NCBI GenBank assembly: GCA_031379405.1
Contig: JANNFC010000383.1
Coordinates: forward strand, 1 to 44,291
Origin: Betaproteobacteria bacterium
GTDB taxonomy: Bacteria; Pseudomonadota; Gammaproteobacteria; Burkholderiales; SHXO01
Direction of reading: 5' to 3'
DNA: 44,291 nucleotides
In this document: in pieces, positions 1-44,291 of the stretch
Layout: each line of letters begins with the position of its first letter
How positions within the stretch are numbered: the stretch's first letter is position 1
Position numbers and translations under genes: made by a program
The notes under the pieces: generated by a model
Told to the model about the DNA's origin: nothing
Database searches by the model: none
What the model saw: only the letters and a program-made list of their open reading frames with translations

Positions 1-57
1 AGTACATAACGGGAGGCGTCGATCTGCCGATCTCTCCTGACAAGTAGGGAGAGGGCC

Positions 58-420
58 ATGCCAATCTATGAGTACCAATGCCAGACGTGCAGCGGCGAGT
101 TCACCGCCTTAAGACCCATGGCGCAATCCCATTGCACGAGCGAATGTCCGGAATGTGGCGAGCAGTCGCCGCGTGTCCTAATCACACCCCCCTCGCTTTC
201 GTGTGTAGCGGCAACGGATAGGCGAGCCCGCGAGGTCAATGAGCGCAGCGCCCACGAACCCATCTCTTCGGCGTCGATTTCTTCGGCGTGGCCGCGGGAC
301 GAGCGCAAGCATGGACGCGGTTGCCGATGTTGCTCCAGTGCGGGTAAATCAGGGGCGGATCGAACACCGGACGGGAGTAAAAGTTTTCCGACCAAACGCC
401 CATGGATGATCAGCCATTGA
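58..420 (+). CDS. FmdB-family zinc-ribbon protein (putative regulatory protein)
   Basis: The 120-aa ORF begins MPIYEYQCQTCSGEF and has two CxxC pairs (CQTC, CPEC) in the first ~35 aa. This is the typical N-terminus of the FmdB/CxxC_CxxC zinc-ribbon family. The remainder is low complexity. Confidence 0.7.
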   Translation: MPIYEYQCQTCSGEFTALRPMAQSHCTSECPECGEQSPRVLITPPSLSCVAATDRRAREVNERSAHEPISSASISSAWPRDERKHGRGCRCCSSAGKSGADRTPDGSKSFPTKRPWMISH

Positions 421-527
421 GACCTCCGCCGTTCGCACATTGTTTGAATCTGCCCTCACCAGGGCGCCAAGTTCCTTAGCGTCGGCAGGAGACCCCCGGC
501 TTTGCCGGGGATCCTTACCTGGATTCT

Positions 528-615
528 TGGCGGAAGCGGTGAGATTCGAACTCACGAACGGTTTCCCGTTGCTGGTTTTCAAGACCAGTGCAATCGACCA
601 CTCTGCCACGCTTCC
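528..615 (-). tRNA. tRNA-Ser (anticodon UGA), CCA encoded
   Basis: The reverse complement reads GGAAGCG-U-GGCAGAGTGGTCGATTGC-A-CTGGT-CTTGAAA-ACCAG-CAACGGGAAACCGTTC-GTGAG-TTCGAAT-CTCAC-CGCTTCC-G-CCA. It has a 7-bp acceptor stem, an anticodon loop CU-UGA-AA, a long variable arm (AACGG/CCGTT) typical of class II tRNA-Ser, and a canonical T-loop TTCGAAT. Confidence 0.88.
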
Positions 616-850
616 CGCATGCTTTTGCAAAGACCCGATCACCCGTTTTATTGGGTTCCATGCGCTCAACCACTCCACCACCATTTTGGTATGGATGCAC
701 TAAAGCACTGAATCGCGCCTAGGCGAGCCGGCTAGCCCACCTACGACGGGCATATTACCTGTAGTAGTATTCCGTTTCCACGTTAGGGTTGAAACTTATA
801 GGTATTTGCCCTATCTTAGGCTTAGCTAAACCGATGGAGATAAAGTAACC

Positions 851-1540
851 ATGGACACTCGAATCCCTGTGACATCCAGCACCACCGTCATCGGCACGGA
901 CCAGAACACGGTCCTGCGAAACACTTACTTGTTGCTGGCCTTCACCATGGTGCCTACGGTGGTGGGCGCCATGATCGGGATGGCAACGGGTGGTGTCATC
1001 ATGCAGCACCCGATAATCACCTCCCTGGTGATGCTGGGCGCGGTCATTGGGCTTCAATTCGCTATCGTGGCGAACCGGAACAGTGGCCTAGGCATCGCCC
1101 TTCTGCTAGCGATGACCTTCATCCTGGGATGGTGGTTGGGCCCTCTTCTAAGCGTCGTACTCAGGCTCTCGAATGGTGGTCAGCTGGTCGGCTTTGCCGC
1201 CGGGGGAACCGCCGCTGTGATGGTCACCATGGCGACCATCGCCACCACAACCAAGCGCGACTTCTCCTTTATGGGGAGATTTCTGTTTGTCGGAATGATC
1301 GTTTTGCTGGTGGCGATGCTCGCCAACATGTTCCTGCAGATCCCAGCGCTGGCGCTGACGATCTCTTCCCTGGTAATCGTCGTGTTCTCGCTGTTCCTGC
1401 TACATGATTTGTCCCGAATCGTGACGGGCGGCGAAACAAACTACGTGGTGGCCACCCTGGGCGTCTACATGAGCCTGTTCAACATCTTCGCCAACTTGCT
1501 CCAATTGCTGATGGCCTTCGCCGGGGGCGATCGAGAGTAG
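851..1540 (+). CDS. Bax inhibitor-1/YccA family inner-membrane protein
   Basis: The 229-aa polytopic hydrophobic protein has the family-typical N-terminus (TDQNTVLRNTYLLLAFTMVPTVVGA) and C-terminus (YVVATLGVYMSLFNIFANLLQLL). Confidence 0.85.
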   Translation: MDTRIPVTSSTTVIGTDQNTVLRNTYLLLAFTMVPTVVGAMIGMATGGVIMQHPIITSLVMLGAVIGLQFAIVANRNSGLGIALLLAMTFILGWWLGPLLSVVLRLSNGGQLVGFAAGGTAAVMVTMATIATTTKRDFSFMGRFLFVGMIVLLVAMLANMFLQIPALALTISSLVIVVFSLFLLHDLSRIVTGGETNYVVATLGVYMSLFNIFANLLQLLMAFAGGDRE

Positions 1541-1560
1541 TACTCGATTCGAGCCGTAAC

Positions 1561-1594
1561 AAAAGGGCCGGTTTATCCGGCCCTTTGCGTTTTC
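1561..1594. terminator. Bidirectional rho-independent terminator between the convergent BI-1 gene and rlmD
   Basis: A GC stem GGGCCGG (1565-1571) / CCGGCCC (1577-1583) with loop TTTAT is flanked by an A-run upstream and a T-rich tract downstream, so it can terminate either strand. Confidence 0.6.
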
Positions 1595-1597
1595 CGG

Positions 1598-2917
1598 CTA
1601 GCGCTCGAACAACGCCATGGATTCCACATGTGCGGTGTGCGGAAACATGTTGACGATGCCTACCGCCGATAGACGATAGCCCTTCTCTCGAACGAGCGTC
1701 CCCGCGTCCCTCGCCAGGGTAGCGGGATTGCAGGAAATGTAGACAATCCGACTGATCTGGCTCTCGGGTAAGGTCGCCACAACGGCTTGTGCCCCTTGCC
1801 TGGGGGGATCGATCAAGAGCTTGTCGATGTGCCCAAGAGTTCTCCATGCCTCCACGGTCATCTCAGTCAGATTTGCCACACGGTAACTTACCCGCTCGGA
1901 CAAGCTGTTTAGCACGGCGTTCTGCTGGCCTTTTTCCACCATGCCGGCGTTGCCTTCGACGCCCACCACTCTGGCTCCGCGACGCGCCAACGGCAATGAA
2001 AAATTTCCTAGTCCACAGTATAGATCCGCGATGCATTCGCCCGGTTGTGGATTCAACATGGAAACCGCCCGTCGTACGAGAACTCGATTCACGCCGTAAT
2101 TGATTTGCGTAAAGTCCATAGGCCCGAACCGTACTGAAACGCCAAACTCCGGCAGTGCATAACTTAGCTCATGCGCCGGATTTCCAAGCGGGTAGATGGA
2201 CTTGGGCCCCTTCGGTTGCAAGTAGATGTCGATGCCACGCTCTTCTCCGAATCGCCGCAAAGCTTCGCATTCCGCCTCGGAAAGCGGCTCCAGGTTCCGG
2301 AGCAGAAACACGGTCGCATTATCTGCAACAGACAGCTCCACTTGCGCGATGACCGCCCTGCTGTCGAACTCGGCCAGAAGAACGCGTAACGGGCTCAGCG
2401 CTTGCGATACAGGGGCCGGCAAGATAGCGCAGGAGCGCATGTCGACCACATGATGGCTGCGACGATCATTGAAGCCAATCAGCACTTCGTTCTTCTTCTT
2501 GACGAAACGGACCGACAAACGCGCGCGATGCCTATAAGCCCAATACGGTCCGTGGATGGGAGGAAGGATGCATTCCGGAGTAACCCCACCCAATCGCTTC
2601 AGGTCCTCCTCGAGAATGCGCTGTTTGATGGCCACTTGTGCGCGCGGCTCGATGTGCTGCATGCTGCATCCGCCGCAGCGCCCGAAGTAGGGGCACTTGG
2701 GATCCACACGCTGCACGCTTTCCCGATGAATGTGGGTGGCAGCGGCAAATTCGTGTCGCAGCTTCGTTTGAAACACGCGGAAGGTCACGCGCTCGCCAGT
2801 GATTCCACCCTCGACGAACACTACCTTTCCGTGCACGCGTCCCACGCCTCGTCCTTCGTGGTCTACGGAATCGATATCCACCAAGCCGGTCGACTCAGCC
2901 AAATCCATAAATGTCAT
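1598..2917 (-). CDS. rlmD: 23S rRNA (uracil1939-C5)-methyltransferase RlmD (RumA)
   Basis: The 439-aa protein has an N-terminal TRAM-like region (GRGVGRVHGKVVFVEGGITGERV), the 4Fe-4S cysteine cluster CPYFGRCGGCSMQH, and a C-terminal SAM-MTase with DLYCGLGNFSLPLA and the ISCNPATLARD motif. Confidence 0.88.
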   Translation of the reverse strand: MTFMDLAESTGLVDIDSVDHEGRGVGRVHGKVVFVEGGITGERVTFRVFQTKLRHEFAAATHIHRESVQRVDPKCPYFGRCGGCSMQHIEPRAQVAIKQRILEEDLKRLGGVTPECILPPIHGPYWAYRHRARLSVRFVKKKNEVLIGFNDRRSHHVVDMRSCAILPAPVSQALSPLRVLLAEFDSRAVIAQVELSVADNATVFLLRNLEPLSEAECEALRRFGEERGIDIYLQPKGPKSIYPLGNPAHELSYALPEFGVSVRFGPMDFTQINYGVNRVLVRRAVSMLNPQPGECIADLYCGLGNFSLPLARRGARVVGVEGNAGMVEKGQQNAVLNSLSERVSYRVANLTEMTVEAWRTLGHIDKLLIDPPRQGAQAVVATLPESQISRIVYISCNPATLARDAGTLVREKGYRLSAVGIVNMFPHTAHVESMALFER

Positions 2918-2932
2918 GTTCCGATGTAAACT

Positions 2933-3712
2933 TCAGGAGGTTGGCCAGCGCGCCAAGAATTCCTGCCAATGTTTTCCAGGCGCTTTCTGCAAGGTGGCAC
3001 GAGCCAACTCGATCTCGCGATCATAATCTTCGCGTGTGAAGTGCCCCCGCATCAACTGAAAACGCAAGAAGACCAGAAAAGTATTGGCCGTATCCGTTTC
3101 ACAGTAATGGCGAATATCGGCGATACCGCCTTGCTGATAGGATTCCCACACTTTGGATCCATCCATGCCCAACTTGCCGGGAAATCCCAACAGTTGCGCG
3201 ATCTGATCCAGCGGTGCGCTGGCACGTCCTTGATATAGCGCCAGCAAATCCATCAAGTCCAAGTGGCGCGAATGATAGCGACTGATATAGTTGTTGTATT
3301 TGAAGTCGCGGTCCTCGTCGCCTTGATTCCAGTAACGCGCCGCCTGTACCCCGTGCAGCAATGAGCGATAGTGAAGCACAGGCAAATCAAATCCGCCACC
3401 ATTCCAGGATACGAGTTGCGGAGTGAACTTCTCAACGCCGTCGAAGAAGCGCTGGATCAGTGCCGCTTCGTCGTCGGCCGGTGTTCCCAAGCTCCACACG
3501 TGAAACCCGTCCTTGTCGCGCAGTGCGCAGGCGATGGCCACCACTCGATGTAGATGCAACGGTAGAAAATCGCTGCCCGTCGTTTGGCGCCGTTGATAGA
3601 ACGCCAATTCGGCCACATCCTTGTCCGAGACGTCCTGGCCTAGTCCATACAGACGGCGAATGCCCGCCGTATCGGGAACAGTTTCTATGTCAAACACAAG
3701 AACGGGAGCCAT
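2933..3712 (-). CDS. Predicted 3'-5' exonuclease (RNase H-like fold, PolB-exonuclease-related family)
   Basis: The 259-aa protein starts VLVFDIETVPD (Exo I-like DxE). It also contains SWNGGGFDLPVL (Exo II-like) and HYCETDTANT (Exo III-like YxxxD). Confidence 0.75.
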   Translation of the reverse strand: MAPVLVFDIETVPDTAGIRRLYGLGQDVSDKDVAELAFYQRRQTTGSDFLPLHLHRVVAIACALRDKDGFHVWSLGTPADDEAALIQRFFDGVEKFTPQLVSWNGGGFDLPVLHYRSLLHGVQAARYWNQGDEDRDFKYNNYISRYHSRHLDLMDLLALYQGRASAPLDQIAQLLGFPGKLGMDGSKVWESYQQGGIADIRHYCETDTANTFLVFLRFQLMRGHFTREDYDREIELARATLQKAPGKHWQEFLARWPTS

Positions 3713-3743
3713 CAGATCACGCGAAAGTAAGTGGTAAGTGGAC

Positions 3744-3776
3744 GAAATCGTGGAGGAAATCGTGGAGGAAATCGCC
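3744..3776. repeat. 12-bp tandem repeat, ~2.7 copies (GAAATCGTGGAG)
   Basis: Read directly from the sequence: gaaatcgtggag gaaatcgtggag gaaatcgcc. It lies in the divergent intergenic region between the exonuclease gene and pckG. Confidence 0.8.
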
Positions 3777-3892
3777 AGGCCGCGATTCTAGAATCGGCCG
3801 TATGAGCCGCAGCTGGCGAGCTTCATGCTATCATCGCCCGGATCTTCAACTAACTATGATCGCCGTTCGACTGTTAGTGCCTTGCGATCACC

Positions 3893-5722
3893 ATGCTTGT
3901 GGATTCCAAACCCAACTTCCCCCTCCGTCATAAGAAACTAACTCAATGGGTGGAAGAAACTGCCCAGTTAACTCAGCCCGACCAAATCCTCTGGTGCGAT
4001 GGTTCCAAATCCGAGTACGACAGGCTGTGCGCAGAGTTAGTACGATCAGGCACCCTAAAACCGCTCGATCCCGCCAAGCGTCCGAATAGTTACCTCGCGC
4101 TGTCCGACCCCACCGACGTTGCTCGGGTCGAGGATCGAACCTACATCTGCAGCGTGCACAAGAGCGATGCCGGACCCACCAATAACTGGGTCGATCCGCG
4201 CGCGATGAAGTCAACGCTGCGCGGGCTCTTCGACAGTTGCATGCGCGGTCGCACCATGTATGTCGTCCCCTTCAGTATGGGCCCGATCGGATCGGAGTTG
4301 TCCCATATCGGCGTCGAGATTACGGATTCTGCGTACGTTGCACTCAGTATGGGAGTCATGACACGCATGGGCCGCGCAGCCCTCGACGCCTTGGGCGAAG
4401 ACGGCGACTTTGTTCCGTGCCTGCATTCCGTGGGCGCGCCGCTTGCGCACGGAGAGAAAGACGTATCCTGGCCCAGCAACAAACAACACAAGTACATTGT
4501 CCATTTTCCCGAAGAGCGCGCCATCTGGTCCTTCGGCAGCGGATATGGCGGCAACGCCTTACTAGGCAAGAAGTGCTTTGCATTGCGCATTGCCTCCTGC
4601 ATGGCACGCGAGCAGGGTTGGCTGGCCGAGCACATGTTGATCGTCTGCGTGGAATCACCCCAAGGTGAACGCACTTACGTTGCCGCAGCCTTTCCCAGTG
4701 CCTGTGGAAAGACGAACTTCGCCATGCTCATTCCACCGGCGGGATTCGAAGGTTGGAAAGTCACCACCATCGGCGACGACATCGCATGGATTCGACCGGG
4801 GAGCGACGGCAGGCTCTACGCCATCAACCCGGAATACGGATTCTTTGGCGTTGCACCGGGCACGTCGCGCAAATCCAATCCGAATGCGATGGACACGCTG
4901 AAGGGCAACTGCATCTTTACCAATGTTGCGCAGACACTCGATGGCGATGTGTGGTGGGAAGAGATGACAGACACGCCACCTGCCGAGCTCATCGATTGGC
5001 GGGGCAACCGTTGGACACCCGATTGCGGACGCAAAGCCGCGCACCCCAACGCGCGCTTCACCGTGCCTGCCGCACAATGCCCATCCATCGCACAGGATTG
5101 GGAGAATCCTCAAGGGGTACCGATCAGCGCCTTCGTATTTGGCGGTCGTCGCAGCACCAACGTCCCGCTCGTCCTGGAGAGTTTCAATTGGAACGATGGC
5201 GTATACATGGCCTCCACCATGAGCTCGGAAACCACGGCAGCGGCGGCAGGTAAGACGGGCGAAGTGCGCCGCGATCCCATGGCCATGCTACCGTTCTGCG
5301 GGTATCACATCGGCGACTACTTCAACCACTGGTTAAAGATGGGTCAGCGTATTTCGCAGCATCCAAAAATCTTCTGCGTCAACTGGTTTCGCAAGGGTGC
5401 CAACGGCAAATTCCTGTGGCCGGGCTACGGCGAAAACATGCGCGTATTGAAGTGGATTGTCGACCGGTGCCGCAATCGCACCGGCGCGGTGCGAAGCGTG
5501 TTGGGATGGATGCCCAGTCGAGAAGATCTGGAGTGGACCGGACTCGAGAGTGTCTCGGCATCGCAATTCCAGGAACTGATGGCCATCGATCGGAACGCTT
5601 GGATACAGGAAGTGGGCCTGCACGAAGAACTGTTCACCAAGATCGGAGACAAATTGCCTTCCGAGTTCTCGAGCAAACGAGTGGCGCTGTTGCAAACCCT
5701 TCGCGACGGTGCGGCTCGATAA
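3893..5722 (+). CDS. pckG: Phosphoenolpyruvate carboxykinase (GTP)
   Basis: The 609-aa protein carries GTP-PEPCK signatures: FPSACGKTN (kinase-1a P-loop), [16 protein letters not shown] and [26 protein letters not shown]. Confidence 0.92.
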
Positions 5723-5734
5723 CGTAGTAGGTCT

Positions 5735-6619
5735 CTAGCCGAACACGCCCGTTGACAGATACCGGTCGCCACGATCGCATACGATCGTAACGATCACGGC
5801 GTTTTCCAATTCGGCGTTGAGCTTTAGCGCTGCCCACATCGCCCCGCCGGAGGACACGCCCGCGAAGATTCCTTCTTCCGTGGCCATTTGTCGCATGCTC
5901 TGCTCCGCATCGATCTGACTCACTTCGATAACGCGATCCACCCGCTTCGCTTCAAAAATCCGAGGGAGATATTCTTCCGGCCACTTGCGAATGCCGGGAA
6001 TCTGCGAACCCGGCGTGGGGTGGCATCCGATGATTTGAATGTTCGGATTCTTCTCCTTCAGGTAGCGCGAGCATCCCATGATGGTTCCGGTGGTCCCCAT
6101 GCTGCTCACAAAGTGCGTGATCTTGCCTTGCGTATCGCGCCAGATTTCCGGTCCCGTCGTTTCATAGTGCGCACGCGGATTATCCGGATTGGCGAATTGA
6201 TCAAGAATCCGTCCCTCGCCGCGAGCTTCCATGGCAGTGGCCACATCGCGTGCCTCTTCCATCCCTCCGGCTTGCGGCGTCAATACAAACTTGGAACCGA
6301 AGGCAGCCATGGTCTGCCGCCGCTCCGCGCTCAAATGCTCGGGCATGACCAGGATGAGCTTATAGCCACGCATGGCCGCCACCATGGCCAATGCAATACC
6401 CGTATTCCCGCTCGTGGGTTCGATCAGCGTGTCACCGGGTTTGATTTCTCCGCGCTCTTCGGCCCGCAAGATCATGGAAAGCGCCGGACGATCCTTCACA
6501 GAGCCTGCCGGATTATTTCCCTCCAGTTTGCCCAGCAAGATGTTGGACGAACGACCTGGCAGCCGTTTGAGTTGCACCAACGGCGTGTTACCGACAAATG
6601 ATTCTAATGTTCGATTCAC
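5735..6619 (-). CDS. cysM: Cysteine synthase B (O-acetylserine sulfhydrylase B)
   Basis: The 294-aa protein aligns by eye with E. coli CysM: GNTPLVQLKRL, KLEGNNPAGSVKDRPALSMI (PLP lysine) and EPTSGNTGIALAMVAAMRGY. Its start overlaps the hldD stop by 4 nt. Confidence 0.85.
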   Translation of the reverse strand: MNRTLESFVGNTPLVQLKRLPGRSSNILLGKLEGNNPAGSVKDRPALSMILRAEERGEIKPGDTLIEPTSGNTGIALAMVAAMRGYKLILVMPEHLSAERRQTMAAFGSKFVLTPQAGGMEEARDVATAMEARGEGRILDQFANPDNPRAHYETTGPEIWRDTQGKITHFVSSMGTTGTIMGCSRYLKEKNPNIQIIGCHPTPGSQIPGIRKWPEEYLPRIFEAKRVDRVIEVSQIDAEQSMRQMATEEGIFAGVSSGGAMWAALKLNAELENAVIVTIVCDRGDRYLSTGVFG

Positions 6620-7617
6620 TTTTGTTCTCTTCCTAACAACCAGGGCACATAGCGCGACACGCCCTCATTCACGCTGCTCATCGCAGCCCCATATCCTGCC
6701 TGCAGCAGGCGCGAGAGGTTCGCTTGCGTATAGCTTTGGTACTTATTTCTCAATCCTTCTGGAAATGCGACGTACTGAATCTCCTCCTTCACGCGCAGTT
6801 CATCCAAGGAATATTCGGCATCGCCTCGATCGCGCCGCGCCGCATTGATGGTTGCCGCCGCCACTTCGTTGAAAGTCTGCGCGCGCCCCGTGCCGACGTT
6901 GAAAATGCCCGCGACTTCGCCGTGATCCAAGCAAAACAGATTGACCTTCACCGCATCGTCCACGTACACGAAGTCGCGTAGTTGCTCGCCCGCATCATAG
7001 CCGCCGCTCCCCTCGAACAGGCGTACATAACCATCGGCCAAATACTGGTTCAAGAAATGAAAGGCAACCGAAGCCATGCGAGCTTTGTGCGATTCTCGCG
7101 GTCCGTAGACATTGAAGTAACGCAACCCCACCACCGGCGCGCCGCGATCGTTCCAGTGGCGCCGCACGTACTGATCGAACAGCGCCTTGGAATAGCCATA
7201 GACGTTCAGCGGTTGTTCATAAGTGTCGTCTTCCTCGAACACCGTTCCCGATCCGTACACCGCCGCGGAGGAGGCGTAGATAAACGGAATGGCATGTTCG
7301 CGACAAAAATCGAACAATTCCACCGAATAGCGATAATTGTTCTCCATCATGTAGCGGCCATCGCTTTCCATGGTGTCGGAACAAGCGCCTTGATGCAACA
7401 CCGCTCTGAGCTTGCGCCGCCAAGGCGCGTGTTTGAGCGTGGCGAGAAGCACACTCTTGTCGTAGTAGTCTGCAAATCGACAATTCGATAGATTCTTGAA
7501 CTTGTCGCCGCGCATCAGGTTGTCCACCGCGATGACGTCCGTGTCACCCCGAGCATTGAGCGCATGCAGGATGTTGGAGCCAATGAATCCCGCCGCACCC
7601 GTCAAGAGAATCGTCAT
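6616..7617 (-). CDS. hldD: ADP-glyceromanno-heptose 6-epimerase
   Basis: The 333-aa SDR has the Rossmann motif TGAAGFIGSN, followed by VIAVDNL..GDKFKNL and the catalytic YGYSK. Confidence 0.9.
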   Translation of the reverse strand: MTILLTGAAGFIGSNILHALNARGDTDVIAVDNLMRGDKFKNLSNCRFADYYDKSVLLATLKHAPWRRKLRAVLHQGACSDTMESDGRYMMENNYRYSVELFDFCREHAIPFIYASSAAVYGSGTVFEEDDTYEQPLNVYGYSKALFDQYVRRHWNDRGAPVVGLRYFNVYGPRESHKARMASVAFHFLNQYLADGYVRLFEGSGGYDAGEQLRDFVYVDDAVKVNLFCLDHGEVAGIFNVGTGRAQTFNEVAAATINAARRDRGDAEYSLDELRVKEEIQYVAFPEGLRNKYQSYTQANLSRLLQAGYGAAMSSVNEGVSRYVPWLLGREQK

Positions 7618-7624
7618 ACTCTAT

Positions 7625-8566
7625 CTATCCAAAAAGTTCGTTCGGGCGGACCACGGCCGTACCCAGCTTGCCTACGACGATACCGGCGGCCTTGTTGGCC
7701 CACTGTACCGACTCCGCCAGCGTCAGCCCGCTGGCCAGCATGGCGCCGAGAATGGCGATCACGGTATCGCCTGCCCCACTGACGTCGTAGACTTCCTTCG
7801 CCACTGCCGGAACATGTGTCGCGGCATTGGCTTCATACAATGACATACCTTCCTCGCTGCGCGTCACTAGCAGCGCGTCCAAATTCAAGGAATGCCGCAG
7901 CGCTTGCGCGCGCGCGGTCATGTCCGCCTCGCTTTTCCAACTCCCCACCACTTCACGAAACTCAGAGCGATTCGGCGTGAGCACGGTGGCATCGCGAAAG
8001 CGCTCGTAGTCGTCGCCCTTCGGGTCCACCAACACCGGCTTTCCGTGTTGCCTGGCGCGCGCAATCATCTGCTCAATGTGCGCTAATCCGCCCTTGCCAT
8101 AATCGGAGAAGATAACGACATCGGCGCTTCCTATGCGATCGTCAAAACCCGCGAGTTTCGATGCCAGCGCGCGCTCATCGGGAACGTTCTCGAAATCGAT
8201 CCGCAAGAGTTGCTGTTGGCGCCCGATGACACGCAGCTTTACAGTGGTCTTGAGCGTCGGATCGCGTGTGAACGCGACACTGATGCCGTCTTCGCGCAAC
8301 AGTCGCTCCAACTCCTGTCCCGCATCGTCTTCACCGGTCACCGCCAGTAATTCTACCTGGGCACCGATGGCCGCCGCATTGCGCGCGACGTTGGCGGCGC
8401 CGCCGGCACGCACTTCTTCGCGCGTAATACGCGCGATGGGAACGGGCGCTTCTGGCGAGATTCTACTGACGTCACCAAACCAATAACGGTCCAGCATGAC
8501 GTCACCCACGACGAGCAGACGAACGGTAGATAGATTGGGTGGCTTGGGTAAATTATTCACTGGCAT
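7625..8566 (-). CDS. hldA: D-glycero-beta-D-manno-heptose-7-phosphate kinase (RfaE domain I type, stand-alone)
   Basis: The 313-aa PfkB/ribokinase-family protein contains VLVVGDVMLDRYWFG, GGAANVARN and the DVSGAGDT motif. It has no adenylyltransferase domain. Confidence 0.82.
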   Translation of the reverse strand: MPVNNLPKPPNLSTVRLLVVGDVMLDRYWFGDVSRISPEAPVPIARITREEVRAGGAANVARNAAAIGAQVELLAVTGEDDAGQELERLLREDGISVAFTRDPTLKTTVKLRVIGRQQQLLRIDFENVPDERALASKLAGFDDRIGSADVVIFSDYGKGGLAHIEQMIARARQHGKPVLVDPKGDDYERFRDATVLTPNRSEFREVVGSWKSEADMTARAQALRHSLNLDALLVTRSEEGMSLYEANAATHVPAVAKEVYDVSGAGDTVIAILGAMLASGLTLAESVQWANKAAGIVVGKLGTAVVRPNELFG

Positions 8567-8571
8567 GCGGG

Positions 8572-9894
8572 CTACGGCCGACCGATCGCGTGATATTCCA
8601 ACCCAAACTCTCGGACCAGGGTCGGATCGTACAAATTGCGGCCGTCAAATATCACGGGATGCTTGAGCTGAGCCTTGATCTCGGAAAACTCCGGGCTGCG
8701 AAACGCCTTCCACTCCGTCACGATGACCAGCGCACTTGCGCCTTGCAGCGCTTTGATCGGCGCATCGCCGTAGGAAATGCGCGGCTCGTTGCCGAATACC
8801 GCTTTGGCCTCCGTCATGGCGATGGGATCGTAGGCACAAATGCTGGCGCCACGGTCGAGCAATGCTCGTACGATCACCTGGCTCGGCGCTTCACGCATAT
8901 CGTCCGTATTGGGTTTGAAAGCCAGACCCCATAACGCAAAGTGATGGCCGGCAAGGTTCTCGCCAAAGCGCGCCACCATCTTCTGAATCAAGCGCATCTT
9001 CTGTGCTTCGTTGGCCTTCTCCACTGCATCCAGAATGCGCATTCCGAGCCCGTGGTCTTGCGCGGTCCGCTTCAGCGCTTTCACGTCCTTCGGAAAGCAT
9101 GAGCCGCCGTATCCGCACCCCGGGTAGAGGAAGTCATAGCCAATCCGCGGGTCCGAGCCAATGCCTACGCGCACCTTCTCGATATCGGCACCCAACTTTT
9201 CCGCGAGGTTCGCCAATTCGTTCATGAACGAGATGCGTGTGGCCAACATGGCGTTGGCGGCGTATTTGGTGAGTTCGGCGGAACGCACGTCCATCACAAA
9301 GATGCGTTCGTGATTGCGCTGCAGCGGGGCGTACAGCATGCGCATGAGTTGCGTCGCGCGCTCGTCATCGGATCCCACGACAATGCGGTCCGGTCGCATA
9401 AAATCCTCCACCGCCGCGCCCTCTTTGAGAAACTCTGGATTCGACACCACACTGAAAGGAAGCTGCACGCCGCGCGCGGCCAGTTCCTCCGCGATGACCG
9501 CCTTCACTCGGTCTGCCGTCCCTACAGGCACGGTGGATTTGTCCACTACGACACGATAGTCCGGCATCAGGCGACCAATGTTGCGCGCCGCCGCCACCAC
9601 GTAGCTTAGATCCGCGGACCCATCCTCCTCTGGAGGCGTGCCCACTGCGATGAGTTGCAGCGTACCGTGGCGTACGCTTTCCTCCACGCTGGTGGTGAAA
9701 CGCAGGCGCCCCGCGGCCACGTTGCCCATCACCAGGGCATCGAGACCGGGCTCGTGAATCGGAATGTCGCCCTCACGCAGCCGGCCGATTTTTTTCTCGT
9801 CAAGGTCCAGACACAACACATCGTTGCCTAGCTCCGCCAGGCAAGTGCCGGTGACCAAGCCCACATACCCCGTGCCGATGATGCTTACTTTCAA
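8572..9894 (-). CDS. ugd: UDP-glucose 6-dehydrogenase
   Basis: The 440-aa protein has the N-terminal [17 protein letters not shown] Rossmann motif and the catalytic [10 protein letters not shown] motif. Confidence 0.9.
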
Positions 9895-9905
9895 TGTCTA
9901 GCTCC

Positions 9906-10622
9906 TCACGCCGAACCAGCGGAAGCAATCGCCTGAATCGTAGCGCGCAACACCGCATTGGGTTCCTTTGCGCGCGTAATCGATCTGCCCATGACCAAGT
10001 ACGATGCGCCCATCTCGATGGCATCTCGCGCTGTGGTAACGCGTTTCTGATCCTGTGCCCCTTCCCCCGCCAGACGGATGCCGGGCGTCACTAGTAAGAA
10101 CTGTCCCCCTCGCTCCGCCCTTAACCTGCTCGCCTCTTGCGCCGAGCACACCACCCCGTCCAATCCACATCGGGCGCTAAGAGCCGCCAGTCGAGACACG
10201 CTATCTTCGACGCCCCCTTCAATACCCAGGTCCACCAGATCCTCGGCAGTCATGCTAGTCAGCAAAGTGACGGCGATCAAGTGAGGTCGGGGTCCAGCGA
10301 TCGAGTCCACGGCCTCACGTGCGGCCGACAGCATTCCACGCCCGCCCAGTGCATGCACGTTCAGCATCCAGACCCCCAGGCGTGCCGTCGATTTACAGGC
10401 TTGCGCGACGGTGTTGGGTATATCGTGAAATTTTAGGTCGAGGAACACATCGAAACCCTGTCGTACCAATCCCTCGACGAACTTAGGGCCGGCGGCAGTG
10501 AACAACTCTTTTCCCACCTTCAACCGGCATAGCGATGCGTCGAGTGTCCTCACAAATGCCTCAGCGGACCCAGCTTCCGGGTAATCCAAAGCAACGATGA
10601 TTCTAGGGCCGCGCGTTTCCAC
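9906..10622 (-). CDS. pyrF: Orotidine-5'-phosphate decarboxylase
   Basis: The 238-aa protein contains [20 protein letters not shown] (active-site DxKxxD) and VMGRSIT. Confidence 0.9.
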
Positions 10623-10635
10623 TAATTTTGTCCCC

Positions 10636-11820
10636 TCAGTTTTGTCCCATCAGTTCGCGCTCCTCCATTCGGCGCGGGGGGTACGTCTCCCATCCTCCAC
10701 AAGCGGGGCAATGCCAGTAATACTGGCGCGCCTTGAATCCGCACCCGTCGCAACGATACAGGGACAATCCGCGAGTGTGTTGATGCATCAAGGTACGGAT
10801 CATCTCCAAATCCCGCCTGCGCTCAAGCGGCGCTTCCAACAACTGTGCTTCCAGCAACTTATCCAAGCCCATCAACGTCGGCGTGCGTTTCAACTCTTCA
10901 CGCACAAACTCATGGGCCTGCCCGGCGCCATCGGTATCTAGCACCGATTGATAGAGGACGTTGAACAAATCCAACGAAGGAAACGCCGCCAGATAGCCTT
11001 TCATCAGCGCCAAACCCACGGGCGTTAGGCTGGCTTGCTGATAGGCGGACAGCATGCGCTGGGCAACCAGAGCGAGATAGCGCGGATCCTGGCCTTCGAT
11101 GCGCTTCCAAGCCTCGATGGCCTGTTCAGGATGGCCGGTGGCGATTTCGATGTCGCCAAGAAGTATCGAAGCGCGTGCACATTTGCGATTAGTGGCCAGA
11201 GCCTGCTCGATATGCCGCCGCGCACTTTCATAACGCGAATGCGTGAGATCTTGTTGCGCCAACTCGCAGTAAAACTGTGCGACTTCGCGTTGATTCGGTT
11301 GATCGCCCTGTGACACGGCGGCTTCCGCGACGCCGATGGCCTTGCCCCAGTCCTTCTCTTTCTCGTAGATCTCCAGCAGCATCTCGCGGGCTTGCACTTC
11401 GAAGCTGGTGCCCTTGAGTTTTAAAAAGTATTCCTCGGAGCGGTCGAACAATCCCGCCTTGAGGAAATCCTGCCCCAACTCGAACAATGCGTGCAATCGC
11501 TGATCGGGCGCCAGATCCTCGCGATCCACCAGATTCTGATGCATGCGTATCGCGCGCTCGACTTCGCCACGCCGTCGAAACAGATTGCCCAATGCGAAGT
11601 GCAACTCCACGGTCTGAGGATCGACTTTCACCACCTCGATAAAGGCTTCGATGGCCTTGTCGGGCTGCTCGTTGAGTAGAAAATTCAGTCCGCGAAAATA
11701 CGAACGCGGCAACGCGCGCGATTCAGTGATGAGTTGCTTGATGTCGATCCGCGCCGCGATCCACCCTAAGGCGAAGAACAGCGCGAAACCCAGCAAGACC
11801 CAGCGATATTCGAATTCCAT
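10636..11820 (-). CDS. lapB: Lipopolysaccharide assembly protein LapB (YciM)
   Basis: The 394-aa protein has an N-terminal TM helix, TPR repeats and a C-terminal rubredoxin-like [23 protein letters not shown]. It lies immediately downstream of lapA, as in other Proteobacteria. Confidence 0.87.
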
Positions 11821-11825
11821 ATCGG

Positions 11826-12092
11826 CTAAGGTAACCGCGAATCCGCGGCACTAACGTTGGTTTGCCGGCGCTGGGTCATCAGCTCACGACGCTGGCGATA
11901 GAGTGCGGGAAATGCCCCGATCAGGCCCAACACAACGCCGCCGCAGAAAAACACCAAGAGTACCAAGGACAGCGGGGCCCGCCATTCGCGGCCCAGGAAT
12001 AGTCGAACCACGATGGGATCGGAGTTGCGCAGCGCAAAAGCCACCAGCAAGAAGAAAAGCGGAAGGAGAACAAGCCAATAAAGATAGCGCAC
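11826..12092 (-). CDS. lapA: Lipopolysaccharide assembly protein LapA (YciS/DUF1049)
   Basis: The 88-aa protein has two TM helices and sits directly upstream of lapB. Confidence 0.72.
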   Translation of the reverse strand: MRYLYWLVLLPLFFLLVAFALRNSDPIVVRLFLGREWRAPLSLVLLVFFCGGVVLGLIGAFPALYRQRRELMTQRRQTNVSAADSRLP

Positions 12093-12186
12093 TCGATGGC
12101 AACCGGCTGTCGACAGGAGGCAGGGCCGAAGCCCCGCGCCTATGTGGTGTAACGTGTTGTGGGGTTCGCCGTATCAAGCCTCAAGG

Positions 12187-12540
12187 CTAGTTGTCCCTAG
12201 GTTCTCGATAGGGCGAAGACAGAGGGAAGCTGCTGCTAGGCACGCCTGTCGAATGGGCGTCCACCTGATCCACCCGTTCCCGCAATTCTTTACCCGCCTT
12301 GAAATGGGGCACATACTTGGCGGGAACGTGAACCTTCTCGCCGGATTTCGGGTTGCGACCCGTACGAGGCGGCCGATAATTCAGGCCAAAACTGCCAAAG
12401 CCACGAATCTCGATGCGCTGCCCTTGCCCAAGGCTCTTGGACATGGCATCGAGAACCATCTTCACGGCCAACTCGGCGTCGCTGGCCACAAGCTGTGGAA
12501 ACTGAGTAGCAAGCTTCGCGATCAGCTCAGACTTCGTCAT
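12187..12540 (-). CDS. ihfB: Integration host factor subunit beta
   Basis: The sequence [11 protein letters not shown]...[49 protein letters not shown] is a near-canonical HU/IHF fold sequence. It has a C-terminal tail of ~25 aa. Confidence 0.92.
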
Positions 12541-12551
12541 GGCACCCCTAC

Positions 12552-14306
12552 CTACTGGTTGGTGTTCTTCGTATCCAACTTGGCCTTGAGCAACGCGCCG
12601 AGATTCGTAGTACCTGCGTTAGCGGGTGCATCGGCAGCATGCTTCTGCATTGCTTCGGATTCCTCGGCCATGTTCTTGGCCTTGATCGACAGGTTGATAG
12701 TGCGATTCTTCCGATCGATGTTGATGATCATCGCATTCACCCGGTCGCCTTCCTTCACATGCGAGCGGATATCCTCTACTCGATCGCGCGACACTTCGGA
12801 GGCGCGCAAATACCCTTCCACGTCGCCATCCAAGGTCACCACAGCACCCTTGGCGTCCACCGACTTCACCACGCCATCCACCAGTGTGCTCTTGTCGTGG
12901 GTTGCCACATAAGCAGTGAAGGGGTCACCCTCGAGCTGCTTGATGCCCAACGAGATACGCTCGCGCTCAACATCGATGGAGACCACCACGGCTTCCATTT
13001 CGTCGCCCTTTTTGTAGCGGCGCACGGCCTCTTCGCCGGACATGGTCCAGGACAAATCGGAAAGGTGAACCAAGCCGTCGATCCCACCGGCCAGCCCGAT
13101 GAACACGCCGAAATCGGTGATGGATTTGATCTGGCCCTTGACCTTGTCGTTCTTGCGATAGTTGGCGGCAAACTCTTCCCATGGGTTGGGCATGCACTGC
13201 TTCATACCCAGCGAAATGCGGCGGCGTTCTTCGTCGATTTCCAGAATCATCACTTCCACTTCGTCGCCCATCTGCACCACACGCGAAGGATGAATGTTCT
13301 TGTTGGTCCAATCCATCTCGGAAACGTGCACCAGCCCTTCGATGCCGGACTCGATCTCCACGAACGCGCCGTAGTCGGTGAGGTTGGTCACTTTGCCGAA
13401 CAAACGCGTGCCCTGCGGATAGCGACGTGCGATACCAACCCACGGATCCTCGCCCAACTGCTTGAGGCCCAGTGACACGCGGTTCTTCTCTTGATCGAAC
13501 TTGAGGACCTTGGCTTCCACTTCATCACCCACCGTGAGAACTTCGGAAGGATGCTTGACGCGGCGCCATGCCAGATCGGTAATGTGCAACAGGCCGTCGA
13601 TTCCACCCAGGTCAACGAACGCGCCGTAATCGGTGATGTTCTTCACCACGCCCTTGACGGTGGCACCTTCCTGCAAGCTGGTGAGCAACGCTTCACGTTC
13701 CGCGCCCTGCGTGGCTTCGAGCACCGCGCGGCGGGATACAACCACGTTATTGCGCTTGCGATCAAGCTTGATCACCTTGAAGTCCATCAGCTTGCCTTCA
13801 TAGGGATTGGTGTCCTTGACCGGACGCAGATCCACCAGCGAACCGGGCAGGAAGGCGCGAATGCCGTTGATCATGACGGTCAGGCCGCCCTTGACCTTGC
13901 CATTCACCAAGCCCTGCACGATTTCGCCTTGCTCGAGTGCCGTTTCCAGACTCATCCATGCGGCCAGACGCTTGGCCTTCTCGCGTGACAGGCGCGTTTC
14001 CCCGTGCCCATCTTCGAGGGAGTCGATGGCAACCTGAACGAATTCGCCCTCCTTGACCTCCAGCTCACCGCGATCGTTGCGGAATTCCTCCAGCGGAATA
14101 TAGCTCTCTGACTTGAGCCCCGCGTTGACCACTACGAAGTTGGCATCCACGCGCATGACTTCGGCGGTAATGACTTCGCCCGCACGCATCTCCTTGCGTG
14201 TGAGGCTTTCCTCGAACAGGGCGGCGAAACTTTCCGCACCTGCGGCGGCAAGCACGTTGGATTTAGCTGAGGGTAATATGGCTTGGGGCTTGGCTGCAGA
14301 GGTCAT
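12552..14306 (-). CDS. rpsA: 30S ribosomal protein S1
   Basis: The 584-aa protein has six S1/OB repeats (repeated GxV..I..FGAFV.L..G..GL.H.S motifs). The conserved [11 protein letters not shown] begins at aa 25, so the true start could lie downstream of the annotated ATG. Confidence 0.93.
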
Positions 14307-14414
14307 CAGGAAAAAAAATCACTTCATAAAATCCGCGCGGGAACGCGGGGTTGGTTAAACAAGTCTCAAGTCTCTCTTCAATGGGGCATTCGTCAGAATC
14401 ACGGCAATGCCTTG

Positions 14415-16394
14415 CTAATTCGAGTCCGAGGGTTCTACTGCTTGCATCGATTCGGTCCAGGCGAGCACTTGATTTACGGCCTGTTCGACACTCATTGCAG
14501 TGGTATCGAGCAGGTGTGCGTCCTGACAGCGCTGGAGCGGCGCGAGGCTGCGTTGCGCGTCGCGTGCGTCCCTGGCGTTGATGTCAACCAAAAGGCTCGG
14601 CAGGCTAACACTTATCCCCTTTGCCATCAACTGCTTATAGCGGCGGCGCGCACGCGCTTCGGCGGACGCGGTCAAAAATACCTTGAGATTGGCGTCGGGG
14701 AACACCACTGAGCCCATATCGCGCCCGTCCGCCACCAGTCCGGGAAGGTTGCGAAAAGCCCGCTGACGCTCCAGCAAGGCGGTGCGAACCCCAGCCACGG
14801 ACGACACGCGTGAAGAGGCATCGGATACATCCTCCCGGCGGATGCGGTCCGTCACTTTGACACCCTTCAGGTAGATTTCCCCATCCTCGAAGCGCGCATC
14901 CAGTGCCGCCGCCAATCGCGCCAGGCCTTCTTCGTCCTGCATGGGGATATCGGTTTCAATGGCGGCCAAAGCCACCAGTCGATAGAGCGCGCCACTATCC
15001 AGGAAGTGATAGCCCAGGGCTCGCGCCACCGCCGCCGCTACCGTCCCCTTGCCGGAGGCGGACGGACCGTCAATGGCAATCACCGGCGCGATGCCAGTCA
15101 GCGCACCAAAGCGCTCGAAATAACTGGGAAAGGTCTTGGCGACGCACTTCGGGTCCAGAATGCGTATCGGGACACCCCCCAATGCCACCAGCGAGAAGCA
15201 CATGGCGATACGATGGTCGTCATAGGTGGCGATATGCGCATGCGGCGTGAGGGCGGCGGGCGGATCGATGCGAAGGTAGTCCGGACCCTCCTCGACGATG
15301 GCGCCCAGTTTGCGCAGTTCGGCGGCCATGGCGGCAAGGCGGTCAGTTTCCTTGACGCGCCAACTGGCAATGTTGCGCACACGACAGGGACCATCGGCAA
15401 ACAGTGCCGCCACCGCCAGGGTCATGGCGGCGTCGGGAATGTGATTCAGGTCCATGTCAAAGGCACGCAACCGGCCCTGGGAGGGCGCCCTTGCCTCGAT
15501 CCAATTCTCGCCGTATGCAATGCGGGCACCCAGACTTTGCAGGGCTTCGGCAAAGCGCACGTCGCCCTGAATGCTGCCGTGCCCTACCCCCTGCACCCTA
15601 ACTGGGCCGCCACCGATGGCCCCTGCCGCCAGAAAGTATGAGGCGCTGGAAGCATCACCTTCCACGTGGAGGTGGGCCGGCGCTTGATAACGCTGCCCGC
15701 CGGCGATGCCGAAGGCGCGCCATTCCTCACGCGTGACCTGTATACCGAATTGGCCTAGCATCCGGAGCGTGAGTTCGATATATGGCTTGGAGATCAGATC
15801 CCCGAGGACTTCGATACGCACGTCCTCGCCCGTCATGGGTAACGCCATCAGCAAGGCCGTAAGAAACTGGCTGGAGACCTCTCCCCGCACCCGAACCGGC
15901 ACCCCCGGCCGCACGCCAGCGGGGAATATCTCGAGGGGCGGAAAACCCTCGTTTCCAAGGTAACGGATATCCGCGCCTATCTGTCTAAGCGCATCCACTA
16001 GATCGCCAATGGGACGCTCATGCATTCTTGGCACGCCGGATAGCCTGTAGTGTCCACCGGTCAGCGCCAGTGCCGCAGTGAGCGGACGAAACGCGGTCCC
16101 CGCATTGCCCAGAAACAGATCCGCGTCCTTGACCGAAAATACCCCGCCGCAACCCTGCACAAAAACCTCTTCGGCGCTGGCGCCCGGGTCGATTCTCACG
16201 CCCAAGCGCTGCAAGGCATCCAGCATGTGCGCCACGTCTTCGGAATCGAGCAGGTCGTGGACATGCGTCGTGCCTTGAGACAACCCGGCCAGTAGCAGCG
16301 TGCGGTTGGAAATGCTCTTCGAACCTGGTAGGCGCACAGTACCTTGCGCGCGCTGCAGGGGAGGCAAATCGATGTATGGGGGATAGTGCCTCAT
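14415..16394 (-). CDS. aroA: Bifunctional 3-phosphoshikimate 1-carboxyvinyltransferase / cytidylate kinase (AroA-Cmk fusion)
   Basis: This is a single 659-aa ORF. Residues 1-~433 are EPSP synthase ([40 protein letters not shown]). Residues ~437-659 are Cmk ([14 protein letters not shown]-loop, [22 protein letters not shown]). I read no stop or frameshift at the junction near 15,085. Confidence 0.9.
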
Positions 16395-17281
16395 GCGCCC
16401 GCCTTCTTCTGCAGCCAGCGATCGCGCGCGCTGCGAGCCTGCTGGAATAGTGCCGCCAATTCGGTGGCCTTGCCGTGGGCGATCAGATTTCGCATGGATT
16501 GCAACGCCGCCTGGTAATCATCCAACTCGCGTAGCAACGCTTCACTGTTGGCGAGACAGATGTCGCGCCACATTTCCGGTGAACTGCTGGCAATGCGCGT
16601 GAAATCTCGAAACCCGGCGCCGGCGAAAGAGAACAATTCCTCGCCATCGGGCTGAGCGGCCATCATCGACACCAAAGCGAATGCCAAGGCGTGCGGGAGG
16701 TGGCTCACCGCGGCAAACACTTCATCGTGGCGTTGTGCCGACATTTCCACTACGCGCGCGCCGCAAATGTGCCACGCGGCGCGCACCATCGCTGTGGCAT
16801 CAACTGGCGTTTCCGACAGTGGCGTCAGTACCACCAGCCGGTTGCGATAGAGCGCGCCATCCGCCGCCTCGACTCCCGAATGCTCCGCGCCCGCGATGGG
16901 GTGAGCCGGAACGAACTGCGCAAGCCTGGCCCCGAAAGCCGCTCTCGCGGCGGCCACCACATCCTGTTTTGTGCTACCCCCATCGGTCACCACACACCGC
17001 ACCGGAAGATAAGGGACGATGCTTGTCATAACGCCCGCCGTGTGCGCCACTGGCACCGTCAGCAGCACCATATCGGCGTCGTGCAGCGCAGCGCCCAAGT
17101 CCGCTCCGATCTCGTCGATGACGCCGCGCTCGATGGCGCGATCCAGGTTGGCGCGGCTACGCCCGACGCCCACCACATGTTTTACAACGCCGGCACCCTT
17201 AAGGGCCAAGGCGAAGGAACCACCAATTAACCCGACCCCGAATACGACGAGCTTGCCGAGGTGAAAGGAACTAGCCCGCAT
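16391..17281 (-). CDS. tyrA: Prephenate/arogenate dehydrogenase
   Basis: The 296-aa protein has [16 protein letters not shown] (Rossmann), HPIAG and SHLPH motifs. Its stop overlaps the aroA start in an ATGA. Confidence 0.85.
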
Positions 17282-17301
17282 ATCTCAACGACAGGCTTCG
17301 A

Positions 17302-18405
17302 TTAGGTGTGAAGGGATTCGGACAATGCGCTCAGGAAGCGCTCGTTCTCCTGAGGCAAACCGATGGTCACGCGCAGATACTCCGGCATACCGTAACCGGC
17401 CACCGGTCGCACGATCACGCCTTTGCGTAGCAAGCGCTGATAGATCTCGTCAGCCGCCCCGACCTTCACCGTCACGAAGTTACCGTGCGAAGGAATGTAG
17501 CTGAGCCCGAGCCGGGTCACGCCTTGCGTGATCTGAACCATCCCCTTCGCGTTCGCAGCCGCCGACTCGCGCACGAATTGCTGGTCAGCCAGCCCCGCCA
17601 GCGCCGCCGCTTGCGCCACGCTGCTGACATTGAAGGGCTGACGCACGCGATTGAGGATCTCCGCCGTGTCGGCGTGCATGAGCGCGTATCCGATACGCAA
17701 CCCCGCCAACCCGTAGGCCTTGGACAAGGTACGCGTGATCACTAGATTCGGAAATTCCCTGAGCCACGCCACCGTATTCCCGCGCAATGCGTCGCTCAAA
17801 TACTCGCTATAGGCTTCGTCCACCACGACGATGACTCTTGACGGTACACGCGCAATGGCGCGCTTGAGCGCATCGCTCTCGATAAACGTCCCGGTGGGGT
17901 TGTTGGGATTGGCGATCCATAGCACGCGCGTGTCAGACCGAATTGCCGCCACCATGGCGTCCAAATCATGACCGAATATCTGGGCTGGCACCACGATCGG
18001 CGTCGCCCCCATGGCCTGCACCGCCAGCGGATAGACCACGAATGCATGCTGCGCATAGACCGACGAACTGCCGGGATGGAGCATGGCCTTGGCCACCATC
18101 TCCAGCACGTCGTTGGAGCCGTTTCCCAACACAATTTGCGCGGGCGACACCGAGCAATGCTTGGCGATGGCTTCCTTGATGGCGAAGCCGTTGCTATCGG
18201 GATAACGCGCCACATCGCGCATCTCGCGTTCGACAGCTTGCTTCGCCAGCGGGCTACAACCCATAGGATTCTCATTGGAGGCGAGTTTGATAATGTTGTT
18301 TTCATCCAAGCCCATTTCCCGCGCCAGTTCCGAGACGGGTTTGCCCGGTTGGTAAGGCGCGATGGCGCGCACATATCCGGGTGCGAGTTCACAAGCCTCG
18401 ATCAT
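17302..18405 (-). CDS. hisC: Histidinol-phosphate / aromatic aminotransferase (class II)
   Basis: The 367-aa protein contains KLASNENPMG, NPNNPTG and TLSKAYGLAGLRIGY (PLP lysine). It sits in the pheA-hisC-tyrA-aroA context. Confidence 0.85.
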   Translation of the reverse strand: MIEACELAPGYVRAIAPYQPGKPVSELAREMGLDENNIIKLASNENPMGCSPLAKQAVEREMRDVARYPDSNGFAIKEAIAKHCSVSPAQIVLGNGSNDVLEMVAKAMLHPGSSSVYAQHAFVVYPLAVQAMGATPIVVPAQIFGHDLDAMVAAIRSDTRVLWIANPNNPTGTFIESDALKRAIARVPSRVIVVVDEAYSEYLSDALRGNTVAWLREFPNLVITRTLSKAYGLAGLRIGYALMHADTAEILNRVRQPFNVSSVAQAAALAGLADQQFVRESAAANAKGMVQITQGVTRLGLSYIPSHGNFVTVKVGAADEIYQRLLRKGVIVRPVAGYGMPEYLRVTIGLPQENERFLSALSESLHT

Positions 18406-18406
18406 C

Positions 18407-19471
18407 TTATCCAGCCACCGGGTAGGAACCGAGAATTTTCAAGAAGGAAGCGTGTTCTTGTGCTTCGTCCAAGGCGGCCGCCACTTTCGCATCCTCGCGA
18501 TGCCCTTCGATATCGACGAAGAACAAATACTCCCACAAGCCTTGGCGAGAAGGGCGCGACTCCAGGCGTGTCATGGAAACGCCGTGCTGGGCGAAGGGCG
18601 TGAGCAACGTGTGCATGGCGCCGGGACGATTGCGCGTGGACATGACCAGCGAGGTCTTGTCACGCCCGCACGGCGCCGCGTCGCGCTCGGCCAGCACAAG
18701 GAAGCGTGTGGTGTTGTTCGGTTGGTCTTCGATGTTCTCGGACAGCAGTTGCAGGCCAAACAACGGCGCCGCCGAGCGACTCCCTAGGGAGGCCGCCGTG
18801 GGGTCCGTACTGGCTTGGCTGGCCGCCTCGGCGTTGCTCACGACCGCCACCCGCTCCGCCTTGGGAAAATTGTGATTGAGCCATTCGTGGCATTGCGCAA
18901 GACTTTGCGCATGCCCCAGGATTCGCGAAATAGCGGTGCGATCCTGCGCCTTGCTCATCAGGCACTGATGCACGGGCAGCACCACTTCGCCGCACAGTTT
19001 GGCCGAACTGGTCACCAGCAAATCCAGCGTACGGCCGATGGCGCCTTCGGTGGAATTTTCCACCGGCGCCACCCCGAAGCGCACCTGTGCGGCTTCCACC
19101 TGACGGAACACTTCGTCGATGGAAGCGCAAGCAACCCCGTTGGCCGAGGATCCGAAGTGCTTGCGCGCCGCCTCTTCACTGAAGGTGCCGCGTGGTCCCA
19201 GGTAAGCCACGGATAGGGGTTCTTCGATGGCTCGGCATGCCGAGATCACTTCCGTGAACAGCCGCCGAATGGTTTCGCCGGACAAAGGCCCACTGTTGAG
19301 CGTCTCCAAGCGACGCAACACCTGCGCCTCGCGCTCCGGGCGGTAGATCACGCCGTCGTTTTTCATGGTGCCGATGTCATGGGCCGTCTGCGCGCGTTCG
19401 TTGAGCAGCCGCAGCAACTGCGCATCGATTTGATCGATGCGCTCACGCAGGGGCTTGAGGGCTTCGGACAT
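18407..19471 (-). CDS. pheA: Bifunctional chorismate mutase / prephenate dehydratase (P-protein)
   Basis: The 354-aa protein has an N-terminal CM_2 helix (LRERIDQIDAQLLRLLNERA), a PDT domain (VAYLGPRGTFSEEA, ENSTEGA, TRF) and a C-terminal ACT domain with ESRPS. Confidence 0.9.
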   Translation of the reverse strand: MSEALKPLRERIDQIDAQLLRLLNERAQTAHDIGTMKNDGVIYRPEREAQVLRRLETLNSGPLSGETIRRLFTEVISACRAIEEPLSVAYLGPRGTFSEEAARKHFGSSANGVACASIDEVFRQVEAAQVRFGVAPVENSTEGAIGRTLDLLVTSSAKLCGEVVLPVHQCLMSKAQDRTAISRILGHAQSLAQCHEWLNHNFPKAERVAVVSNAEAASQASTDPTAASLGSRSAAPLFGLQLLSENIEDQPNNTTRFLVLAERDAAPCGRDKTSLVMSTRNRPGAMHTLLTPFAQHGVSMTRLESRPSRQGLWEYLFFVDIEGHREDAKVAAALDEAQEHASFLKILGSYPVAG

Positions 19472-20656
19472 TTAGCGCGCTGCCGGCAAATAGCGCACAG
19501 CCAGCACGCCGTGAATGGCGCCCAGCTGATCCGTAACAGCGGTGAGCGGAGGACTATCCATGTCCACCAAGGTATAGGCCATTTCGCCCTTGGACTTGTT
19601 CAGCATGTTGTGGATATTGAGGCTGGCGGCTGCCAACGTGGTGGAGATTTGCCCCAACATATTCGGCACATTGGCATTCGCGATGGCCAGACGATAAGGC
19701 GATTCACGCGCCATCACCACATCTGGGAAATTCACCGCATTGCGCACACTGCCGTCTTCCAAATAATCGCGCACCTGATTCACCACCATTACCGCGCAAT
19801 TATCTTCCGCTTCTTTGGTGGACGCACCCAGGTGAGGCAGCGCCACCACACCCGGGTTACCGATCAATGCCGCGTGCGGAAAATCGCACACATAGGCTCG
19901 TAATCGTTTTTGGCCTAATGCCTCTGCCACTGCCGTGTGATCCACGATTTCTTCGCGCGCGAAGTTGAGCAGCACTGCGCCGTGCTTCATCAGCTCCAGA
20001 CGTTTGGCATTGATGAGATGACGCGTCGCCGGCAACAGCGGCACATGAATACTGACGAACTCACTGATGCGCAGCACTTCCTCGATACTGTTGGCCTTCT
20101 TCACCTGGGAGGGCAAACTCCAGGCAGCCTCCACGGTAATGTCGGGGTCGAATCCCAAGACATTCATGCCAAGCTTGATGCCCGCATCCGCCACCAGGCT
20201 GCCGATGCGACCTAAGCCGATCACGCCCAAAGTGCGGTTCGGTAGCTCGATGCCGGCATAGTGTTTCTTGTTGTCCTCGACCGTCTTGTTCAGATCACCT
20301 TCGACGCATCGCAAGCCTTCGACGAAGCGCGCCGCCGGCACTAGATTGCGCGCGGCCATGAGCATCCCCGCCAGCACCAGTTCCTTGACCGCGTTGGCAT
20401 TGGCGCCGGGGGCGTTGAACACCGGCACACCACGATCGCTCATGGCGGATACCGGGATATTGTTGGTCCCCGCGCCGGCGCGCCCGATGGCCTTGGCGCT
20501 GTGCGGTATGGCCATTCGATGCATGTCTTGCGAGCGCACCAAAATGGCGTCGGGATTCTCCATCTTGGCGTCGACGGTATAGCGCTCGCTCGGAAACAGC
20601 TTCAGACCGGCGCTTGAAATGGAGTTTAGAGTGAGAATGCGAAGTGGTGTACTCAA
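19472..20656 (-). CDS. serA: D-3-phosphoglycerate dehydrogenase (short form with C-terminal ACT-like domain)
   Basis: The 394-aa 2-hydroxyacid dehydrogenase contains GVIGLGRIGSLVA (NAD site), VSIHVPL, NFAREEIVD and HLGAST, and lies next to serC. The only in-frame start is TTG at 20656; see the repeat feature and the corresponding finding. Confidence 0.8.
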   Translation of the reverse strand: MSTPLRILTLNSISSAGLKLFPSERYTVDAKMENPDAILVRSQDMHRMAIPHSAKAIGRAGAGTNNIPVSAMSDRGVPVFNAPGANANAVKELVLAGMLMAARNLVPAARFVEGLRCVEGDLNKTVEDNKKHYAGIELPNRTLGVIGLGRIGSLVADAGIKLGMNVLGFDPDITVEAAWSLPSQVKKANSIEEVLRISEFVSIHVPLLPATRHLINAKRLELMKHGAVLLNFAREEIVDHTAVAEALGQKRLRAYVCDFPHAALIGNPGVVALPHLGASTKEAEDNCAVMVVNQVRDYLEDGSVRNAVNFPDVVMARESPYRLAIANANVPNMLGQISTTLAAASLNIHNMLNKSKGEMAYTLVDMDSPPLTAVTDQLGAIHGVLAVRYLPAAR

Positions 20657-20684
20657 AGCGGTGTACTCACAGTGGTGTACTCAT
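20642..20684 (-). repeat. Three tandem 14-nt units at the serC stop / serA start
   Basis: On the minus strand the units read TGAGTACACCACTG | TGAGTACACCGCTT | TGAGTACACCACTT. They create the frames ATG-AGT-ACA-CCA-CTG-TGA, GTG-AGT-ACA-CCG-CTT-TGA and TTG-AGT-ACA-CCA-CTT-CGC (serA). Confidence 0.9.
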
Positions 20685-21770
20685 CTAGCGATGCCCGTGC
20701 TCAGCCTCGAACTCGCGCATGAAACTGGCGAGAACCTGGACGCCCTCGAGGGGCATGGCGTTATAGATGGATGCACGCATACCACCCACGGAACGGTGTC
20801 CCTTGAGTTGCAGTAGCTGCTTGGATTTGGCTTGCTTCAGAAAGGCCTCATCGAATACTTCGTCGGGCAACGTAAAGGGCACATTCATGCGCGAGCGATC
20901 CCGACTAGTCACGGGGCTTCTGTAAAATCGGCTGCTGTCCAGCAAGTCGTAGAGTACCTGCGCCTTTTCGATGTTGTATTGTTCCATCGCCTTCAAGCCA
21001 CCGCGTCGCTTCAACCACTGAAACACTAGCCCGGCCACATACACTGCGAAGGTTGGCGGGGTGTTGAACATGGAGCCGTGGTCGGCTTGAACCTTGTAAT
21101 CGAGCATGGAAGGCGTGCCGGGTAAGGTGTGTCCCAGCAGATCGGCGCGCACGATGACGATGGTCAAACCCGCCGGTCCGATGTTTTTTTGCGCACCGGC
21201 GTAAATCATACCGAAGCGCGACACATCGATGGGGCGCGACAAAATGGTCGAGGACATATCGCATACCAGCGGCACGTTTCCGGTATCGGGGATCCAATGA
21301 AACTCGACGCCGCCAATGGTTTCGTTGGCGGTGTAGTGCACATAAGCCGCCTCGGGGTCCAGGCGCCAGCGCTCCTGTGCCGGGGCGTAAGTGAACTTGG
21401 CGTCTTCGCTGCTGGCGGCGATATTGACCCGACAATATTTCTTCCCTTCATCGATGGCTTTCTTGGCCCATTCGCCGGTGTGGATGTAGTCAGCCTTCTG
21501 CCTTCCGCGCAACAGATTCATGGGGATGGCCGCGAACTGCAGGGTGGCGCCGCCTTGCAGAAACAGTACCTTGTAGTTCGTCGGAATCGCTAGGATCTCG
21601 CGCAAGTCCTGCTCGGCCTGCGCGGCGATGGCCATGAATTCCTTGCCACGGTGACTCATTTCCATCACAGAGGTACCACAGCCATGCCAGTCCAGCATCT
21701 CATCGCGGGCGCGTTCGAGTACTTCCTGGGGCAACACCGCGGGCCCCGCACTGAAATTAAAAACCTTCAT
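20685..21770 (-). CDS. serC: Phosphoserine aminotransferase
   Basis: The 361-aa protein begins [15 protein letters not shown] and contains SHRGKEF and [17 protein letters not shown] (PLP lysine). Confidence 0.92.
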
Positions 21771-21772
21771 TG

Positions 21773-24436
21773 TTATTCGCTCGCACTACCTTCTTCGTTT
21801 GGACCATCGCCTTGCGGGGTGTCACTGCCGTTAGTGTTCTCTGGTGGGAGGTCGGTGCCATTGCCATTGCCGTTTTCACCCGCGACGTCTTCGGTTTCCA
21901 CCACGCGCTCCAGACCGGCGAGTTTCTCGCCCTCGTCGAGATCGATGAGCGTCACGCCTTGGGTGGCACGGCTCATCTCCCGAATCTCCGCCACGCGCGT
22001 ACGAATGAGCACGCCGCCGGTGGTGATCAACATGATTTCATCGGTCGGATCCACCAGACGCACCGCCACCACTTTACCGTTGCGTGCGGTGGTCTGGATG
22101 GCGATCATTCCCTGCGTGCCACGGCCATGGCGTGTGTACTCGGCAATGGGGGTGCGCTTGCCGTAACCGTTTTCGGTTGCAGTGAGCACTGTCTTGCTTT
22201 CGTCGGCCGCCACCGCCAGGGCGATGACTCGTTGATCCGGCGCCAAGTTCATACCGCGCACACCTCGCGCCGTGCGCCCCATGGGTCGCACGTCCTGCTC
22301 GGAGAAGCGAACGGCCTTGCCGCCGTCGGAGAACAGCATGACGTCGTAGGTGCCGTCGGTGATCGCCACACCCACCAGGAAGTCGCTCTCGTCCAGATCC
22401 ACGGCGATGATGCCGCTGGGTCGCGGACGGGAAAACTCCGATAGTGGTGTCTTCTTGACCGTACCGAAAGCGGTCGCCATGAACACGTAGTGACTATCGT
22501 CAAACGCTTTGATTGGAAGCACGGCGTTGATTTTTTCGTCAGGCTGCAACGGCACCAGATTGCTAATGGGCTTGCCGCGGCTGGCACGCGCGCCCTGGGG
22601 CAATTCGTAGACTTTCAACCAATACATCCGCCCACGGCTGGAGAAACAAAGGATGTAATCGTGCGTATGGGCGACGAAGAGCTGATCGATGACATCGTCT
22701 TCCTTGGTGGCGGTGGCCTGCTTGCCGCGACCACCACGGCGCTGCGCGCGGTACTCCGAAAGCGGTTGTGCCTTGAAGTAGCCAGTGTGCGATAACGTCA
22801 CCACCATGTCGGTGGGCGTGATCAGGTCCTCCAAATCGATGTCCTGCGCATCGAATACGATCTCGCTCTTGCGCTTGTCGCCGTACTGGCGCTTCACTTC
22901 GTGTAGTTCTTCGGTAATGATCGCCGTGATGCGCTCGGGCTTTGACAGAATGTCTAGCAGGTCGGCAATGGTATCCATCACCTCGCGATACTCACCGACG
23001 ATCTTGTCTTGTTCCAGGGCCGTCAGGCGCTGCAACTGCATCTCGAGAATGCGCTGCGCCTGCGCATCCGACAAGCGATATCCGCTACCGCCGTTGAGTC
23101 CGCCTTGCCAACCAAAATGCGCGGGCAATCCTTCCGGCCGCGCTTGATCGGAGTGCGATCGAGACAGCATTTCCTCCACCAGCGTCGATCGCCACAACCG
23201 TCCCATCAAAGATTGCTTGGCTTCACTGGGCGACGTGGACGCTTTGATCAAGGCGATGATTTCGTCCACGTTGGACAGGGCTACCGCCAGACCTTCCAGG
23301 ATGTGACCGCGCTGACGTGCCTGGCGCAATTCGTACAACGTGCGGCGCGTGACAACCTCGCGACGGTGCCGCAAAAACGCGTCCAGCAACTCCTTCAAGT
23401 TGAGCACCCTGGGCTGACCATCCACCAAGGCCACCATGTTGATGCCGAAGCTGTCCTGGAGTTGCGTTTCCTTGTACAGATTGTTCAGCACGATCTCGGG
23501 ATTCTCGCCGCGCTTCAACTCTATGACGACGCGCATCCCGGATTTGTCCGACTCGTCGCGAATTTCGGAAATGCCTTCCAGACGTTTTTCGCGAACCAAC
23601 TCCCCGATGCGGATCAGCAGGTTGCTCTTGTTCACCTGATACGGCAGTTCATCGACAATGATGGCTTGGCGTACGCCTTTGTCGAGATCCTCGGTATGGG
23701 TGCGGGCCCGCATCACCACTCGCCCGCGTCCGGTGCGATAGCCTTCGCGCACGCCCTGAACGCCGTAAATGAAGCCGCTGGTGGGAAAATCCGGAGCGGG
23801 GATGATGCGGATCAATTCTTCCAGGTCGGTCTCCGGATGGGCCAGGAGGACCAGGCAGCCATCCACCACCTCGGTCAAGTTGTGCGGTGGAATACTCGTC
23901 GCCATACCCACCGCGATACCGGTGGAGCCATTGACCAACAGATTCGGAATCTTGCTCGGCAAGACGGAAGGTTCTTGCTCCTTGCCGTCGTAGTTGGGGA
24001 CGAAATCGACGGTTTCCTTGTCGATGTCCGCCAGCAACTCGGCCGAAATTCTCTCCAGCCGGCATTCGGTGTAGCGCATAGCCGCCGCATTGTCTCCATC
24101 CACGGAGCCAAAGTTGCCTTGGCCGTCGATGAGGGTGTAGCGCATGGAAAAGTCCTGCGCCATCCGGACCAGCGTATCGTAGATAGCGTTGTCGCCATGC
24201 GGATGGAATTTACCCATCACCTCGCCCACCACACGGGCGCATTTGACGTAGGAGCGATTCCAGTGGTTGTTCGATTCATGCATCGCGAACAGTACGCGGC
24301 GATGCACCGGTTTGAGTCCGTCTCGTACGTCGGGGAGGGCGCGACCTACGATTACGCTCATGGCGTAGTCGAGGTAGGAACGGCGCATTTCCTCTTCGAG
24401 GCTGACCGGAATAGTTTCCTTAGCGAATGGCTCCAT
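21773..24436 (-). CDS. gyrA: DNA gyrase subunit A
   Basis: The 887-aa protein contains [27 protein letters not shown], the active-site region AAMRYTE, C-terminal beta-pinwheel repeats and an acidic Gly/Asn-rich tail. The QRDR reads [10 protein letters not shown] (residues 78-87). Confidence 0.96.
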
Positions 24437-24927
24437 TCAAGGGGCGTCGATAGTTAGCGGTGCAAGGGTAAAAAAAGGATGCGGAACGAGCGAATGCGGC
24501 AGGCAACTGTACAGCCGGGGCTAACCGGGAAAGCCTTGTACGCTTGTCGTGCACTGCGGACCAAAAAATGTGGACCGGAACGCATGACACCGGCACCTTG
24601 ACGCAGGCCGACCGAAAGGATGGAAGTTTAGCATGCGAGCCCTAACCGGCTTCGCCCAAGCCAACACGCCAGTGTCGCTTTCAGCCAAACAATGCTGTTG
24701 TGTTATTGCAAAATAATCCGGACAAAAAAACCTTTGTGCTATTCTTAGGCGCTCCCTTGAAAAGCGTCATCGCGGTAGGGAATTCCAGTCGGGGGAGCCT
24801 GTAGAACGATGACATAACGACATCACTAAACATGACGCGACGTGTCCCTGTGGGGCAAGGATCCAATCGCTCCACGCTGATGTGGAAAGCGTCACGCCCT
24901 GACCCGATCACCTCATAGAGAGGAGCC

Positions 24928-27258
24928 ATGAGACCCTTCAGACTCAAAAAAACCATTACCCAAGCGACCGTGTTGTCCGCGCTACTGCCCTCGGCCGCGG
25001 TGTTATCGCAGCCAGTACACGCACCGATGGGGCTTAGCGGGAAGATCACTATTTCAGCGGGCACGACAGCCGTCTTGGGACACCAAATCATTCCCGAGGG
25101 CGTGGCGCCCATGGATCCGAAGTCGGCACCGGCCCGCGGCGGGTATGTTTACGACAATTTCAACACCGTGGTTCGTACCGGGGTCACCGGCGAGTGCGTA
25201 AAGCATGGTCTGTGGTCGCCTGAAATCGCGACGCCGGATTGCGAACCCTGGTTATTCGCAACCCCGCCGGCCCCCAAGGCAGCGGCACCTGCACCGTCAC
25301 CTTCACCTGCACCCGCGCCTCAAGCGAAAGCGGAAACGCCATCGCCACCCCCGCCCGTAGTCAAGGAGGAAGGATTCCCCGAATGGCCGGGTCCGGACGA
25401 AGGCAGATTGGGCATCGTGCCGTTGTGGCCGGAAAACAACCTCGAAGCCCAAGACAACATCGGCCTGCCACGCATGCACTTCGACGACGAGGTCGCGGAT
25501 TCCGAACACGCCGCTGACCTGATTGGCGCCCCGATTCTGCATGGCGACAACGAAGACGGTAGTGCCGAAGCGGCCGATCTCATCGCCCCCCCCGTCGTGT
25601 ATTACCAGAATGGGGATGGCGAAGTCGGCGCCAGCGATCTCATTAGCCCCCCCGTCGTGCATTACCAGAATGAGGAGGGCGAAGCCGGCGCTGACGATCT
25701 TATCAGCCCCCCCGTCGTGTACTACCAGAATGGGGATGGCGAAGCCGGTGCTGACGATCTCATTAGCGCACCTCGATCTTACGAGGACGGCGATGTGCTG
25801 GGGCAACCCCTCGATGGCCGATGGCCCGAGGACCCCTATGCCGCCGCCGACGCCGTGGAGGAAGAGCCCGCCGTAGCGAGCCGGGACGATTGGATGTCCG
25901 CCCCGCTCGACGACAAGGCGGATGCACCGGTCGCCGGGATCATGGAATTCAAGGAAGAAGAAACTTGGCCCGTTGACAAATTCGCCGATGGCCACCTCGA
26001 GGACCAGAGCGTTGTTCAGCCCGATTCGAACTGGATGATCCCCAACCCCGTTCCCGAGGCGCCCGCCGACGCCATGGTGGGCCACTACCAAGAGGATGGC
26101 AAGGAGCCCGAAGAAATCATCGGCAACCCCACGGTTTTCTACGATGTGCCGGACCAAGGCGTCATCCCGGAAGAGACCATCATCGGCCATACCATGTTGC
26201 CCGGTGAGGATCAAGAAGATAGTTCCGTGGGGAATGACGATCTCATTACCAGCCACTCGATCTATCACGATGATGATAACGGTGCGCAGGCTGCTGGTGA
26301 CGATTTAATCGGTCAACCGCGTCAGAACACCATGGATGATCAGCCTGCAGAAGCGGCCGAGCCCTACGGTTCGCAATTTGACGATAAGCCCTTCCCCGAG
26401 GTCGCCGTGGCCGATGAACCCGAAGGTCAGCCCTTCAGTTCCGAATTCCCCGTAGGCAGTGGCACAGCCGCAAGCGCACCTGCCGAGGGAAGCGTCGCGC
26501 CGGCTCCTGTGGCCCCGGAAGAGGTCGCTGAAGACGAGGAGGAGGGGGAAGAGGGGGATTACCACCCGGACTACTCCTCCACTCTTGCCGCGAAGGACGC
26601 GTTCGCCGTCTTACCCCAGGGTAAGACGGCCCCATCCCCCGTCCCCTCAGCACCCGCGGAGGCGAGCTACGGCCTAGACGTGGAAGAGGAAGAAGAGCCG
26701 GAAGTGCCCTTTGTCCCTGACTACAGCAATGTAGCCACTGCCAAGGGCGCCCTGGACAATCTGCCCTATCCGGCCGCCGCTGCTCAGCCGGCCGCATCTG
26801 CCCCCGAGAAAGCTATTCCCGCCGCCAAAGCCGCCACCACGGAAGAGCACCTGATGACCGTGGTATTGAGCGCCGATGCCTTGTTCGACTTCGACCGCTA
26901 CGTGCTGAAAGGCAGTGCTAAGAAGAGCCTGGACGATTTCGTCGCAGCCCTCAAAGATATCAAGTGGGGCGAGATCCAGGTGGTGGGTCATACCGATCGG
27001 CTAGGCAGCGCCAAGTACAACCAGCGCCTGTCCGAGCGCCGGGCCCAGGCCGTGCGCAAATTGCTCATCAGCAAGGGCGTCGATGGCAAGAAGATCAAAG
27101 CTATCGGCAAAGGCAAGGTGCAACCGGTGACCACCGACTGCGTGGGTGAGAAGCGCTCCAAAGAGCTCATCGTCTGCCTGCAACCAGACCGTAGGGTCGA
27201 GATCTTCGTCGACGAAAAGCGCGAGGTGCAAGTCACCAAGCCCACCAATCCCAAGTAA
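24928..27258 (+). CDS. OmpA-family (OmpA_C / peptidoglycan-binding) protein with a large acidic repeat-containing insertion
   Basis: A signal peptide (MRPFRLKKTITQATVLSALLPSAAVLSQPVHA) is followed by a small Cys-containing N-domain (TGECVKHGLWSPEIATPDCEP) and a Pro/Ala linker. A D/E/P/G-rich region of ~500 aa comes next, then a canonical OmpA_C domain (FDFDRYVLK...VVGHTDRLGSAKYNQRLSERRAQAV...PDRRVEI). Confidence 0.85.
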   Translation: MRPFRLKKTITQATVLSALLPSAAVLSQPVHAPMGLSGKITISAGTTAVLGHQIIPEGVAPMDPKSAPARGGYVYDNFNTVVRTGVTGECVKHGLWSPEIATPDCEPWLFATPPAPKAAAPAPSPSPAPAPQAKAETPSPPPPVVKEEGFPEWPGPDEGRLGIVPLWPENNLEAQDNIGLPRMHFDDEVADSEHAADLIGAPILHGDNEDGSAEAADLIAPPVVYYQNGDGEVGASDLISPPVVHYQNEEGEAGADDLISPPVVYYQNGDGEAGADDLISAPRSYEDGDVLGQPLDGRWPEDPYAAADAVEEEPAVASRDDWMSAPLDDKADAPVAGIMEFKEEETWPVDKFADGHLEDQSVVQPDSNWMIPNPVPEAPADAMVGHYQEDGKEPEEIIGNPTVFYDVPDQGVIPEETIIGHTMLPGEDQEDSSVGNDDLITSHSIYHDDDNGAQAAGDDLIGQPRQNTMDDQPAEAAEPYGSQFDDKPFPEVAVADEPEGQPFSSEFPVGSGTAASAPAEGSVAPAPVAPEEVAEDEEEGEEGDYHPDYSSTLAAKDAFAVLPQGKTAPSPVPSAPAEASYGLDVEEEEEPEVPFVPDYSNVATAKGALDNLPYPAAAAQPAASAPEKAIPAAKAATTEEHLMTVVLSADALFDFDRYVLKGSAKKSLDDFVAALKDIKWGEIQVVGHTDRLGSAKYNQRLSERRAQAVRKLLISKGVDGKKIKAIGKGKVQPVTTDCVGEKRSKELIVCLQPDRRVEIFVDEKREVQVTKPTNPK
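25576..25770 (+). repeat. 60-bp in-frame tandem repeats (~3.2 copies) inside the OmpA-family gene
   Basis: Units start at 25576, 25636, 25696 and 25756 (gatctcat[c/t]agccccccc gtcgtg.attaccagaatg.gga.ggcgaag.cgg.gc..cgat). They encode DLI[A/S]PPVV[Y/H]YQN[G/E][D/E]GE[V/A]GA[S/D]D. More degenerate copies lie upstream (~25513) and downstream (~26230-26310). Confidence 0.9.
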
Positions 27259-27311
27259 TTATTTGGAAGTAGTTATTTGGCCATTACGAGATACACTAGC
27301 AGTCCCCTACA

Positions 27312-27343
27312 AGCCCTGCCCTTCGCGGCAGGGCTTTTTCTTT
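27312..27343 (+). terminator. Rho-independent terminator after the OmpA-family gene
   Basis: The stem AGCCCTGCC / GGCAGGGCT with loop CTTCGC is followed by TTTTTCTTT. Confidence 0.75.
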
Positions 27344-27355
27344 GTGGAGCTTCGC

Positions 27356-28675
27356 ATGGATGTCATTGACGAATTGATAAGCGCGCGCTGGATCATCCCC
27401 ATCGAGCCGGCCGACAGCGTGCTAGAAGGTCATGCCATCGCCCTCAACGCGGGCCGAATCGTGGCGTTGCTGCCCGAGGCGCAAGCAAAGCAGCGCTATC
27501 GCGCCCAGCGCGAGACCACGCTTTCCAATCACGTTCTGATTCCAGGATTGGTCAACATCCACACCCACGCCGCCATGACGCTTATGCGCGGCTTGGCCGA
27601 CGACCTGCCCCTGATGAAATGGCTGACCGAACACATCTGGCCCGCCGAAGGCAAGCATGTCTCGCCCGAATTTGTTTATGACGGTACGCTGCTGGCGGCG
27701 GCAGAAATGTTGAAGGGTGGAATTACCTGCTGCAACGACATGTACTTCTTTCCGGAAGATGCGGGTCGGGCATTTGTCGATGCGCGCATGCGCGCGGCGC
27801 TGGGCCTCATCGTCATCGACTTCCCCACCGCTTATGCCAACGACCCGACGGACTATCTGCACAAGGGCTTGACCATGCGCGACGCCCTCAAACACCAACC
27901 TTTGCTGTCTTTTTGCATCGCGCCGCACGCGCCTTACACCGTGGGCGACTCCACCTTCGAACAAGTCGTCACACTCGCCGAGGAGATTGAGCTCCCTATC
28001 CATCTACATGTACACGAAACCCTCGACGAGATTCGCGAAAGCGAAGCCAAACACGGCATGCGGCCGCTTGCTCGCCTGCACCGGTTGGGCGTGCTGGGGC
28101 CAAGTCTGATCGCGGTGCACAGCGTGCATCTGTCCAGCGATGAAATTGCGCAGTACGCCTCCATGGGAGTCAGCGTCGCGCACTGCCCGTCGTCGAATCT
28201 GAAACTCGCCAACGGATTCGCCCCGACACCCACGCTGCTCGACGCCGGTGTCAACGTCGGTTTGGGCACGGATGGGGCGGCCAGCAACAACCGGCTCGAT
28301 CTGTTTCAGGAAATGCGCACCGCGGCCCTTATCGCCAAGGCCAGCTCTGGCCGAGCCGATGTTATGGACGCCATGATGGCGCTTCGCATGGCGACCCTTA
28401 ACGGCGCCCGCGCCCTGGGGTTGGATAAGGAGATTGGCTCGCTGGAACCCGGCAAAGCGGCCGACTTGTGCGCCGTCGACTTGAGCGCCACCGAACTCCA
28501 CCCTTGCTACCATCCCGCTTCGCACTTGGTATATGCTGCGGGACGCGAGCACGGCAGCGACGTGTGGGTGGCCGGAGAGTGCCTGCTGCGTTCCGGCCAA
28601 CTCACACAACTGGACGAAGCACGCTTGCAGGCCAAGGCAGCACACTGGCAATCCAAATTGATACCGAACGCATGA
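27356..28675 (+). CDS. mtaD: 5-methylthioadenosine/S-adenosylhomocysteine deaminase-like amidohydrolase (TRZ/ATZ family)
   Basis: I take the start at ATG 27356 ([18 protein letters not shown]), just after the upstream terminator. The ORF-track start at 27146 would run through the ompA 3' end and the terminator. Metal-binding motifs are NIHTHAAM and HLHVHET, with GTDGAASNN also present. The stop overlaps the ubiG start (ATGA). Confidence 0.8.
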
Positions 28676-29376
28676 GCACCACCATCAACGCCGATCAACA
28701 CGAAGTCGACAAGTTCAGCGCGCTGGCGCACCGCTGGTGGGACCCCAACAGCGAGTTCAAGCCGCTACATGAGATCAACCCACTGCGCTTGGGATTCATT
28801 GACGCTATGGCTGGTCTCGCCGGAAAAGAAGTCCTCGATGTGGGCTGCGGTGGCGGAATTCTGGCCGAGAGCATGGCGGCAAAGGGCGCCCGCGTCACCG
28901 GTATCGATCTATCCGAGAAAGCACTGAAAGTGGCTGAACTTCATCTTCTCGAAAGCAGACTGAGCGTCAACTATCGCGCCGTCCCCGTGGAAGCGCTCGC
29001 AGAAGAAATACCAGGTCATTTCGATGTAGTGACCTGCATGGAAGTGCTCGAGCACGTCCCCGACCCCGCCAGCCAGATCAAAGCTTGCGCACGTTTGCTC
29101 AAGGCAGATGGTCACGCTTTCTTTGCCACCATCAATCGCAATCCCAAATCTTTCCTCTTCGCCATCGTGGGCGCGGAGTACCTCCTCAACCTGCTGCCCA
29201 AAGGCACGCACGAGTACGCCAAGTTCATCAAACCCTCCGAGCTGTGCGCCGATGCGCGCGCGGCGGGACTCAATGTCGAACAAATCATCGGCATGAGCTA
29301 CAACCCGCTCACCAAGGTCTACACCTTAGGCCGCGATACCGACGTCAATTACATCATTCACACTCGGGCAGCGTAA
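28672..29376 (+). CDS. ubiG: Bifunctional 3-demethylubiquinol 3-O-methyltransferase / 2-polyprenyl-6-hydroxyphenol methylase
   Basis: I take the start at ATG 28672 ([40 protein letters not shown]). The SAM motif [13 protein letters not shown] and the sequences [12 protein letters not shown] and [12 protein letters not shown] are present. Confidence 0.9.
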
Positions 29377-29391
29377 CGCATGTCGATCAAT

Positions 29392-30381
29392 GGGGTCAGA
29401 TCTATACTTCATAGGTTGGCGACGATTTCCCTGAGCATTTCATCGGCCTCTTCGGACTCGACCTCGCTTTGAATCTGGGTAACGCGTCCGATGGAGATAC
29501 CCGCCATCTCCGCGGCTTCCCGCAGGCTCAGGTTGACACGACGCCGTAACAAGTAGACCACGTGCTTGAAAGCTGGCCCGCTCTCGCGCCGCAAAACGCC
29601 TGCGGGCGTGATCCCGTGGGCGGTTGCTACCGCTCGAATGGCCGCATCGGCGGTGACCCTTATTGGATTGAAATGCGCCTTCGGCACATCTTTGGCCGTC
29701 TTCCCTTGCAAGCGTTTCTGTATTCGGTCCCGAAACGCTTCGGAGCCAAGGTACATCTGCCCCTTCAGCGCCTTCCACGGGGAGGGGGTCTTGATTCCCT
29801 GCTGAACGAAGCGTTCGTAGGATTTTCGTCCTGCCACGCCTTCTCCGAAGAACTCGATCACTCTGCTGGCCGCCAGCCATTGGGGACACTCAATGCGGCC
29901 GAGTGTGGATAGGTAACTGCTCCAATGCCAGGTCTCGACGTGATCCACCATCCTTGCGCGAACCGGATTGAGCACCACGTAGCGGCACAATTCCTGGAGG
30001 TAGCTGTCCTTGTCCACTAGAATGGACTTGTAGCGTCCCTGGAGTACGTGGCCGACCCGGTTGTGCCGCCGGTTGAAGGCTTGGGTATAGACCCCATTCA
30101 GGCGGCGCATCCCTTGTACCAGATTGGGCTCCAGCGTCTCAAGTAGCAGGTGATAGTGATTGTCCATCAAACAGAAGGCGTAAAGCACCCAGCCTTGCTG
30201 AAGCACTTCCTTGCCGAGCAGATCGAGAAAGACGATACGGTCGCCGTCGCTTTCGAAAATGGGCTCTTGCCGGTCGCCGCGAGCGGTGATGTGGTAGCAC
30301 GCACCGTGAAATTCGAGTCGCAAAGGTCTGGACATGGCCGGAGGTTACCGCCTTTCACCTATCAAGTATAGATCTGACCCC
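29392..30381 (-). mobile_element. REP-associated tyrosine transposase (RAYT) gene with flanking inverted REP-like repeats ('REPtron'-like unit)
   Basis: The 24-bp sequences GGGGTCAGATCTATACTTCATAGG (29392-29415) and CCTATCAAGTATAGATCTGACCCC (30358-30381) are reverse complements of each other (23/24). They bracket the Y1/HUH transposase-like CDS. Confidence 0.8.
29409..30335 (-). CDS. IS200/IS605-like Y1 (HUH) transposase family protein, RAYT type, with C-terminal DnaA_C-like HTH
   Basis: The 308-aa protein starts MSRPLRLEFHGACYHITARG. It has the HUH motif DNHYHLLLE (H60-Y61-H62), GHVLQGRYKS (candidate catalytic Y102) and CRYVVLNPVRARMV..WHWSSY. The C-terminal ~60 aa (VYLLRRRVNLSLREAAEMAGISIGRVTQI) look like an HTH. 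Confidence 0.82.
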   Translation of the reverse strand: MSRPLRLEFHGACYHITARGDRQEPIFESDGDRIVFLDLLGKEVLQQGWVLYAFCLMDNHYHLLLETLEPNLVQGMRRLNGVYTQAFNRRHNRVGHVLQGRYKSILVDKDSYLQELCRYVVLNPVRARMVDHVETWHWSSYLSTLGRIECPQWLAASRVIEFFGEGVAGRKSYERFVQQGIKTPSPWKALKGQMYLGSEAFRDRIQKRLQGKTAKDVPKAHFNPIRVTADAAIRAVATAHGITPAGVLRRESGPAFKHVVYLLRRRVNLSLREAAEMAGISIGRVTQIQSEVESEEADEMLREIVANL

Positions 30382-30499
30382 TTCGGCATGTTGAAATATC
30401 TCTAGAAAGTCCCACCTTCTGCGATAATCGGCTGACGGGGTTGGGAAACGGGCGCAAAGTACCACTAGCAACCCGATCCCGGTTCCAAAATCCAATCTC

Positions 30500-30870
30500 G
30501 GGGGCGCCCTGGGTTCGACGTGGGTCGCGAAGCATGGCAGTGCATGTCAAGGTCCAGTCACCTTGTAAATCAGCTGGAAAACGATAGTTGCCAACGACGA
30601 TCGTTACGCTCTAGCCGCCTAACACCGGCTAGACTCCGCCCCAGTTTGCTCATGGGCTGGTCTGAACCCGCAAGGGAGATGAGCGCGGAGTCATATACAT
30701 GGGATCGTGAAGTGCGGGGCTACTTCGCACGGAGCTAAATCCAAGGTAGCTCGCCTTCTCACAGCAAGCCGGTCAGCGGTGCGCGGGTTAAATTAAAGGA
30801 CCAGGCTAAACATGTAGTGCTGCCTGTGTAGGGCTTACGGACGCGGGTTCGATTCCCGCCGCCTCCACCA
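30500..30870 (+). ncRNA. ssrA: tmRNA (SsrA)
   Basis: The 5' end GGGGGCG pairs with the 3' end CGCCTCC-A-CCA, giving a G3:U wobble as in tRNA-Ala. The 3' T-arm is GGACGCGGGTTCGATTCCCGCCGCCTCCACCA. The internal tag frame is GCC AAC GAC GAT CGT TAC GCT CTA GCC GCC TAA. Confidence 0.92.
30590..30622 (+). other. tmRNA tag-peptide reading frame (ANDDRYALAA*)
   Basis: This is a direct translation from resume codon GCC at 30590 to TAA at 30620-30622. The YALAA C-terminus is the canonical ClpXP/SspB degron. Confidence 0.85.
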
Positions 30871-30874
30871 GTTG

Positions 30875-30908
30875 AAGCCGCCACCTTTACGAGTGGCGGC
30901 TTTTTTTT
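30875..30908 (+). terminator. Rho-independent terminator of ssrA
   Basis: The stem AAGCCGCCAC (30875-30884) / GTGGCGGCTT (30893-30902) runs into a T8 tract (30901-30908). Confidence 0.8.
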
Positions 30909-30968
30909 GTATGCGTTTAAAGCATACTGACAAATCGGGTATCCCTGCCCCACGCGACAAATGCGGCA

Positions 30969-31139
30969 TACATAGCTCGCTCTCCCCGCAGCATGCAGCG
31001 GCGATGCACTTAGATATCGGCCTTGGGCGCGAAGCTGGTGCGTGAGCTGCACGGATTCCGCAAAGATCTCCTGCCGCTTGCTCTCGCTGATTTCGTCGAA
31101 GGTCGCTTCATCGTGGTGAACCAGCAACGTGTAATTCAT
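30969..31139 (-). pseudogene. 3'-truncated YCII-related (DGPF-type) domain gene fragment
   Basis: The first ~57 aa (MNYTLLVHHDEATFDEISESKRQEIFAESVQLTHQLRAQGRYLSASPLHAAGRAS) fit the N-terminal half of YCII-family proteins. After that the ORF only continues by reading antisense through the ssrA terminator and the tmRNA 3' end, and the DGPF half is absent. Confidence 0.5.
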
Positions 31140-31180
31140 TTCGATACCCTCGCGTCGAGGACGAATCTCCAGTGCCCGGC

Positions 31181-31708
31181 TTACTTTTCGGCGAGTACCT
31201 TGAGGCTGGCAAGACCTTCCTCATACTTACCGCCGACCATCTTTTCCATGCTGAAGAACAGTGTCATCAGCTTCGAGATGTATGAGCTCGGGCCGTACAT
31301 GGCTTGTGTAACCGTTGTGGAGTCGTCGTGCCCCACTAGCGTGAATTCCACTGTGTTGTGTGCCTCAAATGGTTTCATGAAATCGAGTTTGAGCACGACT
31401 TTGGAAGTCGGCGTCGACTCCGTAATTTGCATGCGCCCCTGACCAACGTCCTTGTTGCCGTTCCATTCATACACCGCCCCGTTACCGCTCGTGGTTCCGC
31501 CGTAGGTGCGTTTTAGAGCGGGGTCGATCTTTTCCCAGGGTGACCACGCTTCCCACTTTCGGAAGTCGTTGATGAACGGGAAAATGATCGCCGGTGGCGC
31601 TTTGATGGTGATCGATCGCTCGATGCGAAATGAGTCGGGTTTAGTCGCGGCGTAAATGAGCACGGCACCAATTCCCACGACGACTACGATCGCGATTATC
31701 TGAATCAT
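31181..31708 (-). CDS. SRPBCC-family protein (polyketide-cyclase/START-like fold) with N-terminal membrane anchor
   Basis: The 175-aa protein has an N-terminal TM helix (IIAIVVVVGIGAVLIYAA). It continues PDSFRIERSITIKAPPAIIFPFINDFRKWEAWSPWEKIDPALKRTY...GRMQITES...KLDFMKPFEAHNTVEF, which matches a widespread SRPBCC subfamily from memory. Confidence 0.75.
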   Translation of the reverse strand: MIQIIAIVVVVGIGAVLIYAATKPDSFRIERSITIKAPPAIIFPFINDFRKWEAWSPWEKIDPALKRTYGGTTSGNGAVYEWNGNKDVGQGRMQITESTPTSKVVLKLDFMKPFEAHNTVEFTLVGHDDSTTVTQAMYGPSSYISKLMTLFFSMEKMVGGKYEEGLASLKVLAEK

Positions 31709-31747
31709 TCATCCCTCCAGTACTGTGATGATGTGGCGCAGCAGCGG

Positions 31748-32215
31748 TCAGCCGCCTATGTTCTGTATAGCCTGCAGCATCTCTTCCGAGCTCACATCTC
31801 GAATATGCGTGGCAACCGACCAGTGATGCCCAAACGGGTCTTCGAGTTTGCAATAGCGATCACCCCAGAACATGTCATCGAGAGGCATCGTAATCTTCGC
31901 GCCGGCACTGACCGCGAGGGCGACAAATGCATCGACATCTTCGACGTAGAGATGGACGGTGACCGGCGATCCTTTAAGTGATTTCGGGCCCAGCGTGCCC
32001 CAGTCGAGAAATTCGTCAGCCAGCATGACTGCCGAACCACCGATCCGGATCATGGCATGCATGAGTTTGCCCTGCGGGCCAGGCAGTCGCGCCACTTCCG
32101 TGGCGTTGAACGCTTTCTTGTAGAACTCAATGGCGGCGGCGGCGCCGGCGCAAACCAGATGGGGTGTTACCGAGTGCATTCCGTCTGGAATGGGCTTTAC
32201 TTGTGACTTGGTCAT
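31748..32215 (-). CDS. VOC-family (glyoxalase/bleomycin-resistance, PhnB-like) protein
   Basis: HSVTPHLVCAGAAAAIEFYKKAFNA....MHAMIRIGGSAVMLADEF.....VTVHLYVEDVDAFV...MFWGDRYCKLEDPFGHHWSVAT is the PhnB-like pattern. I chose the start at ATG 32215, 8 nt after an AGGAG; the ORF track begins at GTG 32239. Confidence 0.78.
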   Translation of the reverse strand: MTKSQVKPIPDGMHSVTPHLVCAGAAAAIEFYKKAFNATEVARLPGPQGKLMHAMIRIGGSAVMLADEFLDWGTLGPKSLKGSPVTVHLYVEDVDAFVALAVSAGAKITMPLDDMFWGDRYCKLEDPFGHHWSVATHIRDVSSEEMLQAIQNIGG

Positions 32216-32354
32216 CGTCATTACTCCTAGTGGTTGCACGATACGACCTGGTATTTCTGCCGGCCATCGACCGGTCGGAGCCAGGTGTTACGTACTTAAC
32301 AGTCGAACAAGACGCCACAGAATCGACACATCCAACGGTTTTTTGCAAGCCGTC

Positions 32355-32930
32355 CTATTCGGTGGCGATCGCTTCGACCTGAATGCGAAGCGTCACGTCC
32401 ATCCTGAAGCCGTAGGGTTTGCCCGCGTCAAGGCCAAACTCATCGCGATTGAACGTGCCGAGCGCATCGGCACCGCACAATTCCCGCTTCAGCATCGGAT
32501 GAACAATGCACTTGAGCGAGTTGATCGTCAAGTTGACTGGCTTGGTCACGCCGTGCAGTGTGAGCTCGCCGATGATCCGCGACGGTGACCCGTTCGACAT
32601 TCCGTCGAATTTTCCCTTGTACGTGGTCTGTGGGTACTGCGCGATGTCGAAGAACTCTGAACTCGTTGCCCAACTGTTCAACTTGTCGTGACCGAAATCG
32701 ATGCTGGCCAGCTCCAGCGCGACATCCACGGTTCCCTGCCCAGTCGCCTTATCCAACGTCACTTTACCCGCGGACTTGTTGAGTTTGCCGCGCCACATGG
32801 ACACGCCCATATGATCTGCTTCAAAGCTGGGAAAAGTATGCTCCGGATCGATGACGTAGTTGACTGGTGCCGCGACGGTGGTGCCGCTCAAGAGTACCGC
32901 GAAGATTGCAAGTGCGAAATTGAATTTCAT
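32355..32930 (-). CDS. YceI-family periplasmic (polyisoprenoid-binding) protein
   Basis: The 191-aa protein has a signal peptide (MKFNFALAIFAVLLSGTTVAAP). YVIDPEHTFPSFEADHMGVSMWRGKLNK..G.V and GELTLHGVTKPVNL are typical YceI motifs. Confidence 0.85.
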   Translation of the reverse strand: MKFNFALAIFAVLLSGTTVAAPVNYVIDPEHTFPSFEADHMGVSMWRGKLNKSAGKVTLDKATGQGTVDVALELASIDFGHDKLNSWATSSEFFDIAQYPQTTYKGKFDGMSNGSPSRIIGELTLHGVTKPVNLTINSLKCIVHPMLKRELCGADALGTFNRDEFGLDAGKPYGFRMDVTLRIQVEAIATE

Positions 32931-33002
32931 CTGAAGTTCCCTCTTGGTTCTTTCAAAGGCGATGCGACGCGGACGATTGCTGTGTGTTCAGTGTTCTGCC
33001 TG

Positions 33003-33170
33003 TCACACGAACAGATTCGAAATCTCGATCACCGGCCGTGGATTGGTACCGAGAACCTGGCCATCGATCTTGATACCATGCGCCAACTGCGTGGACTCCA
33101 CGTAACACGGTTGGTGCTCGGTCTCGCTGAGCACAGTTTCGTCCAAGTAGATAAGCAGCATATGTTTCAT
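33003..33170 (-). pseudogene. Possible second YCII-like N-terminal fragment (55 codons)
   Basis: This is my own translation and is below the ORF-track cutoff. AAGGA-N6-ATG is followed by MKHMLLIYLDETVLSETEHQPCYVESTQLAHGIKIDGQVLGTNPRPVIEISNLFV*. The first ~35 aa resemble the YCII-family N-terminus (MKYxxLIYxDE...C). The length is about half a normal domain. Confidence 0.35.
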
Positions 33171-33226
33171 AGGTGTCCTTCCATGTGACAGTCGACTGGC
33201 GAGTACGAAGTCCCATCGTATTCCGC

Positions 33227-34751
33227 TTACTTGCGCATGGCACGATCAGGGCCGAGATCTGGTATCGCTGCAGCCGCGGCATGACCATCCGCTCGTCGCA
33301 GCATGACTGCAGCCAAAATTAACGCGCCAATCATGGCTGCGGCGGCGATTGCGGCGGTGAGTTGCATTCCTTGGATAAATACGCCACGCGCCACCTCAAG
33401 CAGCGCTGCACCAACGGGCCCGGGCAATTGCGCGGCCGTCACAGTGGCGGCACTCAGCGTGCCGCGCGCTGCCTCCATCATTTCAGGGGCACGCCATCGG
33501 GTGCGACGCCGGACATTCCGACACGGTAAATGGCGGTGCCGATACTGCCGAAAATCGCGATGCCCAGGGCTCCGCCAAATTCCGAACTGGTCTCCGAGAT
33601 TGCAGATGCGGCCCCGGCCCGCTCGGGTGGCGCAGCCCCGATGACTAAATCGGTGGCCAGTGTAAATACCGGTGCGAGCCCAAGCGATAAAATGATGGTT
33701 CCGCTCAAGATCACACCAAGACCCGAGGCGGAACCCACCTGGGTGAGCAGCGCGAAGCCCACAGCCGTTGCTGCCACGCCGGTAGCCACTATAACGGGCG
33801 GTCGACGCCTGCGCACTAAGGCCGGAGTGAGCATCGAACCGACGGCGAACGCCAATGACCAGGGCACCATCCACAATCCAGCCACCAAGGGGGAGAGCCC
33901 GAGCACCAGTTGCAAGTACTGGGCGATAAAGATGTAGAACCCGAACATCACGAAGCAAACCAACATAAAAGTAGCTAACGCGGCGCTAAAGTTCGGCATT
34001 CGAAGCAACCGGAGGTCAATCAGCGGATCGATCAGGTGCGATTGCCTGCGCACGAAGGCGACTCCGAATGCAACGCCGATCAGAATGCTTGCGGCGGGCG
34101 CCCACGCCAAACCATCTTCGGCAATGCGCTTGAGTCCGTAGATCACGGCGAGCACCGCGAGCAACGACAGTGCCGCGCTGAACAAGTCCAAGGGTCCCGC
34201 GTTGGAATCGCGGTACTCCGGCAACAACATGGGACCCAGCACCAGCAAAAGCACCATCACGGGCACATTGATCAAAAAAACCGAGCTCCACCAAAAATAT
34301 TGGAGTAACAGCCCGCCGATCAACGGTCCGATCGCCCCGCCCACCGAGTAGCTGGAAATCCAGATGCCAATGGCGATGATGCGTTCGCCGGGGTCGTGGA
34401 ACATGCTGCGTATCAATGACAAAGTAGACGGTGCCAGTGTTGCCCCGGCGATGCCAAGCAGCGCGCGCGTAGCGATCAGCATGACCGCGTTGGTCGAGAA
34501 CGCTGCCATTACTGACGCAATGCCGAATGTCGCCGCGCCAAGCAACAACAGCTTTCGCCGTCCGATTCGATCGCCCAGTGTACCCATGGTGATGAGCATG
34601 CCAGCCACCATGAAGCCATAGATATCGACGATCCAAAGTAGTTGCGACGCGCTGGGCTTCAGATCCGCCGAAAGCGCCGGCACCGCGAGGTTCAGCACGG
34701 TCAGGTCCACTCGCGGCGGCTCGCCTTGGCGCCTGCCGGAGGGACAGTCAT
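33227..34751 (-). pseudogene. DHA2-type (14-TMS-like) MFS transporter, disrupted
   Basis: The 410-aa ORF (33478-34710) is clearly MFS (LDLTVLNLAVPALS, GTLGDRIGRRK) but lacks TM1. A separate-frame ATG at 34751 encodes MTVPPAGAKASRREWT*, a plausible original N-terminus. The last TM segments (PEMMEAARGTL...AAMIGALILAAVMLRR) lie in another frame, in the 3' part of ORF 33227-33958. The frame switch sits at the G4/C4 run at 33486-33489. Confidence 0.75.
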
Positions 34752-34911
34752 GCCGTTATCTTCCGTTCCGAACACAAGTACTTCACCGCTCTCACCCCCG
34801 ATTTATCTCGCAAAGTTCCTCACATCCTATAGTCGATCGTCCTCAGTCGAAATCGACATCAGACCTAAGTTAATCTTTCTCGATATCGTTGGGAACCAAT
34901 ATCTGCGTGGC

Positions 34912-35472
34912 TCATGGCGAATTTCGGAATACAAGTGTTGCCGAAATATCGACCTCGTTGTCAACGCGACCCTGGCCGTATGTCATACCCCATTTAGTGC
35001 GATCGATCGTAAGCTTGGCGCTTACCGTTATCCCTGTGTCGGTAGGGGCGATTTTGCAGGGTATGAACATGTCCACAACTTGATCGAGCATCGTTAGCTT
35101 CCCCCTAACGATTGCCGCGCCGTCATTGCCGATCCCGATGCTTGTCGCTTCGAATTGAATCTTGGGATAGCTCTTGACGTTAAAGAAATCGCGATTCTTT
35201 AGATGACCGGTCAGCCCGCCGTCATCGGACCAAAGACTTGTCGCATCGATATCGATCTTGAGATTACTCTTCGAAAAATTTCCCCACTCGATGTTTCCTT
35301 CTACCGAGAATGTCTTAAATCCGCCCTTGTGCGATCCGCCTGCTTTGCTGCCAATGAATTCGATTTTAGATTTTTCCTTTACGAGCACCGGGCTACCAGC
35401 TGCCATTGCGTAAAGCCATAAGCCAAGAAAGCCGGCTACTGCAAAAACTGAATTTCGAATGAAGAATTTCAA
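34912..35472 (-). CDS. YceI-like family protein (second, divergent copy)
   Basis: I take the start at TTG 35472, which is preceded by AAGGAG. It has an N-terminal hydrophobic signal or anchor (FIRNSVFAVAGFLGLWLYAMA). Motifs are SKIEFIGSK...GGFKTF, DATSLWSDDGGLTGHLKNRDFFNVKSYPKIQFE, VRGKLTM and IDRTKWGM. The local sequence is visibly more AT-rich than its surroundings. Confidence 0.7.
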   Translation of the reverse strand: MKFFIRNSVFAVAGFLGLWLYAMAAGSPVLVKEKSKIEFIGSKAGGSHKGGFKTFSVEGNIEWGNFSKSNLKIDIDATSLWSDDGGLTGHLKNRDFFNVKSYPKIQFEATSIGIGNDGAAIVRGKLTMLDQVVDMFIPCKIAPTDTGITVSAKLTIDRTKWGMTYGQGRVDNEVDISATLVFRNSP

Positions 35473-35616
35473 ACTTTTCTCCTTAAATTGAACGCGCGAC
35501 GCGCTTTTGCTTCGGATCTTAAGTCGATTTTCGTTGCACCAATCCCGAAAGCGGACTCTCGGTTTAAGTATCGCGCCCACTGGCTTTGCTGCATGCGCCC
35601 ACCATCCTATTGCATT

Positions 35617-35711
35617 GGGGTCAGGTCTATACTTGATAGTAATCTATCAAGTATAGACCTGACCCCTACTATTTTATTACTATCAAGTATAGACCTGACC
35701 CCTACTATTTT
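35617..35711. repeat. REP/REPIN-like cluster of the same family as the RAYT-flanking repeats
   Basis: GGGGTCAGGTCTATACTTGATAG (35617-35639) and its exact reverse complement CTATCAAGTATAGACCTGACCCC (35644-35666) are separated by TAAT, which forms a 23-bp perfect hairpin. A 32-bp unit CTATCAAGTATAGACCTGACCCCTACTATTTT is repeated directly at 35644 and 35680. The core differs from the RAYT-flanking copies by one base (GGTCT versus GATCT). Confidence 0.9.
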
Positions 35712-35721
35712 GAAAGGGCAC

Positions 35722-37311
35722 TTATCCTCGCAACTCGCGCACAGTCAAGAAAGCACTCCAAGTTGCCGACACGACGCCGAGCACGAGTGTGACAAGGAAC
35801 ACGGCATTGGCGCTCGAGCGGTAGATGTCCAGCATGGAGAGCCGCGCATCGCGAGAGAATTCCCCGGCGCGCAACACTACTTTCCTCGCCTTACCGTCCA
35901 GGCGCACTTGCAGTCCCGCTCCTTGTGGATCCAAATTGAGTTGTGTGATGGCGAACCTGGACAATTCCGTCAAGCCGATGAGGTCGCTCTTGGCGATGAC
36001 TATCGGCGCAATGGCGGGATGTTCAGGATAGGAGAGCGACCCGTCCACGATAAGTGTCGACTCCCACTTATCCTCCACCGACATATCGAGCAAGCTCACG
36101 TCCTTGATGGCAGTGCCGCCTTTGGGGAGCAACGCGAGCACCGCATCGCCGACGGTGCCGATCTTCAAAGTCAATCCGTTGGGCGCGCTCTCGATCTTTA
36201 TCTCCGGAGAGGAATCGCGCATCTGCGCCTCGTACACTGGATTGAGCCCGACCGCACCCAACTCTTTCGCCGCAGCGTGCTCAGTGAGAATTCGAATCGG
36301 AGCACTTACGATGGCCGCAGGCGAGAGCGACTGACCTTCCACTTTGACCAGCAGGCCGCGGCGCTTTCCGCGGCGCTCCAAGGTCACTACGCTATCAGGG
36401 TCCAACAGAAGCAAATCGAGCGTGCCGACAGATTTGGCGTCCTCCAATATCCCTGCTATCCGCACGGCCGGCTGCAGCGATTCGTCCGTCCCGGTGAAAG
36501 TCAGCTGTCCAGGCGCGCGCAACTCTCGCCACAATGCGGGCTTGCTGTGTTCCGGGGCGGCATCCAGTTTTTCCGCATCCACCACCCGCAAGCTCTTCGG
36601 TGACAGCGACACCGAGCGAAACTTCTCGATACCCAACTCGGAGAATCCCAACGTGTCCAGGATCGGCGCGCGATTCGCTCCACCCATGGTGAACTTAACT
36701 TTCTGTACGGTCAGGTCCAGTTGCACGTGGGTAGGCATCCGTACCTTCATCATCGCCACCGCGCCAAGGCCCATCACCACGGCCGGAAGCGCCAGTGTGC
36801 CGATGCGAAAGGCGATGCTGCGCCGCCAACGGTCGATGACCCAGTTGTGCCGCACGCTAAGCAAGGCCGGATGATCGCCTTGCAGTTCCAACGTACCGCC
36901 TTGACCACCGAACGCACGGCGCAGGCTCGTCACCAGTTGATCGAAACCCAAGTGCGAGTCCCCTGCTTTCCATTGCTTGAAGTCCGCCGTCTGAATGCGC
37001 CGGTACCCGAAGGGCAAGCGCACGTCCTCGATCATGACGGGGAACAAGGCTTTTTTTGCCAAGCCTTCGGAGGTCTCGTCTCTCACCCACTTGGACTTGA
37101 CGGAACGGCTGGACCACAGCACCACCACCGCTCGAGCCTGCTCGAGCTGCTTCTCCAATTCTTCGTCGAAGGCTTCGCCGGTGGGGATCTTTCTATCCCA
37201 CCACACGGAGAATCCTTGTTGCGTCAGCGCGTCGGCCAGCGACTTGGCCGTGGGCCGATCGTCGCTGGCGTAGCTGATGAAGATGTCCGTCACGCCGTTA
37301 AGGTGCGGCAA
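35722..37311 (-). CDS. TIR-domain protein with two widely spaced TM helices and an unrecognised central domain
   Basis: The 529-aa protein has residues ~8-135 resembling a bacterial TIR_2 domain (DIFISYASDDRPTAKSLADALTQQGFSVWWDRKIPTGEAF....ARAVVVLWSSRSVKSKWVRDE, candidate catalytic E79). A basic patch RWRRS precedes hydrophobic helix ~166-189 (IAFRIGTLALPAVVMGLGAVAMMK). Roughly 310 aa with no motif I recognise follow. A second hydrophobic helix spans ~503-524 (AVFLVTLVLGVVSATWSAFLTV), 5 residues from the C-terminus. Confidence 0.8.
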   Translation of the reverse strand: MPHLNGVTDIFISYASDDRPTAKSLADALTQQGFSVWWDRKIPTGEAFDEELEKQLEQARAVVVLWSSRSVKSKWVRDETSEGLAKKALFPVMIEDVRLPFGYRRIQTADFKQWKAGDSHLGFDQLVTSLRRAFGGQGGTLELQGDHPALLSVRHNWVIDRWRRSIAFRIGTLALPAVVMGLGAVAMMKVRMPTHVQLDLTVQKVKFTMGGANRAPILDTLGFSELGIEKFRSVSLSPKSLRVVDAEKLDAAPEHSKPALWRELRAPGQLTFTGTDESLQPAVRIAGILEDAKSVGTLDLLLLDPDSVVTLERRGKRRGLLVKVEGQSLSPAAIVSAPIRILTEHAAAKELGAVGLNPVYEAQMRDSSPEIKIESAPNGLTLKIGTVGDAVLALLPKGGTAIKDVSLLDMSVEDKWESTLIVDGSLSYPEHPAIAPIVIAKSDLIGLTELSRFAITQLNLDPQGAGLQVRLDGKARKVVLRAGEFSRDARLSMLDIYRSSANAVFLVTLVLGVVSATWSAFLTVRELRG

Positions 37312-38047
37312 TGATCGGTTGGTGATAGAAACTCACGGTTTGCGAGATCGCCTCGTTGGTATCCCGGAAGTATCCTTTCAATACGACGCGATAAGCGCCT
37401 TCCGGTGCCGGAGCTTCCGATAGATCCCATTTCACCGTGAACGGCCGACCACCCGGTTGTTGCTTGAAGGTTTGCGTCACAAGCGGCGTATCGCCGCCCT
37501 CCTTGAAAATCATCGCTGTTACTTTGCCGTCCTCACGCAAACGGAAAGTGAAGAGATACCCCTGCGCCCTGGCGGGAAGCTTGGATTGGTAGAACACCAC
37601 CGGTGCTACCTTCTCCAGCACACTGGGGCCGAATTTGCCCAAACGTGCGATGACACCCAGTTCCGTGGGCCTGAAATCTTTAAGCTGACTCAGCACGTCC
37701 TTGGTGGGCCATTCGAAGACATTGTCGTAACCCACTTTCCACGGCGCCCGTGGCTCCACCTTGTCGAGCCAGTAATAGTGTTTGTATTCCAGTTCGCGCA
37801 CGAACAGGAAGACCTCGGCGCGCTCCTTGAGAAAGAACTTCAGCCCGAGGCGCTCACCCAGCTTGGTCCAATCCTCCTTGTGATCCACCCGCGCGGACAG
37901 CAACTCTACGTCATAACCCGAGACGGGTTTCGGTTTGATGCCCTCGAAGCGATTGGACCGGCGCTGGTACTGCAACTCGTCCTGCGCCCAGGCCAATGCG
38001 AATACCAAAGCCAGACAGAAAGCCAACGCATGCGCTATTTTTTTCAT
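37298..38047 (-). CDS. Secreted hypothetical protein, co-transcribed with the TIR gene
   Basis: I take the start at ATG 38047 (MKKIAHALAFCLALVFALAWA|QDE, an AxA signal-peptidase I site). The ORF-track start at 38101 would add 18 non-signal residues. The protein is 249 aa with no family recognised. Its stop codon lies 14 nt inside the TIR CDS (overlap 37298-37311), which implies an operon or translational coupling. Confidence 0.7.
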   Translation of the reverse strand: MKKIAHALAFCLALVFALAWAQDELQYQRRSNRFEGIKPKPVSGYDVELLSARVDHKEDWTKLGERLGLKFFLKERAEVFLFVRELEYKHYYWLDKVEPRAPWKVGYDNVFEWPTKDVLSQLKDFRPTELGVIARLGKFGPSVLEKVAPVVFYQSKLPARAQGYLFTFRLREDGKVTAMIFKEGGDTPLVTQTFKQQPGGRPFTVKWDLSEAPAPEGAYRVVLKGYFRDTNEAISQTVSFYHQPIIAAP

Positions 38048-38109
38048 CGAACAACCCCAAGCGGTAGAATCGCCATCATAACCTGAACGAATCCCACGCA
38101 AACGAAAAC

Positions 38110-39300
38110 ATGTCCGGTCCTCTCGAAGGGGTGAAGATCCTCGATCTCACCTCCGTTGTCATGGGTCCATTCGCGACCCAAATCCTCGCCGAACTCGGCG
38201 CTGAAGTGCTCAAGATCGAATCCCACGACGGCGACAACATGCGCGACGTGGGGCCCATGCGCAGCCCGCACATGGGCCACCTGTTCATGAACTTGAATCG
38301 CGGCAAGCGCGCCATGGTGCTCGATCTTAAACAACCCGAAGGGCGCGAAGTCATCATGCGCCTGCTGCCCAAGATGGATGTGCTGATCTACAACGTACGC
38401 CCCTCCGCCATGGGACGCCTGGGACTTTCCTACGACGATGTGCGCGTGGTCAATCCGAAGATCATCTACGTCGGCACCTACGGTTACTCTCAGCGCGGTC
38501 CCAAGGCAGCTAAAGCGGCCTATGACGATCTCATCCAAGGTGCTTCCGGCTTGCCGGCAATCTCCATGGAAGAAGGTGGCGAGCCGCGTTACGCGCCGGT
38601 CAATCTAGCGGATCGCGTGACGGGATTGCATGCGGTCTATGCAGTCACCTCCGCGCTGTATTACCGCGAGCGCACCGGAAAAGGCCAAGCGGTCGAGGTA
38701 CCCATGTTCGAGAGTATTACCCACTTCGTGTTGGGCGATCACATCGCAGGCATGGGCTACGAACCGCCAATCGGTGGCACGGGTTATCTGCGCCTGCGCC
38801 ATCGCAAACCGTACGCCACCAAAGATGGCTACCTTTGCATTCTGGTGTACAACAACAAGCAGTGGAAAAGTTTTCTGGAGGCCATCGGGCAACTGGATAT
38901 CTTGCAGGACCCGCGCTTCGCCACCCATGCCAGCCGCGCCAATCATATCGACGAGGTATACGCCTATCTCACGCAAGTGTTCAAAACGAAGACCGGCGCC
39001 CAGTGGCTTCCCATTTTGGAAAAGGCCGATATTCCAGTCTCGCCTATGAACACGACCACCGACGTGATTAGCGATCCGCACCATGTCGCGACCGGTTTCT
39101 TCTCCATACAGGAACATCCGACGGAGGGAAAGATTCGCACTATGCGCACGCCGACGGATTGGTCGGAGTCTCCGCCTTCTTCAACGGGATTCGTTCCACG
39201 CCTGGGCGAACATTCCGCGGAGGTGTTGCGCGAGTTGGGATATGGCGAAGACGCCATTGCCGACTTGGCGCGGCGTCGCGTCACCCATGTGGTGGGCTGA
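38110..39300 (+). CDS. CaiB/BaiF family (class III) CoA-transferase
   Basis: The 396-aa protein begins PLEGVKILDLTSVVMGPFATQILAELGAEVLKIES and contains the catalytic-Asp region AYDDLIQGASG. Confidence 0.87.
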   Translation: MSGPLEGVKILDLTSVVMGPFATQILAELGAEVLKIESHDGDNMRDVGPMRSPHMGHLFMNLNRGKRAMVLDLKQPEGREVIMRLLPKMDVLIYNVRPSAMGRLGLSYDDVRVVNPKIIYVGTYGYSQRGPKAAKAAYDDLIQGASGLPAISMEEGGEPRYAPVNLADRVTGLHAVYAVTSALYYRERTGKGQAVEVPMFESITHFVLGDHIAGMGYEPPIGGTGYLRLRHRKPYATKDGYLCILVYNNKQWKSFLEAIGQLDILQDPRFATHASRANHIDEVYAYLTQVFKTKTGAQWLPILEKADIPVSPMNTTTDVISDPHHVATGFFSIQEHPTEGKIRTMRTPTDWSESPPSSTGFVPRLGEHSAEVLRELGYGEDAIADLARRRVTHVVG

Positions 39301-40461
39301 GTGGATTTTTCCTTCTCCATCGATCAAATGGTGCTGCGCGAATCCCTCGCCAAACTCTGTGTCGACTTCGATGCAACCTACTGGAGCGAGCGTGATCGGC
39401 TAGGAGAGTTTCCGACAGCATTCTTCGAAGCGATTGCGCGAGCGGGATGGCTGGGCATTGCCATGCCCACGCAGTACGGCGGTGCGGGCCTGGGTATCAC
39501 CGAAGCCGCCTTGATGATGCAAACCATCAGCGCATCGGGAGCGGGGTTTTCCGGGGCGTCCGCCATACACATGAACATCTTCGGCTTGAATCCGGTAGTG
39601 AAGTTCGGCACCGACGCGCAGAAACGGCGCTGGTTGCCACCCTTGATTCGCGGTGAAGAACAAGCCTGCTTCGCGGTGACCGAGCCCAACTCTGGACTCA
39701 ACACCGCCAAACTTGAGAGCTTTGCACGACGCGAGGGCGAGCGTTACGTGTTACGCGGGCGAAAAATCTGGACCTCCACCGCGCAGGTCGCGCACCGGAT
39801 GCTCATTTTGGCGCGTACCGCTCCCGCCGCCCACAAACCCACCGATGGCCTATCCTTGTTCTACACTGCCCTCGACCGTCAGTTTGTCGAAGTGCGCGAG
39901 ATCGACAAGATGGGCCGCGCTGCGGTGGATTCAAACATGCTATTCGTCGACGAACTTCCCGTTGCCGCACAGGACCTGATCGGTGAGGAAGGCAAAGGCT
40001 TCGAATACCTTCTACATGGCTTCAATCCCGAACGTATTCTGATCGCTGCCGAAGCCGTCGGGTTGGGCCATGCGGCCCTGACGAGAGCCACCGACTACGC
40101 CAAGGAGCGCGTCGTGTTCGACCGCCCCATCGGACAGAACCAGTCCATCCAGCACCCGCTGGCGCGCTGCTGGATGGAGTTGGAAGCCGCCAACCTCATG
40201 ACATTCAAAGCGGCGACGCTCTACGACGCCGGCCAGGCTTGCGGCGCCGAAGCCAATGCCGCCAAGTATCTGGCGGGCGAAGCCGGCTTCCGCGCTTGCG
40301 AGCAAGCGGTGTTCACCCTGGGCGGTATGGGTTATGCAAAGGAGTACCATGTCGAACGTTACTTCCGCGAATCCATGATTCCGCGCCTGACCCCCGTATC
40401 CCCGCAATTAATTCACTGCTTCATTGCGGAAAAGGTCCTAGGCCTGCCAAAATCGTACTGA
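39301..40461 (+). CDS. Acyl-CoA dehydrogenase family protein
   Basis: The 386-aa protein starts at GTG immediately after the CoA-transferase stop. It contains GWLGIAMPTQYGGAGL, AVTEPNSGLNTAKL, WTSTA and GGMGYAKEYHVERYFRE (catalytic Glu region). Confidence 0.87.
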   Translation: MDFSFSIDQMVLRESLAKLCVDFDATYWSERDRLGEFPTAFFEAIARAGWLGIAMPTQYGGAGLGITEAALMMQTISASGAGFSGASAIHMNIFGLNPVVKFGTDAQKRRWLPPLIRGEEQACFAVTEPNSGLNTAKLESFARREGERYVLRGRKIWTSTAQVAHRMLILARTAPAAHKPTDGLSLFYTALDRQFVEVREIDKMGRAAVDSNMLFVDELPVAAQDLIGEEGKGFEYLLHGFNPERILIAAEAVGLGHAALTRATDYAKERVVFDRPIGQNQSIQHPLARCWMELEAANLMTFKAATLYDAGQACGAEANAAKYLAGEAGFRACEQAVFTLGGMGYAKEYHVERYFRESMIPRLTPVSPQLIHCFIAEKVLGLPKSY

Positions 40462-40502
40462 CAGGCCGCAACGGAACTTGAATTTGTCGGTCGAAGCCTG
40501 TA

Positions 40503-40530
40503 GTTATTCTTCTGTCGTTATTCTTCTGTC
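40503..40530. repeat. Perfect 14-bp tandem duplication (GTTATTCTTCTGTC x2)
   Basis: Read directly from the sequence. It ends 7 nt before the AAAGGAG Shine-Dalgarno of the Tim44-like gene. Confidence 0.9.
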
Positions 40531-40557
40531 ATCACCCAAAGGAGTTCCTGCAATCTT

Positions 40558-41487
40558 ATGAACAGTCCCTTACGCACATGGATGTCCAAATTCGCCGTTA
40601 TCGCCCTCACCGTGGGAAGCCTCACCATGGTGGCGCACGATGTCGATGCCAAGCGTTTCGGCGGTGGTAAGAGCTTCGGACGACAGTCATCCAACGTCAG
40701 CAAGCAAAGCACCCCGGCCAATAGCGCCGCGCCCAGCCAACAGCAAGCGGCTGCGGGCGCCGCCCAACCGCCACAGCGTAATCGCTGGTTAGGCCCTCTC
40801 GCCGGCATTGCCGCCGGGTTGGGACTGGCAGCGCTGTTTTCGCATCTGGGCATAGGCGGAGGGTTCGGCAGCATACTCATGATCCTGCTGCTGGCGATGG
40901 CTGGCGTCTTTATTTGGCGCATGATTCGCCGCAACCAGGCCAGTCCGGCAACGGACCGTCGTGAACCGGCGCTCGCCAACGCCATTCCCCGACCCACCAC
41001 CAACTATGCCCCTCCGCCCGAATCGGCTCCCCTACCCGTCGGCACCCCCACACTACCCGGTGGCGCGTCCAATTCCGTGATGGCTTCCTTCGGCGACGCG
41101 GCCACCTGGGGAATTCCGGCTGATTTCGACAAGGAAGGCTTCGCCCGCAGCGCGAAAGTGCACTATATCCGCCTGCAAGCCGCCTGGGACGCCAAGGATT
41201 TGTCCGATATCCGTGAGTTCACGACCCCGGAAATGTACGCTGAGGTCAAGATGCAATTGGCCGAAGCCAAGGACGAGAAGTCCGTAACCGAAGTAGTCGA
41301 TTTAGAGGCGGAAGTACTGGGCGTGGAAACCGGCGCCCGGGAAGATCTTGCCAGCGTACGCTTCAAGGGCACCATCCGCGAGACGGTCGGCGGCCCCGCC
41401 GAGCCGTTCGAGGAAGTTTGGAACCTGCTTAAGCCCACCAGCGGAAAATCCGGGTGGCTGCTAGCCGGGATCCAGCAATTGCCTTAA
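40558..41487 (+). CDS. Tim44-like domain-containing membrane protein
   Basis: The 309-aa protein has a signal or anchor, KRFGGGKSFGRQ, a Gln/Ala-rich linker and a TM helix (GSILMILLLAMAGVFIW). The C-terminal domain (FDKEGFARSAKVHYIRLQAAWDAKDLSDIREFTTPEMY....WLLAGIQQ) is typical of bacterial Tim44-like proteins. Confidence 0.8.
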   Translation: MNSPLRTWMSKFAVIALTVGSLTMVAHDVDAKRFGGGKSFGRQSSNVSKQSTPANSAAPSQQQAAAGAAQPPQRNRWLGPLAGIAAGLGLAALFSHLGIGGGFGSILMILLLAMAGVFIWRMIRRNQASPATDRREPALANAIPRPTTNYAPPPESAPLPVGTPTLPGGASNSVMASFGDAATWGIPADFDKEGFARSAKVHYIRLQAAWDAKDLSDIREFTTPEMYAEVKMQLAEAKDEKSVTEVVDLEAEVLGVETGAREDLASVRFKGTIRETVGGPAEPFEEVWNLLKPTSGKSGWLLAGIQQLP

Positions 41488-41505
41488 ACGACAACCCCGT
41501 CTCAG

Positions 41506-41537
41506 AAAAACGGCGGTCCTTGGGCCGCCGTTTTTTT
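41506..41537. terminator. Rho-independent terminator after the Tim44-like gene
   Basis: AAAAACGGCGGTCC-TTG-GGCCGCCGTTTTTTT is a GC stem flanked by an A-run and a T7 run. Confidence 0.75.
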
Positions 41538-41634
41538 GCAAGATCGGCGCGGTAGGTGCGCGGGAAATTCCTGATAGCATCTCTTGACCGCGCCCAGGCG
41601 CGGCAATTGAAACCCAAAGTTTACGGAGGAGTGG

Positions 41635-42297
41635 ATGAGTAATATCTATGGCGCCCAACACCGCGCTTTGCAGGACACATTCGACACGCGCCGGCTGGCG
41701 GATTTGATCGAAGGTGGCTTCATCGCCAAGGAAGTCGACCCCAACAACAAGGCCTTCATCGAATCGCGCGACATGTTCTTCCTGTCCTCGATCGATCAGA
41801 ACGGCAATCCCACGGTGTCGTACAAAGGCGGCGATCCCGGCTTCGTCAGAGTGCTCGACAGCAAGACCATCGCCTTTCCGCTCTACGACGGCAATGGCAT
41901 GTTCTACTCCTGGGGCAATATCTCGGGTAATGCCAAGGTCGGCATGCTGTTCATCGATTTCATCACTCCCAACCGCCTGCGCGTGCAAGGCACCGCCTCG
42001 GTCGACGCAAACGATCCGTTGATGATGGAATACGTGGAAGCTCAAGGCATCGTGCGCGTCACCGTCGAGGGCATGTGGCCTAACTGCCCGCGCTATGTAC
42101 ATCGCTTCGAGAAAGTAAAGCCCTCCCGCTATGTGCCGCGCACAGCCTGCGAAACACCGTTGGCCGGTTGGAAGCGTATCGACATCGTACAAGGTGCTTT
42201 GCCCGCCAAGGATCAAGGCAGGGCCGAAAAGGCAGGCGGATTGGTCACGGTCGAAGACTGGTTCGGTAAGCTCTATCAAGGAAGCGAAGAGGCATAA
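41635..42297 (+). CDS. Pyridoxamine 5'-phosphate oxidase-family (FMN-binding split barrel) protein
   Basis: The 220-aa protein contains FFLSSIDQNGNPTVSYKGGDPGFVRVLD..TIAFPLYDGNGMFYSWGNI..N.KVGMLFIDF..PNRLRVQG, which matches the PNPOx-related family pattern from memory. Confidence 0.65.
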   Translation: MSNIYGAQHRALQDTFDTRRLADLIEGGFIAKEVDPNNKAFIESRDMFFLSSIDQNGNPTVSYKGGDPGFVRVLDSKTIAFPLYDGNGMFYSWGNISGNAKVGMLFIDFITPNRLRVQGTASVDANDPLMMEYVEAQGIVRVTVEGMWPNCPRYVHRFEKVKPSRYVPRTACETPLAGWKRIDIVQGALPAKDQGRAEKAGGLVTVEDWFGKLYQGSEEA

Positions 42298-42373
42298 TCG
42301 CAACGAGAACCCCTAGGGTGCGATGCAGGCACCATGAGGCGCAAACGCACCCTAACGGTCTGGAGACGAAACG

Positions 42374-43210
42374 GTGTTGACCCCAAAAGAAATCGAGCGC
42401 TATCACGAGCGCGGCTACGTAATTCCGGATTTCCGCTTACCCGACGCGCTGCTTGCTCGCCTAAGGAAGGGCCTGGACCACCTGCTCGCGACCTATACCG
42501 ACGTGAAGCAGGAGGATCTCGCCAATCCCCACATGCTGCCACCCACCGACGGACCCGAAACCAATCCATTCATGACGGCAGCACGCCATCCGGCCCTCCT
42601 GGACATGATCGAGCAACTGGTCGGCCCCGATCTCATCCTGTGGATCACCCGCATTTTGTGCAAACCTGCGGTGAAAGGGCGCGAAGTGCCATGGCATCAG
42701 GATGGAGAGTATTGGCCGATGCGGCCCTTAGCCACCTGTTCGGCTTGGGTTGCGATCGATCCGGTTTCCACACTCAACGGTTGTATGCGCTTCATCCCGG
42801 GCTCGCACCGCAAGCAGGAGTTGTATCGTCATCACGTCACCAACCGCGATAACCTGGTCCTGAATCTGGAACTCGATCAGGACCAGTTCAACGAAGCGGA
42901 CGCGGTGAACGTCGAACTGGAACCGGGTCAGGTGTCGCTGCACGATGTGCGGCTCATACACGGTTCGCTCGCCAACAATTCAGGTCAGAGGCGCGGCGCG
43001 CTGATCATGCGCTACATGCCGGCTACCTCGCACTATGACCGTTCACTCGTCGACAAGCGCCGCGACAACAGTCCATTCAACATCTACGAACAGCCCTTAT
43101 GGTTGATGCGCGGCGTGGATCGTTCGGGGAAAAACGACCTTACGCACGGCCATGATTTGTGGCGCAAGCGCTATACGGGCGGAACAGTGAGTTCGGCGGC
43201 TGTAGGGTAA
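42374..43210 (+). CDS. Phytanoyl-CoA dioxygenase (PhyH) family Fe(II)/2-oxoglutarate oxygenase
   Basis: The 278-aa protein starts at GTG or TTG. It contains LTPKEIERYHERGYV, a WHQDGEYWP HxD facial-triad motif, a distal His in VSLHDVRLIHGS and an Arg in RRGALIMRY. Confidence 0.78.
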   Translation: MLTPKEIERYHERGYVIPDFRLPDALLARLRKGLDHLLATYTDVKQEDLANPHMLPPTDGPETNPFMTAARHPALLDMIEQLVGPDLILWITRILCKPAVKGREVPWHQDGEYWPMRPLATCSAWVAIDPVSTLNGCMRFIPGSHRKQELYRHHVTNRDNLVLNLELDQDQFNEADAVNVELEPGQVSLHDVRLIHGSLANNSGQRRGALIMRYMPATSHYDRSLVDKRRDNSPFNIYEQPLWLMRGVDRSGKNDLTHGHDLWRKRYTGGTVSSAAVG

Positions 43211-43215
43211 ATCTC

Positions 43216-43602
43216 TCAGCCTCGCAGCATCCGCACCATCCAGATCCCCACCGCCGTCAAGGTCAAGGACGTCGCGAGATGAGCCCCGATGTGCGCCATC
43301 GCCCAGCCGATCTGTTGCTTCGCCATCAAGCCCACGGCTTCCGCCGAGAACGTGGAGAACGTCGTCAGCCCGCCGAGAAATCCAGTAATGACCAGCAACT
43401 TCACCTCCGGCGGCACCGAGGAATTTCCGGTGAAAAACTCTACCGCCACGCCGATCAACAACCCCCCCACTGCGTTGGCGATGAGCGTGCCCAATGGCAG
43501 GCTGGGAAATAGCGGATTAAGTGCTATCGCCAGTAGCCAGCGAATCCACGCGCCTAGTGCCGCGCCCACGCCCACGGCGCACCAATGCGTCCACGATGTC
43601 AA
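43216..43602 (-). CDS. crcB: Fluoride efflux channel CrcB/FluC
   Basis: The 128-aa protein has 4 TM helices and contains LGTLIANAVGGLLIG and TGFLGGLTTFSTFS. A TTG start is preceded by AAGGAGGAG. Confidence 0.9.
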   Translation of the reverse strand: MTSWTHWCAVGVGAALGAWIRWLLAIALNPLFPSLPLGTLIANAVGGLLIGVAVEFFTGNSSVPPEVKLLVITGFLGGLTTFSTFSAEAVGLMAKQQIGWAMAHIGAHLATSLTLTAVGIWMVRMLRG

Positions 43603-43656
43603 AGCTCCTCCTTACGGAACGACCAGGCCGGATGCTACCGCATGAGGCAAAATAAG

Positions 43657-43675
43657 CTCTAGTGAGTCACTAGAG
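43657..43675. promoter_or_regulatory. 19-bp perfect palindrome in the crcB / Rieske-oxygenase divergent intergenic region (possible operator)
   Basis: CTCTAGTGA-G-TCACTAGAG was read directly from the sequence. It lies 9 nt upstream of the oxygenase ATG and 55 nt upstream of the crcB start. Its function is inferred only. Confidence 0.3.
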
Positions 43676-43683
43676 ATCCCCAA

Positions 43684-44291
43684 ATGAGAATGCTCCAATG
43701 CTTAGTCGAACCCGACCGGGTGCATCGTACCGTGTATACCGATCAGGCGATCTTCGATCGCGAGATCAGCGAGATTTTCGAGAAAACTTGGGTCTATTGC
43801 GGACATGAATCGCAGGTGCGGCAACCCGGCGACTATCACACGCTGCAAATCGGTCGGCAGCCCATGGTGATGGTACGCGGACAAGACGCCAAGATTCGAG
43901 TGCTCTACAACCGTTGCCCACATCGCGGCGTGCAAGTGTGCGGCGCCATCAAGGGCAACGTCGGTTCGAGTTTGGTATGTTCCTACCACGCCTGGAGTTT
44001 CAACCTCGACGGAACATTGAAGGGCATGCCGCTGCAGGCGGGTTACGATGGCACGCGTATGACGCGCGACAATCCGGACTGCAACATGAAGACGGCCACG
44101 CGCGTGGATAGTTATCGCGGATTCGTCTTTGCCAGTCTGACCAACGAGGGATCCGGTCTGCTGGAATTCCTGGGCGACGCTCGCATCGCTTTCGACGACA
44201 TGTGCGATCGCTCGCCCGAGGGTGAAGTGGAAGTAGTGCCCTATTGCCATCGCATCATGCAGCATTCCAATTGGAAGTTCTTCATGGAGAA
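43684..44291 (+). CDS. Rieske [2Fe-2S] aromatic-ring-hydroxylating oxygenase, alpha subunit (5' partial, runs off the window)
   Basis: This is my own translation; it is absent from the ORF track because no stop lies in the window. It reads MRMLQCLVEPDRVHRTVYTDQAIFDREISEIFEKTWVYCGHESQV...YNRCPHRGVQVC...LVCSYHAWSFNLDG, which contains the Rieske CxH...CxxH motif. The exact start is uncertain (ATG 43684 or 43690). Confidence 0.85.
   Translation, partial: MRMLQCLVEPDRVHRTVYTDQAIFDREISEIFEKTWVYCGHESQVRQPGDYHTLQIGRQPMVMVRGQDAKIRVLYNRCPHRGVQVCGAIKGNVGSSLVCSYHAWSFNLDGTLKGMPLQAGYDGTRMTRDNPDCNMKTATRVDSYRGFVFASLTNEGSGLLEFLGDARIAFDDMCDRSPEGEVEVVPYCHRIMQHSNWKFFME

Follow-up and report, generated by a model that had tools for sequence, protein, structure and literature searches.

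A membrane-bound TIR protein and its secreted partner as part of a candidate envelope-sensing module with secreted trypsin-like proteases

Could a bacterial TIR domain serve as the output of a receptor that faces away from the cytoplasm? This question is raised by two neighboring minus-strand genes in the window (i.e., the whole stretch of DNA that was analyzed, 44,291 nucleotides), which encode a secreted protein and a TIR protein with two predicted transmembrane (TM) helices. To our knowledge, the known bacterial TIR systems sense infection in the cytoplasm. In a survey of TIR defense in E. coli, membrane and ectodomain features of the Toll-like receptor (TLR) kind seemed to be absent from bacterial TIR systems (PMC11350192). 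The original prediction, which was made from the sequence alone, put the gene pair forward as a candidate for an uncharacterized TIR signaling or defense module, and it is this proposal that the present analysis follows up.

The gene pair and its products

Both open reading frames (ORFs) were recovered, one at 35722-37311 (529 aa from a TTG) and the other at 37298-38101 (249 aa from ATG 38047). Full-length homologs, with E values as low as 1e-231 (TIR protein) and 1e-117 (partner), establish both as real genes. The 14-nt overlap originally noted between them rests on the start of the longest ORF. All homologs of the TIR protein, referred to here as TIR-MID, begin two residues before the motif 'DIF', and this supports a start at GTG 37293 (523 aa). 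With this start the overlap disappears, but the genes are still tightly coupled, with the GTG placed 4 nt after the partner TAA (37298-37300). The coordinates of the features are collected in Table 1, in which the residue numbers of the TIR-MID parts are those of the 529-aa form, i.e., the longest ORF from TTG 37311.

Table 1. Features of the gene pair and its immediate surroundings in the window
Feature	Coordinates	Strand	Description
Partner gene	37298..38047	-	Secreted protein, 249 aa; highly conserved family without a name; ATG at 38047
Partner signal peptide	37985-38047	-	Residues 1-21; tandem beta-sandwich in the mature protein
TIR-2TM ('TIR-MID') gene	35722..37293	-	523 aa from GTG 37293; homolog alignment and database gene call
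TIR_2 domain	36919..37290	-	Residues 8-131 (529-aa form); predicted cytoplasmic; Pfam, alignment, Foldseek
Glu79 codon GAG	37075-37077	-	Catalytic-type Glu within TIR_2
TM1	36745..36816	-	Residues 166-189, preceded by the RWRRS basic patch and a disordered linker; hydropathy, AF2 helix
MID ectodomain	35812..36744	-	Residues 190-500; all-beta, predicted periplasmic, unnamed family
TM2	35740..35811	-	Residues 501-524, then a short tail, RELRG (predicted cytoplasmic); hydropathy, AF2 helix
REP-like cluster	35617..35711	.	Three 23-nt palindromic units directly after the TIR-MID stop codon
Divergent intergenic region	38048..38109	.	62 bp between the partner and CoA-transferase genes; presumed promoter region
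CoA-transferase gene	38110-39300	+	Synteny anchor, divergent from the partner gene

The assignment of the N-terminal domain to TIR_2 was confirmed by a Pfam match (PF13676) of 94.4 bits (cutoff 28; E=9e-27), which spans residues 10-126 and profile positions 1-121 of 122. The AF2 model of TIR-MID shows a flavodoxin-like TIR fold, and Foldseek matched it to the TIR domains of TRR-2, AbTir and SARM1 (target-normalized TM-scores of 0.83-0.85, 0.73 and ~0.6-0.7, respectively), with MyD88 also present in a set of matches spanning ~0.6-0.85. In an alignment that also included BtTir, Glu79 falls, as had been proposed, on the Glu of the W..E motif ('WTNYE' in AbTIR, 'WCLDE' in RUN1), and a Glu is kept at this position in all 48 of the 48 TIR-MID homologs. 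The aligned Glu residues of AbTIR and RUN1 are catalytic, and NADase activity would be expected of this predicted NADase-type domain.

The proposed topology of cytoplasmic TIR domain, TM helix, periplasmic domain and second TM helix was borne out by two approaches. Hydropathy places TM segments at about 166-190 and 496-524, and the AF2 model (pLDDT 83) has long helices at both positions, i.e., 160-183 and 495-522 in the 523-aa numbering, with an all-beta domain between them. This central domain of ~310 residues, MID, is modeled with a pLDDT of about 85-93. Among its relatives, TIR, SEFIR and ATPase domains are N-terminal to TM1 and CHAT domains C-terminal to TM2, while one Nitrospirales subfamily is without TM2. 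Because the cytoplasmic-type domains lie outside the TM pair and the second helix can be missing in this way, MID is placed in the periplasm. The likeness to a TLR in reverse order, which had been pointed out, is indeed seen in the order TIR, TM, ectodomain, but is not unique to this protein. A TM segment was predicted in 83 of the 101 nearest TIR relatives, mostly a single one that follows an N-terminal TIR domain and is itself followed by an ectodomain. In other proteins of the same TIR clade, the TM helix joins the TIR domain directly to Trypsin_2, PDZ, FGE-sulfatase or TPR ectodomains.

MID had no sequence match in Pfam, PADLOC or NCBIfam, and its profile found nothing among PDB sequences. 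Fold searches of PDB and BFVD with the full-length model were dominated by TIR matches and are uninformative on the MID fold. In a word-indexed database, the MID region alone retrieved 7 proteins only, so that an exhaustive search of representatives was needed to size the family; this search yielded 276 representatives at E<=1e-3. Among the ~150 matches listed, at least 58 representatives have 400 aa or more (40 with TIR_2, four with CHAT, two with SEFIR and one with an ATPase domain), and about 60 have ~350-400 aa and carry no cytoplasmic domain. MID aligns end to end with TIR-less proteins of 370 aa, and a Holophagales variant carries a bSEFIR domain (E=1.7e-40). The TIR domain is therefore not the defining part of the system but an optional cytoplasmic addition to MID. 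Most MID proteins have no such domain, so TIR cannot be needed for the core function. At four loci (L075, L082, L083 and L085), what looked like long N-terminal extensions of MID proved to be ORFs called too long, which run into the partner gene.

The partner fits its original description as a 249-aa protein with a Sec signal and no recognizable motif. The signal peptide of 21 residues ends in AWA, followed by QDE, without a lipobox Cys. Neither the protein in Pfam, NCBIfam or PADLOC nor its profile against PDB sequences gave any match. Its 287 homologs come from several phyla (45-73% identity; mean identity across phyla, 48%), and none of them contains a Pfam domain. The AF2 model is all-beta with a pLDDT of 95.2, and Foldseek returned only generic Ig/FnIII-like matches at TM-scores of up to 0.28. 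Judged by these searches, the partner and MID are two sizeable protein families without annotation.

The wider module and protease loss in the window

Across Burkholderiales, Nitrospirales, Acidobacteriota and other phyla, about 85 loci share one gene order: the partner, a MID protein and one to four trypsin-like proteases with Sec signals. The partner gene lies directly upstream of the MID gene and on the same strand in more than 70 loci, an arrangement that the window pair shares, together with a MID ectodomain between TM helices. Pairwise identities of the partner and MID correlate at r=0.89 (Mantel 0/999). The two proteins are thus co-inherited, in keeping with the expectation that the pair would be co-conserved. 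The pair does not, however, form the self-contained two-gene system that had been envisaged. About 57 of the 61 assessable loci, a count that includes manual correction for L075, L082 and L084, have Trypsin_2 genes with Sec signals next to the pair, from one to four per locus. These proteases can be regarded as the 'missing usual partner'. The 115 trypsin ORFs retain the His motif and GxSGxP in 89 cases and an N-terminal hydrophobic signal in 100, and the C-terminal domains of the proteases vary (FGE-sulfatase/C-lectin, MORN, TPR, PEGA, PD40, Ig-like). The module is patchily distributed among taxa. A complete copy is present in Methylolobus aquaticus, the Nitrospirales loci lie directly behind an ABC/HlyD/OEP exporter, and in some Burkholderiales loci the partner gene stands alone. 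A 916-aa ORF at L078 that reads as a fusion of TIR, MID and trypsin has its TM2 region out of frame and a split partner gene on the same contig; it was attributed to an assembly frameshift and not taken as evidence.

In the window itself, we found no trypsin ORF and, even at E=10, no tblastn remnant of one. In three related loci (L088, L089 and L090), Trypsin_2 genes occupy the position that is taken up in the window by REP units and a YceI gene of low GC content. The window and L088 also have the CoA-transferase gene in the same divergent arrangement, with 78% identity between the two CoA-transferases. The 23-nt palindromic REP unit occurs three times at 35617-35711, where synteny with the protease-bearing relatives stops, and once at 30359-30381, beside a Y1_Tnp (RAYT-like) gene and ssrA, as the earlier mention of a REP-marked border had indicated. 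Since the syntenic relatives carry trypsins, their absence from the window represents a derived loss at the REP-marked break, which leaves the pair either orphaned or reliant on a protease encoded elsewhere. A role of the REP cluster as a terminator hairpin is also possible.

The immediate neighbors of the pair encode a YceI protein and the CoA-transferase; as had been noted, no gene for ThsA, a cyclase, an Argonaute, a STAND protein or a reverse transcriptase is adjacent. No consistent defense-island setting was seen. The Pfam content of the module flanks is mostly metabolic or housekeeping, and matches to PADLOC models are limited to about 5 of 110 flanking proteins across 36 loci (bGSDM, IetA, PDC-S01, subtilase, TRIP13, CARF). 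Given these few matches and the synteny of the window locus among related Burkholderiales, the usual defense-island signature appears to be missing.

What the module may do

We give an even chance to the reading that the pair is the constant core of a so far undescribed module for envelope sensing, present in the window as a truncated copy, and that proteolysis in the periplasm controls the cytoplasmic effector of this module. No description of such a module was returned by a literature search. Its three components would be a soluble periplasmic partner, a two-TM MID protein of the inner membrane and between one and four secreted serine proteases of the trypsin-like kind, which end in variable domains that resemble ligand sensors. 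A cue from the periplasm or envelope may be bound by such a sensor domain, whereupon the protease would act on the complex of partner and MID ectodomain, in a manner parallel to the cutting of RseA by DegS. The cytoplasmic ends of MID can bear an effector of a kind activated by oligomerization; in most such cases this is TIR_2 and in some bSEFIR or the caspase-like protease CHAT, while many MID proteins have none. Where TIR domains are tethered to the membrane, their clustering would lead to NAD+ cleavage and hence to growth arrest or a signal. In the window, the protease genes were lost at the REP-marked rearrangement. This loss, the gene families and their domain content, an architecture in agreement with the topology and the co-inheritance of the two proteins are shown by the analysis; the physical interaction of partner and MID, the proteolytic gating, the NADase activity and any immune role are what we infer. 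If the relay is real, extracytoplasmic sensing and proteolytic gating would join the known activation routes of prokaryotic TIR, SEFIR and CHAT effectors, and bacterial TIR domains as receptor outputs would become a directly testable question. The locus in any case leads to a clade of proteins with an N-terminal TIR domain, a TM helix and an ectodomain, and to a multi-phylum module of TIR-MID protein, secreted partner and secreted protease arrays with sensor-like domains.

A more specific version, put forward tentatively and with well under even confidence, is a transmembrane immune-receptor pathway in which foreign periplasmic material is detected by the diversified secreted proteases; their cleavage of the complex of partner and MID ectodomain would let a TIR, bSEFIR or CHAT death effector cluster. 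If true, this would be the first prokaryotic TIR domain to receive an extracytoplasmic signal across a membrane, and the pathway would be a counterpart of Toll signaling that works through a protease cascade. Several points were counted against the envelope-sensing reading: a degree of partner conservation that is unusual for an immune component, the apparent lack of a defense-island signature, the MID majority without a cytoplasmic domain and the loci in which the partner occurs alone. The module could instead belong to housekeeping, with proteases on a MID-partner scaffold processing periplasmic proteins for envelope quality control or stress, and the TIR domain emitting a regulatory nucleotide. 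The housekeeping neighborhoods and stable, syntenic position, the strong conservation of the partner, the many MID proteins without an effector domain and an architecture analogous to that of DegS, RseA and RseB are all in line with this. We consider it unlikely, however, because swappable TIR_2, bSEFIR and CHAT domains are together typical of conflict or cell-suicide systems, and protease paralogs with diversified FGE-sulfatase, TPR, MORN and PEGA domains, in a patchy taxonomic distribution, follow the pattern of immune sensors.

The absence of proteases from the window bears on two further readings. The pair may be a non-functional relic that has been decaying since the protease genes were lost; the missing trypsins, the REP units, RAYT-like gene and low-GC DNA at the break and the fragmented modules at L024, L051 and L064 speak for decay, but both ORFs are full length and free of frameshifts, with the family-invariant residues, signal peptide, TM helices and catalytic Glu all intact, and we regard a relic as rather unlikely. 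The same intactness, down to every family-invariant residue, would suit a pair that works alone as receptor and co-receptor in the manner of TLR4 and MD-2, passing a periplasmic ligand signal to the TIR domain without a protease. This fits with the co-variation of partner and MID and with a second locus (L057) that has TIR-MID without an adjacent trypsin, but adjacent trypsins in ~93% of the assessable loci, the closest syntenic relatives included, make it decidedly improbable. We hold it very unlikely that the module serves to control its own proteases, with the partner as an inhibitor or chaperone in an ecotin-like role and MID as an anchor that restrains self-damaging secreted trypsin effectors directed at competitors or invaders. 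A highly conserved partner encoded beside proteases with varying accessory domains would be expected on these terms, as would genomes with the partner alone and the exporter next to the Nitrospirales loci. Neither the structure nor the sequence searches, however, linked the partner to ecotin or another inhibitor family, and the cytoplasmic TIR, SEFIR and CHAT fusions on MID would be left unexplained.

Comparison with known systems

As had been suspected, the pair corresponds to no named system in Pfam, NCBIfam or PADLOC. With Thoeris (types I-IV, of which type IV combines TIR with a caspase-like protease; PMC13434031), CBASS/Pycsar, SPARTA and bSEFIR, it has in common a TIR-superfamily NADase-type domain with a conserved Glu. 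The module differs from Thoeris, CBASS/Pycsar and SPARTA in being without ThsA, cyclase, Argonaute or APAZ, in having matches that are limited to the TIR domain and far under the equivalog cutoffs, and in its predicted extracytoplasmic sensing. Thoeris was rejected at 24.7 bits to ThsB_TIR over half the domain and 43 bits to NCBIfam ThcB4 (cutoff 220), with no ThsA; a CBASS/Pycsar TIR effector was rejected at 13.9 bits to CAP12-PCTIR_TIR (cutoff 24.7), with no cyclase in the flanks. TM-scores to SPARTA chains are about 0.2-0.3, which means that no APAZ-like region is covered by the structural matches, and no Argonaute gene is present. For retron-TIR, only TIR matches below the cutoff were obtained and the required partner gene is absent. 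A compact SLATT-like 2TM effector, already thought a poor fit, was likewise set aside: the TM helices are separated by 310 residues that form a folded beta domain, there is no SLATT match in Pfam, and one subfamily is without TM2.

The NTPase-centered 'conflict systems' of multicellular bacteria (Kaur et al., 2020, PMC7159879; Kaur et al., 2021, PMC8195603) draw on the same domains, i.e., trypsin-like and CHAT peptidases, TIR, FGE-sulfatase (FGS) and TPR, and also have multiplied paralogs with varied sensor domains. Those systems are cytoplasmic, however, and have MoxR-vWA, STAND or a GTPase at their core, accompanied by EAD adaptors or Trypco domains. The module has none of these; it is periplasmic, Sec-dependent and built on two unnamed families; a description of it was not found in these two papers. 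The membrane-anchored phage sensors Kiwa, Zorya and SNIPE and the periplasmic HXS, which are thought to detect envelope events (PMC13434031, PMC13128918), are likewise inner-membrane complexes with periplasmic parts and a cytoplasmic or periplasmic response, but their proteins are unrelated and none of them uses TIR or secreted proteases.

The DegS-RseA-RseB system likewise combines a periplasmic trypsin-fold protease that has a C-terminal ligand-binding domain with an inner-membrane protein that has a periplasmic domain and a cytoplasmic output, and with a secreted beta-rich protein encoded beside it. In this sigma-E envelope stress pathway, a case of regulated proteolysis, DegS cuts RseA once RseB is displaced. 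Neither the partner nor TIR-MID matched RseA, RseB or DegS families in Pfam or NCBIfam at E<=1, and the likeness is a functional analogy only. The module has two TM helices where RseA has one, lacks RseP and has several proteases with non-PDZ sensor domains. In place of an anti-sigma domain, its output is TIR, SEFIR or CHAT, or there is none.

Toll-like and IL-1 receptors, finally, work with secreted co-receptors such as MD-2. In the module the polarity is reversed, with the TIR domain at the N-terminus, the ectodomains are unrelated and the proteases are integral, and the retained catalytic Glu of the bacterial TIR domain suggests an enzyme rather than a scaffold.

The partner and TIR-MID genes

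Both minus-strand ORFs of the original prediction, encoding a secreted protein (the partner) and a downstream TIR protein with two transmembrane (TM) segments (TIR-MID), are present in the window. The partner begins with MKKIAHALAFCLALVFALAWA|QDE, i.e., the expected standard Sec signal, and has no lipobox. None of its 287 homologues (45-73% identity) carries a Pfam domain, and searches of the partner against Pfam, NCBIfam and PADLOC, and of its profile against PDB sequences, gave no match. Structure prediction yielded two beta-sandwiches (pLDDT 95), for which Foldseek returned generic Ig/FnIII-like matches only (TM <= 0.28), i.e., RbmA, transglutaminase C-terminal barrels and GbpA. In partner alignments A1 and A3, the mature N-terminus, LQYQxRxNRxEGIKPKPVSGYD, and a C-terminal FYHQP motif are near-invariant across phyla, a degree of conservation not usually seen in periplasmic beta-sandwich proteins that are not enzymes.

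The Pfam TIR_2 domain was detected at residues 10-126 of TIR-MID (529-aa numbering; E=9e-27, 94 bits against a cutoff of 28). The W..E-motif Glu is catalytic in the TIR domains of AbTIR, BtTir and RUN1; Glu79 aligned with it in these solved domains, as anticipated, and this Glu was kept in 48/48 recovered TIR-MID proteins. Hydropathy placed the two predicted TM segments at 166-190 and 496-524. In an AlphaFold2 model built from 21 homologues (pLDDT 83; 523-aa numbering), a disordered linker joins the TIR fold to a long helix (160-183), after which come an all-beta domain (188-482) and a terminal helix (495-522). Full-length homologues number about 20, the other matches covering the TIR domain only. 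Homologues all begin two residues ahead of the 'DIF' strand and the database gene call has 523 aa, which makes GTG 37293, 4 nt past the partner TAA, the likely start; the 14-nt overlap first reported is an effect of choosing the longest ORF.

A TM segment was predicted in 83/101 nearest TIR relatives, most of which have a single one, ~150-290 residues from the N-terminus and after the TIR domain, followed by a C-terminal ectodomain (FGE-sulfatase, TPR, PDZ, Trypsin_2 and others). Locus L091 encodes a single-protein TIR-TM-Trypsin_2, and two of three consecutive TIR_2 genes in L092 encode TIR-TM-FGE-sulfatase proteins; such paralogues form clusters. These relatives indicate that the predicted receptor-like layout is general in the TIR clade, not special to the window protein. 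The domains that repeatedly accompany this clade on the outside are periplasmic trypsin, PDZ and FGE-sulfatase.

The MID family and the partner-MID-trypsin module

MID denotes residues ~170-527 of the TIR protein encoded in the window and the regions homologous to them. HMMER, run exhaustively over cluster representatives with MID as the only query, recovered 276 members at E<=1e-3, of which 154 reached E<=1e-10. MID matched nothing in Pfam, NCBIfam or PADLOC, nor its profile any PDB sequence; in fold searches with the full model, TIR matches filled both lists and do not bear on the MID fold. Member lengths fall into three groups, i.e., ~350-400 aa, with no space for a cytoplasmic domain, ~500-560 aa, and a few at 725-790 aa. 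Among the 58 members of at least 400 aa, TIR_2 was present in 40, CHAT in 4, SEFIR in 2 and an ATPase domain in 1, and many MID proteins have no effector; TIR is thus an accessory of the MID protein and one of several outputs. A Holophagales variant bears an N-terminal bSEFIR domain (strong match, E=1.7e-40), and in L087 a CHAT domain lies C-terminal to TM2. None of the cytoplasm-type domains (TIR, SEFIR, CHAT, ATPase) lies between the two TM segments, and one TIR-MID subfamily, from Nitrospirales, has no TM2, so that the C-terminal end of its ectodomain is free in the periplasm. Both features place MID on the periplasmic side, a compartment it is predicted to share with the partner and proteases.

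Contigs carrying partner or TIR proteins were examined together with 80 loci obtained by scanning species-representative genomes once. The recurrent order was partner, MID protein, then 1-4 Trypsin_2 genes, the latter lying upstream instead in Holophagales and Thermoanaerobaculia. After correction of three ORF-overlap miscalls, an adjacent trypsin was found in about 57/61 loci with enough flanking sequence. The pairing in the predicted two-gene operon held, partner and MID pairwise identities being correlated over 64 loci (r=0.89, Mantel 0/999), which at the level of sequence shows co-inheritance and is not evidence of contact; its limits did not, as the unit is partner, MID and proteases. The module trypsins kept the His motif and GxSGxP in 89/115 and an N-terminal hydrophobic signal in 100/115, and differ in their C-terminal domains (MORN, FGE-sulfatase, PEGA, TPR, Ig-like/ASH, PD40/Tricorn). 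Module genomes, nearly all MAGs with Methylolobus aquaticus the sole named species, span Burkholderiales and other Pseudomonadota, many Nitrospirales, Acidobacteriota, Geobacteraceae, Phycisphaerae and Acidimicrobiia.

Several loci depart from this order. The partner gene occurs alone in Burkholderiales loci L010, L011, L016 and L001/L018; L018 has a second MID and trypsin pair ~5 kb off, encoded on the other strand. The L087 MID-CHAT gene does not lie downstream of the partner gene; the two are convergent. Some Nitrospirales modules directly follow ABC ATPase, HlyD and OEP tripartite exporter genes, with a stand-alone FGE-sulfatase gene also at the L039 site; this could reflect export beyond the periplasm or a neighbouring operon. 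RepB_primase, PriCT_1/AAA_25 and AAA_23 genes a few kb downstream of the L006 module hint at a mobile element. A 916-aa TIR-MID-trypsin fusion with a split partner (L078) was rejected as an assembly indel artefact, its TM2 region being out of frame.

Coordinates of features in the window and in other loci
Feature	Location	Strand	Remarks
Partner ORF	37298-38047, from ATG	minus	249 aa; upstream gene of the pair
TIR-MID ORF	35722-37311, as longest ORF	minus	529 aa; downstream gene of the pair
Y1_Tnp/IS200-like (RAYT-like) gene	29409-30335	minus	308 aa; abuts single REP copy, beside ssrA
REP unit, 1 copy	30359-30381
REP unit, 3 copies	35617-35711		directly after TIR-MID stop codon
tmRNA (tag ANDDRYALAA), then SRPBCC, glyoxalase, YceI, MFS, second YceI	30500-35580
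MFS ORF	33478-34710		seems short at N-terminus
Exporter-adjacent Nitrospirales modules	L056 3540-6747; L039 1918-5400	same	also L047, L057, L058, L061, L069
TM2-less Nitrospirales TIR-MID	L047, L049, L056-L058, L060, L061, L065, L069		503-aa proteins; also P0023, P0027, P0039
bSEFIR-MID	L080 7711-9345
MID-CHAT	L087 7728-9536	minus
TIR-TM-Trypsin_2	L091 1162-2265
Three TIR_2 genes	L092 1593-9336
RepB_primase, PriCT_1/AAA_25 and AAA_23 genes	L006 14865-17578		a few kb downstream of module
Rejected fusion	L078 6809-10487

The window copy and its surroundings

In L088, L089 and L090, whose TIR proteins are 50-53% identical to the window's, trypsin genes directly follow the TIR-MID gene, and L088 and L089 have a divergent CoA_transf_3 gene ahead of the partner. 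The window CoA-transferase holds the same divergent position and is 78% identical to that of L088. Past the window TIR-MID stop come a REP cluster and then a YceI gene, with GC down to 0.47. No trypsin remnant was found in the 44-kb window by tblastn with five cognate trypsins or by HMM search, and L057 is the only other TIR-MID locus without an adjacent trypsin. The window copy is a truncated module without proteases, probably orphaned.

The REP-marked border was borne out by four copies of a 23-nt palindromic unit, CTATCAAGTATAGA(C/T)CTGACCCC. Between them, the copies enclose ssrA and an accessory patch of ~4.7 kb; the second YceI gene is the one in DNA of GC 0.47.

A putative relay and its relation to known systems

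From the module anatomy we infer a periplasm-to-cytoplasm relay. Secreted proteases bearing sensor domains would provide the input, the constant MID ectodomain and partner complex may be their target or platform, and the cytoplasmic output would come from an effector that is activated by oligomerisation (TIR NADase, bSEFIR or CHAT). Rival readings bear on the same loci. A stand-alone partner/TIR-MID pair would agree with co-inheritance of the two, and is at odds with the proteases of the usual unit. A local relic in the window genome would suit the missing proteases; both window genes are intact, with all family-invariant residues kept. Protease control is a further rival, and so is an envelope housekeeping module: arguing against an immune role are the housekeeping flanks, a synteny that is stable, the high conservation of the partner and the large number of MID proteins that carry no effector. 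Taken together, the original observation was confirmed and its interpretation, partly supported, needs revision; the worth of the locus lies in the family it reveals more than in the window's own copy.

The nearest working analogy to this putative relay is DegS/RseA/RseB, to which the module has no sequence relation. As the original prediction had it, Thoeris, CBASS/Pycsar, SPARTA and SLATT membership was rejected, their defining features being absent from the pair. According to a TIR survey, bacterial TIR systems seem to lack membrane features of the TLR-like kind (PMC11350192). The module is described neither in this survey and recent reviews, a limited literature sample, nor in the conflict-system papers of Kaur et al. 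(PMC7159879, PMC8195603). We take it to be a TIR- and protease-based system in the envelope, built on two unnamed families. The conflict systems of Kaur et al. overlap it in domain repertoire; however, they are cytoplasmic and NTPase-centred, whereas the module is envelope-located (PMC7159879, PMC8195603).
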